Shown here one piece after another: positions 1 to 64,000 of a stretch of DNA of 64,000 nt (positions are counted from its first letter, which is position 1; the number at the start of each line of letters is the position of its first letter). A program made the translations under genes and the position numbers. Location: assembly GCA_041671505.1 (NCBI GenBank), contig JBAZBK010000010.1, positions 46,838 to 110,837 on the forward strand, in the 5' to 3' direction. The notes under the pieces are model-generated. The model was not told the origin of the DNA, made no database searches, and saw nothing but the letters and a program-made list of their open reading frames with translations. This stretch comes from Thermoanaerobaculia bacterium (GTDB lineage Bacteria > Acidobacteriota > Thermoanaerobaculia > Gp7-AA8).

Positions 1-668
1 TCGTTGAGGTGCACGGTGTTGTAGTACGCCTTCAGCGAGAACGTCGAATTGATCGCCGCGGTCACCGCGGCGGAGTTGAGGAAACGCCAGTTGTCCGAAT
101 TCTCGAGATCGTGGATGTAGTTCACGTTATCGGTGAATTCCGCCGTCTTCGAGAAGACGTACTTGTACTTGGCGAACAGCGTGCCGGTCGCGAAGTCGCT
201 GTCTTCACCGATCGTCCGCGACTCCGACGTGTAGCCGACGCCCGCGCCGAGATCGAGGACGTGCTTCTCGCCGGTCAGCGCCTTCCAGGCGACACCGGTG
301 TCGCCGCTGATGTTCGAGTCGATGCCCGAAAACTCGTCGGAGAGGTAGACGATGCGCGCGTAGTAGTCGAGCCGCTCGCTGATCGGTCGACTCGCGCCGA
401 AGAGAGCTCCGAGCTTCTCGGCGCTCTTCACGCCATCGGTCTCCGCCTCGACGTAACTCACCTTGAAATCGTAGGTCCAGACGCCCGGCTTGTAGTGGAG
501 CTCGCCACCGAGGCCGAGCGAGCTTGTGTCGGTGTTGCCGCTCGTTGCGACATACGACAGCTCGGCCGAACCGGTCCACGGACTCTTCGGAGCGTCCTGG
601 GCAATCGCCGGCACGCACGCCGCCAGCACTACGACCATCACTGCGAGATAGCGTCGCACTCCGATCAT
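1..668 (-). CDS. DUF481/YdiY-like outer-membrane beta-barrel protein (partial; C-terminus lies beyond window start)
   Basis: Reverse-complement translation from ATG (rc of cat at 666-668) gives MIGVRRYLAVMVVVLAACVPAIAQ (signal peptide) followed by ...ELSYVATSGNTDTSSLGLGGELHYK...WTYDFKVSYVEAETDG..., typical of the DUF481 salt-induced OMP family. There is no in-window stop, so it is absent from the ORF track. GGAG RBS upstream. Confidence 0.5.
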   Translation of the reverse strand, partial: MIGVRRYLAVMVVVLAACVPAIAQDAPKSPWTGSAELSYVATSGNTDTSSLGLGGELHYKPGVWTYDFKVSYVEAETDGVKSAEKLGALFGASRPISERLDYYARIVYLSDEFSGIDSNISGDTGVAWKALTGEKHVLDLGAGVGYTSESRTIGEDSDFATGTLFAKYKYVFSKTAEFTDNVNYIHDLENSDNWRFLNSAAVTAAINSTFSLKAYYNTVHLN

Positions 669-713
669 TCCTCGAACTCTCCTTTGGTCGCGGAGCCGCG
701 CCCCGCGGTTCGG

Positions 714-1598
714 TCAACCGGCATAGAGCAGGTCGAGCAGTTTTTCCTCGATCTCCCGGAACCCTCTCGTCGACTTCAGCCCTGCATCGCGCTGCTCGAA
801 GAACGGGACGTCGACGCGGTGGAGCACTCTCGCGGGGCGCGCCGAAAGGACGTAAACGCTGTCAGCGAGATACACCGCCTCCGAAACGTCGTGCGTGACG
901 AAGAGCGTCGTGTTGTCTTCGTGCCTGGAGACGTCGAGCAGAAGGCTCTGCATTCCCCAGCGCGTCTGCGGATCGAGGGCCCCGAACGGCTCGTCCATCA
1001 GCACGACGCGAGGCTTGTTGATCAGCGTCCTCGCGATCGCGACGCGCTGCTTCATCCCGCCCGAGAGGTCCTTCGGATAACGCTCGGCGAAATCGGCCAG
1101 GCCGACCTCTTCGAGATACTTCTCCGACAGCCCTTTTCGCTCGCCGCGGGAGACACCATGCAGCTTGAGCCCGTACTCGACGTTCTCCCGCACGGTGAGC
1201 CAGCCGAACGACGTGTAGGCCTGGAAGACCATTCCGCGGTCGCGGCCCGGCTCGTCGATGCGCTTCCCGTCGAGGAACACCTCCCCCTGCGTCGGCGCGA
1301 TGAGACCGGCGACCGCCTTGAGGATCGTCGACTTTCCGCAACCCGATGGGCCGAGGAAGACGATCACCTCGCCGACGCCAGGCTTGTCGACCACGTCGAA
1401 CGCGATATCACGCACGGCATCGACGCCGCGTCCGGTACGGTCGAGGTAGGTGTGGGAGAGATCCTTCACGCGGAGGCGCGGCATCGGGCCCGACTGGTCG
1501 GGCTTGACCCAGGTCGCCTCACGGCGCGGGCGGTCGACGGTGACCGCCACGGTTCCCGCCTCTCCAGCGTGCGGCAGCGGCTTCGACGCGTCGCTCAC
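714..1598 (-). CDS. ABC transporter ATP-binding protein (sulfonate/nitrate/taurine SsuB/TauB-like)
   Basis: Walker A GPSGCGKST, ABC signature LSGGMKQRVAIARTL, Walker B VVLMDEPFGALD and H-loop THD. Start chosen at GTG 1598, which has an AAGGAG RBS and a GTGA overlap with the permease stop. An alternative ATG at 1484 (MPRLRVKDL) has no RBS. The 527-aa ORF in the track is over-extended. Confidence 0.85.
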   Translation of the reverse strand: MSDASKPLPHAGEAGTVAVTVDRPRREATWVKPDQSGPMPRLRVKDLSHTYLDRTGRGVDAVRDIAFDVVDKPGVGEVIVFLGPSGCGKSTILKAVAGLIAPTQGEVFLDGKRIDEPGRDRGMVFQAYTSFGWLTVRENVEYGLKLHGVSRGERKGLSEKYLEEVGLADFAERYPKDLSGGMKQRVAIARTLINKPRVVLMDEPFGALDPQTRWGMQSLLLDVSRHEDNTTLFVTHDVSEAVYLADSVYVLSARPARVLHRVDVPFFEQRDAGLKSTRGFREIEEKLLDLLYAG

Positions 1599-2395
1599 GA
1601 GCTCTTCTCCTTCCAGCGGAACAGCATCGCAGAGACGGCGCGAATGATTCCATCCGTCACCAGGCCGATGCCGCCGATCACGAGCAGCCCCGCGAACGAC
1701 CACGACGGCTTCTGGTGCGTCCGCGCGAGCTCGACCATGTAGCCGAGCCCGTACTCGGGATTCACCGCCTCGGCGAGGATCACGTAGGTCCACGAGATCG
1801 CGTTCATCACGCGAAACGAATCGAAGATCTCCGGGAGAGCCGACGGCACGAGCACGGTGCGTATCACCTGCCAACGCGACGCCCCGAGCGTCTGCGCGGT
1901 CTGCACGAGCTCGTCGGGCACGACCCGGATCGCTGAGACGACGACGGGCAGGAGGTAGACGAACACGCCGAGGAAGAGGAATGCGATCTTCTGCTTCTCG
2001 TAGATGCCGAAGTAGAGGATCAGCAGGGGGATGAAGGCCGAGATCGGCATGTAGCGCAACGGCGCGACGATCGGCTCGAAGAACCGGTTCACCGGCTCGA
2101 ACGCCCCCATGAGAATTCCGAGCGGAAGCGCAACCGCCGAGGCGAGCCCGAACGCGATGAGGATTCTCCGCGTGGAGATCCAGATCGCCGTCGCGAGGTC
2201 GTACTCGAAGAAGAGCTGCAGCGTTCCCTTCACGACGTCGGTCGGCGACGGGAGGAAGTCGGGAGGCGCGAGGCCCCCGTAGGTCGCGACACACCATGCG
2301 GCGATCACGATCACCGGCGCGACGAGGCCCACCGCGAACGCGGTCGACCTTCGCATCGGCTCGCGAAGTGCGAACAACTGGCCTCGTCTTGCCAT
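1595..2395 (-). CDS. ABC transporter permease (binding-protein-dependent inner-membrane component, SsuC/TauC-like)
   Basis: 266 aa with 6 predicted TM segments. Conserved EAA-like region (...TAQTLGASRWQVIRTVLVPSALPEI...). Operonic with the ATPase and the SBP. Confidence 0.85.
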   Translation of the reverse strand: MARRGQLFALREPMRRSTAFAVGLVAPVIVIAAWCVATYGGLAPPDFLPSPTDVVKGTLQLFFEYDLATAIWISTRRILIAFGLASAVALPLGILMGAFEPVNRFFEPIVAPLRYMPISAFIPLLILYFGIYEKQKIAFLFLGVFVYLLPVVVSAIRVVPDELVQTAQTLGASRWQVIRTVLVPSALPEIFDSFRVMNAISWTYVILAEAVNPEYGLGYMVELARTHQKPSWSFAGLLVIGGIGLVTDGIIRAVSAMLFRWKEKSS

Positions 2396-2459
2396 TGGAG
2401 CTCCCGGGGGCGCCCCGCTTCGCGGGGCGCCCGTGTCGAGGGTCAGGTCTCGAAAATCG

Positions 2460-4094
2460 TCACTCGCTGAGAACGACCTTGATGTCGGTCCGGCGGTTCA
2501 GCTGGCGCCCCGCCTCGGTCTCGTTCGTTTCGAGCGGATTCGACGAGCCACGGCCGATCGTCTGGAACCGGGACGGCTCGATGTTCGGGAAGTTCTTGAC
2601 GATGTAGTTCTTCACCGCGATCGCGCGTCTGTCCGACAGCGTGAGATTTGCCGCGACGGAGCCGGTCGAGTCGGTGTTCCCTTCGATGCGCAGGTAGGTG
2701 TTGCCGAACGACGTCATCGTGTCGCCGAGAGCGTCGAGGACGAAGTACGAGCCCGCCATGATCTCGTCCGAGCCGGGGGTGAAGTGAATCTGGATCTGCT
2801 TGTTGATGATCGCGCGGTCGTTCTTCGACGGCGGCTTCGCGGCGATCTTCGGCTCTTCGACCTTCTGTCCGGGGTACTGCGAGGCGAGCGCCGAGAGGAA
2901 GCGCGGATCGGCCCAGTCCTTCGCGTCGATCGCGCGCGTGACCAGCCCCTTCTTGCGCCAGATCACGAACGCCGTATTGAAAAGCGTGTCGTAGTGCGCC
3001 TTGCCGCCCGAGAGCCCGTAGAACTGCGCGTTGTCGGCAAAGGTCGTGAGCTTGAGCCCCGAGAGCATTCCCGAGACCGTCTCACCGTCGAGCTTGAGTG
3101 CGCGCCCGACCACGTCGTACGACGACGCCGGATCCTTCTTCATCATCTCGATCCCCTCGAGCCAGCCGTAGACGAAGTCGCGCACCGTCTCGGGGTAGCG
3201 GTCGATGAGATCCTGACGCGCGACGAGCGTGTCGGCGATGATGTTCGAAGCGGCCGTGGTCGACACGAGGACATGCGCCTCGTCACCGCGCGCGGCGACC
3301 GCGCCCGAAAGATCGGGCTCCCACGTCACGGCGGCGTCGACCTGCTTCGCCTTGAACATCGCGGCGGCGGCAGGCGCATCCTGCGTGAAGATGATGTCCT
3401 TCTCGACCTGGCCGCGATCCTCGGGCGAGAGGCCCGATTGCGCCAGCATGTAGAGAAGAAGGAAGTGCGACGGAGTGAACTGGGTGCAGGCGACCTTGTG
3501 CCCCTTGAGCTGCTCGATCGACTTGATCGACGAGAGCGAGACGATGCCGTCCCCGCCGCGCGACCAGTCCTGGAGGATGATCGACTTCGCCTTCTGGTTC
3601 TGCTCGGAGAGGATCGAGGCCTCGCGCGCCCAGTTGTCGACCGTGTCCCACATGATGTCGACGTCGCCCTTCCGGAACGCCGCGAGCTTCGCGGCCGGAT
3701 CTTCGATCAGAACGAACTTCACGTCGAGACCGAACCGCTGCCGGTACGTCGACGCCGCGCTCGGGTCCATGCCGCCGTTGAACACGATCCCGGGGGCATG
3801 GCCCGCCCAGGTATTGATCGCAACCACGAGCGGCCGGTCGAGTTTGCCGGTTCCGCCGAGCGCCGCCTGCGTCACGCCGTTCGAGCCGACGCCGCGGTCG
3901 GGGTCGGCGGGGGCGTTGTTCAGCGCGGAGAAGTCGGACTGCGAGACTCCCTCGGCGGGAGCCTTGGCTTCCTCGGCGTTCTTGCCGGTCGCCCACTTGC
4001 GGATGTCGGCTCCCTTGTAGTGCCAGGCCGTGTACCCGACGACGACCAGGATGATCAGAGTGATGAAGATCTTCGCGAACGGTGTCAGTTTCAT
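2460..4094 (-). CDS. Membrane-anchored NMT1/SsuA/TauA-like substrate-binding protein fused to a C-terminal OmpA/MotB-like peptidoglycan-binding domain
   Basis: N-terminal TM helix (IFITLIILVVVGYTAW), a central SsuA/NMT1-type SBP fold, and a C-terminal OmpA_C signature (YLRIEGNTDSTGSVAANLTLSDRRAIAVKNYIV...GRGSSNPLETNETEAGRQLNRRTDIKV). First gene of the ABC operon. Confidence 0.8.
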   Translation of the reverse strand: MKLTPFAKIFITLIILVVVGYTAWHYKGADIRKWATGKNAEEAKAPAEGVSQSDFSALNNAPADPDRGVGSNGVTQAALGGTGKLDRPLVVAINTWAGHAPGIVFNGGMDPSAASTYRQRFGLDVKFVLIEDPAAKLAAFRKGDVDIMWDTVDNWAREASILSEQNQKAKSIILQDWSRGGDGIVSLSSIKSIEQLKGHKVACTQFTPSHFLLLYMLAQSGLSPEDRGQVEKDIIFTQDAPAAAAMFKAKQVDAAVTWEPDLSGAVAARGDEAHVLVSTTAASNIIADTLVARQDLIDRYPETVRDFVYGWLEGIEMMKKDPASSYDVVGRALKLDGETVSGMLSGLKLTTFADNAQFYGLSGGKAHYDTLFNTAFVIWRKKGLVTRAIDAKDWADPRFLSALASQYPGQKVEEPKIAAKPPSKNDRAIINKQIQIHFTPGSDEIMAGSYFVLDALGDTMTSFGNTYLRIEGNTDSTGSVAANLTLSDRRAIAVKNYIVKNFPNIEPSRFQTIGRGSSNPLETNETEAGRQLNRRTDIKVVLSE

Positions 4095-4244
4095 TCTCGA
4101 GCCCTCGATTCCCGCCCTGAGGCGGCTGAATTCGTGCCTGTTTGAATCCGAAGAGTATACGTTGAATCGACTGCGGACGACTCCCGTCCAGGGCGTCCAC
4201 CGGAGGTGCGAATCGCGCTAGACTCTTCGGTGCATCGGAAGGCC

Positions 4245-5195
4245 ATGAACGAACCGACGCGCGGCAGCGCGCTCCTCGTGGGATTCATCGACGCGGGCCC
4301 GGTCGAGTTGGTGAGGCAGTGCGGCTACACCGCTCGAATGGCCCCGCCGTGGGCCGCGCTTCAGGCGGTCCGCGAACGAGAGTGCGACCTCGTGATCGTC
4401 CGCCTCACCGGCGCGTTCCGCGACGTGTTCGACCTGATCGAAGGGGCGCGAACGGAGGGAGTTCCGATTCTCGCCACCGTCACGAACGACGAGCGCGAGC
4501 GCGAGCGTGCATGGGAGGCCGGCGCCTCCGACTGCATCGTCGAGCCGTTCGGAATCGTCGAGCTCAGGCAGAGACTGCGGCTTCAGTCGACGATCGGGGA
4601 TCTGCGCACCGACGTCAGGCGGCTCGAGACCGCGCTGGACGACGCCGCGATCGCGCTCGACGAAGCGCGCGGCGCCGCCACACTGCAGTCGATGAAGGAC
4701 GACCTCACCGGCGTCGGCAACGTGAAGCGCTTCTACACGGCCCTGGAGCTCGAGTGGAAGCGCGCGGCGCGGACGGGTTCGCGTGTCTCGCTGCTGCTGG
4801 CCGACATCGACCAGTTCCGCCTCTACAACGAGCGGAGCGGCCACGCGAGCGGCGACGACTGCCTCAGGGAGATTGCAGGGACGCTCGCCTCCGGCGTGAG
4901 CCGTGCGGGCGACCTGCTTGCGCGCTTCGGCGGCGAGGAGTTCGTCGTACTCCTTCCGTCGACGTCGCACGAGGCGGCGCTCGCCGTCGCCCGGAGGCTC
5001 GCCCAAAACGTCAGGGACCTCGCCCTGCCTCACGAGGCCTCGGCTCCCGGGATCGTGACCGTGAGCTTCGGCGTCGCCACGGCGACACCGTCGGAATCGT
5101 CGGCGCCCGCGTCGCTTCTCGCAGCCGCCGAGGAAGCGCTCCTCGCCGCGAAGGCGGGGGGACGAAACCGGGTCGCCGGCCGTTTCGCCGGTTAG
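4245..5195 (+). CDS. Response-regulator-like (pseudo-receiver) GGDEF diguanylate cyclase
   Basis: GGDEF domain with an intact GGEEF motif (RFGGEEFVVLL) and an RxxD-like context. The N-terminal REC-like domain lacks the phospho-acceptor Asp (DLVIVRL rather than D-hhhh-D). Start taken at ATG 4245 (MNEPTRG). Confidence 0.8.
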   Translation: MNEPTRGSALLVGFIDAGPVELVRQCGYTARMAPPWAALQAVRERECDLVIVRLTGAFRDVFDLIEGARTEGVPILATVTNDERERERAWEAGASDCIVEPFGIVELRQRLRLQSTIGDLRTDVRRLETALDDAAIALDEARGAATLQSMKDDLTGVGNVKRFYTALELEWKRAARTGSRVSLLLADIDQFRLYNERSGHASGDDCLREIAGTLASGVSRAGDLLARFGGEEFVVLLPSTSHEAALAVARRLAQNVRDLALPHEASAPGIVTVSFGVATATPSESSAPASLLAAAEEALLAAKAGGRNRVAGRFAG

Positions 5196-5263
5196 GCTCC
5201 GCGCGGCGCCTCTCGCCCGTCTGCCGACCGATCTGCCCGCCAGTAGAAAGGCATGAACAAACG

Positions 5264-5291
5264 AAAAGGCCCGGCGATCGCCGGGCCTTTT
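5264..5291. terminator. Bidirectional Rho-independent terminator between convergent genes
   Basis: aaaaGGCCCGGCGatcGCCGGGCCtttt. A perfect 9-bp GC stem flanked by A4/T4, between the GGDEF gene (+) and the repeat protein (-). Confidence 0.6.
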
Positions 5292-5311
5292 CACGCTGGG
5301 GTCAGGTTAGG

Positions 5312-6919
5312 TTACTGCTGGATGTTGTCGACGTAGAAATCGACCGAGCCGATTTCGGCGCGCTGCCCGCCGGTGGTGCTCAACGCGGTGACCGTCAGCC
5401 GGTGCCTTCCGTCGGCGAGCTGCGTGGTGTCCATGTTGAAGCGCCAGCCGCTGCGCTGCGCGACGAGCCCGTACGACGGATACGCGGCCTGTACGTCAGT
5501 TCGGAGGAACCCGTACTCCGCGACTCCCGCGACCACGCCGTCGATCTGGATCTCGACGGTGGCAACCTGCTGGACAGCCCAGCCGAGGAACTGCACCGTC
5601 CCCTTGACGTAGTCGTAGTTGCCCGGGAAGTCGATGTATCCGACCGGGGCGAAGGTGTTGTTGCGCATACAGCTGAAGAACACCGGGATGCCGGCAGTGC
5701 CAGGGAGCTCGGCGAACGTCTGCTCCTGGTCGCCGACGCGAACCTTCAGAACGTGCGCGCCTTCGTTGACGCCCGCCTTGTAGAGGCTGCCGACGTCCAT
5801 CGCGAAGTAGTAGCCCGCACGCGGTGAATCGGGGTGCGTCGGGAAATACCTGGCCACATCGGGGCGCGGCATACCGTAGCAATCGACCAGGGCGCCGTAG
5901 GCGGTGACGAAGCGGCAGTCGTCGGTCGAGTACCAGCGCACGCCGTCGATCAGCAGCTCCGCATAGGCGACGCGCCCCGTGTCTTCACGAGTGCCGAGGT
6001 CGAGGGCCCAGCCGCGGACCGGCGTGATGCGGTTCTCGGGAGTGAATGGCGGTGAAACCACCGGGCCGGAGTTTTCGCAGTTTCCGAAGAGGACCGCGTC
6101 GCGCTGCGGCTGGTCGAGCGAGCCGAACGGCCGGAGGTTGTTCTCGCTGTTGAAGACCTGGATCGTGCGCCGTCCGATGACCCGGCTCAACCCGTTGCGG
6201 TCCGTCGCGCGGACGGTCATCGTGTGGATGCCGTCGATCAGGCGCGTCGAATCGACCTGCGACAGGAAGCCGCTGTAGAGCGATGACGGAAGGTCGGGGA
6301 AAGAGTTGTGGACGTCGGGACGAGGATCGCCGTAGTTCGCTGACTGCGTGCTCAGCCCATCGATCTGCACGTCGATGCGCGCGATGCCGTCAACGTCCGC
6401 AGCCCATCCCGAAACCGGGAACGAACCGTTGACATCGTAGACCGCGACCGAGTCGGGAGTCTCGAGGTAACCGAACGGAGGCTGGTTGATCGTATTGTCG
6501 ACGACGATCGTCCGCTGCCCCACCTCGTACACCTTGTTGTCCTCGGTGAAGATGCGAACCATCACGGTGTGCGTGCCGTTCGAGTAACGCGCCGCGGAGA
6601 ACCCCGTCTGGTAGCCAGGAAGGCGATTCTGCGTCCCGCTCCAATCGGGGTTCGACTCGACGACGTCGGTCCGCGGAATCGACAGGTTCGCCGAGTGGAC
6701 GTACAGCCCGTCGACGATCAGATCAATTCTCGAAATACCGACGGGATCGACGGCCCACCCCTGAACGAGAACCATCCCTGAGACAGTCTCGTTTGGAACC
6801 GGCTTCTCGAGGAAAGCGATGAATTCCGTCTGGGCCGACACCGAAGACACAAGGCTCATGACCAAGAGCCCGAGGACCAGCCCGCGGGTAACCATTCTCC
6901 ACATAACCCACACCTCCAA
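5312..6919 (-). CDS. Secreted protein with four ~125-150 aa tandem Ig-like repeats (unknown function)
   Basis: Signal peptide MWRMVTRGLVLGLLVMSLVSSVSAQ. Four repeats share the motif PFG.L..P......GWA.D..G..R(I/V)D..IDG....A.YG..RPDV...FP. Confidence 0.6.
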   Translation of the reverse strand: MEVWVMWRMVTRGLVLGLLVMSLVSSVSAQTEFIAFLEKPVPNETVSGMVLVQGWAVDPVGISRIDLIVDGLYVHSANLSIPRTDVVESNPDWSGTQNRLPGYQTGFSAARYSNGTHTVMVRIFTEDNKVYEVGQRTIVVDNTINQPPFGYLETPDSVAVYDVNGSFPVSGWAADVDGIARIDVQIDGLSTQSANYGDPRPDVHNSFPDLPSSLYSGFLSQVDSTRLIDGIHTMTVRATDRNGLSRVIGRRTIQVFNSENNLRPFGSLDQPQRDAVLFGNCENSGPVVSPPFTPENRITPVRGWALDLGTREDTGRVAYAELLIDGVRWYSTDDCRFVTAYGALVDCYGMPRPDVARYFPTHPDSPRAGYYFAMDVGSLYKAGVNEGAHVLKVRVGDQEQTFAELPGTAGIPVFFSCMRNNTFAPVGYIDFPGNYDYVKGTVQFLGWAVQQVATVEIQIDGVVAGVAEYGFLRTDVQAAYPSYGLVAQRSGWRFNMDTTQLADGRHRLTVTALSTTGGQRAEIGSVDFYVDNIQQ

Positions 6920-7032
6920 CCCAGCTATAGACGGTCGCGCGGAATTTGACTCGTCAACGATACTCTCCCGCGCGCCCCAGAGTCAAATCAGTGAGTTATC
7001 AGCCCCTTCCGGAGCTGAACCCGACTTGTCCT

Positions 7033-8016
7033 ATGCGGCGGAGTTTATACTACGCCGCTGTGGCACATCAATCGACGCTCACGCTCGACGACGTTCTGGC
7101 CGCCCGCGAGCGAATCGCTCCGTGGATCTCGCGAACGCCCCTTCTGAGCTCCCGCACGCTCTCGGAGATCGCCGGCATCGAGGTGCGCCTCAAGTGCGAA
7201 AACCTGCAGCGCGCCGGCGCCTTCAAGATCCGCGGCGCGATGAACGCGTTGCTCGGGATCGATCCCGAGTCGCGCAAGCGTGGCGTGGTTGCCTTCTCCT
7301 CCGGAAACCATGCCCAGGGCGTGGCCCTCGCGGCGAAGCTCCTCGGCATGCCTGCGACCATCGTCATGCCCGAAAACTCCGTGAGGGCCAAGGTCGAAGC
7401 GACGCTCGGCTACGGCGCGCGCGTCGTGCAGGCGGGAGTGACTTCTGCGACGCGCGACGCGGTCGCGCGCTCGATCGCCGACGAGACCGGCGCGACCGTC
7501 GTCCCACCGTTCGACGACCCGCGGATCATCGCGGGCGCGGGCACCGTCGGCCTCGAGATCGCCGAGGAGTGGCCGGAGGTCGGATCGATCCTCGTTCCGC
7601 TCGGCGGCGGCGGGCTCCTGGCCGGCGTCAGCCTCGCCGCGACCTCGATGCTTCCCGGCGTCGACGTCTACGGCATCGAGCCGGAGGCGGGCAACGACGG
7701 CCAGCAGTCGTTCCGCAAGGGCGAGATCGTCGAGATCGCGCCGCCCGCGACGATCGCCGACGGAGCGCGGACGCTCGCGATCGGCAGGGAAAACTTCGCG
7801 ATCATCCGCGAGAGGGTGCGCGACATCGCGACGATCGACGATGCCCGCCTTCTCCACTGGACCCGGTTTGCGATCAACCGGACGAAGCTGCTCATCGAGC
7901 CGACCGGCGCGCTCGGCCTCGCAGCGCTCCTCGAGGGGCGCGTTAGGCCGAGCGGCCCCGTCGCGGTCGTCATCTCCGGCGGCAATGCCGACTGGTCGGT
8001 GCTTTGCGGAAGCTGA
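7033..8016 (+). CDS. Threonine ammonia-lyase / serine-threonine dehydratase (PLP, catabolic-type, no ACT domain)
   Basis: PLP-binding motif S-x-GNHAQGVALAAKLLG plus a glycine-rich loop GGGGL. About 327 aa from ATG 7033. Confidence 0.8.
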   Translation: MRRSLYYAAVAHQSTLTLDDVLAARERIAPWISRTPLLSSRTLSEIAGIEVRLKCENLQRAGAFKIRGAMNALLGIDPESRKRGVVAFSSGNHAQGVALAAKLLGMPATIVMPENSVRAKVEATLGYGARVVQAGVTSATRDAVARSIADETGATVVPPFDDPRIIAGAGTVGLEIAEEWPEVGSILVPLGGGGLLAGVSLAATSMLPGVDVYGIEPEAGNDGQQSFRKGEIVEIAPPATIADGARTLAIGRENFAIIRERVRDIATIDDARLLHWTRFAINRTKLLIEPTGALGLAALLEGRVRPSGPVAVVISGGNADWSVLCGS

Positions 8017-8023
8017 GGCGCCG

Positions 8024-9361
8024 GTGACGCTCTTCGACGACTGGCCACCGCGACAGGCAGGCGCACCGGGGGCGCAATCTCCGCTCCCCGAGAGGATGCG
8101 CCCCCGCACGCTCGACGACCTCGTCGGGCTCGGCGAGCTTCTCGCTCCCGGAAAGTTCCTCCGCACGGCCATCGAGCGCGACCGCGTCCCCTCGCTCATC
8201 TTCTGGGGACCTCCCGGCTCGGGAAAGACCACGCTCGCGAAGATCATCGCGTCGACGACCGCCTCCACGTTCGTCACCTTCTCGGCGACCAGCTCGGGAA
8301 TCAAGGAGGTGAAGGCGATCATGGAGGAGTCGCGGCGCGCCCGTGAGTCGCGCGGCGTCCGCACGATCGTCTTCATCGACGAGATCCACCGGTTCAACAA
8401 GGCGCAGCAGGACGCGTTCCTCCCCTACGTCGAGCATGGCGACATCGTTCTGATCGGCGCGACGACGGAGAACCCGTCGTTCGAAGTCAACTCGGCACTC
8501 CTGTCGCGCTGCAAGGTGATCGTCATCCCCGGGCTGGAGCACGACGACATCAGGGCGATCCTCGACCGCGCGCTCGACGACGAGATCGTGAAGTCGCGGC
8601 GGGTCACGCTCTCGGGCGACGCCCTCGACTTCATCGCGTCGATCTCGGGAGGCGACGGGCGCCAGGCGCTCAACAGCCTGCAACTCGTGGTCGAGACGGC
8701 CGACTCCGACGCAGCGCCCCTCTCCCGCGAAGACGTCCGCACGATCCTCCACCGCCGCTCGCTCGCGCACGACAAGTCGGGCGAGTCGCACTACAACCTC
8801 ATCTCGGCGCTTCACAAGTCGATGCGCAACGGCGACGCCGACGCATCGATCTACTGGCTCGTGCGGATGCTCGAGGGAGGCGAAGACCCTCTCTTCGTCG
8901 CACGCCGGATCGTCCGCGCCGCCGTGGAGGACGTCGGCCTCGCCGACCCGGGCGCGCTGCGGCTCGCTCTGGGGGCGAAGGAGACGGTCGAATTCCTCGG
9001 GATGCCCGAAGCGGGGATCGCGCTCGCCGAAGCGGCGGTCTACATCGCGCAGGCGCCGAAGTCGAACGCGATCTACGTCGCCTACGGAGAGGCGAAGCGC
9101 GACGTGCACGAGGGAGACGACCCCGGAGTCCCTCTCCACCTGCGCAACGCGCCGACCTCGCTGATGAAGGACATCGGCTACGGCGACGGTTACAGCTACG
9201 CGCATGATTTCGCCGAGCAGACGGCGCCGATGGACTGCCTTCCCGAGAGCCTCGCGGGGCGCCGCTACTACCGTCCGAAGGAATCGGGGCTCGAGCGGCA
9301 GATTCGCGACCGTCTGGAGGCGCTCCGGGCCGCCCGCGAGGAAATGCGGAAGCGGCGTTAG
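8024..9361 (+). CDS. rarA: Replication-associated recombination protein A (RarA/MgsA AAA+ ATPase)
   Basis: LDDLVGLGELL...LIFWGPPGSGKTTLAKIIA Walker A, the RarA-specific MgsA C-terminal region, and a GTG start 8 nt after the upstream stop. The N-terminal part of ORF 7841..9361 overlaps the previous gene and is not coding. Confidence 0.85.
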   Translation: MTLFDDWPPRQAGAPGAQSPLPERMRPRTLDDLVGLGELLAPGKFLRTAIERDRVPSLIFWGPPGSGKTTLAKIIASTTASTFVTFSATSSGIKEVKAIMEESRRARESRGVRTIVFIDEIHRFNKAQQDAFLPYVEHGDIVLIGATTENPSFEVNSALLSRCKVIVIPGLEHDDIRAILDRALDDEIVKSRRVTLSGDALDFIASISGGDGRQALNSLQLVVETADSDAAPLSREDVRTILHRRSLAHDKSGESHYNLISALHKSMRNGDADASIYWLVRMLEGGEDPLFVARRIVRAAVEDVGLADPGALRLALGAKETVEFLGMPEAGIALAEAAVYIAQAPKSNAIYVAYGEAKRDVHEGDDPGVPLHLRNAPTSLMKDIGYGDGYSYAHDFAEQTAPMDCLPESLAGRRYYRPKESGLERQIRDRLEALRAAREEMRKRR

Positions 9362-9369
9362 GCTCGACC

Positions 9370-9450
9370 TGGAGGAAGGGAGAAAAGAACAAGGAGAAAG
9401 AAACCAGTCGCCGTGGCTCCCTGTTTCTTCTCTCCTGTGTCTTCGTCGCT
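9370..9450. terminator. Purine/pyrimidine-rich imperfect hairpin between convergent rarA and thioesterase (candidate bidirectional terminator)
   Basis: aaggagaaagaaaccag...ctccctgtttcttctctcc is an imperfect inverted repeat. Confidence 0.3.
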
Positions 9451-9508
9451 TTCTGCTGCCGGCCCAGCCGCGCGACTCCGCCTGCTATGGCCTCTGGCCG
9501 CTGGCCCG

Positions 9509-9901
9509 CTACTGGCGCCGCGGGATCGGGAGCGGCCTGCGGTCGGTACCGACGTTCACATAGACGACCTGCGCCTCGGTGACGGTGGTCTCCGGCCCGT
9601 CCATGCTCGGGCGATGCGCCTTGACGACGACCTTCACTGTGATCGAGGTCGTCCCGATTCGCATCGTCTCCGCCCAGAAGCTGACGAGGTCGCCGACCTG
9701 AACCGGTTCATGGAAGACGACCTTGTCCATCGTGACGGTCACCATGAGGACGCAGCCCTGGCGACGTGCCTCGATCGCTCCCGCCTGATCGATGTAGGAA
9801 AGGATGACGCCGCCGAAGATCGTGCCGTGCGCGTTGGTGTCGCGCGGCATCATCAGCACGCGGATCGCCGGCTCGTTCCACGGCGGCAGGATCTCGCTCA
9901 T
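9509..9901 (-). CDS. Acyl-CoA thioesterase (hotdog fold, YciA-like)
   Basis: MSEILPPW...RVLMMPRDTNAHGTIFGGVILSYIDQAGAIEA is the YciA/4HBT signature. Start at the internal ATG 9901. Confidence 0.7.
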   Translation of the reverse strand: MSEILPPWNEPAIRVLMMPRDTNAHGTIFGGVILSYIDQAGAIEARRQGCVLMVTVTMDKVVFHEPVQVGDLVSFWAETMRIGTTSITVKVVVKAHRPSMDGPETTVTEAQVVYVNVGTDRRPLPIPRRQ

Positions 9902-9977
9902 CGCCTCTCCTCCTGAAACGGCGCGGGGCGCACGTCGCCGCGCGCCCCGCAACCCGACTCGCTGATTCTCAGCCCGT

Positions 9978-11930
9978 TCAGACGCCCGCGCGGGTCGTGC
10001 CGAGGAGCTGCTCGTTGGTGACGATCTTCGCCGACTTGCGCAGCTTCTCGAGCAGCGAGGTCTGCATGCGGCGAGCCTCGCTGCTGCGGAGGCTCTGCAT
10101 GAACCTCTCCTTCTCGGTCTGCCAGACGGCGGGATCGAACTGCTTCTTCTCGACGATGCGGGCGATCACCGCCCCCTGCTCGACGGCGACGGGGCCGACG
10201 GTCTGTCCCGACGCGCCGGCAAAGACCGCGTCGACGAGCGGAGCGACGTCGCCTGCAAGCTTCTGCACGGCACCGCCGCGGGTCACGTTCGATTCCTCGA
10301 CGGTGAGGCCGAGCTTCTTGGCGACCGCTTCGAGCGGCTCGTTGCCGGCCGCCGTCCGGAGCTCCGCCGCCGCGTTGGCGGCAGCTTTCGCCTTGCGCGC
10401 CTCGGCCTCGACTCGATCCTTCACGTCGGCGAGCTCGGAGATCCCGGCCGGCCGGCTCGAATCGAACCACGCCACGATCGGACCGCGATCGGTGTCGATG
10501 ATCTCGCTGATCTCGCCCGGCTTCGCGGCGAAGGCCCAGTCCGCCAGGCCGGCGACGCGGCCGAGGCCGAAGATCGATCCGCTCTTCTCGAACCACTGCG
10601 TGTCGTTGATCGCGACGTTAGGGCTGGCCTCGGCGATGGCGCGGAGGGCCGCCTCGTCCTTCGGCTTGTCCTTGTCCATCTTCGTGCGCGCGAGCGCGAT
10701 GGCGTCGCGCGCCATCGTCCGCGAGCGCTCGTCGGTATAGCGGCCGACGAGCTCGCCTTTCACTTCCTCGAACGGACGGTATCCCTCGGCGCGCTTCTCG
10801 CTGACGCGAAGGATGTGGTAGCCGAACTGCGTCTTCACCGGGTCGCTGATCTCGCCGATCTTGAGCGAGAACGCGGCGTTCTCGAATTCCGGCACCATGC
10901 GGCCGCGCTCGAAGAAGCCGACGTCGCCGCCGCGCGTCTTCGAGCCGGGGTCCTCGGAGTTCTCCGCGGCGAGCTTGGCGAAATCGGCGCCGGCGCGCAG
11001 CTGGGCGACGAGGGACGCGGCCTTCGCCTTCGCGGCGGCATCGACCGCCGGGGCTGCGTTAGGCGCGACGGGAATCAGGATGTGAGCCGCGCGAACCGAC
11101 TCACGGCTCTTGAAGCTCTCCTTGTTGAGGTCGTAGTACGCCTTCAGGTCGGCGTCGCCGGGAGTGACCTTGGCCCGCAGCTGGGCGAGGTCGGCGATCA
11201 GGTAGCGGACGCGGCGCTGCTCGCCGTGCGCGTACTTGTTCACGTTCGCCTTGTACTGGGCCTCGATCTCCGCCGGGGTGACCTGCAAGTTCACGGCGGC
11301 ACGCTCGCTCGGGAAGAGGACGTACTGGATCTTCGCCGTCTCGCTGCGCTGGCGGTACTCCGCCTCCGCCGCGGCGGGCGAGAGCGCGACAGAGCTCATC
11401 AGCGCACTCTGCATCTTGCGGAGCGTGAGGTCGCGCTTGAGCTCGCGCTCGAAGTCGCTCACCGACGCGTAGCCCTGGCCGAGGATGTAGGTCTTGTAGA
11501 GGTCCGCGCCGACGAACTTGCCGTCGGGGCTCAGCACCGGGATCTCGAGGATCGCCTTGCGGACTTCTTCGTCGGTCGCCTCGAGGTTCAGCCGCTGCGC
11601 CTCCTCCTGGAGGAGCGCCTGATCGACGAGCTGCGCGATCACCTGCTTCTCGAGACCCATCGTCTCGCGCATCTGCGGCGTGATCTTCTGCCCGTACATC
11701 TGCTCGAAGCGCTGCTCCGAGTAGAAGAGTGCGCGACGGTATTCATCGAACGAGATCGTAGCGCCGTTCACGCGAGCCGCGGCGGCGCCGAGATCGTTCT
11801 TGCCGGAACCGCCGGTTCGTCCCGCGCCGCCCCAGTCGACGAAGATCAGAAGAATGAAGAGGGCGACGATAAATACGAGAATCCATTTCAGATGCTGGAA
11901 GCTGTCGCGCATCACCTTAAGCATGGGCAA
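9978..11930 (-). CDS. ppiD: Periplasmic chaperone PpiD (SurA-N domain + parvulin PPIase)
   Basis: N-terminal TM anchor ([15 protein letters not shown]), a SurA_N-like region, and a parvulin domain (...[14 protein letters not shown]...). 650 aa. Confidence 0.75.
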
Positions 11931-12179
11931 GACACCTCATTGAGTCCGGAGTTTGGGGACGTAGCGGAACGACAGCGGCGCGCCTCGTCGGCGCATGCCG
12001 ATCCGGCGCGGCCCGGAATGACGCCGACCGCACCCTCCCGCGGAAAGCGCTGAAGTGTAACCATTTCCCCGGCACCCTGCAATCCCGCAGCCGCAATTCC
12101 TGTCCGCGGCCACGTATGCTATAAGGACGATTCGGCCGAGCCACCCCGCTTCGGGTAAGATTCGGTACGTCAACGGATT

Positions 12180-13622
12180 ATGAGCGCGCGAAAAAGGGCC
12201 CAATCGGGCGCCGATATCGATTGGTATCTCATCTCGATCGACCGGCTGAAACAGCTGATCGCTCTGATTGTCGTCGTGCTCCTCGCCGTGGCCGGTTTCC
12301 TCTACTACCGGAGCCTGCAAACACCGAACCAGAAGGCGCAGAACGCGATCGAGGCTGCGGACGCCTCGCTCAACGAGCTCGCCACGCGCAAGGATTTCTC
12401 CAAGTTCAGAAACGACTTCGACCGCGCAAAGGCGAGGGTCGACCAGGCGAAGAAGCTGCTCGCGAAGGGGAATCCGGAAGAAGCGGAAGCCGCCGCGATC
12501 GAAGCCCAGGCGATCACCCGCACCGCGCTGGCCGGAATCGGCGAGCGTGAGTCCGACGCGCAGTTCCTCACCGTCGAGGGTCAGGTCGAGTTCCAGAAAG
12601 GCGGATCGGGCGACTGGAAGAAAGCCGACCGCAACACGCCCCTCTTCAATGGGGACTGGGTCAAGACCGGCTCGGGAGCGTCGGCGGAGCTCTTCTTCTC
12701 CAACGGCTCGATCTACACGGTCGGCGCGAACGCCCTGCTCGAGGTCTACGCCGCGGTCAACCCGACGACGAACAGGAAGGACAACGCGGTCCAGATGCGC
12801 GTTGGTCGCCTCGAGATCAACACGACCGACGAAGTCGGCACAGTCCGGACCCCCGGCACGCAGGTCATCGTCGACGCGGAATCGACCGCGCAGGTCGACG
12901 TCAACGCCCAGGAGAAGCAGACCCGCGTCGTGGCTCTCAAGGGTGCCACGGCGGTCAGCTCCGCCAAGGGCGGCACGGGAGTTTCTCTCGCCAAGGGCGA
13001 ACAGCTCTCCGCGACGGATCAGGGCGAGCTCGGAGCCAAGAGCAACTACCTGCTGCCTCCCGCCCTGCTGATCCCGAACGACAACCAGGTCTTCCAGGGT
13101 TCGCCGAGCATGACGGTGGAATTCAACTGGGCTCCGAGGCCCGAGTCGCGCGGATATCAGCTCCAGGTCTCGCGCTCGCGCCTATTCTCCGCGCTCGAGA
13201 TCGACGCGAAGCGGGTCGACACGCGGGCCAGAGTCAAGGTGACGTCGGAGGGAAGCTTCTACTGGCGCGTCGCATCGATCGACGAAGCGGGCAAGCCGGG
13301 CCCGCCGTCGCAGTTCCGGCGCTTCCGCGTGACCGGATTCGGAACGAACGCAACGCCGACGGGATCGGGTGACACGACGCCGCCGACGCTCACGATCGAA
13401 AAACCGCAGTCGCTCGGCGGCCCGCTCTACCTGATCAAAGGGAAGGCCGAGGCAGGTGCGACCGTTTTCGTCGACGACCTGGAGATCAGCGTCGATTCCG
13501 ACGGCTCGTTCCAGAAGCTCGTCAGTTTTACGAAGGTCGGGCTCAACACCGTGGTCGTGCGCGCCGTCGATCCGGCGGCAAACCAGTCGTTGCAGCGTGT
13601 GAACATATACGTCGAAGAGTAG
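12180..13622 (+). CDS. FecR-domain membrane-anchored protein (unknown function)
   Basis: Single TM helix (LIALIVVVLLAVAGFLYY) and a FecR-like beta region (GDWVKTGSGASAELFFSNGSIYTVGANALLEV). Ig-like C-terminus. Confidence 0.55.
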   Translation: MSARKRAQSGADIDWYLISIDRLKQLIALIVVVLLAVAGFLYYRSLQTPNQKAQNAIEAADASLNELATRKDFSKFRNDFDRAKARVDQAKKLLAKGNPEEAEAAAIEAQAITRTALAGIGERESDAQFLTVEGQVEFQKGGSGDWKKADRNTPLFNGDWVKTGSGASAELFFSNGSIYTVGANALLEVYAAVNPTTNRKDNAVQMRVGRLEINTTDEVGTVRTPGTQVIVDAESTAQVDVNAQEKQTRVVALKGATAVSSAKGGTGVSLAKGEQLSATDQGELGAKSNYLLPPALLIPNDNQVFQGSPSMTVEFNWAPRPESRGYQLQVSRSRLFSALEIDAKRVDTRARVKVTSEGSFYWRVASIDEAGKPGPPSQFRRFRVTGFGTNATPTGSGDTTPPTLTIEKPQSLGGPLYLIKGKAEAGATVFVDDLEISVDSDGSFQKLVSFTKVGLNTVVVRAVDPAANQSLQRVNIYVEE

Positions 13623-13717
13623 CCCCGGACGGACCGTGTGGTGCGGCGCCGTCCGGACTTTCCGCCACAAATTCTGAATGCGTGGGGCAGCGGCCAGCGC
13701 CGCGTACTCCGCTGTAA

Positions 13718-14839
<1,122 letters not shown>

Positions 14840-14861
14840 CTCCTCGCGCCGCGAACGATAA

Positions 14862-15713
14862 ATGCAGACTGCCGCCGAACGCCGGCCGACCCTCTTCCTG
14901 ATCGTCGTGCTGGCCTCGCTCTTCCTCCTGATGAGCACCAACGCACGGACCAGGAGGATCGAGGATCAGCGCACCTTCCTCGTCCGCGGAGTCGTGCGGC
15001 TCTTCGCTCCGGTCCTCGAGGCGGTCGACTGGGCCTACTCTCGTGTCTCGGACACCTGGAACGGCTACGTCGACATGCGCACCGCCGTGCGTGAGAACGT
15101 CGAGCTCCGCCGGCGGATCGCGGGACTCACCACCGAGAACGTCGGGCTTCGCAACCGGAACGTCGAGATCTCGCGCCTCCGGGCAATCCTCGGCTACTCG
15201 GAGGAGGTCGACCTTCCCGCAACGCTCGCGCGCGTCGTCATGATCGACACCGGCGGCCGGTTCAAGTCGCTCATTCTCGACCGTGGCTCCGACGAGGGGA
15301 TTCGCGTCAACGACCCGGTGCTCTCCGCCGAAGGGCTCGTGGGGCGCGTCGTGCTGACCACGCCGAGCGTCTCGAAGGTGCAGCTCATCATCGACGGCGA
15401 TTCGTCGGTCGGCGTCCACTTCGAGAGGACTCACCGCCAGGGCGTCGTGCGCGGCACCGGAAGCGACGAGCTCGCGATGGCCTTCGTTCCGTTCACTGCC
15501 GACGTCGTGGCGGGCGATCGCGTTTTCACGGCCGGAATCGACGGGACGTATCCGCGCGGGATTCTCGTCGGGAAAGTCACCTCCGTGGAAAAAGGGAAAG
15601 ACCTCTTCAAGACGGTGCGCTGCGCGCCCGCGACCGATTTCTCGAGCCTCGAGGACCTGATCGTGCTCAGCCCGAGACCGATCGACCCGGCGGCGACGGA
15701 GTTCAGGCCGTGA
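14862..15713 (+). CDS. mreC: Rod shape-determining protein MreC
   Basis: N-terminal TM, coiled coil, and C-terminal beta domain (GLVGRVVLTTPSVSKVQLIID). Follows mreB. Confidence 0.8.
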   Translation: MQTAAERRPTLFLIVVLASLFLLMSTNARTRRIEDQRTFLVRGVVRLFAPVLEAVDWAYSRVSDTWNGYVDMRTAVRENVELRRRIAGLTTENVGLRNRNVEISRLRAILGYSEEVDLPATLARVVMIDTGGRFKSLILDRGSDEGIRVNDPVLSAEGLVGRVVLTTPSVSKVQLIIDGDSSVGVHFERTHRQGVVRGTGSDELAMAFVPFTADVVAGDRVFTAGIDGTYPRGILVGKVTSVEKGKDLFKTVRCAPATDFSSLEDLIVLSPRPIDPAATEFRP

Positions 15714-16219
15714 CGATGCTCCGGTTCGCAGCAGGCCTGATCATCGCGGTCGCGGTCCATGCGATGCTCAACAAGGTCGCGCCGGGCTCGCTCGTCTACT
15801 TCAACCCGTACGTCATCCTCGTGACGTACCAGGCGATGCGCAGCGGCAGCCTCGCGCGCGTGATCGCGCTCGGAGCGCTCGCAGGGCTGGTCCAGGATTC
15901 GCTCTCGATCTCCCTGGCCGGCGCAAACGCCTTCGCGCTCACGATCTGCGGCTATGCCGTCGCGTACGTCAACGCGAAGCTCGTGCTGCAGGGGACCGCG
16001 GCGTTCGGCGCCTGCCTCGCCGCCTCGACGTTTGCCGCGGAGCTGATCGTCTGGACGCTGACGAGCGTCCTCGTCGAAACACCGATCCCGTTCGCGATCG
16101 ACACATGGCTGGCGCGCACGCTCGTGACCACGCTCTTCGGACTCCTCCTGCTCCAGTCATTGCGGCTGGTGCTCGGCTCCGACGTCGTGACGCCCGGGCA
16201 GCGACGCAAGAGCTGGTAG
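15710..16219 (+). CDS. mreD: Rod shape-determining protein MreD
   Basis: Small polytopic membrane protein overlapping the mreC stop by 4 nt. Canonical position in the operon. Confidence 0.7.
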   Translation: MTMLRFAAGLIIAVAVHAMLNKVAPGSLVYFNPYVILVTYQAMRSGSLARVIALGALAGLVQDSLSISLAGANAFALTICGYAVAYVNAKLVLQGTAAFGACLAASTFAAELIVWTLTSVLVETPIPFAIDTWLARTLVTTLFGLLLLQSLRLVLGSDVVTPGQRRKSW

Positions 16220-16267
16220 GAACGGAGACGTCCGCTCACGCGTTCAAGAAGGTAGCCCGATCGAGAA

Positions 16268-18202
16268 ATGAAGGTATATCGCGAAGACGAGAAGACGCTG
16301 CAAGGGCGGATCGACGTGCTCTTCTGGGCCGTCGTCGCCGCATTCATCGTCCTCGCCTCGTCATTCTGGTACGTCCAGGTCGTCCAGGCAGAGAAGTACC
16401 GCGACCTCTCCGACGCCAACGCCCTGCGCGACGTGACGGTGCGCGCCCAGCGCGGCCTGATTCTCGACCGGAAGGGGCGGGTGCTCGCGGAGAACCAGCC
16501 CTCGCACACGCTCGTGCTGATGCGCAACGAGCTCTCGCAATCGACGCGCCGCGACGAAACCCACCTTCCCCGCCTCGTCCGCTTCGTCTCCACCGTGCTC
16601 GGGCTGAACGAGGCGGAGGTCACGCGCCGCATCGAGAAGGGACGCGCCACGCCGGTCAACCTTCCCCTGACCATCGCGGAGGACCTGTCGATCCCCCAGG
16701 TCGCATCGATCGAGGCGGGCAAGCTCACCTTCCCCGCACTGTCGGTCGAGAGCACGGCGAGCCGCAATTATCCGAACGCAACGATCGCCGCACACGTTCT
16801 CGGGTACATGGGCGAAGCGAGCGCCGAGGAGCTGAAACGGCGGCCCGAGCTGCGGATGGGCGATCTCGTCGGACGGCGCGGCGTCGAGCTCGTCTATGAC
16901 ACGGAGCTGCGCGGCAAGGACGGCGCGAAGTTCATCGTCGTCGACAGCCACGGCCGGGTCAAAGAGGAGTACGACAAGCTCAGCCGCGAGCCGCAGCGCG
17001 GACAGAACATCTACCTGACCATCGACCTCGACCTCCAGCGCAAGGCGGAACAGTACTTCATGGAGAACGAGATGGTCGGATCGTGCGTCGTGCTCGACCC
17101 GCGCAACGGCGAAGTGCTCGCGCTCGTTTCGAGCCCCGCGTACGACCCTAACATCTACTCGAAGCGCTTCACGAGCACAGTCTGGAAGACGATCCTCTCG
17201 AACCCATTCAGGATCGAGGTCAATCGCGCGATCCAGGGGCTCTACTCTCCCGGCTCGGTGTTCAAGATCGTCATGGGGATGGCGGGGCTCGAGCTCGGAG
17301 TCATCGATGAATCGACGCAGTTCCACTGCGCGGGGAGCGAATCGTTCTACGGGCGCAGGTTCCGATGCTGGAACAAGAACGGCCACGGCTCGGTCAATCT
17401 CGAAGAAGCGATCAAGGTCTCCTGCGACGTCTTCTTCTACAACCTCGGCGCCAAGCTCGGCGTGAACCGCATCGCCGACTACTCGCACCTGCTCACCTTC
17501 GGCGAGCAGACGACGATCGACCTCGAAGGAGAGAAGCCGGGCCTCGTTCCCTCGGAGTCGTGGGCGCGGGACAAACAGAAGCGCAAGTGGTATCCGAGCG
17601 AGACGATCTCCGTCGCGATCGGCCAGGGCCCGCTCCTCGTCACCCCGCTTCAGGTGGCCAACATGATGGCCGCGATCGCCAACGGCGGCTCGGTGTACCA
17701 GCCGCACGTGCTCCACCAGCGCCAGGTGAACGATGCCGCGGGCAAGCCCCAGACCCTGACCGTCGCGCCGCGGCTGCTGCACAAGATCCATCTCGACCCG
17801 CAGGCGCTCTCCGCCGTGCGCACCGGCCTCTGGAGAGTCGTGAACGAGGCGGGAGGCACCGGCGCGAAAGCGCGCGTGGAAGGGATCGACGTGGCGGGCA
17901 AGACGGGAACGGTGCAGGTGGTCGCGCAGGAAGGATGGGTTCGGGCCGACGATCTCCCGTTCAAGTTCCGCGACCACGCATGGTTCGCATCGTATGCGCC
18001 GAAGGAGAACGCCGAGCTCGTCGTCGTGATCTTCGTCGAACATGGCGGTCACGGCGGCTCTGATGCAGCGCCGCTCGCACGCATCCTTTACGAAACTGTG
18101 TTTGCCGACAGGCTGCACGGCGGCGGCGGGCGCATCACCTCGCCACAAGCGAGAGCCACTGCGCCGCAGCCGGTCGGCCCCCCGCCGGGAACTGCGCGAT
18201 GA
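16268..18202 (+). CDS. mrdA: Penicillin-binding protein 2 (peptidoglycan D,D-transpeptidase MrdA)
   Basis: N-terminal TM, PBP dimerisation domain, and transpeptidase motifs (S-x-x-K context, SxN, KTG in ...VAGKTGT...). Confidence 0.85.
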   Translation: MKVYREDEKTLQGRIDVLFWAVVAAFIVLASSFWYVQVVQAEKYRDLSDANALRDVTVRAQRGLILDRKGRVLAENQPSHTLVLMRNELSQSTRRDETHLPRLVRFVSTVLGLNEAEVTRRIEKGRATPVNLPLTIAEDLSIPQVASIEAGKLTFPALSVESTASRNYPNATIAAHVLGYMGEASAEELKRRPELRMGDLVGRRGVELVYDTELRGKDGAKFIVVDSHGRVKEEYDKLSREPQRGQNIYLTIDLDLQRKAEQYFMENEMVGSCVVLDPRNGEVLALVSSPAYDPNIYSKRFTSTVWKTILSNPFRIEVNRAIQGLYSPGSVFKIVMGMAGLELGVIDESTQFHCAGSESFYGRRFRCWNKNGHGSVNLEEAIKVSCDVFFYNLGAKLGVNRIADYSHLLTFGEQTTIDLEGEKPGLVPSESWARDKQKRKWYPSETISVAIGQGPLLVTPLQVANMMAAIANGGSVYQPHVLHQRQVNDAAGKPQTLTVAPRLLHKIHLDPQALSAVRTGLWRVVNEAGGTGAKARVEGIDVAGKTGTVQVVAQEGWVRADDLPFKFRDHAWFASYAPKENAELVVVIFVEHGGHGGSDAAPLARILYETVFADRLHGGGGRITSPQARATAPQPVGPPPGTAR

Positions 18203-19344
18203 GCGAGCTTCGCGACACGTCATTCCAGACGGGGCCATTCTCGCGGCTCGTCAGCTCGCGCACACTCTCGCGGCTCGATCTCAACCTGCTCGGAACGGCG
18301 ATCCTCATCGCTGCCATCGGCAGCGTGCTCGTCTTCAGCGCGACCGCCGAAGGAAAGGATGCGCAGCTCTTCGGGAAGCAGCTCGTCTGGATCGCCGTCG
18401 GCATCGTCGCGATGCTGATCTTCACCTTCATCGACTACCGGTTGCTTCTCGACATCGCCCTGCCGCTCTGGATCGTCGGCATCCTGCTGCTTGGGTGGCT
18501 CCTCGTCTGGGGACAGGAAACGGCGAAGGTGAAGTCGTGGATTCACCTTGGCGCATTCCAGTTCCAACCCTCGGAGTTCGTGAAGATCTTCACCGTGTTA
18601 CTCGTGGCAAAACACTTCGACAGTCACAGCGAGCCGTATCTCACCTTGCGCTCGATGCTGACGCTCGGCGGCATCGTCGGGCTCCCCGTCGTGATGATCG
18701 TGGTCCAGCCCGACTTCGGCACCGCGGCCACCTTCGTGCCGGTCGCCTTCGCGGCCGTCTTCCTCGGCGGCATCAGGCCGCGCTTCTGGATCATCGGCAC
18801 TGTCATCGCGCTGCTCGCGGCACCGGTCATCTGGTTCGGCTTTCTCCAGCCTTACCAGAAGGAGCGGGTCATGATCTTTGTCGATCCGCAGCGCGACCCT
18901 CACGGATCGGGCTACCAGGTCATGCAGTCGAAGATCGCCATCGGTTCGGGGGGGATCACCGGCAAGGGGTTCCGCGAGGGAACGCAGGCGAAGCTGGAAT
19001 ACCTCCCCGCGCGACACACCGACTTCATTTTCGCCGTGCTCGGCGAAGAGTGGGGCTTCGTCGGCGTGCTCGTGATGCTCACGCTCTATCTCTTCTTCAT
19101 CACGAGCGCGCTGCGCATCGCGAAGTCGGCGCGCGACCGCGCGGGAACCTTTCTCGCCGTCTGTCTGACTTCGTTCTTCATCTTCCACATCCTGATCAAC
19201 GTCGGGATGCAGATTGGCCTGCTGCCGACGACCGGCATTCCGCTCCCGCTCGTCTCGTACGGCGGCTCGTCGATGCTGATGTTCTTCATCGCAACCGGGC
19301 TGATCCTCAACGTCGACTACAGAAAGTTCGTCAACGTCGGGTGA
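18199..19344 (+). CDS. mrdB: Peptidoglycan glycosyltransferase RodA (SEDS family)
   Basis: FtsW/RodA/SpoVE 10-TM protein. Overlaps the mrdA stop. Confidence 0.85.
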   Translation: MSELRDTSFQTGPFSRLVSSRTLSRLDLNLLGTAILIAAIGSVLVFSATAEGKDAQLFGKQLVWIAVGIVAMLIFTFIDYRLLLDIALPLWIVGILLLGWLLVWGQETAKVKSWIHLGAFQFQPSEFVKIFTVLLVAKHFDSHSEPYLTLRSMLTLGGIVGLPVVMIVVQPDFGTAATFVPVAFAAVFLGGIRPRFWIIGTVIALLAAPVIWFGFLQPYQKERVMIFVDPQRDPHGSGYQVMQSKIAIGSGGITGKGFREGTQAKLEYLPARHTDFIFAVLGEEWGFVGVLVMLTLYLFFITSALRIAKSARDRAGTFLAVCLTSFFIFHILINVGMQIGLLPTTGIPLPLVSYGGSSMLMFFIATGLILNVDYRKFVNVG

Positions 19345-19383
19345 GCCGGGCGCGTGGGCACTTCAGAAGGGCCAGCACCAGCT

Positions 19384-19545
19384 CTCATTCCGATCCCGCG
19401 AAGCGGGACGCAGCCGCGAGGAGGAATCTGCTGACAGATCACCTGACCGATTCCGCTCCGAAGCTCTACCCTCCGAGCGGAACCCGCCAGATGTGCTTTT
19501 GCAGATTCCTCGCTCTCCCGCTTCGCGGGATCGCTTCGGAATGAC
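19384..19545. mobile_element. MITE-like palindromic element, copy M1 (GTCATYCCGA-type termini)
   Basis: Termini are cattccgatcccgcgaagcggga ... tcccgcttcgcgggatcgcttcggaatgac (about 30-bp imperfect TIR). Internal motifs gaatctgct, ctgaccgattcc and gcagattcctcgc are shared with the copies at 33000, 40981 and 49055. Lies between convergent rodA and ihf. Confidence 0.5.
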
Positions 19546-19611
19546 ATCTGCCCACAACGCCAACGGGCGCACCGAAGTGCGCCCGTCGTCGATCGCGTTT
19601 GATGAGGTGGA

Positions 19612-19890
19612 CTACTCGTCGAGCAGGTTCCGGAGCTCCTTGCCCGGCTTGAAGCGGATCGTGTTTCCCGGCGGGATGCGCACTTCGACTCCCGTCTTCG
19701 GGTTGCGACCGATTCCTTTTTTCCGCTGCTTGACCTGAAACACGCCGAAGCCGCGAAGCTCGATCCGCTGTCCGCGCGCCAGTGCGTTTCGGAGCCCGTC
19801 GATCACCGTATCGACGGCGTGCGCGGCCTTGAAACGCGACACCTCGGGGAGCGTGTCGGCTACTCTGTTGACGATGTCAGCCTTGATCAT
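19612..19890 (-). CDS. HU/IHF-family DNA-binding protein (IHF-beta-like)
   Basis: ...GFGVFQVKQRKKGIGRNPKTGVEVRIPPGNTIRFKPGKEL is the HU/IHF arm signature. 92 aa. Confidence 0.8.
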   Translation of the reverse strand: MIKADIVNRVADTLPEVSRFKAAHAVDTVIDGLRNALARGQRIELRGFGVFQVKQRKKGIGRNPKTGVEVRIPPGNTIRFKPGKELRNLLDE

Positions 19891-19978
19891 TCGACCTCCA
19901 GGGACGACCGATTATAGAATCGCCCGACGGAATGCGTCAACGTTAACTGCTTGATAAAATTGAATTTGACCGGCAACT

Positions 19979-20341
19979 ATGGAACAGCCTCGCATCGATC
20001 TCTGGCTTAAGCACGTCTGCCTCGTCAAACACCGGGCGGAGGCGACGGAGGCGTGCCGCGGCGGCCTCGTCAAAGTCAACGGCCAGCGCGCGAAACCAGC
20101 CTCCGTCGTGCGGCTCGACGACGTCGTGGAGCTGACCGAGCCGCACTACCGGAAGGTCGTCGTCCTCGCCATCCCGTCGAAGCAGGCCTCGAAGGAAGAA
20201 TCGCGCTCGATGTTCCGTGACGAGACACCTGCGCCGGAACCCGCTGCGACGCGCCGCCTTGGGATCGAGCGCGACGACGGCGCGGGCCGCCCGACCAAGC
20301 GCGAGCGTCGCGAGATCGAAAAATGGCGCGGACGCGAATGA
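19979..20341 (+). CDS. S4-domain RNA-binding protein (Hsp15/HslR-like ribosome-associated heat-shock protein)
   Basis: RIDLWLKHVCLVKHRAEATEACRGGLVKVNGQRAKPASVV is S4/Hsp15-like. Confidence 0.7.
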   Translation: MEQPRIDLWLKHVCLVKHRAEATEACRGGLVKVNGQRAKPASVVRLDDVVELTEPHYRKVVVLAIPSKQASKEESRSMFRDETPAPEPAATRRLGIERDDGAGRPTKRERREIEKWRGRE

Positions 20342-20373
20342 CGTCGCGCCAGACATCGCAGCCAGCGCGCGCA

Positions 20374-20643
20374 TGTAGCCAGGGCGTCCCGCCCTGGCCC
20401 CCTGATCCCACAAGCGTCGAATCACCACGCTACGGGGGCAAAGGCCGGAGGCCTTTGCTACAGGGCTGACGCGGTGCTCGATGCCGAAGCTCGAGTTTGC
20501 CTCATGTAGCCAGGGCGTCCCGCCCTGGCCCCCGTTCCCGGGCGAGGCTGGATCACCTCGCAACGGGGGCAAAGGCCGGAGGCCTTTGCTACAGGGACCG
20601 CATCATCCCGCCACGCGTGCAAAGGCCGGAGGCCTTTGCTACA
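20374..20643. repeat. REP/BIME-like cluster: five GTAGC-headed GC-rich hairpins in alternating orientation
   Basis: tgtagccagggcgtcccgccctggcc occurs at 20374-20399 and 20505-20530 (a 30-bp exact repeat). The reverse-orientation unit gcaaaggccggaggcctttgctaca occurs at 20438-20462, 20569-20593 and 20619-20643. Lies between convergent hsp15-like and pheS. Confidence 0.6.
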
Positions 20644-20654
20644 AGGCCGACCGC

Positions 20655-21686
20655 TCAGAACTGGCGTAATACGCGCAGGTCGTTCTCGAAGAGCGTCCGG
20701 ATGTTAGGCATCCCGAACTTGATCATCGCCACGCGGTCGATGCCGAGCCCGAACGCGAAGCCGCTCCATTCGTTCGGATCGATGTCGCAGTTCCGGAGCA
20801 CCTGTGGGTGGATCATCCCGCAGCCGAGAATCTCCATCCATCCCGTCTTCGAGCAGGTGCCGCAGCCCGCGCCGCGACAGAAGGGACACGAGATGTCGAC
20901 CTCCGCCGAAGGCTCGGTGAAAGGAAAGTAACTCGGCCGGAACCTGATCTCCGTATCGGGGCTGAAGACGCGCCGCATGAAGTGCTCGAGCGTCCCGCGG
21001 AGATGTCCGAAGTGGACGCCTCGGTCGACGAAGAAGCCTTCCACCTGGTGGAACATCGGCGAGCGCCGGAGCGTGATCTCGTCGCGCCGGTAGACGCGGC
21101 CGGCGGAGAGAACCTTGAAGGGAGGCTGTCCCTTTTCCATCGTCCTGATCTGGACGTTCGACGTGTGCGTCCGAAGCAGCAGCTCCGGCCCGAGGTAGAA
21201 GGTGTCCTGCGTGTCGCGGGCGGGATGGTCGGGGGTGAAGTTCAGCCCCTCGAAGTTGTACCAGTCGGTCTCGATCTCCGGTCCCGGATCGATCGAATAG
21301 GCCATCTCGCGGAAGATCTGCTCGATCTCGCGGCGGACGAGCGTGATCGGGTGAAGCGAGCCGAACGCCGGCTTCCTCCCGGGGAGCGTGACGTCGATCG
21401 ACGAGCGCGCCTGCTTGCGCGCAGCCTCTTCGACCGCCGACGCTTCGAGCTTCTCGCGAAGGCGTGACTCGAGCGAGTCGCGAAGGAGATTGAGCTGCTC
21501 GCCGACTTCCTTCTTCCTCTCGGCGGGGACCGACTTGAGCTCCGCGAAGAGCGCGGGGACGACGCCCCCCTTGCGGCCGAAGAAGCGCACGCGAAGAGCT
21601 TCGAGGTCGGCGTGGGACGTCGACGCGGCGAGCGCCTCGTCGAACTCGCGTTCGGTGGTGCGGATCGAGTCGAGCATGTCGGTCAA
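20655..21686 (-). CDS. pheS: Phenylalanine--tRNA ligase alpha subunit
   Basis: Class II aaRS motifs and the conserved C-terminus ...FGLGIDRVAMIKFGMPNIRTLFENDLRVLRQF. Confidence 0.9.
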   Translation of the reverse strand: MTDMLDSIRTTEREFDEALAASTSHADLEALRVRFFGRKGGVVPALFAELKSVPAERKKEVGEQLNLLRDSLESRLREKLEASAVEEAARKQARSSIDVTLPGRKPAFGSLHPITLVRREIEQIFREMAYSIDPGPEIETDWYNFEGLNFTPDHPARDTQDTFYLGPELLLRTHTSNVQIRTMEKGQPPFKVLSAGRVYRRDEITLRRSPMFHQVEGFFVDRGVHFGHLRGTLEHFMRRVFSPDTEIRFRPSYFPFTEPSAEVDISCPFCRGAGCGTCSKTGWMEILGCGMIHPQVLRNCDIDPNEWSGFAFGLGIDRVAMIKFGMPNIRTLFENDLRVLRQF

Positions 21687-21758
21687 AAGAATCCCCCGAA
21701 AAAAAAGACGCGGGCATTGTAGCCCGCGTCCTTCGAATGTCGAGATCGTTTGCGGCGC

Positions 21759-22112
21759 TTACGCGCGGGCGCGCTTGGCCGACTCGGCGAGCGCGGCAAA
21801 TGCCTTCGGATCGTTCACGGCGATGTCGGCGAGAACCTTGCGGTCGAGCGCCGAGCCTGCGGCCTTGAGGCCCGCGATGAACGTCGAGTACGACATGCCG
21901 TTGATGCGCGCGGCAGCGTTGATGCGGGTGATCCAGAGCTTGCGGAACTCCCCCTTGCGGTCCTTGCGGCCCGTGTAGGAGAAATTCAAGGCCTTGTCCA
22001 CCGCCTGCTTCGCGTGGCGGTAGTTCTTCGACCTCATTCCCCAGAAGCCCTTTGCGGCTTTCAGGAGCTTGACGCGCTTGTTCTTGCGCTTAAATCCGCG
22101 TTTTACTCTCAT
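21759..22112 (-). CDS. rplT: 50S ribosomal protein L20
   Basis: [38 protein letters not shown]... Confidence 0.9.
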
Positions 22113-22217
22113 CTTCTCTCCTCGTTTCTGCCCTTAGGGCGATTAGGAGCGGCCAGGTCAGGAGGGGTGATCGATCACCCGGCGCGCTCTTGCGTCCCCG
22201 ATGCGGGGAAGCGGTGG

Positions 22218-22415
22218 TTACAGGTACGGAATCATGCGACGAACGGTCTTCTCGTTCGCCGGCGACACCTCGGCCTCACCAGCCAGGTGCGCTTTGCGCC
22301 CCGCCGACTTCTTCGTGAGGATATGCCCGTGGTACGCATGCGACCGGCGCAGCTTTCCCGATCCGGTCGTCTTGAAGCGCTTGGCAGCGCCACGATGAGT
22401 CTTCATCTTCGGCAT
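22218..22415 (-). CDS. rpmI: 50S ribosomal protein L35
   Basis: MPKMKTHRGAAKRFKTTGSGKLRR... Start taken at the internal ATG 22415 (65 aa) rather than the extended ORF start. Confidence 0.85.
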   Translation of the reverse strand: MPKMKTHRGAAKRFKTTGSGKLRRSHAYHGHILTKKSAGRKAHLAGEAEVSPANEKTVRRMIPYL

Positions 22416-22499
22416 GACTTTTTCCTTCCCGCCCGGGTACACGTCGACCGGGCGTTTACCGCCGCAACTTCAACGAGATGCGGCACCGATTATTCCCCG

Positions 22500-23060
22500 C
22501 TACTTCTGGCCCACGGGACCGATGATGATCGCCATCCGGTTTCCCTGGAGGGTCGGCATCCCTTCCGCCGCCCCTTTGTCCTTCACTTCCTTGAGGAGCC
22601 GGTCGAGCACCGCCCTGCCGAGCTCCTGGTGCGCCATTTCGCGCCCGCGGAACCGGACCGTTGCCTTGACCTTGTCCCCGTCCTCGAGGAAACGGAGAAC
22701 GTGGTTGCGCTTGAAGTTGAAGTCGTGCTCGTCGATGCGGGGGCGGAACTGCACCTCCTTGACGACGATCACCTTCTGCTTCTTCTTCGCTTCGTTCGCC
22801 TTCTTCTTCTGCTGGAACAGGTACTTCCCGTAGTCCATCACCTTGCAGACGGGCGGTTTGGCAGTCGGAGCGATCTCGACGAGGTCGAGCATCTTCTCCG
22901 CGGCCAGCGCGCGTGCGTCGGCGATGGTTACGACTCCGCGCTGCTCGCCGGCGTCATCGATGAGACGAACCTCGGTGGCGCGGATCTCGTCATTGATACG
23001 GGTGTCGTCGCCCGCTCTCTTCGGCGGCGCGAATCGGTCGAAACGTCGTGGCGGTCTGAT
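22500..23060 (-). CDS. infC: Translation initiation factor IF-3 (non-canonical AUC start)
   Basis: The annotated ORF begins MLDLVEIAP..., but the reading frame continues upstream as (I)RPPRRFDRFAPPKRAGDDTRINDEIRATEVRLIDDAGEQRGVVTIADARALAAEK. The frame is opened by TGA-CTG-ATC. ATC (rc at 23058-23060) lies 8 nt after an AGGAGG RBS. Confidence 0.8.
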   Translation of the reverse strand: MRPPRRFDRFAPPKRAGDDTRINDEIRATEVRLIDDAGEQRGVVTIADARALAAEKMLDLVEIAPTAKPPVCKVMDYGKYLFQQKKKANEAKKKQKVIVVKEVQFRPRIDEHDFNFKRNHVLRFLEDGDKVKATVRFRGREMAHQELGRAVLDRLLKEVKDKGAAEGMPTLQGNRMAIIIGPVGQK

Positions 23061-23189
23061 CAGTCAATCCTCCTGCTGCTTGCGGGCCCTTCCGGACCCC
23101 GAAACACGCGAGACAGACGCCTCGCGACAAAGACACTTCCGCTCATCGTACTCGTACGATCAGCGGCGCACAATCTAAGTGACCCGTCC

Positions 23190-25103
23190 TCACAATGTCA
23201 AGGAGCGGCGCCGCACCAGGTCGTTCGCCTCCGCGACGAGCTGGTCGATCGAAACCGCCCCGACGTCCCCCACCCCGCGCTTGCGCAGACTCACGGTGCC
23301 CGATTCCACTTCCTTCTCGCCCACGATCAACATGAATGGAACCTTTTCGAGCTGCGCCTGCCGGATCTTCGCCCCGAGCTTCTCGTTCGACTCGTCCGAC
23401 ACCACCCGCAGCCCCCGCGCCGCCAGCTCGGCAGTGACCTTGTGGGAGTAGTCGAGGAACTTCTCAGACACCGGAAGCACCTTCGCCTGCACCGGCGCAA
23501 GCCAGAGCGGGAAGGCCCCCGCGAAGTGCTCGATGATGATCCCGAAGAAGCGCTCGATCGACCCGAGGATCGCGCGGTGGATCATCACCGGCCTGTGCTC
23601 GGCGTTGTCGGCGCCGATGTAATTGAGATCGAACCGCTCCGGGAGGTTGTAATCGAGTTGAACGGTGCCGAGCTGCCAGGGGCGGCCAATCGCGTCGGTC
23701 ACCTGGAACTCGAGCTTCGGGCCGTAGAAGGCCCCCTCGCCCGGATTGATGTGATACGCGGTTCCGCGCGCCTTGAGCGCGCGCTCGAGCGCACCCTCGG
23801 CCTCGTCCCAGGTCTGGTCGCTACCGAGCCGCTTCTCGGGTCGAGTCGAGAGCGCGACGCGCACGTTCTCGAAGCCGAACACGCCGTACATCTCCTCGAT
23901 CAGCTTGATCTCGCGCTCCATCTCCTGGCCGAGCTGCTCCTGCATGACGAAGAGGTGCGCGTCGTCCTGAGCGAACGAGCGGACGCGCGCGAGCCCGTGG
24001 GTCACGCCCGAGCGCTCGTAGCGGTGCAGGCGCGCGAAGTCGGCGATGCGCAGCGGCAGGTCGCGGTACGACCGCCGCGCGTGCGCGAAGATCTGGGTGT
24101 GGCCGGGGCAGTTCATCGGCTTCACGCCGTACTCCCGCTCGTCGACCTCCGAGAAGAACATCGCGTCCTTGTAGTTCTCGTAGTGCCCCGAGATCTTGAA
24201 GAGCTCGGAGTCCCAGATGAGCGGGGTCACGACCTCGACGTATCCGTCGCGACGGTAGTACTCGCGGACGAAATCGATCAGCGCGTTGTAGATGATGGTG
24301 CCCTTGGGCAGGAAGATCGGCATCGCCGGAGCGAAGTGCGAGAACATCACCAGCTCGAGCTCCTTGCCGAGCTTGCGGTGGTCGCGCGCTTTCGCTTCCT
24401 CGATCCGCTTGATGTGCTCGTCGAGCTCCTTCTTGTCGGCCCACGCGGTGCCGTAGATCCGCTGTAGCATCGCGTTCTTCTCGTCGCCGCGCCAGTAGGC
24501 GCCGGCAACCGACAAAAGCTTGAACGCGCCGAGCTTGCCGGTCGACGGGACGTGCGGACCGCGGCAGAGATCCTTCCAGTCACCCTGGCCGTAGACCGAA
24601 AGCACCTCGTTCTCCGGGATCGCGCTGATGATCTCGACCTTGTACTTCTCTCCCATCCGCTCGAACTCTTTGATCGCGTCGTTGCGCGACAGCTCGGAGC
24701 GCTTCACCGGCAGATCGCGCTTGACGATCTCGTCCATCCGCTGCTCGATCGCGCGGAGGTCTTCGTCGCTGAAGGGGCGGTCGGTCGCGAAGTCGTAGAA
24801 GAAGCCGTTCTCGATCACCGGGCCGATGGTCACCTGGGTCCCGGGGAAGAGCTCCTGGACCGCCATCGCCATCAGGTGGGCGGTCGAGTGGCGGATGACG
24901 TCGCGGCCCGCTTCGCTCGCAGGAAGGACGATCTCGACCTTCGCGCCTTCGTGAACCTTCACGGAGAGGTCGACGATGCTGCCGTCGATCTTTCCAGCGA
25001 TCGCATCCTTCGCGAGCCGCCGGCCGATCGACGCTGCAACGTCGGCAACGCTCGCTCCCTCGGGGACTTCTCTCGACGAGCCGTCGGGCAGTATCACGTT
25101 CAT
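23190..25103 (-). CDS. thrS: Threonine--tRNA ligase
   Basis: TGS domain (MNVILPDGSSREV...), editing domain, and class II core with anticodon-binding domain. 637 aa. Confidence 0.9.
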   Translation of the reverse strand: MNVILPDGSSREVPEGASVADVAASIGRRLAKDAIAGKIDGSIVDLSVKVHEGAKVEIVLPASEAGRDVIRHSTAHLMAMAVQELFPGTQVTIGPVIENGFFYDFATDRPFSDEDLRAIEQRMDEIVKRDLPVKRSELSRNDAIKEFERMGEKYKVEIISAIPENEVLSVYGQGDWKDLCRGPHVPSTGKLGAFKLLSVAGAYWRGDEKNAMLQRIYGTAWADKKELDEHIKRIEEAKARDHRKLGKELELVMFSHFAPAMPIFLPKGTIIYNALIDFVREYYRRDGYVEVVTPLIWDSELFKISGHYENYKDAMFFSEVDEREYGVKPMNCPGHTQIFAHARRSYRDLPLRIADFARLHRYERSGVTHGLARVRSFAQDDAHLFVMQEQLGQEMEREIKLIEEMYGVFGFENVRVALSTRPEKRLGSDQTWDEAEGALERALKARGTAYHINPGEGAFYGPKLEFQVTDAIGRPWQLGTVQLDYNLPERFDLNYIGADNAEHRPVMIHRAILGSIERFFGIIIEHFAGAFPLWLAPVQAKVLPVSEKFLDYSHKVTAELAARGLRVVSDESNEKLGAKIRQAQLEKVPFMLIVGEKEVESGTVSLRKRGVGDVGAVSIDQLVAEANDLVRRRSLTL

Positions 25104-25152
25104 GGTCTCACTCCTCCGGGCTGCGGCCGCGAGGGCCGCGAAATCTGCTGCT

Positions 25153-25186
25153 GAAAAGAAAAAAGGACAGGGCGCCTGCCCTGTCC
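25153..25186 (-). terminator. Rho-independent terminator downstream of the tRNA-Val pair (minus strand)
   Basis: On the minus strand: GGACAGGGCaggcGCCCTGTCC followed by TTTTTTCTTTTC. Lies only about 50 nt upstream of the thrS start. Confidence 0.55.
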
Positions 25187-25309
25187 TCGCATCGTTCCTT
25201 CGATTGCTATCGACTACGCAGGACGGGGCCGTGACGACGTTCGCGTCGTCGTTCGCGTGGCCTGCGTCGTCGTTACGTTTCGCATCTTCGTTTCGATCAG
25301 AAGGTGGAA

Positions 25310-25386
<77 letters not shown>

Positions 25387-25407
25387 GTATTGTCAATCCA
25401 CGCTATT

Positions 25408-25484
25408 TGGTAGGCGCTATCGGACTCGAACCGATGACCTCTACCGTGTGAAGGTAGCGCTCTAACCAGCTGAGCTAAGCGCCT
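25408..25484 (-). tRNA. tRNA-Val (anticodon CAC)
   Basis: Near-identical scaffold to the adjacent tRNA. Acceptor stem AGGCGCT/AGCGCCT, anticodon loop TTCACAC, encoded CCA. Confidence 0.85.
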
Positions 25485-25582
25485 GCACTGCTGGAGCCCT
25501 CCGAAACTGAGCCTCCACCCTCGGTATTTCCGAGGGACGAGAAGCATAGGGAAGGCCGCGTGGGGAGTCAATAGGAGGATCG

Positions 25583-25696
25583 AAATGACAAATGAAGAAA
25601 TGACAAATGACAAGAGAGGAAGCGCGACCGCTGTCGGGACCCAGGGCCTGGTGGCGTTTTGTCATTTGTCATTTGTCATTTCTCATTTGTCATTCC
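25583..25696. repeat. Foldback hairpin with heptad-repeat arms (subtype A, AAATGAC/TGTCATT heptads)
   Basis: Left arm gaaatgacaaatgaagaaatgacaaatgacaa. Right arm ttgtcatttgtcatttgtcatttctcatttgtcatt (5 x TGTCATT). A ~45-nt loop contains ccagggcc. Lies between the tRNA-Val genes and lysS. Confidence 0.5.
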
Positions 25697-25772
25697 CCAG
25701 TCCTCCCCACCCCCTGGGCTACAATGCGCGCTTCCGGGGGCCCCGGAAAAATCAGGCAGCGGAGATCGCGAC

Positions 25773-27353
<1,581 letters not shown>

Positions 27354-27390
27354 GCCGAGCCGGCCCGCGCGTCGCGGGCCATGGAAACGC

Positions 27391-28581
27391 GTGAACTACG
27401 AGCTCGCAATCGCACTTCGCTACCTCTGGACCGCGCGGAAGCAGCTCCATACGGCGTTCCTGTCGATCATCAGCGCACTCGGGCTCGCGGTAGGAGTCGC
27501 GACCCTGCTGATCTCGCTCGCCCTGCTCTCGGGCCTCCAGGACCGGATCAAGGAGCGGCTGATCTCCTCGAGCCCGCACGTCCTCGTCGAGCCGGTTGGC
27601 GACTTCGCCATCGACGACCGGGAGAAGGCCGAGGCGGCCTGCGCGCGCGTCGCGCGTCGCGTCGACCCGTTCGTCTCGGGGCTCGCGTGGGTCTCGAATG
27701 CGCGGAGCGAGAGCGGCCGCCCGGCGCGGCTGCGCTCCATCGACCCGTCGGCCGTCGCCAGCGCCGAGGCGCTCACACCGCGCGCCGCGGGAGGGAGCGT
27801 CGCGTGGCTCACGCGCAGCGCGGCAGCGGCGCTCCGACTTCACGAAGGAGACTCGATCGTCGTCGTCGGCCCGCGCACGCGCCTGACGCCGTTCGGCCCC
27901 GCACCCGTCTTCCGGAGATTCACCGACGTGCGGATCATCGACGCGCTTCCCGACTACGACAGCGACGCCGAGGTGCTCCTCTCGTTCGACGACGCGGCGG
28001 CGATCTTCATGACGGCAGGACGTCCCACGTCGATCGCGCTCTGGGTCGACTCGGTCGAGCGCGTCGACGAGGTTCGCGCCGCGCTCGAGGCGGCGATCCC
28101 GAACGTGACCGTGAAGACCTGGAAGGAAATCAACCGGCCTCTCTTCCTAGCCCTGCGACTGGAGAAGGTCGTGATGTTCGCGACGATCTCGCTCATCGTC
28201 CTGGTCGCGGCGCTCAACCTGATCTGCTCGCTCGCGATGCTCGTCGTCGAAAAGCGGTCGCGGATCGGCATCCTCCGGACGTTAGGCGCGACCGCGTCGT
28301 CGGTCCGGCGCATCTTCCTTCTCGTCGGGCTGATGATCGGACTCTCCGGGACGATCGCGGGCAACCTCGCCGGACTCGGGATCTCGTGGGCCGCCGACCG
28401 CTGGCACCTCGTGCCGCTCCCCGGCGACGCCTTCGGCGCCTCGCACATCCCATTCGCGATCGAGATCAATGACGTCCTGATCGTCAACGCGATCGCCGTC
28501 GTCCTCTCGATCATCGCCGCCTGGTACCCCGCCTCGATCGCCGCGAAGCTCGATCCGATTACGGCGATTCGCGAGGAATGA
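27391..28581 (+). CDS. Lipoprotein-release/MacB-type ABC transporter permease (LolC/LolE/FtsX family)
   Basis: Four TM helices with a large periplasmic loop after TM1 and a C-terminal FtsX-like domain. No adjacent LolD-like ATPase. Confidence 0.75.
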   Translation: MNYELAIALRYLWTARKQLHTAFLSIISALGLAVGVATLLISLALLSGLQDRIKERLISSSPHVLVEPVGDFAIDDREKAEAACARVARRVDPFVSGLAWVSNARSESGRPARLRSIDPSAVASAEALTPRAAGGSVAWLTRSAAAALRLHEGDSIVVVGPRTRLTPFGPAPVFRRFTDVRIIDALPDYDSDAEVLLSFDDAAAIFMTAGRPTSIALWVDSVERVDEVRAALEAAIPNVTVKTWKEINRPLFLALRLEKVVMFATISLIVLVAALNLICSLAMLVVEKRSRIGILRTLGATASSVRRIFLLVGLMIGLSGTIAGNLAGLGISWAADRWHLVPLPGDAFGASHIPFAIEINDVLIVNAIAVVLSIIAAWYPASIAAKLDPITAIREE

Positions 28582-28630
28582 CGAGATTTCGGATCGCAAA
28601 GTCAGCGAGGCTCGCTGGCTCCTGCTCACG

Positions 28631-29752
28631 TCATGGCTGAAGCTCGAGCCACCTGAAACCGAGCGCGCCCTCGTGCAGGAGCACTGTAGCCTCGGGAGCT
28701 TTATCGCCGCCCCATCGCTTGCGTTGCGTCTCGTAGGTCGATCCGGGTATCTCGAAGCGCGACCAGCCGTCGAAGAGTCGGTGGTCGCTCTCGAAGGTGA
28801 CGCCGTACCTCCTCGGTCCGCGGCGCGACTTGGACGTGTACACCGATGCGTCCTTCACCACGACGGTCTCGGGCGGCGAGCTGTCCAAGTGGATGTTGTA
28901 CCCGCGCAGCAGGACGAAGGTGAGCAGCACGCATCCCGGCGCGGTCAGCAGAAGCCACTCCAACGCCCGGCGGTGGCGGGTGGACGGGCTCGAGCGAGGC
29001 CCGACCCAGAACAGAAAGAGGACGAAGGGCAGGACGCCGGCGAACGCGCTCAGATTGAACAGCGACCACGGATCGACCAGCGGCACGGTCGCGAGCAGCA
29101 TCACTCCCAGCGCGCCGATCGCACCCGCGAGGAACAGGCCTAACCCCATCTGTCGTGACTTTGCATACAGCTTGCGACGCTCTGCCGCCTCACCGGGCGC
29201 GGGTCGCAGCTCGCGCAACGCCTTGACCAGGGGCACGAACGCCTCTGCGCTGTCTCCGCGCAGCGACTCCAGGTTCGACACTCGCCAGGTCCGCAGGTGG
29301 AGCTGGAGATAGCCGGATCCGCAATCGACCGCGCTCACTCTCGCGCCTGCGGCTGCCACCTTCGCGAGGCCGTCAAGCAGCTGTTCGCGGAGCGCGTAGT
29401 TCGATCGCAACAATTGCGCAACGGCGCCGTCGTCGTCCTCAACGTAAAACGTGTTGTCGAACGTCACGTCGCCGACGAGGTGCTCCCGCGCCAGTTGCAG
29501 CCCTTTGCCGAGGGAGTCGAACCATCCCTCCGGGCGCAACACGAATGAAACTCTCGCCGGAACCTTGAAACTGATGACTACCTTGGGGACCTGCCCGAGC
29601 TTGTTCTTCTCTTCGGCATAGAAATAGTCCTCTCCCTCGAACACGAACTTCGTCCCCGCCCCTCCCGGCATCTTGAACCGGCGGCCATGCCAGATCACGG
29701 AAATGACAAGGCAGAGCTGGACGCTGAACAGCACCCACAGATACATCGCCAA
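28631..29752 (-). CDS. Hypothetical polytopic membrane protein
   Basis: 373 aa with several hydrophobic helices and no recognisable motif. Its start abuts foldback B. Confidence 0.45.
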   Translation of the reverse strand: MAMYLWVLFSVQLCLVISVIWHGRRFKMPGGAGTKFVFEGEDYFYAEEKNKLGQVPKVVISFKVPARVSFVLRPEGWFDSLGKGLQLAREHLVGDVTFDNTFYVEDDDGAVAQLLRSNYALREQLLDGLAKVAAAGARVSAVDCGSGYLQLHLRTWRVSNLESLRGDSAEAFVPLVKALRELRPAPGEAAERRKLYAKSRQMGLGLFLAGAIGALGVMLLATVPLVDPWSLFNLSAFAGVLPFVLFLFWVGPRSSPSTRHRRALEWLLLTAPGCVLLTFVLLRGYNIHLDSSPPETVVVKDASVYTSKSRRGPRRYGVTFESDHRLFDGWSRFEIPGSTYETQRKRWGGDKAPEATVLLHEGALGFRWLELQP

Positions 29753-29793
29753 TTTTCTCCCGTTGTGCCGGAAGTATACGGCGAGATCCGGAC

Positions 29794-29931
29794 GGATTTC
29801 GGATTTCGGATTTGAAAGGCAGCCCGGGTACCTTACTGGTGTGGGCGGAGAAAGCTCATCCGAAACTCAGAGATCGCGAAGCTGGCGAAGCAAATCCGAA
29901 TTCCGAATTCCGAATTCCGAAATCCGAAATC
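29794..29931. repeat. Foldback hairpin with heptad-repeat arms (subtype B, GGATTTC/GAAATCC heptads)
   Basis: Left arm ggatttcggatttcggatttg. Right arm caaatccgaattccgaattccgaattccgaaatccgaaatc. Loop about 80 nt. Confidence 0.5.
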
Positions 29932-29934
29932 ACC

Positions 29935-30400
29935 TCAAGCGACCGCTCCCCCGTGCTCGACCGCACACGTCATCACGATCGCGGCTTCGCCGTCGGGGTA
30001 GTAACGCGGGCGCCGGTAGCTCTCGGCGAAGCCTAACGAGCGGTAGAGGGCGCGCGCGCCTTCGTTCGACTCTCGGACTTCGAGCGAGATCGACGCCACT
30101 CCGTTGAGCCGCGCGAAGGCGAAGCATTCGTCCATGAGCAGCGCGGCGATCCCGCGCCGCCGCATCGACGGGTCGACCGCGATCTTGTTGACGTGCATCT
30201 CGTCGAGGAAGAACATCGAGAAGACGTACGCGGCGAGGCCGCCCGAGGGCGCCTCCACCACAAGGTTGAAGCGCCCGATCGCATCGATCTCGCTGACGAA
30301 GAACTCGCGCCGCCACGGCGCGGGAAACGAAGCCTGCTCGAGCGCGACGACCGCGTCGAGGTCGTCGCGCGTCGCGCCCCGGATCGTCAGTCCCTCAGCC
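29935..30400 (-). CDS. rimI: Ribosomal-protein-alanine N-acetyltransferase RimI (GNAT)
   Basis: GNAT motifs (...NKIAVDPSMRRRGIAALLMDECFAFARLNGVASISLEVRESNEGARALYRSLGF). The start is probably TTG overlapping the tsaB stop. The upstream part of the ORF in the track is out of frame with tsaB. Confidence 0.7.
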
Positions 30401-31009
30401 GTTCCGTGCAAGCAGACGCGCCTCCGCTTCGGCGAGCCGGACGTAGATCGGGGTCGTGTCACCGTAGGCCTCGAGCCGGCCCGCGGCCTCGACCTCCATC
30501 GCCCGCCGCGCCGCGAGCAGCGCCACGTTCCGATCCCACATCGCGTCGCGCGCGTCGACGACCAGGTCGAACTTCGCCCGCAGCGCGTCGACCTCCGCCG
30601 CCGAAGCGATCGCATGCGGCAGCGTCTCGTCCCCCGACGCGTATCCGGCAACGTAGAACTCGCCGCGCCCCGCGTCGTTGATGACGAGCACCGACCGGCC
30701 CGGAAAACCCGCGGCGATCGCCTCGTGCGTCGGCATCGCGCAGATCGGGATTCCGAGCGCGAGCGAAAGGCCTTCCGCTGAGGCGAGTCCGATCCGCACG
30801 CCGGTGAACGAGCCGGGACCGCGCGTCACCGCGATGAGCCTGAGGCTCGAGCGTTCCACCCCGCTCTCGCGGAGCAGCCACTCGATCGCCGGCAGGAGCT
30901 TCTCGTTGCGCGACTCGCGCCCCTCGAATGAGGTCGCCGCGACCGGCGACGTCGCGGAGACGAGCGCGGCCGAAAGAACCGGGAGCGATGCGTCGAACGA
31001 GAGAATCAT
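30395..31009 (-). CDS. tsaB: tRNA threonylcarbamoyladenosine biosynthesis protein TsaB (YeaZ)
   Basis: MILSFDASLPVLSAALVS... is the YeaZ/Kae1-like N-terminus. Canonical tsaB-rimI pairing. Confidence 0.8.
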   Translation of the reverse strand: MILSFDASLPVLSAALVSATSPVAATSFEGRESRNEKLLPAIEWLLRESGVERSSLRLIAVTRGPGSFTGVRIGLASAEGLSLALGIPICAMPTHEAIAAGFPGRSVLVINDAGRGEFYVAGYASGDETLPHAIASAAEVDALRAKFDLVVDARDAMWDRNVALLAARRAMEVEAAGRLEAYGDTTPIYVRLAEAEARLLARNG

Positions 31010-31443
31010 GATCGTGGGGGCGGAGGGATCTCGAGGTCGACCAGCTCGATGCCAAGCTCGGCCGCGACCCGCTTCGATCGCTCGTCACGGTAGAACTCGC
31101 CGTAGTAGATCGTCCTGATCCCGGTGTTCACGATCAGCTTGAAGCAGTTCCAGCAGGGAGATGCGGTCGTGTAGAGCTCGCTGTTCTCGAGGCTCACCCC
31201 GTTCTTCGCGGCCTGGATGATGGCGTTCGCCTCCGCGTGCACGGTGGCGACGCAGTGGCCGTCCTCCATCATGCATCCAGTATCTTCGCAGTGCGGCAGC
31301 CCGCGGATCGAGCCGTTGTAGCCGGTCGAGAGCACCGTCCTGTCGCGAACGATCACCGCGCCGACGTGCTTTCGCGGACAGGTCGCCCGCGTCGCCGCCT
31401 GGTGCGCCATTCCCATGAAGTACTCGTGCCAGCCAGCCCGCAT
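31006..31443 (-). CDS. dCMP/cytidine deaminase (ComEB-like zinc deaminase)
   Basis: HAEANAI...PCWNCFK zinc-binding motifs. 4-nt overlap with tsaB. Confidence 0.8.
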   Translation of the reverse strand: MRAGWHEYFMGMAHQAATRATCPRKHVGAVIVRDRTVLSTGYNGSIRGLPHCEDTGCMMEDGHCVATVHAEANAIIQAAKNGVSLENSELYTTASPCWNCFKLIVNTGIRTIYYGEFYRDERSKRVAAELGIELVDLEIPPPPRS

Positions 31444-31514
31444 CTCGCCTCCGAATTTAGTCAGCGGATTATAGGGCCAGTCGTGCCGGGAGCGCGCCCG
31501 GTGCGCTGCAACGG

Positions 31515-31632
31515 CCTGAAGAACCTGAAGTTAGAACGTAGAACGGTGAATTGAGAACCCAGAAAGGGGGACCGGGCGCCTCCTTCTTTCTGGGTTCTCA
31601 ATTCAACATTCTGCGTTCTAACTTCGGCCTTT
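31515..31632. repeat. Foldback hairpin, subtype E copy 1 (xxxxGAA heptads)
   Basis: cctgaagttagaacgtagaacggtgaattgagaacccagaaagg ... ccttctttctgggttctcaattcaacattctgcgttctaacttcgg. Copies also at 41018-41122 and 62415-62513. Confidence 0.55.
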
Positions 31633-31720
31633 GACCAGACGCTGTCGTCGCCACGCCCGTACCCTCAACAGTGGCCGAACCGGCCCGATTGGTCTAAACT
31701 GCATCAAAGATTGCACTTGG

Positions 31721-32974
31721 ATGGCAAAGATCTCGTTTTTTGGTGTTGACGGGGAGGAGAAGAGCTACACGCTGCATCCGCAGCTGACGCTCCGAGTAGG
31801 ACGAGATCCCGGCAACGATGTCGTACTTCGCGACCCGAAGGTTTCGCGAAGGCACGTGGAGATTGTGTTCGAGCGCGGTTTCTTCGTACTCCACGACCTC
31901 CAGAGCGCGAACGGCACCTACGTCAACGGAATCCGCGTCAACGTCGCCCCGCTCACGAACGGCGCCGAGCTCAAGCTCGGAGGCAGCCACGCTCGTTTCA
32001 TCGACGAAGCGGAGGTGCCGGCGCACCGGGCGACGGCACCCGCGGCCGAGCCCGCAGCACCAGTCCGGCGGCAGACCGCCGAGATTCCCCCGGAGCAGCT
32101 CGAAGGGACGTTTCCGCACGACAAGGCGAGCAACCGCGCGGCTGCGCCCGTGGCGGGGCCGACCTCGAAGGAGCCTCGCGTCCGGGACGACACCGCGCTC
32201 ATCGAAGAGCAGCAGGACGACACGCCGATCCCCGACAAGAAGCGCGAGTCGCTCGACGCCGACGCCCTCGCGGGCGCGAAGCTCGACGTCGAAGCCGACG
32301 TGCCGTGGGGCGAGGTCGTCTCGGTCCGCGACCAGGGCTCGGTGGCGCGCTTTCACTACCGCAGGATCTTCAACGTCGTGGCGATCGTCGCCGCGATCAT
32401 CGCGAGCCTCGTCCTCTTCGCCGGCAGCATCGTGGCGGCATTCCTCGCGGTCGAAAAGCAGTCACTGCTCGCCGCGATCGCCGTCACGCTCACGCTCCTC
32501 TTCACCGGAGGGATCCTCCTTCTCGTTCCGAAGCGCCACGTCCTCATCTTCGGCGACGAGGCGCTCTCGCAGCTCGCGCTCGCGATCAGCGAGGAGTCGA
32601 TCTTCGGCCTTCCGATCGTGACGTTTCGCGTTCGCCTCGCCGACGGCTCGACCGTCGGCTACCTGACGAAGAACGCGCTCGTCGGCATCGTGAAGCGCCG
32701 CTGGAACTTTCTCGACCCCGATCGCCGCGAGGTCGGCTTCGCGCTCGAGCAGGGCGTCGGCCGTCCGATCCTCCGGAAGCTCCTCGGTGATTTCTTCGGC
32801 CTCCTGACGACCGACTACGCGCTGCTGCTCCCCGGCGGCGTTCGCTGCGGCACGTATCGCCGTCGGCAGCCCCCCGGCACCGCGCGGCGCATCGAGCTCC
32901 CGTCGAGCCGCCCCGACCCGCGCCTCGCCCTCGCCTTCGCGCTCCTCGTCGACTCGCTCGAGAAGTCGCGTTAG
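31721..32974 (+). CDS. FHA-domain membrane protein with a C-terminal Tubby-C/scramblase-like (LURP-one-related) domain
   Basis: N-terminal FHA domain (TLRVGRDPGNDVVLRDPKVSRRHVEIVFERGFFVLHDLQSANGTYVNG), a disordered linker, 2 TM helices, then ...FRVRLADGSTVGYLTKNALVGIVKRRWNFLDPDRREVGFALEQ... Start at ATG 31721 (MAKISFFG). Confidence 0.6.
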   Translation: MAKISFFGVDGEEKSYTLHPQLTLRVGRDPGNDVVLRDPKVSRRHVEIVFERGFFVLHDLQSANGTYVNGIRVNVAPLTNGAELKLGGSHARFIDEAEVPAHRATAPAAEPAAPVRRQTAEIPPEQLEGTFPHDKASNRAAAPVAGPTSKEPRVRDDTALIEEQQDDTPIPDKKRESLDADALAGAKLDVEADVPWGEVVSVRDQGSVARFHYRRIFNVVAIVAAIIASLVLFAGSIVAAFLAVEKQSLLAAIAVTLTLLFTGGILLLVPKRHVLIFGDEALSQLALAISEESIFGLPIVTFRVRLADGSTVGYLTKNALVGIVKRRWNFLDPDRREVGFALEQGVGRPILRKLLGDFFGLLTTDYALLLPGGVRCGTYRRRQPPGTARRIELPSSRPDPRLALAFALLVDSLEKSR

Positions 32975-32999
32975 GGCGGAGCGCGCCACGTGGTGCGAT

Positions 33000-33148
33000 G
33001 TCATCCCGAGCCCGCGAAGCGGGAGAGGGATCTGCTAACGACCAAGCTGACCGATTCCTCAACCACGAGTCGTGGCATGTGGCACGATCCATCGCCGCGG
33101 AGGCCGCCATTCACCTGTCGGCAGATTCCTCGCTGCGCTCGGAATGAC
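33000..33148. mobile_element. MITE-like palindromic element, copy M2
   Basis: gtcatcccgagcccgcgaagcgggagagggatctgc...gcagattcctcgctgcgctcggaatgac, between the convergent FHA gene and the spoIID-like gene. Confidence 0.5.
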
Positions 33149-33176
33149 CTGCTCTCGCCTGCGCCCGCCCCGCCGC

Positions 33177-35417
33177 CTAACGCGCCGCCAGCGACCCCAT
33201 CGGCACGATCGCCACGCCGCTGTAGTAGTTCTTCAGTATCGCGTCCGCCTTCGCGCCGCGCAGCGCCATTCCCTGCGAGCCGTTCTGACAGAAGCCGACC
33301 CCGTGGCCCCACCCCTTCCCGAGGAATGTGTAGCGGATGACGCCGTCGGCCCCCGTCAGCCTGTCGAAGACGAAAAGGTTGTCGGGGATGCCTAACGACC
33401 AGCGGATCGGCAGCCCTTCGAGCTTGAACGTCCGCCCCCCCTCCGCCTCGATCTCCACCGCGGTCGCCCGCTGCGACGCGTCGCGGCCGAGAATGCGGAT
33501 CGCGTGGAGCTCGCTGATCGGGTTGCGCCTGCTGATCGACGCGACGAGCTCGTCCGCGGTGAACGTCCTCACCCAGCTCGAGAACGACGAGCGGTTGTCG
33601 AACGCCGCGCCGTCGAAGTTCTCCTGCAGCACCACGCCGACGACCGCGTCGCCCCGGCGGAACAGCGTCGCCCGGTCGCCCGGCTGCGCCACGAGCTCCC
33701 GCTCCTCGCGGAAGCGGTCGTTCAGCTTGCGGAAGAGCGGCGTCCCCGGCGCGAAAATCGCGTTGACCTCGCTGTCCTTGCTCTTCACGACGACGAGCCG
33801 TCCGTCGCCGCGGACGAGGTTTCCGTTGAATTCGTTGAAGATCCCCATGTTGCGAAGCCAGCCGTAGAGCAGCGAGAACAGCTCGTCGCGCGTCATCGCG
33901 GCATCGAGGTCGCGCAGGTCGAGCCCGAGCAGCGAGGACGCCTCGAACTTCACCGCGACCGCCGCGACTCGCGCCGCGCGACCATCCTCGACTCCCGGCA
34001 TCAGGTAGCGGAGATCCTCGTCGAGCAGCAGCACCCGCGCCGCCTCGTCGAGTCCCCAGACCTCGCCGAGGTATTCGAGCACGTCGCGGCGCCGGCTCGA
34101 CTTCGGCGGCTTCGAGGAGCGCGGCGTGATTCCCGCGAGCGATCCGGCGGCCGAGACCGCCCTCGCGATCTGCGACGCGCTCCAGGCGGCGTTGACGTCG
34201 TCACCCTTCATCGCCACGGCACGCATCACCGCCGCGCGCATCCCGCTCTCGTCGGTCACCGCGCCGGTCTGCCGACCTTCGAAGTTCGCCGCCTCGAGCT
34301 CCACGCAGCGCGCGCGCTTGAGGTACGGCTCGCTGCGGCCGGGAAACATCACGCCGACGTCGGAGGTCTCGCCGCCGCAGGTCGAGGTGTAGAGCGCGTC
34401 GATCGGCTTGCCGTCGTACGTGATCACGAGCCCTGCCGTTTCCTTGACGGCGCGGTCGGAGAGCGGATGCTCGGTCGACTTCCCGCCGTAGACCTGGCAG
34501 CTCGGCGTCGCGCAGATATCGAACCCTTCCGTCGCGTACTCGCCGCGCCGGCTGACGACGTAGGTGCGCGCCGCGATCGCCTGCGCCTTCAGCGCCTCGA
34601 CCTGGTCGAAGATGTTCGGCCCCATCTCGTTAGGCACGACGCCCCGGACGTAGTCCTCGAGGTTGAGCTCGTTGACGAGGTTCAGCGTGCCGCGCGTGTT
34701 GAGGAAGACGCGCGCGCCGCCGCGGTACTGCTTGCCGGCGATCGCGATCCCCTCCGCCTCGCGAGGCACGACGAGGAGCGAGCCGGTATCGAACGAATGC
34801 TCATCGCCTTCGTCGTCGACGAGGCGGAGCCGCTGCACGAAGGGCTGCGACGACGGGCGCCGCACCGCGAAGATCTCCTTCGGCCACCCCTTCGCGATGA
34901 GGTCGGAGCGCGTCGGCTGCGACGACGGCTCGTCGGCGAAGTCGCCGGCGAGAACCTTGTAGCTCGCCACCGCCGTGTCGAAGACGAGGTCGGCGCGGAG
35001 CCCGGTCTCTTTTCTCACGCGCTCGGCGAGGCGCTCGGCGCTCGCCTTGTCGGAGATCGCGCCGACCTGGATCGCGTAGACGACGCGCGACGACGCGAGC
35101 GGCGCGTGGACCGTGAAGCCGCGGACGATCGTCCAGGTCGCGGCTCCCGACCTCACCTCGTATCCGCCGTCGACTCGCGCGAACGACGCAGTCGCGAGAT
35201 CGCTCGCGAGCCCCACGCGTACGACCGGCTCGACGAGCGGCGCCGACGGTGTCGCCTCCTTCCGGAGCGCGTTAGGGTGCCGCACGTGCGGCTCCTCGCG
35301 CGCCGGTGCCGGCGCGGGAGCGGGCCTGGTCGCGACGGGAGCGGGCGCGGTCGCGCAGGAGAGCGCGAGCGTCGCGGCGAGCGCAGCGAGGGCGTTCGAG
35401 AGTCGCAGCGTGATCAT
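33177..35417 (-). CDS. SpoIID/LytB-domain protein (peptidoglycan lytic transglycosylase/amidase enhancer family), secreted/lipoprotein
   Basis: SpoIID signature ...NLEDYVRGVVPNEMGPNIFDQVEALKAQAIAARTY...CATPSCQVYGG...TSTCGG... Start at ATG 35417 (MITLRLSNALAALAATLALSC, lipobox-like). The ORF in the track is over-extended. Confidence 0.75.
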   Translation of the reverse strand: MITLRLSNALAALAATLALSCATAPAPVATRPAPAPAPAREEPHVRHPNALRKEATPSAPLVEPVVRVGLASDLATASFARVDGGYEVRSGAATWTIVRGFTVHAPLASSRVVYAIQVGAISDKASAERLAERVRKETGLRADLVFDTAVASYKVLAGDFADEPSSQPTRSDLIAKGWPKEIFAVRRPSSQPFVQRLRLVDDEGDEHSFDTGSLLVVPREAEGIAIAGKQYRGGARVFLNTRGTLNLVNELNLEDYVRGVVPNEMGPNIFDQVEALKAQAIAARTYVVSRRGEYATEGFDICATPSCQVYGGKSTEHPLSDRAVKETAGLVITYDGKPIDALYTSTCGGETSDVGVMFPGRSEPYLKRARCVELEAANFEGRQTGAVTDESGMRAAVMRAVAMKGDDVNAAWSASQIARAVSAAGSLAGITPRSSKPPKSSRRRDVLEYLGEVWGLDEAARVLLLDEDLRYLMPGVEDGRAARVAAVAVKFEASSLLGLDLRDLDAAMTRDELFSLLYGWLRNMGIFNEFNGNLVRGDGRLVVVKSKDSEVNAIFAPGTPLFRKLNDRFREERELVAQPGDRATLFRRGDAVVGVVLQENFDGAAFDNRSSFSSWVRTFTADELVASISRRNPISELHAIRILGRDASQRATAVEIEAEGGRTFKLEGLPIRWSLGIPDNLFVFDRLTGADGVIRYTFLGKGWGHGVGFCQNGSQGMALRGAKADAILKNYYSGVAIVPMGSLAAR

Positions 35418-36616
35418 GCCGGAAAGAAGAGCTCCGCGAGACGCTTGATCCCCTCGCGCATCCTGTCGTCGGTTTCCTTCGCGAACGTTAGGCGCATCGT
35501 GTTGGCGCCCGAGCCGTCGACGAAGAAGGCGCCGCCCGGGACGAACGCGACGCCGCGCTCGACCGCGCGCGGCATCAGCTCGGCCGTGTCGCGCCCGTCG
35601 TCGAGCGTCACGAAGGTGAAGAGACCTCCACTCGACTTCGTCCACGTCGCGTGTCCCGTGAAGTGCCTGTCGAGCGCGCCGAGCAGTGTGTCGCGGCGGT
35701 CGCGGTAGAACGCGCGCACCGAGGCGATCTGGCCGGGAAGCTCGCCCGCGGCGCAGAATGCCGCGATGATCGACTCGTCGAGCATCGCCGAGCAGAGATC
35801 GGCCGACTCCTTCGTCAGCTCGAATTGCCTGACGAGCTTCGGCTCGCCGACGACCCATCCCGTGCGCAGCCCGGGCGAGAGAACCTTCGAGAACGAGCCG
35901 AGGTAGATGACCCGCTGCTCGTCGTCGTGCGTCTTGATCGGCGTCGTGTCGACGCCGTCGGCGAAACAGAGCTCGCCGTACGGATCGTCCTCGACGACGA
36001 GGAAGTCGTAACGTGCGGCGATCTCGAGCACCGCGCGTCGCCGCTCTGCGGCGAGCACGCGCCCCGAGGGATTCTGAAAGTTAGGGATCGTGTAGAGGAA
36101 CTTGACCTTGCGCCCCTCAGCCTTCATCCGCTTCGCCGCCTCCTCGAGCGCGGCGGGAACGATGCCGTCGTCGTCCTGCGCCACGCCGACGAGCTCGGCG
36201 CGCCGCGCGTAGAAGGCGCCGGCGCCGCCGATGTAGGTCGGCAGCTCGACGAGCACGACGTCGCCCGGGTCGAGCAGCGTCGCCGCCACGAGATAGAGCG
36301 CCTGCTGCGATCCGGTCGTCATCAGCAGCTGCGTCGCCGGGTCGCACGCGAAGCCGCGCTCGCGGCAGATCGCGGCAACCGAATCGCGCAGTGCTGGAAG
36401 CCCCCGCGTCGGGCCGTACTGCAGCGAGACCGCCGCGTTGTCGCGGACGACCTTCTCCGCGAAGTGCGCGATCCGCGCCGCCGGGAAGGTCGCCGGGCTC
36501 GGCGCGCCTCCGGCGAACGAGATGATCGCCGGATCGTTCATCATCGCCGCGAACTTCCTGATCGCCGACGGCCGCAGATTCCGCGCGTCGGCAGAGAAGA
36601 GAGCCTCACTCTGCAC
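35414..36616 (-). CDS. PLP-dependent aminotransferase, class I/II
   Basis: ...SFSKVLSPGLRTGW... (PLP-Lys context) and an N-terminal substrate-recognition region. 400 aa. 4-nt overlap with the downstream gene. Confidence 0.75.
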   Translation of the reverse strand: MQSEALFSADARNLRPSAIRKFAAMMNDPAIISFAGGAPSPATFPAARIAHFAEKVVRDNAAVSLQYGPTRGLPALRDSVAAICRERGFACDPATQLLMTTGSQQALYLVAATLLDPGDVVLVELPTYIGGAGAFYARRAELVGVAQDDDGIVPAALEEAAKRMKAEGRKVKFLYTIPNFQNPSGRVLAAERRRAVLEIAARYDFLVVEDDPYGELCFADGVDTTPIKTHDDEQRVIYLGSFSKVLSPGLRTGWVVGEPKLVRQFELTKESADLCSAMLDESIIAAFCAAGELPGQIASVRAFYRDRRDTLLGALDRHFTGHATWTKSSGGLFTFVTLDDGRDTAELMPRAVERGVAFVPGGAFFVDGSGANTMRLTFAKETDDRMREGIKRLAELFFPA

Positions 36617-37577
36617 GCTTGCCTCCGACGGGCCGCAGAGGGCCCTCGTGAACGACGATCGCGAAGCACGATGCCAGACAGAGGCCGAGGACCGAGCTCG
36701 CGAGAGAGCTTACGAATGTGAAGGCGATGCGGAGCGGAAGGACGAGGAGGTCGCCTCCCGGCATCAGCCCCGCCGAGTCAAAGGCGAGCCCCATCGTCGA
36801 CGATACGGTCGACACGCCGATCGATGCCGCCATGAAGATGAGCATCACGATGATCACCGTCGCGAGCCGCGCGCGGATCAGGTCGCCAGCCGCCGAGCTC
36901 GACTCGACCGCGCCGCGCGGCGTCCCGACGCAGATCGTGATCGCGATCTGCGCCCACACTCCCGCGACGATGGCGATCACGATGCCGACGAAGAGCACGA
37001 CGATCAGCCCGCAGCACGCCACCACGAGCGCCGCCGCGTTCTGGCCGATCAGCAGCATGAGCGCGAGGATCAGGACGAGCGGCACCAGCAGGAAGAGCCC
37101 CGCGACGCTCCAGACGATGTTGTAGACCCAGAAGACGCGCCAGCCGCGCGAGACGGCGTGGTCGATCACCTGCTGCAGCCGGAAGCGCTCCCATCCTTCG
37201 CGCCAGCTCCACGTCTCGCCGCGCCTCTCGTGATCCACGAACACGCCGGTCACGCCCGCCTGGAAGTACGAGTGGATGAGGCCGACGATGCCGAAGAGGA
37301 CGAAGACGACGAGCCCGATCACCGCCACGGCCGCCGAGTTCGCGACGAACCACCCCGCGGCAGCCTCGGCGATCGCCTCGGGATTGCTCCCCGGCGACCC
37401 AATGTCGCGGATCGCGTCCCAGTCGACCGAGAGCCCGACCGCGGCGATCGCGGCGACCACGCCGCCTAACATCACGATCACCAGGACCACCAGCTCGGCG
37501 AACTGCACGAAAAGGAGCGGCCAGTTCGCCAGCGTGGAGGCGACCCCGCGCCTGATGATGGTGAACGGATCGGTCAC
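36606..37577 (-). CDS. Polytopic membrane protein (GP-PDE-membrane-domain-like, unknown function)
   Basis: About 7 TM helices. Start is 2 nt downstream of the dnaC-like stop. Confidence 0.45.
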   Translation of the reverse strand: MTDPFTIIRRGVASTLANWPLLFVQFAELVVLVIVMLGGVVAAIAAVGLSVDWDAIRDIGSPGSNPEAIAEAAAGWFVANSAAVAVIGLVVFVLFGIVGLIHSYFQAGVTGVFVDHERRGETWSWREGWERFRLQQVIDHAVSRGWRVFWVYNIVWSVAGLFLLVPLVLILALMLLIGQNAAALVVACCGLIVVLFVGIVIAIVAGVWAQIAITICVGTPRGAVESSSAAGDLIRARLATVIIVMLIFMAASIGVSTVSSTMGLAFDSAGLMPGGDLLVLPLRIAFTFVSSLASSVLGLCLASCFAIVVHEGPLRPVGGKRAE

Positions 37578-37578
37578 C

Positions 37579-38298
37579 CTACACCCACTTGCCCGATACG
37601 TTCCTGCGGTAGTCGTCGGCGTCGACCACGACCCGCTCCGCCATCTCGAAGAGCCTGCTACGGAGCCGCTTGCCGATCCGCGTCTCGAGCGACTCTTCCT
37701 TCGGGTCGCGCGGCTCGTCGAGGTAGTTCGTCGTGAAGATCGTCGTCCGCTGCTCGTTGTAGCGCGTGTTGATGATGTAGTAGAGCATGTCCTGCACGAA
37801 GAGCGTCGGCTTCTGCGAGCCGAGCTCGTCGAGCACGAGCAGGTCGGCCGTCAGGATCGGCTCGAGGATCTCCGAGCGGCTCGGCGCGTGGTCCGAGTCG
37901 ATCGACGCGAGAATCTCCTGGATGAGATCCTGGAAGTTCGAAAAGAGAAGCCGCCCCGGCTTCCCTTGCGCAATGATCTCGAGAAGCGCCGCCACGGCGA
38001 GGTGCGTCTTCCCCGAGCCGCACGGCCCCATGAGCAGCAGTCCCCGCTCGGCCATCGGCCACTCGTCGACGAGCCGCGCGATGCGGCGCTTCGCCGAGGC
38101 GAGGGACGGGTTGTTCCGTTCGTGAAATCCCGCGAGCGTGCAGTGCGGCTTGTAGCGCGCGGGGATCTGCGCGTTCTCCCGCTTGAGCGTCCGCCTCATG
38201 TCGGACTGGCAGTTGCAGGGACGCACGTTGAACGTCCCCGGCTCGGGAACCCATCCGGAACCGTTGCAAACCTCGCAGGTCGTCACCACCGTGTCCAC
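37579..38298 (-). CDS. DnaC/DnaI/IstB-family AAA+ ATPase with N-terminal zinc-ribbon
   Basis: N-terminus CEVCNGSGW...PCNCQ (Cys4), Walker A LLLMGPCGSGKTHLAVA, Walker B LLVLDELG, and sensor/arginine finger residues. Confidence 0.7.
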   Translation of the reverse strand: MDTVVTTCEVCNGSGWVPEPGTFNVRPCNCQSDMRRTLKRENAQIPARYKPHCTLAGFHERNNPSLASAKRRIARLVDEWPMAERGLLLMGPCGSGKTHLAVAALLEIIAQGKPGRLLFSNFQDLIQEILASIDSDHAPSRSEILEPILTADLLVLDELGSQKPTLFVQDMLYYIINTRYNEQRTTIFTTNYLDEPRDPKEESLETRIGKRLRSRLFEMAERVVVDADDYRRNVSGKWV

Positions 38299-38336
38299 GG
38301 CCGGATGATACCACCCGCGCGCGGGGCCTCGAGGGG

Positions 38337-38590
38337 GCGGGCGGGGCAGGAAATGTGGAATCCGGAATGCGGTCCGCGGAACGAAAACCGAAATGTAGAA
38401 TGTCGAATGTTGAATGGAGAATGTAGAAAGGGGATTCGAAGACTGGGACCGGAGATTGGGAACGCACGCCGATAGCCGTGGACGCTGACTATTTCAACCG
38501 CGCGAGCGCTTCTCCATTCGACATTCTTCATTCGACATTCTTCATTTCGGTTTTCGTTCGCACTCTGCATCCCGCATTCCGCACGCCGCC
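38337..38590. repeat. 254-bp foldback element with xxGAATG heptad arms (subtype C)
   Basis: Left arm ggcggggcaggaaatgtggaatccggaatgcggtccgcggaacgaaaaccgaaatgtagaatgtcgaatgttgaatggagaatgtagaaagggg. The right arm is its imperfect reverse complement (...cttctccattcgacattcttcattcgacattcttcatttcggttttcgttcgcactctgcatcccgcattccgcacgccgcc). It fills almost the whole 336-bp divergent intergenic region. Confidence 0.55.
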
Positions 38591-38634
38591 ACCCCGCCCC
38601 CCCGGCGCTATACTCCTCCCTCACCACGTCCGCC

Positions 38635-40971
38635 ATGTCACAGCACCTCATCAACTACCTGAGCCTCAAGCCCGAGCAGTCGCCGTTCCTGCTCGCCTCG
38701 GATTTGCCGCGACTCCTGCCGGCGATCTTCACCCGCCCGGAGTGGCTCCTCCCGCGCCCCTACAAGATCTTCTTCATCGACGAGGCGGCGCCCCCAGGCT
38801 TCGGCTTCCCCGTGCTCCACTCCGAAGTGCTGCGCGACCTCGACACGAAGCTCGACCGCTGGCTCGCCGACGAGGTGAAGTGGCAGCTCAAGATGGAAGA
38901 CGCGCGCGAGCGCGCGCGCCAGGCGTTCGGCCAGTACGTCTCGATGGTGGTCAAGATCGCCGAGAACGCGATGCTGTCGAACCTGCTCGCCGACTACCAT
39001 GCGGTCTTCTGGCTCTCCCACTCGCTCGACCTCTCGCGCCACTTCATCAACCTGCCGAAGAGGATCAGCCTCGTCGACACGCAGGCGGCGAAGACCCAGG
39101 CCGACGCGATCAAGTACCGGATCTACTCGAAGTGGGCCGCCGAGATGCGCGAGCAGATGACGCGGCTCGCCGCGCGGCTCGCGCCGACCCTTGACGGCGA
39201 GGAGGAGCGCGGGCTGAAGTTCTTCCGCGTGATCCAGGACAACGTCCTCATTCTCACCGAAGAGTTCATCAGCCCCGACCTCCGGGAGCTGCGTCCCTTC
39301 TTCAACGGATATCTCCATCGCGACTTCTTCGCCTTCCGCGAGATGTTCGAGCGGCTGCAGGGACAGGCGGCGGAGCTCGCAAAGAAGGACGTCACCTTCC
39401 GCGGCCTCGTCGGCCTCTTCGGCGTGAGCCCCGACCAGGGAATCCCCGTCGCGCTGATGCTCGACCAGAAGTTCCAGGACGTCCTCTTCGGACTTCCGGC
39501 AGTCGAGCTGCGGGTCTCGCGCGAGGAACGCGAGCAGCTCCGCTCGCTCTCCCGCCGCCTGCAGGAGTACTCCGTCCTCAACGCGCTGCGGCGCGGCATC
39601 ACCTGGATGGCACAGCTGCCTAACGGCGACACCGTCGCCCTCGACCGGCGCACCGGCGTCGTCTATTCGCGCGCCACCCGCCCCATCGACTTCGGCCGCC
39701 CGGGCGTCGTCGACCCGATGGTCTACCGCTTCGGCCTGATGTACGACATCAGCGCCTTCTCGCAGACCCTCGGTGACGTCGCCCGCACCGGACGCAAGGG
39801 CGAGTTCACCGCCTACCGGCAGATGCTCCTCTTCCAGAAGAAGCTCGCGACGATCACCGACCGCCACGTCCTTCAGTTCGAGAAGTTCCTCGGCGACGGC
39901 GCGTTCTACACGACGCGCCGCGCGCTTCGCCTCGTCCTGGCGTCGATCGAGATCCAGCGCTTCTACTCCGAGATGCGCCGCAAGGGCTTCGCCTTCAACA
40001 AGGGACTCAGGATCGCGCTCAACTACGGCTACTACCGCCTCCTGCCGCTCAAGGGGACGCCCGACTCGCCCGAGCACGTCATCGAGTTCTACGGCCCCGG
40101 CGTCGTCGAGCTCTCGCGCCTGACGACCGGCAAGGCGACGAAGGAAGTCGAGGAGATCCAGACCTTCCTCGTCGCGCACGGCTACGACACGAACGAAGTC
40201 TCGCGCTTCTTCGCGCCACTCGCGTCGGGCGCCGACATGGTCGACAAGGAAATGCACCAGCGCGAGTTCTTCGCCTACGTCAACCAGAACGGGCACCTCG
40301 TGAACGAAGGGCTCGTCTCGTCGATGAGCCTCGTGAGCGAGCTCTCGGGCGAGCTCGCCGCAGAGGGCCACCAGCTCTATCGCATCCAGGCTGCCTGGAG
40401 CAGCTACATCGGCTTCAGCGCCCCGATCGACGGCGTCGACTTCATCGGCGTGAAGCTGATCGGTCGCGTGCAGCTCAAGGGGCTCGGCAAGATCGAGGTG
40501 GCGGAGTTCGTCCCCTTCAATCGCGCCGACGTGACCGAGACGCGCACCGACGACGGCGAAACGCTCTTCAGCCTGCTCCGGCAGGAGTTCCACCAGTCGA
40601 CGCTGACGCGCCCCGACGACGAGTTGCTCGCCCGCTCGACCGGCGAGAGCCGGAAGCCGGTGCAGCAGATCCTCGTCTGTTTCTTCCGCGACCCCGCCAA
40701 CTCTGCTCCCGCGGTCTACCTCGGCGAGTGGGACCCGGCGATGGACTCGCTCCGCAACGCCGTGCGCCTCGCCGACGGCGACCTCGAGTCGCGCCTCGGG
40801 ATCGTGCTCCCCGTCACCGCCGAGGCGCTCGGACGGGAGCGCGAGAACGTCCTCAGCGTTTACCTCGACGAGGCGCGCGACTCCTATCTCCCGTCGATTC
40901 CGATGGACAGCGTCCGCACCCTCCCCGAGCTCCGCCTCTTCCTCGTGGGACTGTCCGTCGAAGCGCTGTAG
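38635..40971 (+). CDS. Large hypothetical protein with a divergent class III nucleotidyl cyclase (CHD)-like palm domain
   Basis: Central region ...VYRFGLMYDISAFSQTL...FLGDGAFYTTRRALRLVLASIEIQR...GLRIALNYGYYRLLPLK...EFYGPGVVELSRLTTG... parallels the cyclase motifs F-x-D-I-x-GFT / K-x-x-GD-x-x-M / R-I-G-I-H-x-G / GDTVN-x-A-SR, with both candidate metal Asp residues present. The flanking about 350-aa N- and 250-aa C-regions are unrecognised. Confidence 0.5.
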   Translation: MSQHLINYLSLKPEQSPFLLASDLPRLLPAIFTRPEWLLPRPYKIFFIDEAAPPGFGFPVLHSEVLRDLDTKLDRWLADEVKWQLKMEDARERARQAFGQYVSMVVKIAENAMLSNLLADYHAVFWLSHSLDLSRHFINLPKRISLVDTQAAKTQADAIKYRIYSKWAAEMREQMTRLAARLAPTLDGEEERGLKFFRVIQDNVLILTEEFISPDLRELRPFFNGYLHRDFFAFREMFERLQGQAAELAKKDVTFRGLVGLFGVSPDQGIPVALMLDQKFQDVLFGLPAVELRVSREEREQLRSLSRRLQEYSVLNALRRGITWMAQLPNGDTVALDRRTGVVYSRATRPIDFGRPGVVDPMVYRFGLMYDISAFSQTLGDVARTGRKGEFTAYRQMLLFQKKLATITDRHVLQFEKFLGDGAFYTTRRALRLVLASIEIQRFYSEMRRKGFAFNKGLRIALNYGYYRLLPLKGTPDSPEHVIEFYGPGVVELSRLTTGKATKEVEEIQTFLVAHGYDTNEVSRFFAPLASGADMVDKEMHQREFFAYVNQNGHLVNEGLVSSMSLVSELSGELAAEGHQLYRIQAAWSSYIGFSAPIDGVDFIGVKLIGRVQLKGLGKIEVAEFVPFNRADVTETRTDDGETLFSLLRQEFHQSTLTRPDDELLARSTGESRKPVQQILVCFFRDPANSAPAVYLGEWDPAMDSLRNAVRLADGDLESRLGIVLPVTAEALGRERENVLSVYLDEARDSYLPSIPMDSVRTLPELRLFLVGLSVEAL

Positions 40972-40980
40972 CAGCAGCGC

Positions 40981-41170
40981 CATCCCGATCCCGCGAAGCG
41001 GGAGAGGGATCTGCAGCTAATTCAAAGGCTGAAGTTAGAACGTAGAACGATGAATGTTGAACCCAGAAAGGCGGGTACCCGTTTCTGGGTTCAAAATTCA
41101 ACGTTCTACGTTCTAACTTCGGCCTCTTCTCCTCCCGCGTACACCTGTCGGCAATGCCGCCGCCTCTGCG
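40981..41170. mobile_element. Truncated MITE copy (M3) with a subtype-E foldback (41018-41122) inserted inside it
   Basis: catcccgatcccgcgaagcgggagagggatctgc matches the left end of M2 at 33/34 positions. After the inserted hairpin, M2-like sequence resumes (cacctgtcggca...). Confidence 0.5.
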
Positions 41171-41226
41171 GCCGCCCCGCACGGCCCATCTTGACACCGC
41201 CCTCCGGAACCGCACTAATTCGCCCC

Positions 41227-42117
41227 ATGAATCACCCCTCGCTCGCAACGACGTCGCTCCCGCTTCCTCTCCATCGCCGCGGCAAAGTGCGCGACGTCTA
41301 CACGCTCGACGATGCGCTCCTGCTCGTCGCGACCGACCGGATCTCGGCCTTCGACGTCGTCCTCTCTCCCGGCGTCACCGGCAAGGGCATCGTCCTCACG
41401 CAGCTCTCGAACTTCTGGTTCCGGAAGTTCGGCTTCGTGAAGAACCACCTGATCGAAACCGACCTCGACCGCTTCCCCGAAGCGCTGCGCGCGCACGGCG
41501 AGCTCCGGGGCCGCGCGGTGATCGCGAGGAAGTGCGAGGTCGTGCCGGTCGAGTGCGTCGCGCGCGGCTACCTCGCCGGATCGGGATGGAAGGAGTACCA
41601 GCAGAACGGCGAGGTCTGCGGCGTCGCGCTCCCCGCGGGGCTCCGCCAGGCGTCGAAGCTCCCCGAGCCGATCTTCACGCCGGCCACGAAGGCGGACGAA
41701 GGGCACGACGAGAACATCCCGTTCGCGCGGATGAGCGATATCGTCGGCGCGGAGCTCGCCGGAAAACTGCGAGACCTGACCCTCACGATCTACACCGAGG
41801 CCGCGGCGTATGCGCGGGAGCGCGGCGTCATCATCGCCGACACCAAGTTCGAGTTCGGAATCGCCGACGGCGAGATCGTGTGGATCGACGAGGCGCTCAC
41901 CCCCGACTCCTCGCGTTTCTGGCCCGAGGCGGAGTATCGCGAGGGGACGAATCCGCCGTCGTTCGACAAACAGTTCGTCCGCGACTGGCTCGAGTCGACC
42001 GGGTGGGACAAGACTCCCCCCGCGCCCGAGCTCCCCGCCGACGTCGTCGAGCGTACCCTCGGAAAGTACCGTGAGGCTTACACGATGCTGACCGGCGCGG
42101 ATCTAGCGCTCGGTTAG
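41227..42117 (+). CDS. purC: Phosphoribosylaminoimidazole-succinocarboxamide synthase (SAICAR synthetase)
   Basis: ...[29 protein letters not shown]... Start at ATG 41227. The upstream part of the ORF overlaps repeats. Confidence 0.9.
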
Positions 42118-42150
42118 GGCGCGCAGGCGGCGCGGAGCGCCGAAGGATCG

Positions 42151-42486
42151 GTAGCCCCCGACTTCGGTCGGGGGTGGATGGCGACGCGCCAACGACGCGC
42201 CGCGTAGCGCCGCCGGAAATCATGATTCGTCCCTCGCGCACGAGGCGAGCGTCAGCTCGCATAGGCCGCGCCAGCGGCCGAGAGATGCGTAGCCCGGCCC
42301 GTCAGGGCCGGGTTGAGGCGAGAGGAGTTTGCGCGAGCCGCGTAAGCGGCGACAGAACGGCGCGGCGTGTCTTCACACGCGATGCGCATCTGTCGCCGCT
42401 CACGCGGCTCGATGACGCGCTCGCCGTGCGAATCCGGACCCTTACGGGTCCGGCTACCCATCTCTAAGGCGGACCCTGACGGGTCC
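42151..42486. repeat. REP-like hairpin cluster (GTAGCC-headed)
   Basis: gtagcccccgacttcggtcggggg (42151-42174), gtagcccggcccgtcagggccggg (42288-42311), and the reverse-orientation ccggacccttacgggtccggctac (42434-42457). Additional hairpins ggccgcgccagcggcc and ggaccctgacgggtcc. Confidence 0.5.
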
Positions 42487-43062
42487 CCCCGCTCCCCTCA
42501 CTTCTTGTCCTCCGCCGGGATCGGCGCCCGCCGGCACCCCGATCTCGTATTCGCTCTGAACCGCACCACCGGGGAGCTCGCGCGTCGCAACGTGTTTGAG
42601 CCGGATGTCGGAGTCGACGCCGCCGAAGAGCGAAATGCCGGCGCCGACGAGGACTGGGACGCGTGTGATCACGACCCGGTCGACCAGGCCGGCGCGCAGG
42701 AACTGCTGGATCGTCACGCCTCCGTCGACGTACACATGCTCGAAGCCGCGACCCGCGAGCCGCGACAGCACCTCGGCGGGTGCGCCCGCGATCTGCTCGA
42801 CGACCGCGCCCCGAGGAGACGGAGGAAGCGGCCTGCTCGTGAGAATGAAAACGGGAGTGAGACCGTATGGCCACTCGGGGAACGGGAGAACGACCTCGTA
42901 GGTGTTGCGCCCCATCAGAACGGCGTCGACCGTCGAAAAGAACTCATTGAAGCCGTTGGAGGCGCCGTCACCGTCGCTCCCCGCGGTCAGGAAGTCGAAC
43001 GTGCCGTCGGGTCTGGCGATGAAGCCGTCGAGGCTCGCGCCGACGAAGACTGAGGTTCTCAT
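42454..43062 (-). CDS. RibD C-terminal-domain (dihydrofolate-reductase-like) family protein
   Basis: MRTSVFVGASLDGFIARPDGTFDFL...VYVDGGVTIQQFL... is the RibD_C/YwjB family. The last ~25 codons run into a REP hairpin. Confidence 0.65.
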   Translation of the reverse strand: MRTSVFVGASLDGFIARPDGTFDFLTAGSDGDGASNGFNEFFSTVDAVLMGRNTYEVVLPFPEWPYGLTPVFILTSRPLPPSPRGAVVEQIAGAPAEVLSRLAGRGFEHVYVDGGVTIQQFLRAGLVDRVVITRVPVLVGAGISLFGGVDSDIRLKHVATRELPGGAVQSEYEIGVPAGADPGGGQEVRGAGGPVRVRLRDG

Positions 43063-43110
43063 GGATCGAGAATAACTCGACTGCCGGGAAGTTCGCGGCG
43101 TTTCCCTCGG

Positions 43111-43725
43111 CTACGGTGTCGAGTCAGACGGCGCGTCGGGTGCCTCCCCGGCTGCCGCGCGAAGCAGGCCGTAGACGTGGAAGTCCCGCGCGACTCCTCG
43201 GGCGATGCGGTACTGCCGCAGCGTGCCTTCGCGCTCGAAGCCGAGCGACTCGAGGAGACGCATCGACGGGACGTTGCTGATCATGACGTACGCATGCACG
43301 CGGTTGAACCGCGCGGTCTCGAACGCCCAGGACAGCGCCTGGCGGACGGCGGCGCGCATGAGGCCGCGGCCCCAGTGAGCCGGAGCGAGGTCGTAGACCA
43401 GCTCGGCGTGAGCGTGCGGCAACGACCAGTTGGAGAAACCGCACGTGCCGATGAGGCGATCGCTGTCGTCGGCAAGCGCCCAGCGACACGTGGTGGCGGC
43501 GGCGTAGCCCTCGAGCTGGCGGGAGAGCATCGCGTCGACGAAGGAGAGGTCGATCTCGGGATAGCTCGTGTGCTCGGTGACACGCCGATCCGACAGGTAG
43601 GCCTGCCAGGCCGGCGCGTCACCGGAGCGGAGCGGACGAAGCCAGAACTCGCCCAGCTGCCAGGACGGGGGCGAAGACACGTCTGTGACTGAAGGTACGG
43701 TGACCATGATCGTTGTCCTTAACAC
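43111..43725 (-). CDS. GNAT N-acetyltransferase (RimJ/RimL-like)
   Basis: ...LVYDLAPAHWGRGLMRAAVRQALSWAFETARFNRVHAYVMISNVPSMRLLESLGFEREG... (Q/H-x-x-G-x-G/A acetyl-CoA motif). Confidence 0.7.
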   Translation of the reverse strand: MLRTTIMVTVPSVTDVSSPPSWQLGEFWLRPLRSGDAPAWQAYLSDRRVTEHTSYPEIDLSFVDAMLSRQLEGYAAATTCRWALADDSDRLIGTCGFSNWSLPHAHAELVYDLAPAHWGRGLMRAAVRQALSWAFETARFNRVHAYVMISNVPSMRLLESLGFEREGTLRQYRIARGVARDFHVYGLLRAAAGEAPDAPSDSTP

Positions 43726-43785
43726 CCGCCGCCCGCCGCTGACCGGTGGGTACGCGCACGGAATACCCCAGCACGTTTCGATCTG

Positions 43786-44274
43786 TTAGGCGCCGGGCGG
43801 AGGCCGAAGCAGTTCCGGGCGCGCCGACGCGCTGCAGTTCATCGGATAGAGCCGCTGTCCGGAGCGAGCGATGTACCACGCGAGCGACTCCGGAACGATC
43901 AGCGAATTGAACGTCGCCGTGTTCAGGGAAGCGAATCTGGGCCATGCGGTCCAGGCGGCATGCAGACTCGAGTGAACGCTGAGCCCATCCCAGCCGAGGC
44001 ACAGCGTGACCCGGGGATCGCCGAGGCCGTTCAGACACCACGAGCCCTGGGTAATCAATTCGTCCAAAGACTCGAACGCGTACGCGTGGTGCTCATCCGG
44101 AAGCAGATCCCAGAGGCGCTTTACCAATACCCGGGCAGACATCGCCCCGGCCATGTCCACGACGCTGCTCGACGGATCGATTTCACGGAGTGCTGCCAGG
44201 ATCGCGGAAACCAGCCCCTCGCTCGCGCGTCGCTGGAGCAGGAGTTCCTTTCGCAGTGAGTCTTGTGCGTGCAT
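43786..44274 (-). CDS. Hypothetical protein
   Basis: 162 aa with no recognisable motif. Confidence 0.35.
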   Translation of the reverse strand: MHAQDSLRKELLLQRRASEGLVSAILAALREIDPSSSVVDMAGAMSARVLVKRLWDLLPDEHHAYAFESLDELITQGSWCLNGLGDPRVTLCLGWDGLSVHSSLHAAWTAWPRFASLNTATFNSLIVPESLAWYIARSGQRLYPMNCSASARPELLRPPPGA

Positions 44275-44482
44275 GACGTTGGTCCAGGGTGCCTGACGGA
44301 AACGACCGAGCCGCGAGAACGCGGCTGCGCTGCACGAACGGGCTACGTCACCTTGAATGCCGCGCTCTCCTCGGCGACGCCCGCCATGTTAGCAGGCGGC
44401 TTCGCCGTTTCAGTGTGACGACCGGAAGTTCCGCCGAGGGCGGGTGGGTTCCGTAGCAGGAACGCCGGTCCCCTGTTCGGAA

Positions 44483-44983
44483 TCACGTTCGTCGAAGAAT
44501 GGCGGCCGAGATCAGCGCCACCAGCAGTCCGACGGGGAACGGCTCGATGAAGGTGAACGCGGCGTTGACGAACGGGTTCGCGTAGAGCTTCTTGAACGAC
44601 TCGACCTCCCGCGCCGTCTCGTCGATCTTCGCCTGCGGCGCCCCGGTCGCCTTCAGGTCCTCCACCTGCTTGTCGAAGATGTGGTCCGCGACCGCCGGGT
44701 TGCTGAAGTAAACCACCTCCCAGGCCGCGACGTAGCACGCGGAGGAGATGAGCGCGATCAGAATCCCCACCGCGAACCCCCGTCCGAACGAGATCTTCCC
44801 GTTACCGACGTTCTCGCGGTACGAGCGCACGCCGAAGACGATGAGAAGCGCGGACAGCACGATCCCGGCGTAGCCGACGATCAGCGACCTGTTGCTTCCG
44901 TCCATGAACGGCACCTGGGCGAGCATGAGCGCGGCGGCGATCACGCCCGAGATCAGTCCATAGGTCAGTACGGTCTTCTTCAT
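44483..44983 (-). CDS. DUF4199-like small membrane protein
   Basis: Four hydrophobic helices. 166 aa. Confidence 0.45.
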   Translation of the reverse strand: MKKTVLTYGLISGVIAAALMLAQVPFMDGSNRSLIVGYAGIVLSALLIVFGVRSYRENVGNGKISFGRGFAVGILIALISSACYVAAWEVVYFSNPAVADHIFDKQVEDLKATGAPQAKIDETAREVESFKKLYANPFVNAAFTFIEPFPVGLLVALISAAILRRT

Positions 44984-45293
44984 CGAGATTGGCCTCCTCG
45001 CGCGGGAACGTACCGATGCGCACCCTCCCGCGCCTCATACTCTCGCATGATTCCCGCCTCACGACGGCGGAATCAACTCCTCGGGCGACCGACTGACGCC
45101 GAAGTCAGCGTCGTTGATGCGTGCAGCGTGCTGCTTCGGGTGGAACCATCTTCTCCCGTCCCATGAATCCGGCTCGATGCCGGCGAGCAGCCGGCATCAA
45201 CGACGGCGCGCAGCGTGATCCGCCGCATGCCGTTGTCCGGCGGCGCGAGCATGCCACCGGCAGATCAGCACCGTGCCCTGGCACCGTCTGAAG

Positions 45294-45773
45294 TCACTTC
45301 GCTGGCTTCCGACGAGGCCGTTTCATCGCCGCGGTCGACTTGATGACGAGAGTGCCACGACCCCTGGACGGCAACGGAACGCTGGCCCGGTCGATCGTAG
45401 CGGCGATCAGCGCCTCTACATCCGGATGCGCCAGCTGTCTCGCAGCCTCCACCCGGATGAAGCGGGTCTCCTTACCCGATCCCATCAGCAGCTTCTTCGG
45501 GTCGGGCAATTGAGGTCCATGCATGAAGTAGAGACGCACACCGTCGCTGCGCGCGGCGGTTGAGACGATCGATTCCACGCCGCGATCCGTCGGTGAATAG
45601 CCGATGACGAGGGAGGTATCGTAGTCGTACACGAGCTCGTTGGCAGTCGGCAAGCGCTTGCGCAGCGCAGATCGGACCGAGCGGATGAGCCGCTGGTAAT
45701 CGGGGTCGAACTTCTCGATGAGGGATCGAAGCCGGGCCTCCGGTGTAACCGCGCTATCGGAGCTGACTGCCAT
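45294..45773 (-). CDS. DUF1801 (YdhG-like) domain protein
   Basis: 159 aa. Confidence 0.4.
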   Translation of the reverse strand: MAVSSDSAVTPEARLRSLIEKFDPDYQRLIRSVRSALRKRLPTANELVYDYDTSLVIGYSPTDRGVESIVSTAARSDGVRLYFMHGPQLPDPKKLLMGSGKETRFIRVEAARQLAHPDVEALIAATIDRASVPLPSRGRGTLVIKSTAAMKRPRRKPAK

Positions 45774-46221
45774 CTCATTCTCCAGGCTCCCGTAAGGAGT
45801 GCAGCAGGACAGCTGCCTAACGCTTGGCCGCCAACCCGCGAATCGGGCGCGTGGGAGAGCGTACCAGATTTCCGGAAACGTGGCGGCGCACGGCTTGTCG
45901 GGTCTGGCGACTTGTTAGGCGCCCGCCCGGAAGTCCGTTACCGGGGCGACGGACTTCACTTGCCCATCCTGACTCACCAGAATGTCTACGGTGACCGAAG
46001 GCCCAGGACGCCCGTTCACCATGGGACAACCTGTGCTCCCTGGCTCAAGAATGACGGATTCCAAGTCTTCCGCCCCTTGATGGGGCGCGGTGCCCGCTCG
46101 CGGGACGCGTGCGGACCTGCCGGCGAGACGAAGGGAGCGCGGGATGGACCGCGGCGGATCGGAATCCGCCGCCACCAGGCAACCACCGCGCACTCTCTCC
46201 GTAGTAGACAATGGACACGCG

Positions 46222-49008
46222 ATGACCGCAGCCATTCCAATCACCGGCGACGAGGAACGAAATCTCAGCCGCAGGAGGCTCCTCTTCCTCGCCTGCACGC
46301 TCGCGATCGTCGCCGGAAGCGTCGCCCTCCTCTCGCTCCGTATCGAGGCCTGGAACACGCGCGGCACGACGGGGGTGATGTACAACGTCTCGAGCCGTGC
46401 CACTTCGCGCGCGGGCATCCCGGAGTTCATCCGGAAGAACAGCCGCAGCCGCATCGTGATGGTGATGCCCGGCTCGACGGGCGACCGCGCAGGTCTCAAG
46501 GCGGGCGACATCGTGGTGTCGATCGCCGGCGTTCCCGTCGCAGAGCTGGCGACCCGCGATCTGCCGGCAGCGATCGGCACGACGGTCGAGTACCGCGTCA
46601 CGCGCGCGGATCGCGAGCTCGCGTTCGCCGTCCCGCTCGGCGATCCCTTCGCGATCCGCGGCCTCTCCTTCGGGCTCTGGAGCAGCGTCCTCACCGGCTT
46701 CGTCTTCCTCGCGATCAGCAGCCTCGTCTTCTGGACGAAGCCGCGCTCCGAGCGCGCGATGGTCTTCTACTTCATGTGCGCGTCGGCCGCCGTCGTCTTC
46801 GTCCTCTACGGGATCTACGAGATCGAGGCGATGGGACCCGGGCTCCGGCCGATCGGCGTGTCGCCGTCGTTCTGGATCACCTGGGTCGCCTACTCGCTCC
46901 TCGCCATGCTGATGATCTGTCTGCTCGTCCATCTCTCGCTGATCTTCCCGCGCGAGAGGCCGCTTCTCGCGCGGAACCCGAAGCTGCGCGGCTGGATTTA
47001 CGCGATCGGCTTCGGCGGCTTCCTCCTCCCCGGCTCGACGATCGCCGCCGCGATGGCGATCCGCGCCTCCTGGTCGTGGGCCGCGGGCGCAACGCTCCTC
47101 GCCTCTTCGGTCGCGCTCTTCGTCGCGGGCCGGCGCCGCGCGCGCGCCCTGCCGATGCGGCAGTTCCTCGCCAGCCATCCGCTGCTCGTCTCCTCGTCGG
47201 CCGCGCTCGCCTTCGCGTCGCTCGGCTCGGTGATCGACCATCTTCCCCGCGGCGCCGCGATGGTCGTCGGCATCGGCTTCGTCCTCGTGGTGCTCCTCGT
47301 CTTTCTCGTCGTGCTCGCCCTCTACTCGGTGGCGACCTGCGTCTTCCTCTACCGCGGCTACCGCGACGCCGACGTCGAGGAGAAGCGCCAGGTGCGCTGG
47401 CCGCTCTGGGGAACGATCCTGTCGATCGGCTCGGTCGGCCTCTTCACGCTCGCGATCGTCATCTGGAACCTTCACGCCGACGCGCCGACACCGATGTCTC
47501 ACTACGCGAGCGCGGCGGTAAAGCTCCTCTACCTGATCATCCCGCTCTCGTTCGCCTTCGGCATCCTCCGCTACCGGGTGATGGACATCGACGTCATCAT
47601 CCGGAAGACGGTCGTCTACGGCGCGGCGACGGGGATCATCGTCGCCGCCTACCTCGCGGTCGTCGGCGGCGCGGGGGCGCTCTTCGTCCAGATGTCGGGC
47701 GTGACGAGCCAGCTCGCGACGATCGCCGGCACGCTCGCGATCGCCGCGCTCTTCATCCCGCTGCGCAATCGCCTGCAGCGCTTCGTCGACCGGCGCTTCT
47801 TCCGCACGAAGTACGACTACCCGCAGGCGCTCGACGCGATCGGCGACGCGGCAGCCTCGGGAGGCGACCATGCCACGGTGCTGCGGACGATCGCGGCGAC
47901 GCTCCAGCAGGCGCTGCAGAACCGCTCGGTCACGATCTTCGCGCGCGACGAGGGCTCGCAGTCGCTCATGCCGCGGGCGTCGATCGGCGTCCCGCGCGAG
48001 ATCGTCGAGAAGACGCGCCTCGCCCCGCGGCGGAGCTACGCCGAGCCGGAGCCCCCGATCGTCCCGCTCGCCGACGCGGAGCTCTCCGAATCGGAGCGCG
48101 GAAAGTACCGGAAGTTAGGCGCGGTGATGCTCGCCCCCGTGCGCCTCGACGGCGCGACGATCGGCGTCGTGACGCTCGGCGCAAAGCTCGCCAGCGACGC
48201 GTGGGGCGAGGACGACGCGGAGTTCCTCACCGCGGCGTCGCGGCAGATCGCCTTCGCCCTCGAGGCGTCGCGCGCCCGCATCGACGACTCGGAGCTGCGC
48301 GGTGCGCGGGAGATCCAGGAGGCGCTGCTGCCGAAGTCGATCGCGCAGCTCCCCGGCTTCTCGATCTCCGGCGTCTGGCTCCCCGCGCGCACGATGGGAG
48401 GCGACTACTTCGACGTCCTTCCGCTCGGCCCGGGGCGCGCCGGCGTCTGCATCGCCGACGTCGTCGGCAAGGGAATGAGCGCGGCGATCCTGATGTCGGG
48501 GCTCCAGGCCTCGGTGCGCGCGCTCGCCCCCGAAGCGGCCTCGACCGCGGAGCTCTGCGCGAAGGTGAGGCGGCTCGTCTCGGGCAATCTCTCGGGCGGC
48601 AAGTTCATCACCTTCTTCTACGGCGAGATCGACGCGGCGCGGCGGACGTTCCGCTACTCGAACGCGGGGCACAACCCGCCGCTGCTCGTGAAGCAGGGCG
48701 CCGAGGAGGCGCGATCGCTCCACGAGGGAGGCCACGCGATCGCGCGCCTCTTCGCTGGATCGGCGATCGAGTCGGCCGAGGTGGCGCTCGGGGCGGGCGA
48801 CGCGATCGTGCTTTACACCGACGGGGTGACGGAGGCGTCGAGCGCCGAGGGGGAGCAGTTCGGCGAGGAACGGCTGACGCGCCTCGTGGCGAGGCAGCTC
48901 GAGCGCGACGCGGCGGGCATCCAGAACGCGATCCTCGAAGCGCTCGGCGCCTGGACCGACGGCGAGGCACAGGACGACATCACTCTGCTCATCGTGAAGG
49001 CGGAGTAG
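46222..49008 (+). CDS. Membrane sensor Ser/Thr phosphatase: PDZ - multi-TM - GAF - PP2C (SpoIIE/RsbU-type)
   Basis: PDZ (IVMVMPGSTGDRAGLKAGDIVVSIAGVPV), about 10 TM helices, GAF (VTLGAKLASDAWGEDDAEFL...), PP2C (GGDYFDV...CIADVVGKGMSAAILMSGL...YTDGVTEA...DDITLLIV). Start at ATG 46222. Confidence 0.75.
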   Translation: MTAAIPITGDEERNLSRRRLLFLACTLAIVAGSVALLSLRIEAWNTRGTTGVMYNVSSRATSRAGIPEFIRKNSRSRIVMVMPGSTGDRAGLKAGDIVVSIAGVPVAELATRDLPAAIGTTVEYRVTRADRELAFAVPLGDPFAIRGLSFGLWSSVLTGFVFLAISSLVFWTKPRSERAMVFYFMCASAAVVFVLYGIYEIEAMGPGLRPIGVSPSFWITWVAYSLLAMLMICLLVHLSLIFPRERPLLARNPKLRGWIYAIGFGGFLLPGSTIAAAMAIRASWSWAAGATLLASSVALFVAGRRRARALPMRQFLASHPLLVSSSAALAFASLGSVIDHLPRGAAMVVGIGFVLVVLLVFLVVLALYSVATCVFLYRGYRDADVEEKRQVRWPLWGTILSIGSVGLFTLAIVIWNLHADAPTPMSHYASAAVKLLYLIIPLSFAFGILRYRVMDIDVIIRKTVVYGAATGIIVAAYLAVVGGAGALFVQMSGVTSQLATIAGTLAIAALFIPLRNRLQRFVDRRFFRTKYDYPQALDAIGDAAASGGDHATVLRTIAATLQQALQNRSVTIFARDEGSQSLMPRASIGVPREIVEKTRLAPRRSYAEPEPPIVPLADAELSESERGKYRKLGAVMLAPVRLDGATIGVVTLGAKLASDAWGEDDAEFLTAASRQIAFALEASRARIDDSELRGAREIQEALLPKSIAQLPGFSISGVWLPARTMGGDYFDVLPLGPGRAGVCIADVVGKGMSAAILMSGLQASVRALAPEAASTAELCAKVRRLVSGNLSGGKFITFFYGEIDAARRTFRYSNAGHNPPLLVKQGAEEARSLHEGGHAIARLFAGSAIESAEVALGAGDAIVLYTDGVTEASSAEGEQFGEERLTRLVARQLERDAAGIQNAILEALGAWTDGEAQDDITLLIVKAE

Positions 49009-49054
49009 AGGCGCTTCGAGCTGCGACGCCCGAGGGGAGTGTCGTCGCCACGAC

Positions 49055-49195
49055 TGACCTCCCGAAGCGAGGGAAGGAGGAGGGATCTCGCAGGCTGGCA
49101 TTCACGGGCCGCGAGACAGAGAATCTCCGACGAACCTCAACTGTACCAGCCTGCGAGATCCCTCCTCCCTCGCGCCGCTCGGTCGTCGGGATGAC
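49055..49195. mobile_element. MITE-like palindromic element, copy M4 (diverged)
   Basis: ctgacctcccgaagcgagggaaggaggagggatctcgcaggctgg ... ccagcctgcgagatccctcctccctcgcgccgctcggtcgtcgggatgac (about 35-bp arms, ends ...gggatgac). Confidence 0.4.
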
Positions 49196-49302
49196 AATCC
49201 GCACGCTCATGGACGATGGCGCGAGCCTCGCCGTCTCATGGAGTTTGTTCCCCAGTTGGCGCGGTGGCCGCTCAGGAGGAGGACTTCGGAATGACCGCTT
49301 CG

Positions 49303-50023
49303 CTACTTCCTGTGCTTCGCCATCGCGCACTCCTTCGCCTTCGCGTCGATCGAGGAAAGGATCGACTGCTGTGCGTCGTAGAACTCGAGCTGAATCTGGT
49401 CGTCGAGGCGGGTGACGATCGCGTCGATCGCCGCTCCGCGCGCCGTCCGGTAGGCCGAACCGGCGTCGCTCTCGAGGAGCGCGGTCAGCTTCGGCGTCAT
49501 CGTTGGCTGTGACGTCGCGAGTCCGAGCCCCACGCGCCACGACTCGTACGCCTTCGTGAACGCGGCGGTTCCGATCTTCAGGTCCGGGTTCTGCTCCGCG
49601 AAGAGGACGCCGAGGTGGACCGCGTCGCAGACCGCGGGGTACGCCTTCGTCCCCGAGGCCTCGAGCGCTTCGTGCATCGTCTCCGTCTTCGCTGCGTCGA
49701 GTGTTGCGAATTTGTGGCGGACGATCTCCATCGCAGCTGCGTCGGCAACGACGGCGGCTGCCCACGCGTCGATCCTCTTCATCATCGCGTCGCGCGCCGC
49801 ATCCCAGTGCGGGTCGCTCTTCTTCCACGCCGCGCTCGGCTTCACCGAGAGCGGCGCGCTGCCCATGAGCTCGTCGACACGCGCGCTCCACGTCGCCCGC
49901 GCGACCTTCGTCGCGATCGCGGAAACCGCGGGAAGCGACTCGTCGGCCAGCGACTCCGCGTCGCCGGCGGCGCTCACCGCTCGGGTAACGAGCATCAGAG
50001 ACGCGAGCATGACGACGGCCAGT
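49303..50023 (-). CDS. Secreted hypothetical protein
   Basis: Start at ATG 50023 (MTRRLAVVMLASLMLVTRAVSAAGD, signal peptide). Alanine-rich helical protein of ~240 aa. The long ORF upstream is an artefact. Confidence 0.45.
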
Positions 50024-50105
50024 CTCCTCGTCATCGGGTCACCTCGTCGTGTCGATGCGCAAGCATACGGGGTGTCATCGCATGCGGGTCGTTCGCGCAG
50101 CGAAG

Positions 50106-50486
50106 TCACTCGACGCGGACGTGCCCGGCGCCGGCGAGCGCCTCGAGCGCGGCGTCGAGCGAGGCGCGCTTGACCAGCACGAAGTCGGTGTCGAAGGTCG
50201 ACATCGCGAAGATGCCGATTCGCGCCGCTGCGAGCGGGGCGATGAATGACGAGAGGATGCCGGTCAGCTCGAATGGAAACGGCCCTTCGAGCTCGAGCAT
50301 CGCCCAGCCGCGCTCGTGGCGAACGTCCGGCGGAACGAGCGAGGCGTCGCAGACGATCGAAAGTTCCCGCGTCGCGCGCGTCACCGAGGTGAAGGAGCCG
50401 CCGGAAGCCCACACCGGAATCGCGGCGTCGGGTTCGAGTCGCGCGATGGCGAGCTCGGTGTCGTGTACGCGGTAGCGAAGGGACAT
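50106..50486 (-). CDS. ACT-domain protein (ACT_7-like)
   Basis: 126 aa ...ASGGSFTSVTRATRELSIVCDASLVP...FDTDFVLVKRASLDAALEAL... Confidence 0.45.
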   Translation of the reverse strand: MSLRYRVHDTELAIARLEPDAAIPVWASGGSFTSVTRATRELSIVCDASLVPPDVRHERGWAMLELEGPFPFELTGILSSFIAPLAAARIGIFAMSTFDTDFVLVKRASLDAALEALAGAGHVRVE

Positions 50487-50682
50487 GCGTCGGGCTCATT
50501 CCATGTCGCGCCGCTGAAGCGGCGCCGTTCATCGTTTGCGCCGACGTTTCCCCCGGTCTTCGACCGGGGGCTAAGTTCGGCCGTCGCTACGCGACGCAAG
50601 AACAAGAAGTAGTTGGCGCTGGCTTGTCTAACAACCAACGACCAACAACTAACAACTCACCACCACCCTCGAACAACCAACC

Positions 50683-51039
50683 CTACGCCTTCCGGTGCTC
50701 CGCCCTGACGATCGTCTTGATCCCGCCGCGGACGTAGAAGTCGCCTTCGACGAGCATCCAGCGCGGGTCGGTGGCGGCGACGAGGTCGTCGAGGATGCGG
50801 TTGGTCACCGCCTCGTGGAACGCTCCCTCGTCGCGGAACGACCAGAGGTAGAGCTTGAGCGACTTGAGCTCGACGCACTTCTGGTCGGGGGTGTAGCGGA
50901 TGCGGATCGTCGCGAAGTCGGGCTGGCCGGTCTTCGGGCAGAGGCAGGTGAACTCGGGGGACTCGAACGAGATCTCGTAGTCGCGCCCGGGGCGCGGGTT
51001 GGGAAACGTCTCGATGTCTTTGGAAGGGATCGTCGTCAT
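50683..51039 (-). CDS. queF: NADPH-dependent 7-cyano-7-deazaguanine reductase QueF (type I)
   Basis: ...[21 protein letters not shown]... has the catalytic Cys and the QueF motif. 118 aa. Confidence 0.85.
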
Positions 51040-51048
51040 TCGGAAACG

Positions 51049-52503
51049 CTACTTCTTCACCTGACCCATCAGCTTCTGGTTCAGTTCCTTGATGCGTTCC
51101 TGCATCTGGTTGATCTTCTGCTGGGCCTCGGCGCGCAGCCTCTCGTTCTCGGCGCGGAGCTTGATGATCTCCTGGTCCTTCTCGGCGCCGTCGCCGCCCC
51201 CCTCGCGCGCCTGCTGGACCTTCCACTCGAGATCGTGCTTGAGGTTCTCGATCTCCTGGTCCTTCTCCATCATCCGCATCCGGAACTTGTCTTCCTGCTC
51301 CTCGTGGAGCTTCTTGATGTCCATCAGCTCCATGATCTGTGAGAAATCGGAGTAGCTCGGCACGTCTTCACCTCCCTGGCGAACGCGATCCTCGATCGCG
51401 GGAAACATCTTCCGCAGCTTGAGCGAGAGATCCTCGGGGTCGCTCGAGATCTCCATCGCGTGCTTGTACGTGACCTTCTGGTGGACCAGCAGCGCGAGGA
51501 GCGACTGGTTCATCGTCTGCATCTTGTAGTAGCCGACGGAGCCCTCCATCTCCTCGAGGATCTCCTTCGTGTTCCCCTCTTCGATCAGCTTCGCGATCTT
51601 CGGCGAGTTCCGGAGGATCTCGACGACAGCGGTCAGCTTCCCTTCGATCGTCTTCACCAGCTTCAGCGAGATGATGCCGCGAAGGACGAGCGAAAGCTGC
51701 GAGCGGATCTGCTTGTGCTGCTCCGGAGGGAACGCGTCGATGAGACGGTCGACCGTCTGCGCCGCGTTGTTCGTGTGGAGCGTGGAGAAGACGAGGTGGC
51801 CGGTCTCGGCCGCCGTGAGGACCGTCTGCATCGTGTCGCGGTCGCGCATCTCGCCGACCATCACGACGTCGGGATCCTGGCGCATCGCGTTCTTGAGCGC
51901 CTCACTGAAGCTCGGTGTGTCGGTGCCGACTTCGCGCTGCGAGATCGCGGCGATGCGGTCGGTGAAGAGGAACTCGATCGGATCCTCGACCGTGACGATG
52001 TGGAGCGGCTCGTGCGCGGCGATCTCGAAGATCATCGCCGCGAGTGTCGTCGACTTGCCCGACCCGGTCGGCCCCGTGACGAGGACGAGCCCGTCGGGCT
52101 GCGTCGAGAGGTCGCGCACCGCTTCGGGCAACTCGAGGTCGTCGATGCCGATGATCTGGATCGGGATGCGGCGGAAAACTCCCGCGACCGTTCCGCGCTG
52201 CCTGTAGATGTTTCCGCGGAAGCGCGCGACGCCGGGAACGCCGTAGCCGAGGTCGAGCGCCTGGTGGATCTCGAACTTCTCCCGCTGCGCCTGGTTGAGG
52301 AGCGGAAGGAGCATCCTCTCGAGGTCGGCGGGTTTCAGCGGATCCGACTTGACCGGCACCAGCTTGCCGCCGATACGGAGCAGCGGCGGACGCATCGGCT
52401 TGAGGTGGAGATCGGACGCCTTCTGCTGCTCCATGAAGATCAGCAGGTCGTTCAGCGTGAGCTGTGCGGCCGGCGCTGCGCCGGGCTGGCTCGTATCGGT
52501 CAA
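51049..52503 (-). CDS. PilT/PilU-family type IV pilus retraction-type ATPase with a ~120-aa C-terminal coiled-coil extension
   Basis: PilT N-terminus (LNDLLIFMEQQKASDLHL), Walker A LVLVTGPTGSGKSTTLAAM, Asp/His boxes, then ...EDKFRMRMMEKDQEIENLKHDLEWKVQQ...RLRAEAQQKINQMQERIKELNQKL. Confidence 0.8.
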   Translation of the reverse strand: MTDTSQPGAAPAAQLTLNDLLIFMEQQKASDLHLKPMRPPLLRIGGKLVPVKSDPLKPADLERMLLPLLNQAQREKFEIHQALDLGYGVPGVARFRGNIYRQRGTVAGVFRRIPIQIIGIDDLELPEAVRDLSTQPDGLVLVTGPTGSGKSTTLAAMIFEIAAHEPLHIVTVEDPIEFLFTDRIAAISQREVGTDTPSFSEALKNAMRQDPDVVMVGEMRDRDTMQTVLTAAETGHLVFSTLHTNNAAQTVDRLIDAFPPEQHKQIRSQLSLVLRGIISLKLVKTIEGKLTAVVEILRNSPKIAKLIEEGNTKEILEEMEGSVGYYKMQTMNQSLLALLVHQKVTYKHAMEISSDPEDLSLKLRKMFPAIEDRVRQGGEDVPSYSDFSQIMELMDIKKLHEEQEDKFRMRMMEKDQEIENLKHDLEWKVQQAREGGGDGAEKDQEIIKLRAENERLRAEAQQKINQMQERIKELNQKLMGQVKK

Positions 52504-52586
52504 TTTGTTCTCCAGCTGTGGCTCTCGGCGCCCGGAAGGCGGACGCCCTCCATATGTTGCACGTCAGCGAAACGACATGCAAGGAG

Positions 52587-52964
52587 TCACTTGCGCATGA
52601 TCGAGTCGAGGATCATCAGGAACGCCTCCTGCTGCTTCGGCTCGGTCTTGTTGATCACCGCGATCGTGTCGCCGATCCGGAAGCGCTCGTGGAGCTCCTT
52701 CGCGTCGTGCGACGAGGTGACGATGATCTTCTTGGCGGGGAGCCCCTTCTGGCGCGCGTAGGCGACGAACTTCTGCCCGTCCATCCCCGGCATCTCGAGG
52801 TCGACGATCAGAAGGTCGATCGTCTCGTCGATGTGCGGCAGCGCGTCGTACGGGTGCGTGTACTTCTCGACCTTCGCGGCGCCGCCGTAGCGCTCCGCGA
52901 GAATGTTCTCCCACAGATCGCAGAAGGCGCATGAATCGTCGACGATGACGACCCGTTTCGGCAT
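52587..52964 (-). CDS. Single-domain response regulator (CheY-like receiver)
   Basis: VVIVDDS...DLLIVDLEMPGMDG...KIIVTSS has the conserved phospho-acceptor and T/K residues. Confidence 0.75.
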   Translation of the reverse strand: MPKRVVIVDDSCAFCDLWENILAERYGGAAKVEKYTHPYDALPHIDETIDLLIVDLEMPGMDGQKFVAYARQKGLPAKKIIVTSSHDAKELHERFRIGDTIAVINKTEPKQQEAFLMILDSIMRK

Positions 52965-52967
52965 TCG

Positions 52968-54305
52968 CTAGCGGCGCGCGGCACGGGCCTTCGCGGCCCG
53001 CGGGCGTGCCTTCTCCCCTTCGGCCGCGGCCGCGCGGGCATCGTGGCGGACGACGCCGCCGACCACCGTCGCGACCACGCGCGTTCCGAGAGTCCGTCCG
53101 CGCCACGGAGAGTTCATCGACCGCGAGCGGAACGACGCGAACTCGGTCGAGCCGTCGAGGTCGATCACGGCGACGTCTCCCGGACTCCCCGGCTTGAGCG
53201 TCCCGCCCGGCAGGTTGAAGAGCTTCGCGGGGCGGCACGACATCAGGTCGACGAGCTGCGCGAGCTTGATCGCCTTCGATTTCACGAGCACCTCGTGGCA
53301 GACGGCAAACGCCGTCTCGAGGCCGATGATGCCGAACGGCGCGAGGTCGAACTCGACCCGCTTCTCGTCGGGATGATGCGGCGCGTGATCGGTGGCGATC
53401 GCGTCGATCGTCCCGTCCTTGATCGCCTCGATCAGCGCGAGGCGATGGTTCTCCGAGCGGAGGGGCGGGTTCATCTTGAGGTTCGTCGAGAACGACTGCA
53501 CCGACTCGTCGGTGAGCGCCAGGTGATGCGGCGTGACTTCGCAGCTCACGCCGAGCCCGCGCGCCTTCGCGCGGCGGACCGCTTCGATCGCGCCGTTGGT
53601 CGACAGGTGCGCCACGTGCAGCCTTCCACCCGTCAGCTCGACGAGATGGATGTCGCGCGAAGTGAGGATCTCCTCGCCCGCGGCGGGAACACCCTTCATG
53701 CCGAGGAGCGTCGAGAAGTAGCCCTCGTGCATGACGGCGCCTTCGGCGAGGTGGACGTCCTCCTCGTGAGCGATGACCGGGACGCCGAGCATCCGCGCGT
53801 AGTCGAGCGCCGCGCGCATCAGCTTCGAGTTCGTCACCGGCTTGCCGTCGTCGGAAAACGCGACGCATCCGGCGCCGCGGAGGTCGGCCATCTCGGCGAG
53901 CTCCAGGCCGGCGAGGCCCTTCGACACGGCGCCGATCGGATAGACGCGGCAGACGCCGTTGCGCTGCGCCTCGGCGACGACCATCTCAGTGACCGAGCGC
54001 TCGTCGTTAGGCGGCGCGGTGTTCGCCATCGCGCAGACCGACGTGTAGCCGCCGGCGACGGCCGACTGCGTCCCGGTGCGGATCGTCTCCTTGTGCTCCT
54101 GCCCCGGCTCGCGCAGGTGCGTGTGGAGGTCGACGAGGCCGGGGACGACGATGCAGCCGGAGGCGTCGATGGTGACGACGCCCCTGCCGGCCTTCAAGCC
54201 CGGCCCGATCTTCGCGACCACCCCGTCCTCGACGAGGACGTCCGACGCGCGGTCGATGTTCTGTGACGGGTCGACGACCCTTCCGTTGGCGATCAGCACG
54301 TTCAT
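52968..54305 (-). CDS. pyrC: Dihydroorotase (class I)
   Basis: ...[16 protein letters not shown]... metal-binding motifs. 445 aa with a short Ala/Arg-rich C-terminal tail. Confidence 0.85.
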
Positions 54306-54315
54306 CGGATGCCCC

Positions 54316-55263
54316 TCACGATTCCTGCAGGTGCCCGCCCGCGAGCAGGTAGAGAACCGCCATGCGGACGGCGACGCCGTTGGTGACCTGGTCGAGGATC
54401 ACCGACGCCGGGCCGTCGGCGACGTCGGAGGAGATCTCGACGCCGCGGTTCATCGGCCCGGGGTGCATGACGATCGCGCCATCGTTCGCGCGGCGCAGCC
54501 GCTCGGGGGTGAGCCCGAAGGTGTTGAAGTATTCGCGCAGTGACGGGAAGGTCGTCTTGCTCTGACGCTCGAGCTGGATCCGGAGCATCATCACGACGTC
54601 GGCTCCCTCGAGCGCCTCGTCGAGCGAGTGGACGACGCGGACACCCATCTTCTCGATCTCGGCCGGCATGAGCGTCGGCGGCGAGGCGAGCGTGACGTTC
54701 GCCTTCATCTTCGTCAGCAGGTGGATGTTCGAGCGGACCACGCGCGAGTGCGCGATGTCGCCGATGATCGAGACGTTTACGCCCGAGAGGCGGCCGAGTC
54801 GCTCCCGTATCGTGAACGCGTCGAGCAGCGCCTGCGTCGGGTGCTCGTGCGCCCCGTCTCCCGCGTTGATGATCGACGCGGGCAGGAGGTCGGCGAGCAT
54901 CTTCGGCGAGCCGGGATGCTTGTGCCGGATGACGATCATGTCGGGCTGCATCGCCATCAGGTTCTCGGCCGTATCGAGCAGCGTCTCGCCCTTCTCGACG
55001 GAAGAGCCGGAGGCGGAGAAGTTGAGCGTGTCGGCGGAGAGGCGCTTCTCGGCGATCTCGAACGACACGCGGGTGCGCGTCGATGCCTCCATGAAGAGGT
55101 TGATCACCAGTTGCCCGCGAAGCGTCGGGACCTTCTTGATCGGACGCTCGCTGACTTCGCGAAAGCCTTCTGCCGTGTCCAGGATCAGCGAGATCTCTTC
55201 GGGTGTGAGCGGCTCGATGCCGAGAAGATCCTTCGAGCGGAGCGCTGTGGCCTGCGATCTCAT
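54316..55263 (-). CDS. pyrB: Aspartate carbamoyltransferase catalytic subunit
   Basis: ...[13 protein letters not shown]... (STRT carbamoyl-phosphate motif) plus HPxQ-type motifs. Confidence 0.9.
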
Positions 55264-55269
55264 GGGCGG

Positions 55270-55806
55270 CTACTTCTCCATCAGGAGGACTTCGTCCTCC
55301 CCGTCGGTCTCCTGCAGCTTGACCTTGATGACCTCGGAGGCGTCGGTCGGGATGACCTGCCCGGTGTAGTCGGCGTGGATCGGAAGCTCGCGGTGCCCGC
55401 GGTCGATCAGCACGGCGAGCTGGACCGCGCGAGGCCGGCCGTAGTCGATGAGCGCGTCGAACGCCGCGCGAACCGTGCGGCCCGTGTAGAGCACGTCGTC
55501 GATCAGAACGATCGTCTTCCCCTCGATCGCGCAGGGAAAGTGGCTCGGCTTGACGAGCGGCTGCGGTGCGACCGTCGTCAGGTCGTCGCGGTAGAGCGTG
55601 ATGTCGAGAATGCCGAGCGGCACTTCGACGCCTTCCGCATCCTTGATGTGCTTGACGATCCGCTCTGCGATCGGGACGCCGCGGCTCCGGATACCGGTGA
55701 TGACGAGGTTGTCGGTCCCCTTGTTGCGCTCGACGATCTCGATCGCGAGCCGGTGGATGGTACGGTTCAGCCGCGCCCCGTCGAGGAGTCGCTTCTTCAT
55801 CTTCAT
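55270..55806 (-). CDS. pyrR: Bifunctional pyrimidine operon regulator / uracil phosphoribosyltransferase PyrR
   Basis: [30 protein letters not shown]...[16 protein letters not shown] (PRPP motif). Start at ATG 55806. The upstream part of the ORF is the leader. Confidence 0.85.
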
Positions 55807-56166
55807 GATTGTCTTCTCCGGATGGTGATCGGGCGGGATCGCACGACGGCCGCGAGAATAACAGATGAGATGCGCCAGACAAAGACGTCGGCTGCGTCTC
55901 GCCTCGCGTCGCTCGGTCGCGTCGCCCGACAGGCTCCTGAGCCCCTTCGGAAAGTCACTCTGAACCGTGATTCTCGTCATGGCCGATACGGAAATCCGGA
56001 ACGACGATACGCGAAACAAAGCACTGAGCCAGCACCACTTATGGCGTTATAGCATATTTTTCCGAATCGAGTGTTCAGCTATTTGAACGAGTTCGCAAAG
56101 CATTGACAAACCAACTACTTAAGCCTCGAATATTCCAATACTCTAGGATTTCCTACCAACTTTTGA

Positions 56167-56194
56167 TTGACAGCCCCGGGTCGTTACATAGAAT
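56167..56194 (+). promoter_or_regulatory. Candidate sigma70-type promoter for the M23 peptidase gene, inside an unusually AT-rich divergent region
   Basis: TTGACA (56167-56172), a 16-nt spacer, then TAGAAT (56189-56194). GGGAG RBS before ATG 56232. The 56020-56231 region is much less GC-rich than the rest of the window. Confidence 0.35.
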
Positions 56195-56231
56195 AGCGCG
56201 GTCCTGAGGGGTTTTTCGGGAGCACAACCGA

Positions 56232-57107
56232 ATGAAGTCAAAGTACGCAACGCTCATCTTCGTGCCGCATGCGCGGGCGAAGTTCAGAAAGATGGTGGTT
56301 TCTCACCGTCTGCTGTGGGGCGCTGTCGGACTCGCGGGCCTCTCCCTCATCCTCTCGAGCTTCTTCGCCATCCAGTACTTCACCTCGATCTCCCACGCAC
56401 GCGAGCTCTCGCGGCTCAAGGCGGAGAATCGCGATCTCCAGGTCGCGAACGAGGACTTCAGCAAGTCGGTCGACACGCTTCGCTCGCAGCTGAAGTCAGT
56501 CGAGGAGAAGACGCGCAAACTCGCGATCATCGCGGGCGTGAACGCGATCGACGAAGGCGCGACGGGTGGTGTTGGCGGCCTTCGCGACGGCGCGGCGCCC
56601 GGCAGTCCTTACAGCGATGAAGTCGACACGATGCGCTTCCGTTCGCGCCGCCTCGCGAGCGAGCTCTCGCTCCTCGAGGACAAGCTGACCGAGCGCTCGC
56701 AGATGCTCTCCTCCACGCCTTCGATCGCACCGGTCCACGGCGTCCTGACCGACGGCTTCGGCGGACGGTCCGATCCGTTCACCGGCGAGAAGGGGATTCA
56801 CACCGCGGTCGACATCTCCTCCGCGCCCGGACAGCCGGTCCGCGCTCCCGCCGACGGCATCGTCGTCAAGGCGGAGTGGGCGAACGGCTACGGCAACGTC
56901 GTCTACATCTCGCACGGCTTCGGCTACTCGACCCGCTACGGCCACCTTCAGAGCTTCGCGGTCAAGCCGGGCCAGAAGGTCAAGCGCGGCGACCTGATCG
57001 GCGCCGTCGGAACGACCGGCCGCTCCACCGGCCCCCACCTCCACTACGAGGTCCGCCTCAACGACCAGCCGGTCAATCCGCTCGCTTACATCCTGAACGC
57101 TTATTAA
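56232..57107 (+). CDS. M23-family metallopeptidase (EnvC/NlpD-like, coiled-coil + LytM domain)
   Basis: N-terminal TM plus coiled coil. LytM domain H-x-x-x-D (GIHTAVD), ...SHGFGYSTRYGHL..., HLHYEV. Confidence 0.8.
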   Translation: MKSKYATLIFVPHARAKFRKMVVSHRLLWGAVGLAGLSLILSSFFAIQYFTSISHARELSRLKAENRDLQVANEDFSKSVDTLRSQLKSVEEKTRKLAIIAGVNAIDEGATGGVGGLRDGAAPGSPYSDEVDTMRFRSRRLASELSLLEDKLTERSQMLSSTPSIAPVHGVLTDGFGGRSDPFTGEKGIHTAVDISSAPGQPVRAPADGIVVKAEWANGYGNVVYISHGFGYSTRYGHLQSFAVKPGQKVKRGDLIGAVGTTGRSTGPHLHYEVRLNDQPVNPLAYILNAY

Positions 57108-57212
57108 GACTTTTCGAGGCCCCGCGATGCTGAGTTGCGGGGCCTTGGTGTATTCGGGCGATTTCGTGCGGCGGATGGAACTCGTTCCGCGAGATCTTCG
57201 CTGGATCGACGT

Positions 57213-57581
57213 CAGCGTTCGTCCGCGAAAACCGAAATGTCGAATGTCGAATGAGGAATGAAGAATGGAGAAACAAGGCCCGTCGCATTGACCCTTTCTT
57301 CATTCTTCATTCGACATTCGACATTCGACATTTCGAATTCTCGACCCCCTGCACCGACCTCGCCGATCGCCGAACGCACGCACGGCCCGCCTGAACAAAA
57401 CTCAGCGTTCGTCCGCGAAAACCGAAATGTCGAATGTCGAATGAGGAATGAAGAATGGAGAAACGAGGCCCGCCGCATTGCCCCTTTCTTCATTCTTCAT
57501 TCGACATTCGACATTCGACATTTCGAATTCTCGACCCCCTGCACCGACCTCGCCGATCGCCGAACGCACGCACGGCCCGCC
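57213..57581. repeat. Tandem 190-bp duplication, each unit containing a subtype C/D foldback hairpin (xxGAATG heptads)
   Basis: Unit 1 is 57213-57402 and unit 2 is 57403-~57581, near-identical. Each unit has cgaaaaccgaaatgtcgaatgtcgaatgaggaatgaagaatggagaaa ... tttcttcattcttcattcgacattcgacattcgacatttcgaattctcg. Hairpins at 57226-57343 and 57416-57533. Lies between convergent genes. Confidence 0.6.
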
Positions 57582-57645
57582 ATCAAAGAACAAAGGCCCC
57601 TTTCCGCTCACGCAGAAAGGGGCCGGGATTCAAGACTGACTTCGG

Positions 57646-59454
57646 TCAGAACAGCCGGTTCCCTACCATCCCGGCGGAATCTGCCTCGTTCGCCAATAGC
57701 CATCCCACGACTTCGCCGGGGATGAAGTCGTCGGGCATGTAGCTCGGGCGGTCGAAGGCGGAGGAGCCGCCGGTGGCGATGTCGGCCTTCGACTGCAGCA
57801 GCCTGGTGATCCGCTCCGACCAAGAGACGAAGTTCGCCGGCCGAAGGTCGACCCAGCCCTGGAAGGCGTACTTCTCGATCGCCGCGCCGTCGACCTCGTT
57901 AGGCAGGCCGTCGGGCCGCGGGACCGGGATGTTGAGCCGCGGGCCGCGCGTGATCTTCGCCCCCTTGCCGTCGGCGCGCAGCAGAGGGATGCCGATCGTC
58001 GTGACGAGGCTCGTGACCTTCGGGTTCGCGGCGAGAAACGTCTCGACCGCTGCCCGAAGCCTCTCGGCCGGAACCTTGGCCAGCTCTGCCGCCGACGAGG
58101 TTCCCGTCGCGGCACGGATCAGGTACGCCTCAAAGAGCAGCTTCGAGAGGCGCGGCGGCCCGAGCTGGCCGATCGCGACCGACGGCAGGAAGTCCTTCTC
58201 CGCCGACAGGGCGTTCTCGAGCACCGCGAGCTGGCGGCACGCATGGTCGCGCAGCACGCCGGCCCGGTAGCTCGGCTCGGTGATCGCGCCGTCGATCGCG
58301 GCGAGCACGTCGCGTCCGGTCGACGCGCCGAGGATCTCGAGGATCACCGTGCGGGCGACTTCCTCCGGCGTCACGTACTCCATCTGCCGCGGATAGGTGA
58401 TCGCGTGGAACTCGCCGATGCAGAAGAAGCCGTTCTCGCCCGTGTCGGCGCCGACGATCGTCACCGGCACGTCGCGGTTCTCGAACTTCGAATAGCTCGC
58501 GAAGTCGGCGCGCGGCTGGAGCGCCGCCCCGATCGCCTCGTCCTTCGACTCGACGAGGAAGCCCGGCTCGCGCGCGTTCGTCGCGCCGGCGAGCTTCACG
58601 TGGCTCGAGCGGAGCTTGCGGAAGCCGATCATCGCCCCCGGCTTCACTTCCTTGATCAGCGTCCCCATGTTCTCGCTCCCCTCGGTCGCGACTCCGGGAG
58701 TGCGGGCGAGAAGGAAAAGGAGTCCGGTGTGCGCGAAGCCGATCGCCGACTTCGAGATCAGCGTCGCGCTCGGCTTGTCCTCGCTGTGCGTGTAGGGGAT
58801 GTTGAGCCCCATGCCGCCGGTTCCCGTCGTCCCGACCTTCACGTAGATCCGGACGCCGGTGTCCTTGAGCGTGTTGTGCAGGTAGAGGATGTGGCGCGTG
58901 ATCTGCGGCACTCCCTGCGCGATCATCAGCTCGCGCACGCCGAGGATGAACTTGTCGAGGTCGGCCTTGTCGAGCGAGCCGGCATCCTCGAGACGGTCGA
59001 GCATCACCTTCACGCGGCGCGAGGTCGTGTAGACGTCCTGGTAGCTGATCGCCGTCGCGGTGTTGATGCAGTCGACGACGACGTCGGGCCGGTGGCTGTC
59101 GATCAGCTTGAAGAGCTTCGACGCCTTGTAGGCCTCGGGGTTCGACGAGAAGATGTCGTCGAAGAGCTCGTCGAAGAGCTTCCGCTCCGCGACGAGACGC
59201 CCGCGACCGTGGCCCTGGAGTGAAGCGGGGATGAAGATGTCGCCCGGCTCCGGGGTGAACTTCGTCTTCCAGCCGAGCCGCGCCGCGTCGGCGCGAAGCT
59301 CCGCGACCGCCTCGTCGACTTCCGCCGAGGTAAGAGCAGAAATGATGATCTCGTCAGGCTGGAGCTCGCGTACGGCCTCGCGCGCGACCTCCACGCCGAC
59401 CATGCCGCCACCGCCGAGAATAAGAACCCGTTGCGCCGCCCTATGACGCGTCAT
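57646..59454 (-). CDS. Hypothetical NAD(P)-binding Rossmann-fold protein (saccharopine-dehydrogenase-like N-terminus?)
   Basis: N-terminus VLILGGGGMVGVEVAREAV (GxGxxG). The 602-aa remainder is unrecognised. Confidence 0.4.
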   Translation of the reverse strand: MTRHRAAQRVLILGGGGMVGVEVAREAVRELQPDEIIISALTSAEVDEAVAELRADAARLGWKTKFTPEPGDIFIPASLQGHGRGRLVAERKLFDELFDDIFSSNPEAYKASKLFKLIDSHRPDVVVDCINTATAISYQDVYTTSRRVKVMLDRLEDAGSLDKADLDKFILGVRELMIAQGVPQITRHILYLHNTLKDTGVRIYVKVGTTGTGGMGLNIPYTHSEDKPSATLISKSAIGFAHTGLLFLLARTPGVATEGSENMGTLIKEVKPGAMIGFRKLRSSHVKLAGATNAREPGFLVESKDEAIGAALQPRADFASYSKFENRDVPVTIVGADTGENGFFCIGEFHAITYPRQMEYVTPEEVARTVILEILGASTGRDVLAAIDGAITEPSYRAGVLRDHACRQLAVLENALSAEKDFLPSVAIGQLGPPRLSKLLFEAYLIRAATGTSSAAELAKVPAERLRAAVETFLAANPKVTSLVTTIGIPLLRADGKGAKITRGPRLNIPVPRPDGLPNEVDGAAIEKYAFQGWVDLRPANFVSWSERITRLLQSKADIATGGSSAFDRPSYMPDDFIPGEVVGWLLANEADSAGMVGNRLF

Positions 59455-59487
59455 TGAATCCTCCTCCGTGCGGCCCGGCAGGTCAGG

Positions 59488-60426
59488 CTATTCGTGCCCG
59501 CTCAGCCAGCGCTCGCAATCGAGCGCCGCCATGCAGCCCGTTCCAGCCGCCGTGACCGCCTGCCTGTAGACGTGGTCTGCCACGTCTCCGCAGGCAAAAA
59601 TGCCTTCGATGTTGGTGTAGGTCGAGCCCGTCTTCGTCGTGAGGTAGCCCTTGTCGTCCATGTCGAGCAGCCCACGGAACGCCTGGGTGTTCGGGGTGTG
59701 TCCGATCGCGACGAAGAGCCCCTGCGTCGGAAACTCGCGCGTCTCGCCGGTGACGACGTTGCGCAGCGTGAGCGCCGTAACGCCCTTGTCCTTGCTGCCA
59801 ACGACGTCGTCGACGACGCTGTCGAAGATGAACTCGATTTTCGGGTTCTCCTGCGCGCGCCTCACCATGATCTTCGACGCGCGCATCTCCTTGCGGCGGT
59901 GGACGATCGTCACCTTGCTCGCGAACTTGGTGAGGAAGGTCGCCTCCTCCATCGCCGAGTCTCCGCCGCCGACCACGACGATCTCCTTCCCCTTGAAGAA
60001 GAAGCCGTCACAGGTCGCGCAGTACGACACGCCGAAGCCCTGGAGCTGCTTTTCCGACTCGAGGCCGATCTGCATCGCCGTCGCGCCCGACGCCACGATC
60101 ACCGCGTCGCACTCGTACTCGCGATCCTCGGTGACGACGACGTACGGGCGGGTGCCCGTCTCGACGTTCACCACCTGCTCCATCTTGAATTCGGCGCCGA
60201 ATTTCTCCGCCTGCTTCCGCATCAGGTCCATCAGCTGCGGTCCGAGAATCCCCTCGGGAAACCCGGGGAAGTTCTCGACCTCGGTCGTGATCGTCAGCTG
60301 CCCGCCCGGCTGAAGTCCCTCGAGCACGACAGCCTTGATGTTGGCTCGCGACAGGTAGAGCGCCGCGGTGCAGCCGGCAGGCCCGGAGCCGATGATCACG
60401 ACGCGATAATCTCTGATTCTTTCCAT
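59488..60426 (-). CDS. trxB: Thioredoxin-disulfide reductase
   Basis: MERIRDYRVVIIGSGPAG (FAD), redox-active CATCDG, and NADPH motif VVGGGDSAMEEA. Start at ATG 60426. The 645-aa ORF in the track is over-extended. Confidence 0.9.
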   Translation of the reverse strand: MERIRDYRVVIIGSGPAGCTAALYLSRANIKAVVLEGLQPGGQLTITTEVENFPGFPEGILGPQLMDLMRKQAEKFGAEFKMEQVVNVETGTRPYVVVTEDREYECDAVIVASGATAMQIGLESEKQLQGFGVSYCATCDGFFFKGKEIVVVGGGDSAMEEATFLTKFASKVTIVHRRKEMRASKIMVRRAQENPKIEFIFDSVVDDVVGSKDKGVTALTLRNVVTGETREFPTQGLFVAIGHTPNTQAFRGLLDMDDKGYLTTKTGSTYTNIEGIFACGDVADHVYRQAVTAAGTGCMAALDCERWLSGHE

Positions 60427-60605
60427 GGAGCGGTGGTTCCTTTCTCGAATGCCCTGGGCCCGCTTCGGGCCTCCTCGGACACGCTCAGAACCGTTTCGTG
60501 ATTGCGGCTCTTCCGGGGGCCGATCCCCGGGGCGACCGGGATTGTATGCGATGGGACTCGCAGCGCAAGGATGGCAGCCACGCCCTTGGGGTGCGCTGCG
60601 CCACG

Positions 60606-61735
60606 TCAGAGTGTGGGCTGGATCGCAGCGACGAGGCGTTCGCCGGCGACCTCGATCTGCCAGCGCCGCATCGCCGGGATCGAGGCGAGTGCGGCAGCCT
60701 CGGTCGGCGGGTCGGTCGCGATCGCCGCGAGCACGTGGCGCGGCGCCAGGACCCCGGGCTCGATCGCCAGATCGCGCGCCAGTTCGTCGCGCACGGAGCG
60801 AAGCAGGTCGATGCGCTGCTCGAGCAGCTTGTCGCGGATCCACTGCTTCTTCGCGACGAGCTCGGGGAGTTCGGTCTCCGGAAGCGCGAGCGCCTCGGCG
60901 ACGGCGGCCAGGATTCCCTGCCCATGGCGTCCGGCCTGTCCGGCGGTCATCCCCCGGATCTGCTTGAGCTCGCGGGGCGACTGCGGGAGCGCCTCGGCGA
61001 TCGCGACCAGCGTTTCGTTGCCGGCGACCTTGAACGGCGGACGATCGACGGTGCGGGCGACGCCGTCGCGCCAGGCGTGAAGCCTCGCGAGCGCGGCGAG
61101 CTGCCGGCGGCTGAAGCGTCCGATGTTCTTCAGCTTCCGGAAGGTCTCCGGATCGGGAACGCTCTCGGTGTGGCGGATCTGCGCGAGGCGGGAGAACTCC
61201 TCCATCGCCCACTCCCAGCGCCCCTTCTCGCGCAGTTCGACCTCGAGCTTCGCGACGAGCTCCTCGAGATAGTGTGTGTCGGTTGCCGCGTAGCGGAGCA
61301 TCTCGGGAGTCAGCGGGCGCTGCGACCAGTCGGCCCGCTGATGCGTCTTGTCGAGCTTGAGGCCGAAGTGGCGGTCGAGCAGCGCCGCGAGGCCGATCGC
61401 TTCGTAACCGAGCAACTGGGCGCAAATCATCGTGTCGCGCAGGTTCTCGATCTCGAAGCCGAAGTCGCGGTTGAGTATCCGGAGGTCGTAGTCGGCTCCG
61501 TGGAACACCTTCACGACCTTCTCGTCGCGCAGAACCGCGCCGAGGGGATCGATCGGAAACCCCGCGAGCGGGTCGACGATCCAGTCTTCACCGCCGACGG
61601 TGAACTGCATCAGGCAGACCTTGTCGAAGTAGCTGTGAAGCGAATCGGCCTCCGTGTCGATCGCGACGCGGTCGAGCCGCGCGATCGCGTCGAGCAGCCG
61701 GGTGAGCCCTTCCGAGGTGTCGACCCAGATCATCG
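60606..61735 (-). CDS. rnd: Ribonuclease D (DEDDy 3'-5' exonuclease + HRDC)
   Basis: MIWVDTSEGL...VAIDTEADSLHSY...FHGADYDLRIL...YAATDTHYL... exonuclease motifs I-III, then an HRDC-like C-terminus. Start at ATG 61735. Confidence 0.8.
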
Positions 61736-62308
61736 AGCAACTGCCTTTCCTGCGAGACCGATCGAGCGGAGCGTCTCGTCGAAGTGCGCGCGGTCGAATG
61801 CGTCGCCGGCCGCTGTTGCGAGATCGTCGACGGTAACGTCTTCGCGCTCCGAAAGTATGAGCATGAGTGCAAGGTCCTCCGCGTGGACGACCGGAACGGG
61901 CGAACCTGCGAGGAGCGCTTCGACCGTGCGATTGAGCATTTTCGCGTAGAGCGCGTTCGTCGCCATGAGCACATGAACGCGCGGCGACCCGTCGCCACTG
62001 CCCCACCGCATCGGGACGAGGTCGAGCTCGCGCGCCGCCTCGACCTCGGCCGGGTCGACCGTGAAGCCGCGGTGGCTCGCCATCATCGGAATCTGCTGGG
62101 AGCGGTCGGGGGAGACCAGGGCGAGCACGTCGACCGCGCCTGACTCGACGCGGCGGCCGGTCCAGGCTCCGATCGCGATTTCACCGACGAACGCGTGCGC
62201 GACCTGTTGCCGCGCCAGGATGTCGTCGATCGCTCGCGCCGCCGCGAGCCTCGGATCCACGATGTCGAGAGTGAGCTGTCCCATGCCGCCGACGGTGGAG
62301 CGTAGCAT
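61730..62308 (-). CDS. Hypothetical protein
   Basis: 192 aa with no motif. Its stop overlaps the rnd start. Confidence 0.35.
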   Translation of the reverse strand: MLRSTVGGMGQLTLDIVDPRLAAARAIDDILARQQVAHAFVGEIAIGAWTGRRVESGAVDVLALVSPDRSQQIPMMASHRGFTVDPAEVEAARELDLVPMRWGSGDGSPRVHVLMATNALYAKMLNRTVEALLAGSPVPVVHAEDLALMLILSEREDVTVDDLATAAGDAFDRAHFDETLRSIGLAGKAVAR

Positions 62309-62414
62309 GGTGGGGTCACACCGAAAGATGAAAGTTTGCGGCGGGACCCCACTTCTTCATCTTCTTTTCGGTCTGACTCCAATGGCTTTCTGCTTCGAGT
62401 TAACGGAAGAGAAG

Positions 62415-62513
62415 CCGAAGTTAGAAGTTAGAACGTTGAATGTTGAATCCAGAAAGGCCTGAGCGGCTTCTTTTCTGGGTTCAAAACTCAACGTTCTAAC
62501 TTCTAACTTCAGG
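62415..62513. repeat. Foldback hairpin, subtype E copy 3
   Basis: ccgaagttagaagttagaacgttgaatgttgaatccagaaagg cctgagcggcttc ttttctgggttcaaaactcaacgttctaacttctaacttcagg. Confidence 0.55.
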
Positions 62514-62577
62514 TTTTCCTGCGTGAACTCACCGCCGTTGAGTCTGACCCAGCGGCGGAGGCGGGACGCCTCCGCCA

Positions 62578-64000
62578 CTACCTGATGAACTCCTTGAGCC
62601 GGTCGACGTGCTCCTGTGTCGTCGCGCCGTTGCCGATTGCGACGCGAAGCACGTAGTGCCCCCTCAGCCTCGTCTGCGACACGAAAGCCTTCCCCGACTC
62701 GTTGATCGCCGTCATCAGCGCCTCGTTCGCCCGCTCCGAGGCCTCCTCGTCGACGCTGCCGTCGGCGCGCCTCACAACCCTGCGGAAGACGACGACGGAG
62801 AACGACTGCGGCGCGGCGAGCTCGTACCCCGGCGTCGACTCGATGAATCTCGCGAGTCCCTCCGCGAGCTCGACGTGCGACGCGATCACTTCGCCGAGCT
62901 TCGCCGTGCCGTAGTGCGAGAGGACGAGCCAGAGCTTCAGCGCGCGGAAGCGACGGCCGAGTTGCAGGCCGTAGTCCATGTAGTTGATGACCTCGCTCTC
63001 GGCCGTCTTCAGGTAGTCGGGAACGAGCGAGAAGGTCTCCTTGAGCATGTCGGGCCGCCTGGTCCAGAGCACGCTGCAGTCGACCGGCGTGAAGAGCCAC
63101 TTGTGCGGGTTCACGACGATCGAGTCGGCGTCCTCGATGCCGTTCCAGATCCAGCGGAAGCGCGGATGGATCGTCGCGGAGCCGCCGTAGGCACCGTCGA
63201 CGTGCAGCCAGATGCCGTGACGCTTCGTGATCGCCGCGATCTCCGCCACCGAGTCGACCGCCGCGGTCGAGGTCGTGCCGACCGTGCACGAAACCGCCAC
63301 CGGCTTCACTCCCGCCGCGATGTCTTCCTCGATCGCGTGCGACAGCGCCCGCACGTCCATGCGGAACGCCTCGTCGGCGAGGATCTTGCGCACCCCGCGC
63401 GCGCCGAACCCGAGGGCCAGCGCCGCCTTCTCGATCGAGGAGTGCGACTGGTCGCTGCAGTAGACCCGCATCTGCGGCAGCTCGCGCCCGGTCATGCCGA
63501 GCTCGCGGATGTTGAGCCCGGTCGCCTCGCGTGCCGCCGCGAGCGCGAGGTACGAGTTGATCGACGCCGTGTCGTTGATGATTCCGAAGAGCCCGTCGGG
63601 AAGCCCGAGCGCCTTGCGCAGCCAATCGAGCACCGTCGTCTCGAGCTCGGTCACCGACGGCGATGTCTTCCAGAGCATGCCGTTGAGGTTGAGCGCCGCG
63701 GAGAGCATTTCGCCCAGCACGCCTGCGCGCGAGCCGGTGATCGCGAAGTAGGCGAAGAAGGCGGGGTGGTTCCAGTGCGTCACGCCGGGGAGGACCTTCT
63801 CCTCGAACTCGACGAGGAGATCCTCGAGCGGGCGGCCTTCGCGCGGCGCTTCACCGTCGAACGCCGCGGCGATCTCGCCCGGCTTCGACCGCGAGAGCAC
63901 CGGGTACTTGCCGACGTTGTCGAGATAGTCGGCCATCCAGTCGACTGCTCGATGCGCCGTCGCGCGGAATTCGCTGCTGTCGACCTCGAGAACCTTGTCA
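62578..64000 (-). CDS. PLP-dependent group II decarboxylase (aromatic-L-amino-acid/tyrosine decarboxylase family), 5' end beyond window
   Basis: ...HVDGAYGGSA..., NPHKWLFTPVDCSVLW (PLP-Lys region), and the conserved N-terminal ...EFRATAHRAVDWMADYLDNV continuing past position 64000. Confidence 0.8.
   Translation of the reverse strand, partial: DKVLEVDSSEFRATAHRAVDWMADYLDNVGKYPVLSRSKPGEIAAAFDGEAPREGRPLEDLLVEFEEKVLPGVTHWNHPAFFAYFAITGSRAGVLGEMLSAALNLNGMLWKTSPSVTELETTVLDWLRKALGLPDGLFGIINDTASINSYLALAAAREATGLNIRELGMTGRELPQMRVYCSDQSHSSIEKAALALGFGARGVRKILADEAFRMDVRALSHAIEEDIAAGVKPVAVSCTVGTTSTAAVDSVAEIAAITKRHGIWLHVDGAYGGSATIHPRFRWIWNGIEDADSIVVNPHKWLFTPVDCSVLWTRRPDMLKETFSLVPDYLKTAESEVINYMDYGLQLGRRFRALKLWLVLSHYGTAKLGEVIASHVELAEGLARFIESTPGYELAAPQSFSVVVFRRVVRRADGSVDEEASERANEALMTAINESGKAFVSQTRLRGHYVLRVAIGNGATTQEHVDRLKEFIR

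Follow-up and report, generated by a model that had tools for sequence, protein, structure and literature searches.

The substrate-binding proteins (SBPs) TauA and SsuA of E. coli lose their signal peptide by cleavage, are free in the periplasm and lack an OmpA domain. Tethered or fused SBPs are represented by the lipoproteins of Gram-positive bacteria, cyanobacterial NrtA and CmpA, the transmembrane (TM)-anchored SBPs of archaea, and the permease-fused receptors OpuA and GlnPQ. An N-terminal anchor, a middle domain and a C-terminal OmpA-like domain are combined in MotB, ArfA/Rv0899 of M. tuberculosis (TM-BON-OmpA), YiaD and TssL. A protein uniting an SBP with an OmpA domain was described in a comparative genomics study by Ravi et al. 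2024 (PMC11237479), in which the OmpA part is read as attaching to the wall and the PBP part as binding the solute to be transported; its N-terminal segment was labelled SIG, and the gene belongs to an operon of PspA, ABC, TM-Snf7 and AAA+ genes. In the Handelsmanbacteria PBPB-OmpA of these authors the same N-terminal hydrophobic segment, PBP and OmpA domains occur as in the protein discussed below, followed by a permease and an ABC ATPase.

The window analysed here is a 64-kb stretch of DNA from a Thermoanaerobaculia bacterium. Its ORF listing contains a complete SBP-OmpA fusion gene at 2460..4094 (-), a single unbroken ORF of 544 aa which begins with ATG, is preceded by a Shine-Dalgarno-like GAGGG, and ends with a stop codon at 2460-2462; its domains were assigned with Pfam and NCBIfam. 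Both strings quoted in the initial annotation, GNTDSTGSVAANLTLSDRRA and NRRTDIKV, are found in the translation. An ORF of 570 aa on the opposite strand, 2433-4145 (+), yields a low-complexity, Arg- and Asp-rich translation and was treated as a shadow ORF of this 65% G+C gene.

Residues 1-26 (4017..4094, -) comprise a basic N-terminus (K2 and K8) and a hydrophobic helix, which AlphaFold2 places at residues 5-25; by hydropathy, residues 1 to ~26 are the only hydrophobic stretch of the protein. A lipoprotein anchor was rejected because there is no Cys among the N-terminal 30 residues and hence no lipobox. The helix is followed by a low-confidence linker of ~60 residues (27-86; 3837..4016, -; pLDDT 44-58), in which short helices are modelled at 29-36 and 52-59. 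Across the related loci the mean majority frequency is 0.60 in this linker vs 0.89 in the SBP domain, and two conserved motifs, WHYKGxxIRKWAxG and DFxALxNAPxDPxR, are located within the linker.

The two-lobed class II periplasmic binding domain occupies residues 87-400 (2895..3836, -) and was identified by Pfam and Foldseek as being of the NMT1/SsuA/TauA type (NitT/TauT family). Pfam NMT1 (residues 182-323, 42.0 bits; cut-off 20.5), Phosphonate-bd (119-309, 38.9 bits; cut-off 27) and NMT1_2 (161-321, 32.0 bits; cut-off 24.7) all match above threshold. In the full-length AlphaFold2 model (pLDDT 81, pTM 0.77) both the SBP and the OmpA-like parts are folded and match known PDB domains, the SBP part resembling TauA (6ssy, TMt 0.80) and SsuA (2x26, TMt 0.78) in Foldseek. 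The top Foldseek match, 6aeo, was disregarded, being an engineered MBP-TssL crystallisation chimera with a TM of 0.24. The fold, Pfam clan and type of permease and ATPase are shared with the TauA and SsuA systems of E. coli; the identity, in contrast, is merely ~19-22% and the scores lie under the NCBIfam cut-offs. Both SsuA_fam (168-344) and ABC_peri_uca (116-352) matched below their cut-offs, and the equivalog level was not reached by TIGR01728 (SsuA_fam; 87.7 bits vs 163.5) or TIGR01729 (TauA; 44.1 vs 304). Since none of the NCBIfam equivalog cut-offs for SsuA, TauA, TauC and TauB was reached by the SBP, permease and ATPase set, the family assignment does not fix the substrate.

The pocket offers some indication of the ligand. 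The motifs TVD, DWSRGGD, TPSH, WEPD, IAD and ADN are conserved in the SBP domain of diverse fusions, and family-conserved residues map onto the taurine-binding loops of TauA (PMC6906117). By alignment, Glu106, Asp205 and Trp176 of TauA correspond to conserved D182, D288 and W258. Thr132 aligns to a family-invariant Pro (P208), and the pocket must therefore differ from that of TauA. Because the counterparts of Glu106, Asp205 and Trp176 are kept and acidic or aromatic side chains occupy the family-invariant positions of the pocket, we surmise from this alignment to TauA that the ligand is probably an amine-bearing compound.

An interdomain linker (residues 401-430; 2805..2894, -) with a pLDDT of 64-69 and moderate conservation (0.77) leads to the OmpA-like (OmpA_C/MotB/Pal-type) peptidoglycan-binding domain, residues 431-541 (2472..2804, -), which was recognized through Pfam, PDB and Foldseek. 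OmpA PF00691 matches residues 438-534 with E=3.3e-16 and 59.8 bits (cut-off 27.2), and the match spans positions 2-98 of the 98-position profile. PDB sequence matches to this domain are 5wtp, 5u1h (OprF) and 3td3, matches to 2l26 (Rv0899), 2k1s (YiaD), MotB and TssL were also obtained, and Foldseek superimposes the modelled domain on 5wtp with a TMt of 0.83 and an rmsd of 1.1-1.5 A. The motif G-N-T-D...N..LS..RA...NRRTD is intact, matches OprF and C. gingivalis OmpA position by position, and is invariant or nearly so among fusions of just 27-65% identity. Within it, D475 (NTD) and R490 (RRA) align with the TD and RA of the same two proteins; among 21 diverse fusions R490 never varies and D475 shows at least 90% conservation. 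In the structures of A. baumannii OmpA and Pal the conserved Asp and Arg are the residues that touch diaminopimelate in the stem peptide. The pTM of 0.77 gives a hint that the OmpA domain may pack against the SBP, which would bear on docking to the permease. The domain search and structure prediction thus bear out the initial annotation, which had proposed an SBP carrying a C-terminal OmpA_C/MotB domain in one and the same protein.

Directly downstream lie the genes for an ABC importer permease of 266 aa (BPD_transp_1; TauC/SsuC/SaoP-like; 1595..2395, -) and a TauB/SaoA-like ABC ATPase (714..1598, -), both assigned with Pfam and NCBIfam. The ATPase probably starts with GTG at 1598, sharing the sequence GTGA with the permease stop, and its conserved core begins at ATG 1484. 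The permease is found in this position at 79 of the 81 related loci and the ATPase at 78, and relatives with as little as ~36-39% identity (P0133, P0366, P0377, P0123 and P0121) retain the same order. This finding, together with the NMT1-type matches and the TauA/SsuA fold, is congruent with the original description of the protein as the SBP of an SsuABC/TauABC-like importer operon. Folding of the 76-nt gap between the SBP and permease genes (MFE -36.8 kcal/mol, z = -2.9) revealed an 11-bp G+C-rich hairpin at 2408..2432 (-). It is kept, with altered stem and loop bases, at the loci of the two closest relatives (L002 and L003) and is missing from most others; it has no T tract, and no intrinsic terminator was called here. 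A DUF481 outer-membrane beta-barrel protein with a signal peptide (PF04338, E=5.9e-34; 1..668, -, cut by the window edge) is encoded on the same strand, beginning 45 nt past the ATPase gene behind the ribosome-binding site AAGGAG. Among the 81 related loci this gene is restricted to the window, L002 and L003, and it is possibly a member of the operon in the lineage of the window alone.

In most relatives the transporter is part of a PspA / TM-Snf7 / AAA+ membrane-maintenance operon, a setting on which the initial annotation was silent. In orthologues sharing 75-80% identity with the window protein the gene order is exactly the published one, that is X, PspA, SBP-OmpA, permease, ATPase, TM-Snf7-like and inactive-AAA+AAA, and this seven-gene cluster was recovered at about 66 of the 81 related loci. 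Taken singly, PspA occurs at about 66/81 orthologous loci, the TM-Snf7-like gene at about 64/81 and the double-AAA+ gene at about 58/81, and the link with PspA also holds across phyla. Such linkage suggests that solute transport is tied to ESCRT-III-like membrane maintenance. Unlike the operon of Ravi et al., the loci of the window, L002 and L003 are without PspA, TM-Snf7-like and AAA+ genes, and tblastn with these proteins gave no match within the 64-kb window; instead, the window lineage has a GGDEF gene upstream of the fusion gene and the DUF481 barrel downstream. A transporter standing without these partners is a natural "minimal" case for studying the transporter alone.

The survey of SBP-OmpA fusions revealed a large family. 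The window protein is 100% identical to an NCBI protein (P0001) from a Thermoanaerobaculia MAG, which bears the product name [quoted passage not shown]. Relatives are encoded in 277 species genomes, the full-length fusion is kept in well over half of the best 150 50%-identity cluster representatives, and NCBI places the distant members in MAGs of several phyla. The architecture, considered unusual at first, is in fact widespread, named by NCBI and published, and on the sequence data we regard it as real but already known. Literature searches on the NCBI product name and on tethered, OmpA and solute-binding combinations gave no match, the PSP paper alone being relevant, and a search on caspase/OmpA/PBP architectures returned nothing relevant. 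As an architecture, then, the fusion changes little, having been catalogued, named and published with the same interpretation as that first given to this locus.

We think it reasonably likely that the protein serves a NitT/TauT-family (TauABC/SsuABC-like) type I ABC importer as its substrate receptor, held at both wall and membrane. The N-terminal helix, probably uncleaved, would be inserted into the inner membrane so that the N-terminus lies inside, and the flexible linker of ~60 residues would hold the TauA-like two-lobed domain, which would capture a small polar solute and deliver it to the permease/ATPase pair encoded just downstream. The OmpA-like domain would bind peptidoglycan non-covalently via the conserved Asp475/Arg490 pair. 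Since a membrane helix and a peptidoglycan-binding domain are both proposed, the receptor, and through it the transporter, would be fixed between the inner membrane and the wall and not diffuse freely. Fixation in the periplasm had been predicted for this protein from its sequence, and the same mechanism was independently proposed in PMC11237479. As in NrtA/CmpA, OpuA/GlnPQ and the other tethered SBPs, the receptor is predicted to stay beside its transporter; those proteins have a membrane or permease tether only, whereas here a second, wall-directed tether would be added. The predicted arrangement of anchor, middle domain and OmpA-like domain is held in common with MotB, ArfA, YiaD and TssL, from which the protein differs in that its middle domain is an ABC binding protein and a MotA or T6SS partner is absent.

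That the fusion might be an artefact, either a sequencing or assembly frameshift joining two neighbouring genes or a chance OmpA-like match, draws solely on the prior that MAG assemblies contain errors, and its probability is negligible. At 81 of 81 independent related loci the gene is one ORF of 539-550 aa with no frameshift, most of the best 150 50%-identity representatives align in one stretch across both domains, and the OmpA domain combines an E-value of 3e-16 with a structural match at an rmsd of 1.1-1.5 A. The state of the N-terminus is a more substantial matter, for if the segment were cleaved only the wall tether would remain: a Sec signal peptide would be removed and the mature periplasmic SBP, held by its OmpA-like domain, would still serve the importer. 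The orthologue of Ravi et al. was annotated SIG+PBPB+OmpA (PMC11237479), K2 and K8 lie in the n-region of the segment, its h-region spans ~11-13 residues and Gly20 would break the helix, and in most close relatives the sequence VVGYA|AW provides an acceptable small-x-small motif. The window protein, however, reads G-Y-T-A-W after the helix, which puts Thr at -1 or Tyr at -3 and makes a poor SPase I site, and about half of the diverse fusions are without any small-x-small motif. Moreover, the residues right after the helix (WHYKGxxIRKWAxG) are conserved, and in multi-domain relatives with kinase, caspase and STAND domains an internal TM helix corresponds to the hydrophobic segment. Cleavage, although conceivable, is accordingly judged unlikely, and residues 1-26 are probably an uncleaved signal-anchor. 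Of the N-terminal membrane anchor first proposed, the hydrophobic helix is confirmed; the uncleaved state is favoured by the helix at 5-25, the poor G-Y-T-A motif and the internal-TM relatives, and is countered by the SIG assignment and the possible G-Y-A cleavage motif of many close relatives.

The importer reading has also to be weighed against one in which the module is mainly a sensor, its wall-attached domain reporting either a ligand, from the periplasm or derived from the wall, or how far membrane and wall lie apart, with net import secondary or absent. In most relatives the ABC proteins, together with PspA/Snf7/AAA+, would receive the signal; elsewhere kinase, caspase-like or STAND NTPase domains would. 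In favour of sensing, the TM helix and SBP-OmpA module also occurs in Pkinase, Peptidase_C14 (caspase-like) and AAA_35 / STAND-NTPase proteins, contexts which appear to be new here. All of these multi-domain fusions and an orphan copy, the distant fusion P0278, have no ABC genes nearby, and the module therefore does not always serve a transporter. The pocket residues are invariant in every context, and linkage to PspA envelope-stress machinery recurs at ~66/81 loci and across phyla. Against sensing, the adjoining permease belongs to the ordinary type I importer subunits (BPD_transp_1, TauC-like) and is paired with an ATPase resembling TauB, and the ABC genes of the window, having no signalling or PspA partner, fit plain transport best. 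A predominantly sensory role of the module is judged quite improbable.

In a broader form, TM-SBP-OmpA would be a portable wall-attached sensing module with one conserved periplasmic ligand, possibly amine-bearing or wall-derived, and varied outputs, namely ABC transport with ESCRT-III-like PspA/Snf7 and AAA+ remodelling, Ser/Thr kinases, caspase-like proteases and STAND NTPases. We hold this to be rather doubtful. If true, the window copy would be a stripped-down member, and the system would couple the state of the wall or the uptake of solutes to membrane repair or to cell-fate decisions. The STAND NTPase fusions adjoin TIR proteins.

The SBP-OmpA gene (2460-4094, minus strand) is a single 544-aa ORF beginning with ATG, which is preceded by GAGGG. 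The initial annotation had described an ABC importer substrate-binding protein (SBP) fused to an OmpA-like domain, and this is borne out: the coordinates and the reading of the domains are correct, and the strings quoted occur in the translation. In Pfam searches the OmpA domain (residues 438-534) was detected over the entire profile with E=3.3e-16 and 59.8 bits against a cut-off of 27.2, and three related binding-protein models (NMT1, Phosphonate-bd and NMT1_2) each exceeded their gathering score over residues ~119-323. NCBIfam widens the latter match to 116-352 (SsuA_fam, ABC_peri_uca, TauA), with no equivalog or subfamily cut-off being reached by this region. A 570-aa ORF (2433-4145, plus strand) antisense to the entire gene was rejected as a shadow ORF typical of 65% G+C DNA; the further long overlapping ORFs around the gene are likewise shadow ORFs.

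The AlphaFold2 model, made from 21 homologues (mean pLDDT 81, pTM 0.77), recovers both folds. It comprises a helix (residues 5-25), a mostly low-confidence linker (27-86), a confident two-lobed alpha/beta domain (87-400), a lower-confidence linker (401-430) and a beta-alpha-beta-alpha-beta-beta domain (428-542). In Foldseek searches of the PDB the first domain matches E. coli TauA (TMt 0.80) and SsuA (0.78), as well as ThiY, PqqT, NrtA and CmpA; the last matches the C-terminal domain of C. gingivalis OmpA (TMt 0.83, rmsd 1.1-1.5 Å, 37% identity) and the peptidoglycan-binding domain of OprF. The motif G472-N-T-D475 ... N483 .. L486-S .. R490-A ... N533-R-R-T-D can be aligned directly to its counterparts in OprF and OmpA. 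Two alignments of fusions that share only 27-65% identity show R490 as invariant and D475 as conserved to at least 90%; in the complexes of A. baumannii OmpA and of Pal, this Asp/Arg pair contacts the peptide-stem diaminopimelate.

With one genome scanned per species, relatives were found in 277 genomes; the best 80 are without exception MAGs of Acidobacteriota type (under the labels Thermoanaerobaculia, Vicinamibacteria, Holophagales or Pyrinomonadaceae), with 75-92% identity. The gene is one ORF of 539-550 aa in 81/81 loci examined, across which the majority-residue frequency is 0.89 for the binding domain, 0.87 for the OmpA domain, 0.77 for both the N-terminal helix and the interdomain linker, and 0.60 for the first linker. 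HMMER yielded 334 matches at E<=1e-30 among 1.84 billion cluster representatives; the best 150 consist mainly of proteins of ~500-550 aa that align without a break to query residues ~85-541. Because these span both domains at only 30-45% identity, the fusion is old and diverse. The intact ORFs and one-stretch alignments rule out a frameshift, and we give practically no credence to an artefactual fusion.

Neighbour proteins were sought by tblastn in the 81 loci. Directly downstream of the fusion gene lie those for the permease (79/81) and ATPase (78/81), and immediately upstream is a PspA/IM30 gene (~66/81), itself preceded by that of a ~217-aa coiled-coil protein (67/81). The ATPase is followed by a protein of ~305 aa that combines a TM hairpin with a coiled coil (64/81), the "TM+Snf7" of Ravi et al. 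(PMC11237479), and by a 615-aa AAA+ protein (~58/81) whose active module is related to the p97/Cdc48 D2 domain. This seven-gene order (coiled-coil, PspA/IM30, SBP-OmpA, permease, ATPase, TM-hairpin coiled-coil, double AAA+) occurs at 6607-14127 of locus L001 and at ~65 other loci (e.g. L004-L012, L084, L087, L091). The cluster, in the same or rearranged form, also surrounds relatives whose identities are 59%, 65% and 43%, and is present in a Cloacimonetes MAG, being conserved from Acidobacteriota to Cloacimonetes. Two further relatives (P0133 and one from a Fimbriimonadaceae MAG) have ABC genes without PspA, and one 38% identical relative is an orphan. Departing from this pattern, the window and its closest relatives L002 and L003 (91-92% identity) have a divergent GGDEF gene upstream and a DUF481 barrel after the ATPase; no PspA, Snf7-like or AAA+ genes were found anywhere in the 64-kb window.

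The architecture, which the initial annotation took to be unusual, is widespread, catalogued and previously interpreted. An identical protein (P0001) is named [quoted passage not shown] at NCBI, as are products in MAGs labelled Ca. Magnetobacterium-like, Fimbriimonadaceae, Cloacimonetes and others; "phosphate" is probably generic, since the sequence and partners are of NitT/TauT type. JGI names of relatives are "NitT/TauT family transport system substrate-binding protein" and [quoted passage not shown]. The cluster of Ravi et al., whose reported carriers include Handelsmanbacteria, is identical to the one recovered here, and both the architecture and the idea of a receptor fixed in the periplasm are already published there, as comparative genomics only (PMC11237479). 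What remains of interest is the biochemistry of SBP-OmpA and the PspA/ESCRT-III-like linkage, which is absent from the window copy.

Residues 1-26 form the sole hydrophobic stretch of the protein and contain no cysteine, which rules out a lipoprotein. Ravi et al. labelled this segment "SIG" in an orthologue (PMC11237479), and the arrangement of n-region, h-region and Gly20 does resemble a signal peptide, with VVGYA-AW in most close relatives; cleavage would leave the protein tethered to the wall only. However, the window sequence G-Y-T-A-W is a poor site, the small-x-small motif is missing from about half of the diverse fusions, the juxtamembrane WHYKGxxIRKWAxG (residues 24-37) is conserved, and in longer relatives a lone TM helix, preceded by cytoplasmic domains, sits at exactly the equivalent position just before the SBP. 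We rate a cleaved protein tethered to the wall alone as unlikely. The TM anchor named in the initial annotation is the more probable reading, an uncleaved N-in segment being judged about twice as likely as a removed one. The otherwise variable first linker carries a second conserved motif, DFxALxNAPxDPxR (residues 54-67, 3894-3935, minus strand), still recognisable in ~43% identical relatives; the linker motifs may mediate contact with the permease or with PspA-cluster partners.

The best-supported reading is that SBP-OmpA acts as the fixed receptor for a type I importer resembling TauABC. The N-in signal anchor would keep it at the membrane and the OmpA-like domain on the wall, and on geometric grounds the ~60- and ~30-residue linkers should give the binding domain reach enough to dock on the permease. 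That the TM-SBP-OmpA module works mainly as a sensor is improbable in our estimation, and gains weight from its occurrence, as SBP(-OmpA), on the extracytoplasmic side of larger proteins with one TM helix (P0196, P0178, P0146, P0263 and P0136; loci L088, L089), where it follows N-terminal zf-HC2+Pkinase (Ser/Thr kinase), Peptidase_C14 (caspase-like) or AAA_35/STAND NTPase domains. These fusion genes are without ABC neighbours, and the STAND one adjoins a TIR+AAA_35 gene in a conflict-system-like context; we found no description of such arrangements in the literature searched. Across all contexts the invariant pocket and OmpA residues are the same ones, suggestive of a single conserved ligand.

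The pocket of the presumed importer receptor was mapped by HMMER alignment to TauA and its published taurine contacts (PMC6906117). Glu106, essential for amine contact, falls in the loop DWSRGGD-G (D182/G183); Asp205, also an amine contact, corresponds to D288 (an Asp in 18/21 diverse fusions), and Trp176, a van der Waals contact, to W258. The sulfonate-contacting Gly79 loop corresponds to T151-V-D153, and Thr132, which contacts sulfonate and amine, to the motif T207-P208-S-H, its position being an invariant proline in the SBP-OmpA family. Pocket residues invariant across the family are acidic and aromatic, none being basic, which points, with low confidence, to a small solute with an amine or cationic group and away from a simple anion. 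At L090, in a Fimbriimonadaceae MAG, the SBP-OmpA/ABC genes are directly preceded by one for spermine/spermidine synthase (4878-5720), a single observation that, alongside the acidic and aromatic pocket, hints at a polyamine-like solute.

Downstream in the window are the genes for a TauC/SsuC/SaoP-like permease (BPD_transp_1; 1595-2395, minus strand) and a TauB/SaoA-like ATPase on the same strand. The permease stop overlaps the likely GTG start of the ATPase at 1598 (GTGA, 1595-1598), with a GGAAGGAGAA site upstream; this start makes the N-terminus 38 residues longer than the conserved core (ATG 1484). Between the SBP and permease genes is a perfect 11-bp G+C hairpin (2408-2432, minus strand; GGGCGCCCCGC-GAA-GCGGGGCGCCC, z = -2.9) without a T tract. 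It is kept in L002 and L003 with changed stem and loop bases, whereas most relatives have gaps of 5-30 nt and no hairpin, and it may set the SBP:permease expression ratio. Forty-five nt past the ATPase gene, on the same strand and with an AAGGAG ribosome-binding site, begins the gene for a DUF481 (YdiY-like) outer-membrane beta-barrel with a signal peptide (1-668, cut by the window edge). Only the window, L002 and L003 have it beside the transporter, in the position that the TM-Snf7/AAA+ genes take in other lineages, and it could provide an outer-membrane entry route for the solute. The divergent GGDEF diguanylate cyclase (4206-5195, plus strand) has a weak, sub-threshold receiver-like match at its N-terminus. 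The first 5.4 kb contain a single terminator-like hairpin (5261-5294, minus strand, 15-bp stem), just past this gene. It is followed by the convergent gene for a secreted protein of 535 aa in which bacterial Ig-like (Big_7/Big_13) domains are repeated (5312-6919, minus strand); that gene is conserved beside the locus in L002 and L003 only.

Follow-up and report, generated by a model that had tools for sequence, protein, structure and literature searches.

The window analysed here, i.e., the whole stretch of 64,000 nt (66% G+C), contains four copies of a short non-coding repeat, referred to as M1 to M4. An earlier note on this DNA had placed all four correctly to within 2 nt (M3 begins at 40979). 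M1, M2, and M4 are located between convergent genes, as had been stated: M1 between rodA (+) and the gene of the HU protein (-), M2 between an FHA-domain gene (+) and a SpoIID/SPOR gene (-), and M4 between a PDZ-GAF-SpoIIE-type phosphatase gene (+) and a gene encoding a 243-aa protein (-). M3 is located 8 nt past the stop codon of a 778-aa gene on the + strand and is followed by another + strand gene; the distance from the + strand stop codon to the start of the copy is 8-48 nt for all copies. The HU protein is identical to that of the MAG GCA_016184115.1 (labelled “Acidobacteria bacterium”), in which the gene order also matches and rodA is 85% identical at the DNA level, and relatives of the FHA protein with 71% identity carry the label Thermoanaerobaculia. 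A scan of metagenomes for orthologs of the gene adjoining M3 returned one distant locus.

Mechanically called ORFs run through all four elements (e.g., 18042-19544+, 32990-33340+, 33001-33312-, 40853-41248-, and 48989-49891-), which bears out the suggestion that several ORFs here are spurious translations of the repeat. In Logan SRR18595301, a short-read assembly of this strain, one contig ends at window position 19527, within M1, and one starts at position 49172, within M4; such breaks are consistent with multi-copy repeats.

M1, M2, and M4 each consist of two inverted units around a centre of 70-90 nt, with a total length of 141-162 nt and no coding capacity. In M1, a left hairpin unit on the + strand (19384-19431; CTCATTCCGA-TCCCGCGAAGCGGGA-...-GGAATCTGC) forms a hairpin of its own and is followed by a centre (19432-19500) that is an imperfect palindrome with a roughly neutral rate of change, and by a right unit on the - strand (19501-19545; GTCATTCCGAAGCGATCCCGCGAAGCGGGAGAGCGAGGAATCTGC as read on that strand) that also folds alone. 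The left unit of M2 (33000-33035, +) is a long form with the apex CCCGCGAAGCGGG, and its right unit (33121-33148, -) is a minimal 28-nt form reading GTCATTCCGAGCGCAGCGAGGAATCTGC on the - strand; the centre between them (33036-33120) has CTGACCGATTCC in common with M1 and CACCTGTCGGCA in common with M3. M4 has a left unit (49056-49090, +) with a degenerate outer end (two mismatches), a right unit (49154-49195, -; GTCATCCCGACGACCGAGCGGCGCGAGGGAGGAGGGATCTCG on the - strand), and an inner perfect inverted repeat of 23 bp (GGAGGAGGGATCTCGCAGGCTGG/CCAGCCTGCGAGATCCCTCCTCC) that spans 49076-49168 with its loop.

M3, in turn, is a solo unit (40979-41014, +), the right unit being missing. It had been described as disrupted, which is plausible: its unit matches the left unit of M2 at 34 of 36 positions, a remnant of an inner right flank like that of M2 (CACCTGTCGGCA; 41142-41153, +) is retained, and the place of the centre is occupied by an AT-rich palindrome of another repeat family (41022-41129). 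The internal blocks said to be shared by all four copies have a narrower distribution. cccgcgaagcggga is present in M1 (both arms), M2, and M3 and is absent from M4, and ctgaccgattcc and gcagattcctcgc are limited to M1 and M2. There is thus some kinship of whole elements within this genome, between M1 and M2 and between M2 and M3.

The self-folding unit

In the window, the unit has the consensus GTCATYCCGA, a GC-rich insert of 9-29 nt, and then GAGGRATCTGC. Its fuller form is (T)GTC-ATYCC-GA-[GC-GNA-GC or a longer GC-rich hairpin]-GA-GGRAT-CTGC, with a length of 25-48 nt. We scanned for GTCATYCCGA followed by GGRATCT 5-40 nt downstream, allowing at most one mismatch and using shuffled windows as the control. 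This identified six units (19384-19429+, 19503-19545-, 33000-33033+, 33123-33148-, 40979-41012+, and 49156-49195-), compared to 0.05 expected (maximum of one in shuffled windows). With two mismatches the scan added the left end of M4 (49056-49088+), consistent with the earlier description of M4 as diverged, and a doubtful match at 49246-49295-. Without the latter, the window has a total of seven units, i.e., three inverted doublets (M1, M2, and M4) and one solo (M3). The doubtful match (GTCATTCCGA), 8 nt past the stop codon of the 243-aa gene, has no recognisable 3' half and is possibly a decayed unit beside M4. The 10-mer terminus alone, at one mismatch, has 23 matches vs. 13.4 expected. The signal is therefore carried by the two-part unit, which is enriched more than 100-fold, and not by the weakly enriched 10-mer.

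The unit folds into a conserved basal stem of 5 bp, tandem G.A mismatches, and a variable apical stem-loop. Among units with a perfect GAGGRATC end, the pair Y6/R22 covaries (T-A in 55 units, C-G in 47, T-G in 3, and C-A in none). We also collected 22 distinct 25-nt units via anchors that leave the paired positions free. For the structure ...(((((..((...))..)))))., 86% of the cells in this set are paired, compared to 73% in shuffles (none of 500 reached 86%) and 9-46% in controls with slid partners, and 17 cells carry double changes vs. 4.8 expected, with compensatory variants at pairs 6-22, 8-20, and 11-17. The apical part varies from about 7 to 30 nt and is a hairpin throughout, the longer replacements being exemplified by the CCCGCGAAGCGGG apex of M2. 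Nearest-neighbour folding returned the unit hairpin as the minimum free energy (MFE) structure for each window unit; as the energies are unremarkable, the case for the hairpin rests on the covariation, which is strong, and we conclude that the unit is a self-folding single-strand hairpin.

The two strands of the unit are not equivalent, given the invariant G-A/G-A positions and a loop that in most cases reads GNA. Both GA...GA and GNA-loop motifs, as in d(GCGNAGC), are very stable as single-stranded DNA. All units have CCGA immediately 5' of the apical hairpin; a GTAG/GTGG foot is absent, the foot being GTCAT/CCGA. Among the Rfam covariance models run on the window, only those of two tRNAs reached the gathering score, and relaxed E-values gave no meaningful match for M1, M2, and three foreign loci. 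A full-text literature search with six exact variants of the unit found no paper containing them.

Besides folding as units, each copy had been said to fold into a long imperfect palindrome. This holds for M1 (RNA MFE of -87.7 kcal/mol, z of -8.8 vs. shuffles) and M4 (-77.8, z of -6.7), and is weak for M2 (z of -2.4). In M2 the covarying pair is C-G in the left unit and T-A in the right unit, so that each unit pairs perfectly with itself and the left-right hairpin is imperfect. Selection on the long left-right hairpin was therefore rejected: compensatory changes are absent from the four M1 orthologs, including their centres, and the units of M2, which pair only with themselves, mismatch each other. 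The long palindrome is thus a by-product of the doublet architecture and not a conserved structure.

Copies at orthologous sites and in other genomes

To compare the HU-rodA spacer, we used contigs of ten related strains that encode an identical HU protein. The spacer is 65-68 nt long and free of M1 in six relatives, and 267-275 nt long in the window and three relatives, where it contains M1 and about 40 further nt (19345-19383 in the window). These 40 nt are found only together with M1, and either belong to the inserted DNA or represent a second event. In the remaining strain (L120, 2731-2900) the spacer is 170 nt long and carries, at the place of M1, an unrelated GC-rich and hairpin-rich insert of about 100 nt, which indicates that this spot takes up various elements. 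The site is empty in the outgroup. As one empty lineage is about equidistant with the filled ones (rodA identity of 0.88-0.92), gain after its split and loss within it both fit. M2 is present in the FHA-SpoIID spacer of one relative (L150). In a sister lineage without M1 and M2 (L147), the place of M2 in the orthologous stretch (10319-10941, corresponding to window 32975-33176) is taken by a 580-nt cluster of canonical REPs with a GTAG foot, and one such REP, GTAGCCGGTGGCAAGTCCCGCGAAGCGGGACGCGGCCACCGG, shares the apical TCCCGCGAAGCGGGACGC with the left unit of M1. Both M1 and M2 are therefore polymorphic for presence or absence at orthologous spacers.

Where M1 is present (four orthologs), identity is 97% in the left unit and 90% in the right unit, 72% in the centre, 65% in the extra 40 nt, 75% in the rest of the spacer, and 92-96% in the adjacent coding ends. 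The M1 units are thus as conserved as coding sequence, and either evolve more slowly than neutral DNA or get renewed from other copies. Between M2 and its L150 ortholog, identity is 94% in the left unit and 87% in the centre, compared to 79% at third codon positions of the FHA gene; since this centre is no less conserved than neutral sites, the pattern of conserved units around a neutral centre rests mainly on M1. In the L150 copy (8044-8200) the right unit is of the long form, CTCTCCCGCTTCGCGGGATCGGAATGAC, in contrast to the minimal CTCGCTGCGCTCGGAATGAC of the window (33121-33148). This exchange of an apical hairpin in place suggests conversion between copies.

The unit is widespread outside this lineage. 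Exact matches to a 23-nt sub-variant (CATYCCGANCCCGCGAAGCGGGA) are present at 48 loci among the species genomes of GTDB; apart from a few MAGs with other labels, these are MAGs of Acidobacteriota (Terriglobales, Thermoanaerobaculia, Angelobacter, and others). In IMG/VR, 62 contigs contain the general unit. BLAST of M1 to M4 against the fetched foreign loci gave matches of 28-40 nt that span the unit only; the centres never match. The fetched loci contain 34 adjacent pairs of a + and a - unit with lengths of 75-214 nt (together with M1 and M2 of the window, 35 non-redundant doublets) and, besides M3, 47 non-redundant solo units. Four doublets in the palsa_191 MAG are alike over their whole length, which indicates that whole doublets multiply within a genome. 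Against PLSDB plasmids (queried with a solo unit and with a doublet) and GenBank phages (queried with the same doublet), BLAST gave chance-level matches only.

The orientation of solo units relative to neighbouring genes, based on crude GC3-based gene calls, is antisense in 19 cases and sense in 14. Many foreign solos are followed by CTGC and then a T run, which always comes after this 4-nt spacer. In about 11 of the 47, the unit is followed by TGCTTTT and tandem heptamers (CTGGTCG, TGATTAC, TGCTAAT/TGCCAAT, and CCACTAT; loci L007, L015, L020, L026, L052, L059, L073, and L091), reminiscent of the STRR heptamer repeats of cyanobacteria. Five co-oriented units are present on one viral contig, three of them in the sense orientation 5-70 nt past the stop codons of same-strand ORFs. 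Two functional assignments were considered and rejected. The co-oriented viral solos do not represent integron attC-like or CRISPR-like elements, as they form no array and have no R'/R'' consensus, and the window copies are located among housekeeping genes. The window copies are not intrinsic terminators either, since no GC-rich hairpin with a T run within 0-2 nt was found in or beside M1, M2, and M4.

Copies are also present within coding regions. In relatives, four Ser/Thr kinase genes have an exact 75-nt doublet, i.e., 25 codons, inserted in frame, always in the same loop of the N-lobe (L070 4329-4403, L084 399-473, L076 1009-1083, and L102 2592-2666); three of these genes are from one Thermoanaerobaculia MAG and one is from GCA_016184115.1. 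The insert (VIPTSEARRDLLSADSSPASRDRND) is placed between the DVG strand and the YLVME strand, and a paralog adjoining one of the four kinases lacks it. Between L070 and L076 the insert is about 93% identical (counted by hand) and the kinase proteins about 55% (estimated by eye), a difference that reflects either repeated insertion at one loop or an element conserved in place. In L070, the codons after the insert (GPSLTSEMT) resemble a third, degenerate unit. Similarly, Rickettsia palindromic elements are in-frame palindromic inserts that leave coding genes unbroken, although they are unrelated in sequence and host, and the copies in our window are all intergenic.

With regard to marks of insertion, a check for the 2-10 bp target-site duplications that flank MITEs found that 33 of the 35 non-redundant doublets, M1 and M2 included, have no abutting direct repeat, and the rate of such repeats is no higher than in mismatched flank pairs. 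The comparison of filled with empty HU-rodA spacers agrees with insertion lacking such a duplication. T precedes the doublet in 29 of the 35 cases and A follows it in 27 of them, so that the inverted repeat reads TGTCAT...ATGACA.

Nature of the repeat family

Taken together, M1 to M4 are probably members of a family of REP/REPIN-like, non-autonomous palindromic repeats that is widespread in Acidobacteriota and is probably handled as single-stranded DNA. The unit has much in common with REP/BIME/REPIN sequences of Proteobacteria, which are mobilised by RAYT (TnpA-REP, an HUH Y1 enzyme). Both have an imperfect-palindrome unit with conserved flanks that occurs as solos, in clusters, and as inverted doublets forming a long hairpin, mostly outside genes, after stop codons and between convergent genes, and without target-site duplications; occasional in-frame intragenic copies and persistence at orthologous positions are also shared. 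What is described here is a new family of an already known kind of genomic repeat. It is unusual in that its consensus spans a phylum, its units are conserved in place, and kinase genes carry in-frame copies of it.

We searched for a partner enzyme near the units. A regex for the HUH...Y motif, applied to six-frame translations of the window and all fetched loci (about 1 Mb), found no HUH/Y1 gene near units. Tyrosine transposase genes flanked by repeated palindromes (TIRtrons/REPtrons) have been described in Acidobacteria (Di Nocera et al., 2013, PMC3733652). Two acidobacterial RAYT groups (aba3477-like and aba1552-like) were retrieved with sequences from that work, and their genomic surroundings were inspected. 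Both are single-copy genes at fixed loci, one group flanked by GGGTGCCCCAGGTCTC...GAGACCTGGG and the other by GTTTGTATCAGGGCACGGCTTCAGCCGTGCC, and no convincing GTCATYCCGA unit is present within about 5-6 kb on either side of these genes. As they are flanked by different repeats, the two groups are unlikely partners of the unit. Class 3 TnpA-Y1 genes of Acidobacteria and Planctomycetes have flanking structures with a 5' CnGA foot, with about 600 copies of the associated structures in Solibacter usitatus (Quentin et al., 2018, PMC6006769). These structures share with our unit the phylum, CCGA before a GC-rich hairpin, high copy number, and REP-like behaviour, although the Solibacter sequence listed there (CCGAGCCGCGACTGTCAAGGAGCGGTTG) is not this unit.

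Under the REP/REPIN-like reading, the building block is the 25-48 nt unit, a self-folding single strand, which occurs either solo or paired head-to-head in inverted doublets with a length of 75-214 nt. It appears to be the doublet that spreads within a genome, which explains why centres are similar inside a genome and unrelated between genomes. Insertion proceeds without target-site duplication, and copies settle where they do little harm, i.e., past stop codons, in spacers of convergent genes, and now and then in frame in surface loops of proteins. We infer that a trans-acting enzyme, most likely of the HUH/Y1 type (RAYT-like), may recognise the units as single-stranded DNA hairpins, and cut and rejoin them without duplicating the target. 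Conservation of units in place may then come from this interaction, from gene conversion between copies, or from use by the host. Canonical GTAG REP clusters are also present in this genome, which indicates that REP-type repeats are active in the lineage.

Counting against this reading are the lack of a GTAG/GTGG foot, the lack of an adjoining HUH/Y1 gene in the 1 Mb searched, the association of the tested RAYT groups with other repeats, and the TG...CA ends. In addition, classical REPs are specific to a species or genus, whereas the consensus of our unit spans a phylum and some MAGs of other phyla, and the fixed basal stem, tandem G.A, and swappable apex of the unit are not REP features. We also put forward, only tentatively and with rather low confidence, that the 25-nt hairpin (ATYCC-GA-GC-GNA-GC-GA-GGRAT with GTC/CTGC flanks) is the recognition element of an undescribed partner. 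This would be an enzyme, from a new HUH/Y1 subgroup or otherwise specific for single strands, or else a conserved protein of the host. Such a partner would keep units intact over the long term, both in intergenic regions and in kinase coding sequences, and swap their apical hairpins, making this a phylum-wide REPIN-like system without a known RAYT.

Possible, but in our opinion unlikely, is that the unit is a structured element with a host function and not mobile DNA, e.g., a hairpin in the 3'-UTR of transcripts (for end protection, termination, or processing) or a binding site for a host protein, maintained by selection and spread mostly by descent. The position of every window copy shortly past a + strand stop codon, the sense units past stop codons on the viral contig, and the CTGC and T run after solos in many other genomes are in line with such a function, as are the retention of the 25-nt consensus throughout the phylum and, at the M1 site, a conservation of units equal to that of coding DNA. 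However, close relatives lack M1 and M2 entirely, copies are present within coding regions, solos occur in both orientations (as far as the crude gene calls indicate), no Rfam family matches, and M1, M2, and M4 have no terminator-like site in or beside them. A transcript-level role is not supported by the window copies. Host function is, moreover, compatible with mobility, classical REPs being both.

The earlier note had regarded M1 to M4 as a MITE-like family. It was right that this is a dispersed, non-coding repeat with inverted termini, and these properties are shared with bacterial MITEs such as Correia/NEMIS of Neisseria and Nezha of cyanobacteria. The elements are small (75-214 nt) and multi-copy (four loci in 64 kb), inverted termini of at least 10-15 bp (GTCATYCCGA...TCGGRATGAC) are found at M1, M2, the right end of M4, and the 35 doublets, whole elements are similar inside genomes, insertions are polymorphic at orthologous sites, and an automated survey reported many “MITEs” in phages of Acidobacteriae (PMC11602168). 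In a classical MITE, the doublets would be deletion derivatives of an IS whose DDE transposase binds the TGTCATYCCGA... termini in double-stranded DNA and moves them by cut-and-paste. TG...CA ends are typical of many DDE transposons. We nevertheless consider this origin improbable. Target-site duplications are absent from nearly all doublets; no + unit/- unit pair more than 214 nt apart, and no transposase between units, was found in the roughly 1 Mb of unit-bearing DNA, so that no parent IS is seen; and the unit, which is the only part conserved between genomes, also occurs solo, folds alone, and covaries within itself, none of which a duplex-binding transposase needs, and has an apex that is always a hairpin whatever its length. 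Conservation of units in place is likewise unexpected for dead MITE ends. At one foreign locus (L036), a 1.5-kb segment between inverted units resembles, as judged from its sequence, a phage capsid-type protein and not a transposase.

Finally, chance similarity among low-complexity GC-rich palindromes without a common origin, for which only the weak enrichment of the 10-mer terminus speaks, is refuted by the enrichment of the two-part unit, the exact 23-nt matches at 48 foreign loci, and the orthologous copies in related strains.

A high-copy hairpin repeat of this kind accounts for contig breaks in the fragmented MAGs that make up most known genomes of Acidobacteriota, which are abundant soil bacteria, for spurious ORFs (e.g., those encoding the peptides VIPTSEARRDL.. 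and ..SPASRDRND), and for odd in-frame inserts in real proteins, and its presence or absence provides markers for strain typing. If an enzyme acting on single-stranded DNA does handle the units, as in the REP/REPIN-like reading, the host-repeat association of the REP/RAYT type would be extended to a new phylum and a new recognition motif.

Other repeats and genes in the window

Between an S4-like gene and pheS (20384-20651), the window has a canonical REP cluster with a GTAG foot that consists of two types, GTAGCCAGGGCGTCCCGCCCTGGC on the + strand and GTAGCAAAGGCCTCCGGCCTTTGC on the - strand. These GTAG REPs are a family separate from the GTCATYCCGA unit. In L112, L113, and L114 this spacer measures 8, 146, and 208 nt, respectively, indicating that it is also subject to insertion polymorphism.

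A second family consists of AT-rich palindromes with heptamer-like motifs (GAAGTTAGAACGTAGAACG... or GAAATGTCGAATGTCGAATG...) at 31518-31634, 38379-38559, 41022-41129 (the one within M3), 57212-57581, and 62397-62530. They occupy divergent, convergent, and tandem spacers, and the copy at 57212 is a 190-nt tandem duplicate. Both L147 and L150 retain the palindrome at 31518 in the orthologous position, where CCCAGAAA/TTTCTGGG has undergone a compensatory change to CCCGGAA/TTCCGGG.

The window also contains a gene encoding an IstB/DnaC-like AAA ATPase (37579-38298, -) with no adjoining IstA-type transposase. As its location is conserved in L147, it is probably a helicase-loader-like gene of the host rather than part of an IS21 element. 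Two adjoining tRNA genes at 25313-25484 (-) are about 92% identical to each other.

Follow-up and report, generated by a model that had tools for sequence, protein, structure and literature searches.

GTAG-type repetitive extragenic palindromes in a BIME-like cluster between convergent genes of a Thermoanaerobaculia bacterium

Five repeat units at 20374-20643 of a 64-kb stretch of DNA (the window, meaning the whole stretch that was analyzed) were identified as GTAG-type repetitive extragenic palindromes (REPs) in a BIME-like arrangement. The window comes from the metagenome-assembled genome (MAG) of a Thermoanaerobaculia bacterium (Acidobacteriota; 65% GC; RodA, MFA6956461.1). The identification, which had been proposed in the original prediction, was supported by two inverted subtypes, dispersal of the family in a related genome, empty orthologous spacers and compensatory stem changes. 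In the history to which we give moderate confidence, a dimer of GTAG REPs was inserted at this site and then amplified locally, with the units moved by a REP-associated tyrosine transposase (RAYT) encoded elsewhere.

Sequence and setting of the units

All five units were found at their predicted places. Each was 29 nt long and was made up of TGTAGC, a 9-bp stem and a 3-nt TCC loop (5/5 units). The predicted stem and loop were confirmed, but the stem does not follow a complete (T)GTAGC: the GTAG head was present in 5/5 units, and its last G is base 1 of the stem. Type A units, TGTAGCCAGGGCGTCCCGCCCTGGCCCCC, lie on the + strand at 20374-20402 (A1; TGTAGC, stem CAGGGCG, loop TCC, tail GCCCCC; covariance model score 42.7 bits) and 20505-20533 (A2, same sequence as A1). 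Type B units, TGTAGCAAAGGCCTCCGGCCTTTGCCCCC, lie on the - strand at 20434-20462 (B1; TGTAGC, stem AAAGGCC, loop TCC, tail GCCCCC; 39.3 bits), 20565-20593 (B2, same sequence as B1) and 20615-20643 (B3, type B with the tail GCACGC, 11 nt away from the pheS stop). The two types differ at 6 positions, which form 3 compensatory stem pairs. The original prediction had counted two forward and three reverse units correctly and had missed the two sequence subtypes; the exact repeat that holds A1 and A2 measured 31 nt rather than 30 (20372-20402 = 20503-20533). Unit order across the cluster was A> B< A> B< B<, so that orientation alternates as predicted until the last B<, which breaks strict alternation. 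Folded singly as single-stranded DNA, the units gave -10.2 to -12.2 kcal/mol (z -2.7 to -6.6 versus shuffles), and the separate unit hairpins were retained when the whole spacer was folded. Chance expectation per 29-mer at up to 3 mismatches was 0.00 in shuffled sequence.

The A and B units are paired in 89-bp dimers with outward-facing GTAG heads, a REPIN-like arrangement. Dimer 1 (A1> B1<; 20374-20462) has a 31-nt spacer and arms, one of each subtype, that are 81% complementary; its layout is what Di Nocera, De Gregorio and Rocco (2013, PMC3733652) call an 'HH' dimer. Dimer 2 (A2> B2<; 20505-20593; 89 bp, heads outward) is a diverged copy of dimer 1 lying 131 bp downstream, the two 31-nt spacers sharing 62% identity versus 44% for shuffled spacers.

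The units occupy an intergenic spacer of 313 bp (20342-20654) between an S4-domain, Hsp15-like gene (19979-20341, +) and pheS (phenylalanyl-tRNA synthetase alpha subunit; 20655-21686, -), a convergent pair as had been predicted. Annotation of 54 window open reading frames (ORFs) with Pfam returned housekeeping genes and no transposase of any family. Downstream of thrS, two tandem tRNA genes were observed 25 nt apart (25313-25386 and 25411-25484, -); the pair are alike, one tRNA of the relative L047 matching both at 93.6%.

The association of the GTAG head with a hairpin is not due to chance. A perfect hairpin of at least 7 bp beginning within 0-2 nt after GTAG was found at 10/318 window sites (3.1%), compared with 0.29 (maximum 2) in dinucleotide shuffles. 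Control tetramers gave 0-4 hairpin sites in 16/17 cases, the exception being CGAG (11/1,822 sites, 0.6%). The ten GTAG sites comprised the five cluster units, one at 62554-62581, three at 42151-42457 and one at 32639-32662, the last of which is intragenic and probably fortuitous.

The site at 62554-62581 (-) is a solitary TCC-loop REP, GTAGTGGCGGAGGCGTCCCGCCTCCGCC (covariance model score 37.2 bits). The upstream pyridoxal-dependent decarboxylase gene takes its stop codon from the TAG in this head, and a near copy of GTAGTGGCGGAGGCGTCCCGCCTCCGCC was located at L013 3837 (+) in the MAG JBPPMG01. With this unit, the TCC-loop family numbers six units at two sites in the 64 kb, as scored with a covariance model built from 10 variants whose training alignment contained all six strong window matches. 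The spacer just downstream of the solitary REP also holds an AT-rich inverted repeat (62417-62510) with 23-nt arms, GAAGTTAGAAGTTAGAACGTTGA and TCAACGTTCTAACTTCTAACTTC.

The three sites at 42151-42457 form a second GTAG-hairpin cluster of different design (GTAGCC, 8-bp stem, tetraloop), with units at 42151-42174 (+), 42289-42312 (+) and 42434-42457 (-). The stem differs in each of the three units, and the region, 42151-42490, is BIME-like. Its neighbors on the two sides, purC and a RibD_C-domain gene, are convergent, and the TAG stop of the latter forms part of the third GTAG head (42434-42457). A hairpin similar to these units (TTAGCCCCCGGTC...) was found in the S4-pheS spacer of the relative L056.

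Placement was extragenic throughout the REP sites: five units between the convergent S4 gene and pheS, the others at the RibD_C and decarboxylase stops. At 3/3 window sites (A1 and B3; the GTAGCC-tetraloop cluster; the solitary unit at 62554-62581) the outermost units have a sense-oriented GTAG head next to the neighboring gene's stop codon, and in two cases, the RibD_C and decarboxylase genes, the head's own TAG supplies the stop.

A repeat family separate from the REPs was also recorded. Two AT-rich palindromes of ~112 nt with GAATG/CATTC-like short repeats (57229-57341 and 57419-57531) are part of a tandem duplication of 190 bp (57210-57399 and 57400-57589), half a copy was found at 38499-38553, and a copy in a related MAG (L016 1094-1207) was 78-79% identical.

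The S4-pheS site in relatives and dispersed copies

The same arrangement of genes, with hup and S4 followed by convergent pheS-rplT-rpmI-infC-thrS, was present on related contigs from metagenomes and MAGs, and the S4-pheS spacers were compared. The site was empty in four relatives, with spacers of 9 bp (L043-L046), 6 bp (L047, MAG JBPPMG01), 6 bp (L054/L055) and 4 bp (L057/L058). A fifth, L056, has a spacer of 114 bp with unrelated hairpins. In L040/L041, the closest relatives (DNA identity to the window 86.5% in S4, 92.6% in pheS and 93.9% in hup), the spacer is 145 bp and carries one A> B< dimer together with a 17-nt partial duplicate of the A head; the 313-bp spacer of the window carries A B A B B. 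The insertion postdates the split from L043, L054 and L056.

These three states of one site, namely 4-9 bp and empty, one dimer, and five units, point to insertion followed by local amplification. In the simplest history, a dimer was inserted into a 4-9-bp spacer in the ancestor shared by the window lineage and that of L040, and in the window lineage it was then duplicated locally to yield A B A B B. The flanks of B3 match those of the single B unit of L040, of which B3 is probably the orthologue. At L040 11960-11995, a 17-nt partial tandem duplication of REP A's 5' half (ACATGTAGCCAGAGCGT ACATGTAGCCAGGGCGT) immediately precedes the intact unit and is a sign of local slippage at REPs.

The family was also found away from this site. 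MAG JBPPMG01 (GCA_051305935.1), empty at the S4-pheS site, was found with the exact-core pattern to carry heads-out dimers of this family on at least four other contigs (loci L012, L013, L015 and L016). Their left unit is TGTAGGCAAGGC[G/C]TCC[C/G]GCCTTGCC (variant GTAGCCAGGGCCTCCGGCCTTGGC in L012) and their right unit is type B. Head-to-head dimer length was 82-83 bp in JBPPMG01 versus 87 bp from GTAG to CTAC in the window (89 bp with the flanking T and A). Presence at different loci in different genomes is the behavior to be expected of mobile DNA. Doublet orientation and length were kept among the dispersed dimers and their spacer sequences were unrelated, which is not expected of a recently replicating REPIN. 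A further REP family was seen in JBPPMG01 (GT[AG]GCGCAGRCACTCYTGYCTGCGC; 8-bp stem, 4-nt loop), also in heads-out dimers (L012 3618/3705 and L013 2393/2507).

Ten sequence variants from all genomes were aligned for stem conservation. Paired bases filled 98.9% of stem cells, a percentage that is partly circular, the variants having been preselected for no more than 1 unpaired position. The compensatory changes are not subject to this circularity: 5/9 pairs were changed on both sides, which supports selection on stem structure as the probable cause of the pattern. In the head, only the third base varied over the 10 variants (A or G), its G, T and final G being invariant, as were the TCC loop and the two G-C/C-G pairs closest to the loop.

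Candidate means of spread

In E. coli, TnpA-REP recognizes a hairpin with its GTAG foot in single-stranded DNA, which it cleaves and rejoins. By analogy, the A and B units may be substrates of a RAYT, a Y1/HUH enzyme that would be encoded elsewhere in the genome. Such an enzyme would bind the hairpin of the single-stranded top strand, read the GTAG foot, and cleave and rejoin DNA so as to seed new copies; the cluster would then have grown by local duplication or recombination. Transcripts of the two convergent genes would carry the units in their 3' UTRs, where the hairpins could stabilize the RNA or help end transcription.

A Y1/HUH transposase was not found in the window and 51 related loci, 464 kb in all (the 64-kb window and ~400 kb of related sequence). 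Over this set, tblastn with E. coli RayT detected no homologue, and nothing was returned by regular expressions matching class 1-3 HUH and Y motifs or by an HMM built from 119 RayT homologues, a narrow model in that the homologues among the matches listed were all enterobacterial. The positive control for a REPtron was a Chloroflexota plasmid RAYT, which was flanked on both sides by GTAGGGTGCGC REP dimers. One ORF with a domain of IstB_IS21/DnaA-type ATPases was observed alone at 37582-38493 (-; 55.7 bits) without an adjacent IstA-like transposase, and probably encodes a DnaC-like loader and not a component of an IS21 element.

The main rival to a RAYT acting from elsewhere in the genome is that the units are orphan REPs, the cognate RAYT having been lost or never present in the lineage, and that they spread solely by host recombination, replication slippage and selection on the 3'-UTR hairpins. 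The empty RAYT search is what this reading predicts, although the search covered less than 2% of a typical genome, and loss of RAYTs from genomes that keep REPs has been reported (PMC3733652; Quentin et al. 2018, PMC6006769). Copy number is low, at the six units and two sites counted above, and the diverged spacers of the dispersed dimers suggest old copies; the insertion, on the other hand, came after the divergence from L043, L054 and L056, and the identity of A1 with A2 and of B1 with B2 indicates recent copying. Local slippage has left signs in the 17-nt A-head duplicate of L040 and the 131-bp repeat of the window. On balance, orphan REPs were considered a possible but distinctly less probable explanation.

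A further reading was raised by copies of the core in other phyla. A degenerate core pattern was scanned against species-representative genomes (16 loci) and metagenomes (21 loci). The type A 24-nt core, GTAGCCAGGGCGTCCCGCCCTGGC, was found identical at more than 20 sites in MAGs of Chlamydiae/Parachlamydiaceae of 36-50% GC (mostly 40-45%; loci L005, L010, L014, L017 and L019-L039). Chlamydiae copies, GTAGCCAGGGCGTCCCGCCCTGGCTAC, carry GTAG and CTAC at their two ends, and the core there is mostly a 'double-foot' palindrome within a longer conserved hairpin (...GAAGCAAGAAG GTAGCC..GGCTAC CTTCTTGCTTC...). A variant with one compensated pair, GTAGCAAGGGCGTCCCGCCCTTGC, is dispersed in Verrucomicrobiota MAGs (loci L002-L004, L006-L009, L011, L021, L022 and L024). 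No RAYT was seen in the Chlamydiae or Verrucomicrobiota core loci; a reading by eye of the ORF translations between two REPs of the chlamydial locus L038 gave a phosphoglycerate-mutase-like protein, a small membrane protein and no trace of a transposase. From these sequence matches it could be proposed that one REP family crossed phyla with its RAYT, or that a conserved host factor has this hairpin as its fixed target, so that the element would be a cross-phylum one and not a repeat specific to a lineage; both forms together were regarded as rather unlikely.

Movement of miniature elements by a transposase other than a RAYT (an IS200/IS605 TnpA or a member of an unrelated family), with the GTAG head a coincidence, was held to be very unlikely. 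It would accommodate the failure to see a RAYT in the window and 51 related loci, and class 3 Y1 proteins, with other foot sequences, have been placed in Acidobacteria (PMC6006769). The foot of all variants, however, is GT[AG]G, the signature of RAYT-linked REPs and not the class 3 CnGA foot; comparison of the filled with the empty site shows no terminal inverted repeats or target-site duplications; and the window itself, as noted, holds no transposase of any family.

That the hairpins evolved in the host, in place, as 3'-end structures (terminators or mRNA stabilizers) and are not mobile DNA, as their position between convergent genes and the sense-oriented outermost heads beside stop codons, two of them supplying the stop, might suggest, was judged the least credible explanation and scarcely tenable, since the 24-nt core also occurs at unrelated loci and in other genomes, four relatives have a spacer of only 4-9 bp so that the empty versus filled comparison disfavors it, and a T-tract is absent.

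Several other classes of element were tried and rejected. A CRISPR or tandem array was ruled out by the lack of a regular period and by mixed orientation, and intrinsic terminators by the lack of a T-tract and of any terminator match in the spacer. Rfam returned nothing at gathering score, which ruled out a known RNA family; at E values up to 1 its sole match was a spurious miRNA precursor (20.8 bits versus a threshold of 90). Neither an integron attC site nor IS ends with terminal inverted repeats were evident when the filled and empty sites were compared. The core was not found in viral contigs or plasmids, and a phage or plasmid origin was ruled out on this ground.

Relation to described repeat systems

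The kind of repeat is already known; to judge by the searchable literature, its occurrence in Thermoanaerobaculia is new. GTAG REPs (24 families) have been found in all classes of Proteobacteria and in Cyanobacteria, Chloroflexi and the PVC group (PMC3733652), so the design is no surprise in a high-GC genome outside the gammaproteobacteria. In the same survey, Acidobacteria had only transposases flanked by terminal inverted repeats (TIRYT). GT[AG]G REPs have been tied to RAYT subclasses 2.2, 2.4, 2.5, 2.7 and 2.8 (PMC6006769), and neither the TIRYT nor the class 3 Y1 type has been tied to GTAG REPs (PMC3733652; PMC6006769). Heads-out dimers of GTAG REPs 20-100 bp apart, clusters between convergent genes and REPtrons in which REPs flank a RAYT have all been described (PMC3733652; PMC6006769).

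The closest likeness is to the GTAG-REP superfamily (PMC3733652), with which the window units share a terminal GTAG, a stem within the 6-13-bp range and a loop within the 2-3-nt range, subfamilies that differ by complementary stem changes, clusters, dimers with outward heads set 20-100 bp from each other, and a tendency to lie downstream of genes, at convergent and unidirectional gene ends. The difference is the host phylum, Acidobacteria; the likeness was drawn from the description of the superfamily. The core strings were not found in the supplements of PMC3733652 or in the searchable literature.

E. coli BIMEs (Y and Z REPs; RayT/TnpA-REP, 4ER8) likewise have two inverted subtypes in an intergenic cluster with GTAG at the hairpin base. 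The window stems, in contrast, are short and perfect (9 bp, no bulges), the linkers are not of conserved types, the cluster ends in two type B units, and no homologue of E. coli RayT was detected in the window. With the REPINs of Pseudomonas fluorescens (Bertels and Rainey 2011, PMC3116915) the window dimers share an inverted doublet of near-constant length that is dispersed. They differ in that the arms are of different subtypes (the 81% complementarity given above) and each folds alone instead of joining in one long hairpin; the spacers of dispersed copies are unrelated, and copy number appears far lower here. The Chlamydiae core copies, with GTAG and CTAC ends, are like the 'double-foot' REPs of RAYT subclass 2.4 (PMC6006769), whereas the window units have a single foot and a GCCCCC tail.

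Aside from its host lineage and the history of its site, the repeat belongs to an ordinary class. With it, the range of GTAG-type REPs comes to include Thermoanaerobaculia (Acidobacteriota), a phylum without GTAG REPs in PMC3733652 and PMC6006769. A single orthologous site observed empty, with one dimer and with an amplified cluster constitutes a clean natural experiment, one that shows the birth of a BIME-like cluster between convergent essential genes. Should the cognate RAYT come to light, types A and B would be a ready substrate pair for determining what a RAYT reads, the candidates being the invariant head (GT.G), the TCC loop and the GC pairs nearest the loop, against a freely covarying stem.

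Follow-up and report, generated by a model that had tools for sequence, protein, structure and literature searches.

The function of heptamer repeats has been a question since 1990. The cyanobacterial STRR heptamer repeats are reportedly the subject of Mazel et al. in 1990 and of Vioque in 1997. PMC2670836 presents them as 7-bp, hairpin-forming repeats that are functionally unexplained. In Geobacter metallireducens, paired inverted tandem hepta- and octanucleotides of classes 1-3 are listed as “predicted global regulator binding sites” (Aklujkar et al. 2009, PMC2700814), while direct heptamer repeats of the unit TAACTGA occur in Beggiatoaceae, cyanobacteria and Bacteroidetes (MacGregor 2015, PMC4679880). 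Moreover, heptanucleotides are the commonest of the prokaryotic long SSRs with 5-11-nt units, for which slippage is the proposed generator, according to the survey of Mrazek et al. 2007 as summarised in PMC4679880, a survey that does not deal with inverted pairing. The class of repeats described below is itself not new, being preceded by the STRR hairpin heptamers and the paired sites of G. metallireducens; from the phylum, Acidobacteriota, this kind is not known to have been described.

The window, namely the whole 64-kb stretch of Thermoanaerobaculia DNA that was analysed, carries in its tRNA-Val/lysS spacer a 115-bp hairpin-forming repeat of 7-base units at 25582-25696, which consists of the following parts:

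25582-25613: left arm, GAAATGAC AAATGAAG AAATGAC AAATGAC AA, about 4.3 units, one of them of 8 nt; 28% G+C.
25614-25657: centre, 73% G+C, of which 25614-25629 and 25650-25657 prolong the stem imperfectly.
25630-25649: spacer inside the centre, about 20 nt, with a small internal hairpin.
25658-25696: right arm, TTTGTCA TTTGTCA TTTGTCA TTTCTCA TTTGTCA TT (5.3 units); 31% G+C.

Tandem Repeats Finder recovers AAATGAC in 4.3 copies at 25583-25613, with AAATGAAG as the 8-nt unit, and TTTGTCA in 5.3 copies at 25658-25694 with 93% matches, so that both arms are tandem arrays of period 7. The arms are exactly inverted over 16 nt (25598-25613 and 25659-25674, separated by 45 nt), and a longer inverted pair of 34 nt (25596-25629 and 25650-25683) is 82% complementary with 20 nt in between. 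The sequence, Tandem Repeats Finder and these inverted pairs confirm what the initial annotation had described, that is, a right arm of TGTCATT and TCTCATT heptads that is the inverse of an AAATGAC left arm. Its “45-nt GC-rich loop” holds as the distance between the exact 16-nt arms, but not as a loop, because the 34-nt pair with its 20-nt gap implies that only about 20 nt are unpaired and that part of the remainder prolongs the stem, if imperfectly. The arms of the window copy match perfectly over 29 pairs save for one bulge and one extra unit, and their variant units, AATGAAGA on the left and TCTCATT on the right, mirror each other at one position of the stem. The two-unit pattern TGTCATTTGTCATT, with at most two mismatches, occurs six times in the 64-kb window, always within this element, against 0.01 occurrences expected from shuffled sequence; a chance origin of the heptad arrays is excluded. 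The predicted RNA fold has an energy of -75.6 kcal/mol (z = -9.2, equalled by none of 200 shuffles) and the predicted DNA fold one of -38.7 kcal/mol (z = -8.3). The AT-rich arms and the GC-rich centre stand in a window of 66% G+C overall, in which the TGTCATT subtype has this single occurrence. The unit TTTGTCA presumably lies within the STRR2 consensus TT(G/T)GTCA; likewise GACAAAT, the complement register of the window unit, is one base away from the Nostoc recO repeat GAC(C/T)AAT, and the register GACNAAT fits.

The element is bordered by two tRNA genes and their predicted promoter on one side and by lysS on the other:

25310-25386, minus strand: tRNA-Val (anticodon GAC).
25408-25484, minus strand: tRNA-Val (anticodon CAC).
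25543-25571, minus strand: predicted sigma-70-type promoter of the tRNA-Val pair, TTGACT, 17 nt, TATGCT, near-consensus.
25720-25725, plus strand: predicted lysS -10 box TACAAT, within the conserved block GCTACAATGCGC.
25773-27353, plus strand: lysS, class II lysyl-tRNA synthetase, start GTG 25773.

Between the predicted tRNA-Val promoter and the left arm lie 10 nt, and the promoter is conserved also in relatives that do not have this foldback. The predicted lysS -10 box begins 23 nt past the right arm and 48 nt upstream of the GTG start, and its block GCTACAATGCGC is conserved in the relatives L081, L083 and L084, three of the loci compared below. The positions of genes and promoters thus agree with the placement first proposed, in a divergent spacer upstream of both the tRNA-Val genes and lysS. 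Specifically, the foldback fills almost exactly the non-conserved spacer between the two divergent predicted core promoters and, if these predictions are right, would be transcribed from neither. The lysS start is assigned to GTG 25773, because it yields a LysS of 526 aa, equal in length to a 95%-identical homologue whose gene call begins at the equivalent GTG. The open reading frame that starts at TTG 25659 reads across the right arm, and the suspicion that this extension of lysS through the foldback is an artefact is thereby borne out. For annotation, the foldback explains the spurious N-terminal extension of lysS and is at the same time a warning against reading such a hairpin as a regulatory leader. 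At gathering thresholds, Rfam yields no family for the foldback in a search of the whole window, in which the two tRNAs are found, and at E values up to 10 over 25450-25850 it returns only tRNAs and noise (eukaryotic miRNA and snoRNA models). The heptads were also considered as mimics of a -35 element, and by inspection the TTGTCA hexamers of the right arm, 27 nt from the lysS -10 box, are too distant.

A period-7 scan and BLAST identified seven further heptad foldbacks in the window, bringing the total to eight, all of them intergenic, and substantiating the earlier proposal that the element belongs with other heptad foldbacks of the window. Subtypes are labelled by their unit: A, GAATGTN; B, GAAGTTA/GAACGTA; C, CGGATTT / GAA(A/T)TCC; and D, AAATGAC, the element at 25582-25696. 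The sister copies are:

29790-29936: subtype C, CGGATTT / AAATCCG-GAATTCC, T-rich arm first; the L081 orthologue has a different, longer centre.
31525-31626: subtype B, GAAGTTA/GAACGTA; orthologues conserved in L081 and L238.
38350-38595: subtype A, GAATGTN, with long nested arms; kept in L238, B-type in L236.
41031-41125: subtype B; absent at the L236 site, a one-armed CGGATTT array in L238.
57225-57341 and 57415-57531: two copies of subtype A within a 190-bp tandem duplication, 98% identical.
62415-62510: subtype B.

A one-armed AACAACC array is additionally present at 50627. The A and B copies tested fold at z values of -11 to -14, and the C copy at only z = -3.1. Counting seven independent sites, the placement of all copies in intergenic DNA has a P of about 5e-6; three of the spacers are divergent, three co-directional and one convergent, a mixture of gene orientations which indicates that the foldbacks are not tied to one transcriptional context. 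Eight copies in 64 kb correspond to about 12 per 100 kb, or about one per 8 kb. Other Acidobacteriota lysS loci, 1.38 Mb in all, have 0.8 per 100 kb; these loci, and a Geobacter locus, contain heptad foldbacks of an unrelated kind. The units of the window are close variants of one another (AAATGAC, GAATGTC, GAAnGTn, GAA(A/T)TCC), the A and D foldbacks start with CGAAATG and most B copies with CGAAGT, and on other contigs xAATGAC and GAATGTC units are mixed in single arrays. As a sequence family the B-type copies are clear-cut, and their ends, GAAGTTAG...CTAACTTC, are sharp.

LysS and the neighbouring genes are closest to those of Thermoanaerobaculia (Acidobacteriota) MAGs, and the gene order thrS, two tRNA-Val genes, lysS and an ftsX-like gene is conserved in the closest relatives (LysS at least 80%). 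Two orthologous loci from two independent metagenomes, L081 and L082, match the window at 92-93% identity to the left and right of the spacer; BLAST homology stops at 25553 and restarts at 25705. In the alignment the two promoter blocks are retained, and the sequence that separates them is unrelated to that of the window. It carries another heptad foldback, with the units GAAGTGA GAACTTA GAACGTT ..., which is 77-80% identical to the window copies at 31527-31626, 41031-41121 and 62416-62510. The same spacer in the other relatives contains:

L083 (LysS 88%): an RHH-PIN toxin-antitoxin pair.
L084 (LysS 82%): an MFS gene and a one-armed GTCATT array, TTTGTCATTCGTCATTTCGTCATTCGTCATTCGTC (TTTGTCATTCGTCATT...), with no fold (z = +1.0).
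L085 (LysS 81%): nothing comparable.
L232 (LysS 80%): a foldback of GAAAGTC/GACTTTC units that begins 10 nt from the same tRNA -35.

Both promoter blocks are kept throughout the relatives compared and the content of the spacer varies, the window foldback being absent or replaced in L081-L085 and L232. Judging from these alignments, the recurring feature at tRNA-Val/lysS is the site, not the sequence, and the foldback is not a conserved leader, since relatives carry other content in the spacer. The initial annotation had favoured a repeat over a leader, a view that a unique element conserved in position would have spoken against; the element is indeed unique within the window, yet it is not conserved in the closest relatives, and that view survives.

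Turnover of the same kind is seen at the sites of the sister foldbacks, for which a second set of orthologues comprises L236, from the same population as L081, and the more distant L238. At 38350 the A-type copy is common to the window and L238 (GAATGTAGAAAGGGGATTCGAAG and GAATGTAGAAATGGGATTCGGAG, respectively), and in L236 a B-type copy takes its place, with arms identical to those of the L081 copy at 8868 and with a different centre. The B-type copy of the window at 41031 has no counterpart in L236, where 344 nt of unrelated G+C-rich palindromes occupy the site, and L238 carries a one-armed array of the C-type unit CGGATTT there. At 31525 and 29790 the foldbacks are conserved and their centres differ; the centre of the C-type copy at 29790 is about 66 nt long in the window, as against about 190 nt in L081. 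Between the window and L081, orthologous B-type copies show several differences, some of them compensatory (CCCAGAAAG/CTTTCTGGG vs CCCGGAA/TTCCGGG). Overall, the L081/L236 lineage has B-type copies where the window, together with L084 at one site and L238 at the other, carries D- or A-type units. Heptad sequences therefore appear, on the comparison of orthologous sites, to be copied between sites by some process, and the subtype swaps together with arms that are identical at two loci point to ongoing copying or replacement that goes beyond slippage in place. Because subtypes substitute for one another at orthologous sites, they fit a single class. The “superfamily defined by architecture rather than sequence” of the earlier note fits as one class with interchangeable subtypes, but its wording goes too far for this genome, as the window units are sequence kin.

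Compared with the described systems, the foldbacks resemble STRR in their tandem 7-bp units, their intergenic location, dispersed through the window, and their frequent capacity to form hairpins. They differ in that STRR belong to heterocystous cyanobacteria and the present copies to a Thermoanaerobaculia genome of 66% G+C in the window, and in that here a G+C-centred foldback is the dominant form and turnover between close relatives is documented. With the Geobacter sites they share three to five tandem units of 7-9 nt per strand, pairing at variable spacing, several classes per genome, species specificity and a mostly intergenic location near insertion sites of other DNA, whereas the unit sequences are others, the binding of IHF/HU is a hypothesis there, and no analysis of turnover at orthologous sites accompanies them. 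TAACTGA repeats are likewise heptamer arrays concentrated in intergenic DNA, patchy across phyla and functionally unexplained, but their unit is another one and they are nearly all direct and located just upstream of start codons, with an inverted set in 1 of 170. REP, BIME and REPIN elements are similar as abundant intergenic palindromes that occur in all contexts, lack target-site duplications, differ from strain to strain and may be nested or duplicated; REPs, in contrast, are short and G+C-rich, have no tandem units, and possess a conserved 5' tetranucleotide (e.g., GTAG) and a RAYT (Y1) transposase. The orthologous-site comparison is the addition made here to the older literature, as it reveals differing subtypes at the same sites at about 8% divergence.

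Several established identities were considered for the element. It lacks defining features of a REP or REPIN, as its arms are heptad arrays of 28-31% G+C without a conserved tetranucleotide motif, and of a MITE, as inverted arms are present but neither this copy nor seven aligned B-type copies have a flanking direct duplication. An intrinsic terminator is at odds with a position upstream of both predicted promoters and with the lack of a T-run behind the full stem, and a cis-regulatory RNA of lysS, such as a riboswitch or T-box, with a position upstream of the conserved -10 box, replacement in relatives and the lack of an Rfam match. An integron attC site came into consideration because gene-sized insertions abut the foldbacks; the window shows neither a cassette array nor an integrase, and the box motifs (RYYYAAC ... 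GTTRRRY) were inspected by eye.

The foldback is real and hairpin-forming, is confined to a variable spacer, is replaced in relatives and has seven intergenic sisters. On balance, it is probably a lineage-specific copy of dispersed, STRR-type, AT-rich palindromic heptanucleotide repeats residing in a permissive, recombination-prone intergenic spacer, and not a dedicated regulator of tRNA-Val or lysS. In such a repeat, the 7-nt units would grow and shrink through replication slippage, intrastrand template switching or arm-to-arm conversion, and not selection on RNA, would preserve the mirror complementarity of the arms, and copies would reach new sites or overwrite resident foldbacks by ectopic conversion or by means of a trans-acting enzyme. 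Effects on the flanking promoters, through AT-rich upstream DNA, spacing or insulation, would be a by-product and probably incidental. The spreading step is hypothetical: target-site duplications are lacking at this copy and at seven aligned B-type copies, the orthologous-site alignments contain no clean empty site, and Pfam searches for a mobilising gene among ten ORFs flanking the window foldbacks return housekeeping functions or nothing, with no transposase. Ectopic conversion between related arrays explains the turnover as well as transposition does. Two points stand against the preferred reading. The arms of the window copy match almost perfectly, although the distant L084 has a related GTCATT array at the same site; if the two arrays are orthologous, the long-term upkeep of the window copy could reflect selection rather than conversion. 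Foldbacks also adjoin the same tRNA -35 in the window and in L232, 10-11 nt upstream of it in both, which could mean a positional benefit and not mere tolerance.

Whether the arms pair as DNA or as RNA bears on this reading and on its rivals. In 70 foldbacks from all the loci compared, the arm mismatches comprise 65 G:T, 57 A:C and 178 others, a test that mixes taxa and in which shifts of repeat register can inflate the last class. There is no excess of wobble (G:T) pairs among them; a mild per-element skew is detected (P = 0.025). As a crude test, the mismatch counts do not support selection on an RNA helix. Correction of quasipalindromes by template switching is an established mutational mechanism in E. 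coli, and it would explain the compensatory changes between orthologues equally well.

The first alternative, an unlikely one, is that the foldbacks are protein-binding arrays, i.e., 7-bp-spaced sites for a nucleoid-associated protein or global regulator, arranged as two opposed arrays and modulating promoters or topology. In every window subtype the unit is part constant and part variable (xAATGxC, GAAnnTn), the pairing signal looks DNA-level and not RNA-level, and three of the eight copies either immediately precede promoter-like -10 boxes (25583, 38350) or are situated in divergent spacers. Moreover, the recurrence of foldbacks beside the same tRNA -35 in the window and in L232 fits, and the same idea has been proposed for the paired heptanucleotide sites of G. 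metallireducens and the heptamer repeats of Nostoc. A fixed regulon, however, fits poorly with different heptads at one site at about 8% divergence and none in some relatives; copies also occur in convergent spacers and right behind stop codons, a spacing of 7 bp places successive sites on different faces of the helix, and no candidate binding protein was identified.

Alternatively, the foldbacks may act at the RNA level, as a terminator, insulator, RNase III site or stabilising 3' structure, which is likewise unlikely; this copy lies upstream of both conserved predicted core promoters, and neither should transcribe it. The predicted RNA folds of this and the sister elements are very stable (z values of -9 to -14), three sisters lie 0-70 nt past a stop codon in co-directional spacers and two in a convergent spacer, and seven of the eight copies have the order A-rich arm, G+C-rich centre and T-rich arm, like a bidirectional terminator. 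A terminator-like match at 25629-25656, followed by TTTTGTCATT, is also present, although it is a consensus match only and internal to the foldback. Such roles have been suggested for REP elements and, in PMC2670836, for cyanobacterial STRR hairpins. These points are countered by the lack of a G:U excess in the arm mismatches, by the existence of both arm orders (at 29790 in the window and in metagenomes), and by the lack of an Rfam family and of a U-tract behind the full stem.

It is improbable that the foldbacks are a non-autonomous mobile element, MITE- or REPIN-like, whose dedicated transposase or recombinase binds the heptad arrays as subterminal sites and moves or copies the foldback, preferentially into existing foldbacks. 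Such an element would account for a B-type copy whose arms are identical to those of another copy of the same population at a site where relatives have A-type, for the replacement of D-type by B-type at tRNA-Val/lysS, for the sharp ends of the B-type sequence family and for the recent 190-bp tandem duplication of an A-type copy, and a lone Y1 transposase gene occurs in the distant relative L234. Yet target-site duplications and clean empty sites are missing, the replaced segments take in unrelated flanking DNA, copies with identical arms have different centres, none of the window copies has a transposase beside it, no heptad arrays flank the Y1 gene of L234, and ectopic conversion accounts for the same data. 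Lastly, a conserved cis-regulatory leader or operator of lysS or the tRNA-Val operon is extremely improbable, for despite its position between the two promoters and its uniqueness within the 64-kb window the element is missing from all the close relatives examined or has other content in its place there, with promoters and genes conserved, and it lies upstream of the conserved lysS -10 box, outside the 5' UTR, and has no Rfam match.

To return to the reading as a dispersed STRR-type repeat, a bolder extension of it, to which only a small probability is given, is that the heptad foldbacks A-D form one copying system that homes into, or overwrites, resident foldbacks at intergenic hot-spots that also collect gene-sized insertions. 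Insertions of this size beside foldbacks or foldback sites comprise a toxin-antitoxin pair, an MFS transporter, a 373-aa ORF and an 8.7-kb sugar-metabolism island. If such a system exists, it would imply that half-sites spaced 7 bp apart on hairpin DNA are recognised by a recombinase or a repair pathway, and thus a recombination site defined by structure, with a logic like that of attC or REPIN, and it would help to explain the TT(G/T)GTCA-type unit in distant phyla. Since its populations are closely related, turnover can be measured in this lineage, a single copy alone being insufficient to test function.

Cyanobacteria are not the only bacteria with STRR-like heptanucleotide hairpins: at least one Thermoanaerobaculia lineage carries them at high density, and foldbacks of (TGTCATT)n are common in metagenomes. 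A metagenome scan for (TGTCATT)3 returned at least 120 stretches, and among the matches listed 36 arrays lie on contigs with 55% G+C or more, 19 of them with an inverted partner no more than 250 nt away. Eight of these 19 foldbacks have the A-rich arm first, as the window element does, and 11 the T-rich arm; the metagenomic arrays often mix TGTCATT with GGTCATT and CGTCATT units. Among about 150 (TGTCATT)3 loci there are no homologues of the element's centre or flanks, the heptads alone matching. On viral contigs, neither an exact B-type 19-mer nor the D-type foldback pattern was found, and the viral matches to (TGTCATT)3 are largely microsatellites on giant-virus or low-G+C contigs. Arrays of (GAATGTC)n, by comparison, were found as eight stretches on seven predicted viral contigs of about 60% G+C, and some of these arrays mix in GAATGAC units.

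Heptad foldbacks, that is, tandem 7-nt units in two inverted arms, also occur on two contigs of ~61% G+C that are classified as viral:

L241, 8190-8340: heptad foldback.
L246, ~1050-1250, minus strand: heptad foldback.

Both combine GAATGAC, GAATGGC, and GAATGTC units within one array, a mixture that shows that D-like (AAATGAC) and A-like (GAATGTN) units interconvert; the occurrence on these predicted viral contigs also shows that heptad repeats of this kind are present in phage or prophage DNA too.

Subtype A is also represented by a longer repeat within the window:

57212-57581, convergent spacer: 190-bp repeat, 1.9 copies, 98% identity.

Each copy comprises one whole subtype-A heptad foldback and ~70 nt of flank, and the repeat looks like a tandem duplication of recent date.

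The outer edge of heptad arrays is a place of gene-sized insertions (window 28595-29898 vs 7007-7247 of L081, the lysS locus of a close relative; 12849-21544 of L083, that of another relative), including, in the window:

28631-29752: 373-aa ORF, flanked by the ftsX-like gene on one side and by the CGGATTT foldback on the other.

This ORF had no match in a Pfam search and is missing from L081, and the junction is filled in L083 by an 8.7-kb sugar-metabolism island that stops at a CATTCCG/CGTTCCG array of 156 nt. Insertions are likewise present in the tRNA-Val/lysS spacer: a toxin-antitoxin pair in L083 and an MFS gene in four other relatives (L084, L085, L232, L235).

At a site where the window has a B-type foldback, L236, a locus from the same population as L081, has REP-like G+C-rich palindromes at 8548-8891, such as CCCCGCGCGTAGGCGCGGGG and CCCCGCGCTTACGCGCGGGG. 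One Thermoanaerobaculia relative (LysS 73%) encodes a lone Y1 transposase, beside which no heptad arrays were detected:

L234, 14309-14887: Y1 transposase gene, PF01797, 192 aa.

The window has two further repeats:

50627-50682, convergent spacer: one-armed array of AACAACC-like units, alternatively of period 21.
42244-42496 (L081 10592-10838; L236 383-629 and 10167-10421): repeat of ~250 nt, with matches in both orientations.

The former comes directly after the stop codon of the 50683-51039 gene and has no inverted partner. The latter encloses a 37-nt inverted repeat (42334-42411), and L081/L236 have an additional copy between the FHA-domain and SpoIID-domain genes, an interval that lacks one in the window.

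Lastly, two foldback-adjacent predicted promoters of the window (38596-38634 and 25697-25725; CCCCACCCCCTGGGCTACAAT and CCCCGCCCCCCGGCGCTATACT) have in common a C-rich tract with GC-TA(C/T)A(A/C)T after it, which may reflect the promoter style of the lineage. Except at the lysS promoter of L083, the tract is kept in the closest relatives independently of the upstream foldback type, the compared loci including L236 (6100-6160) and L238 (9930-10000), the latter from a more distant relative.
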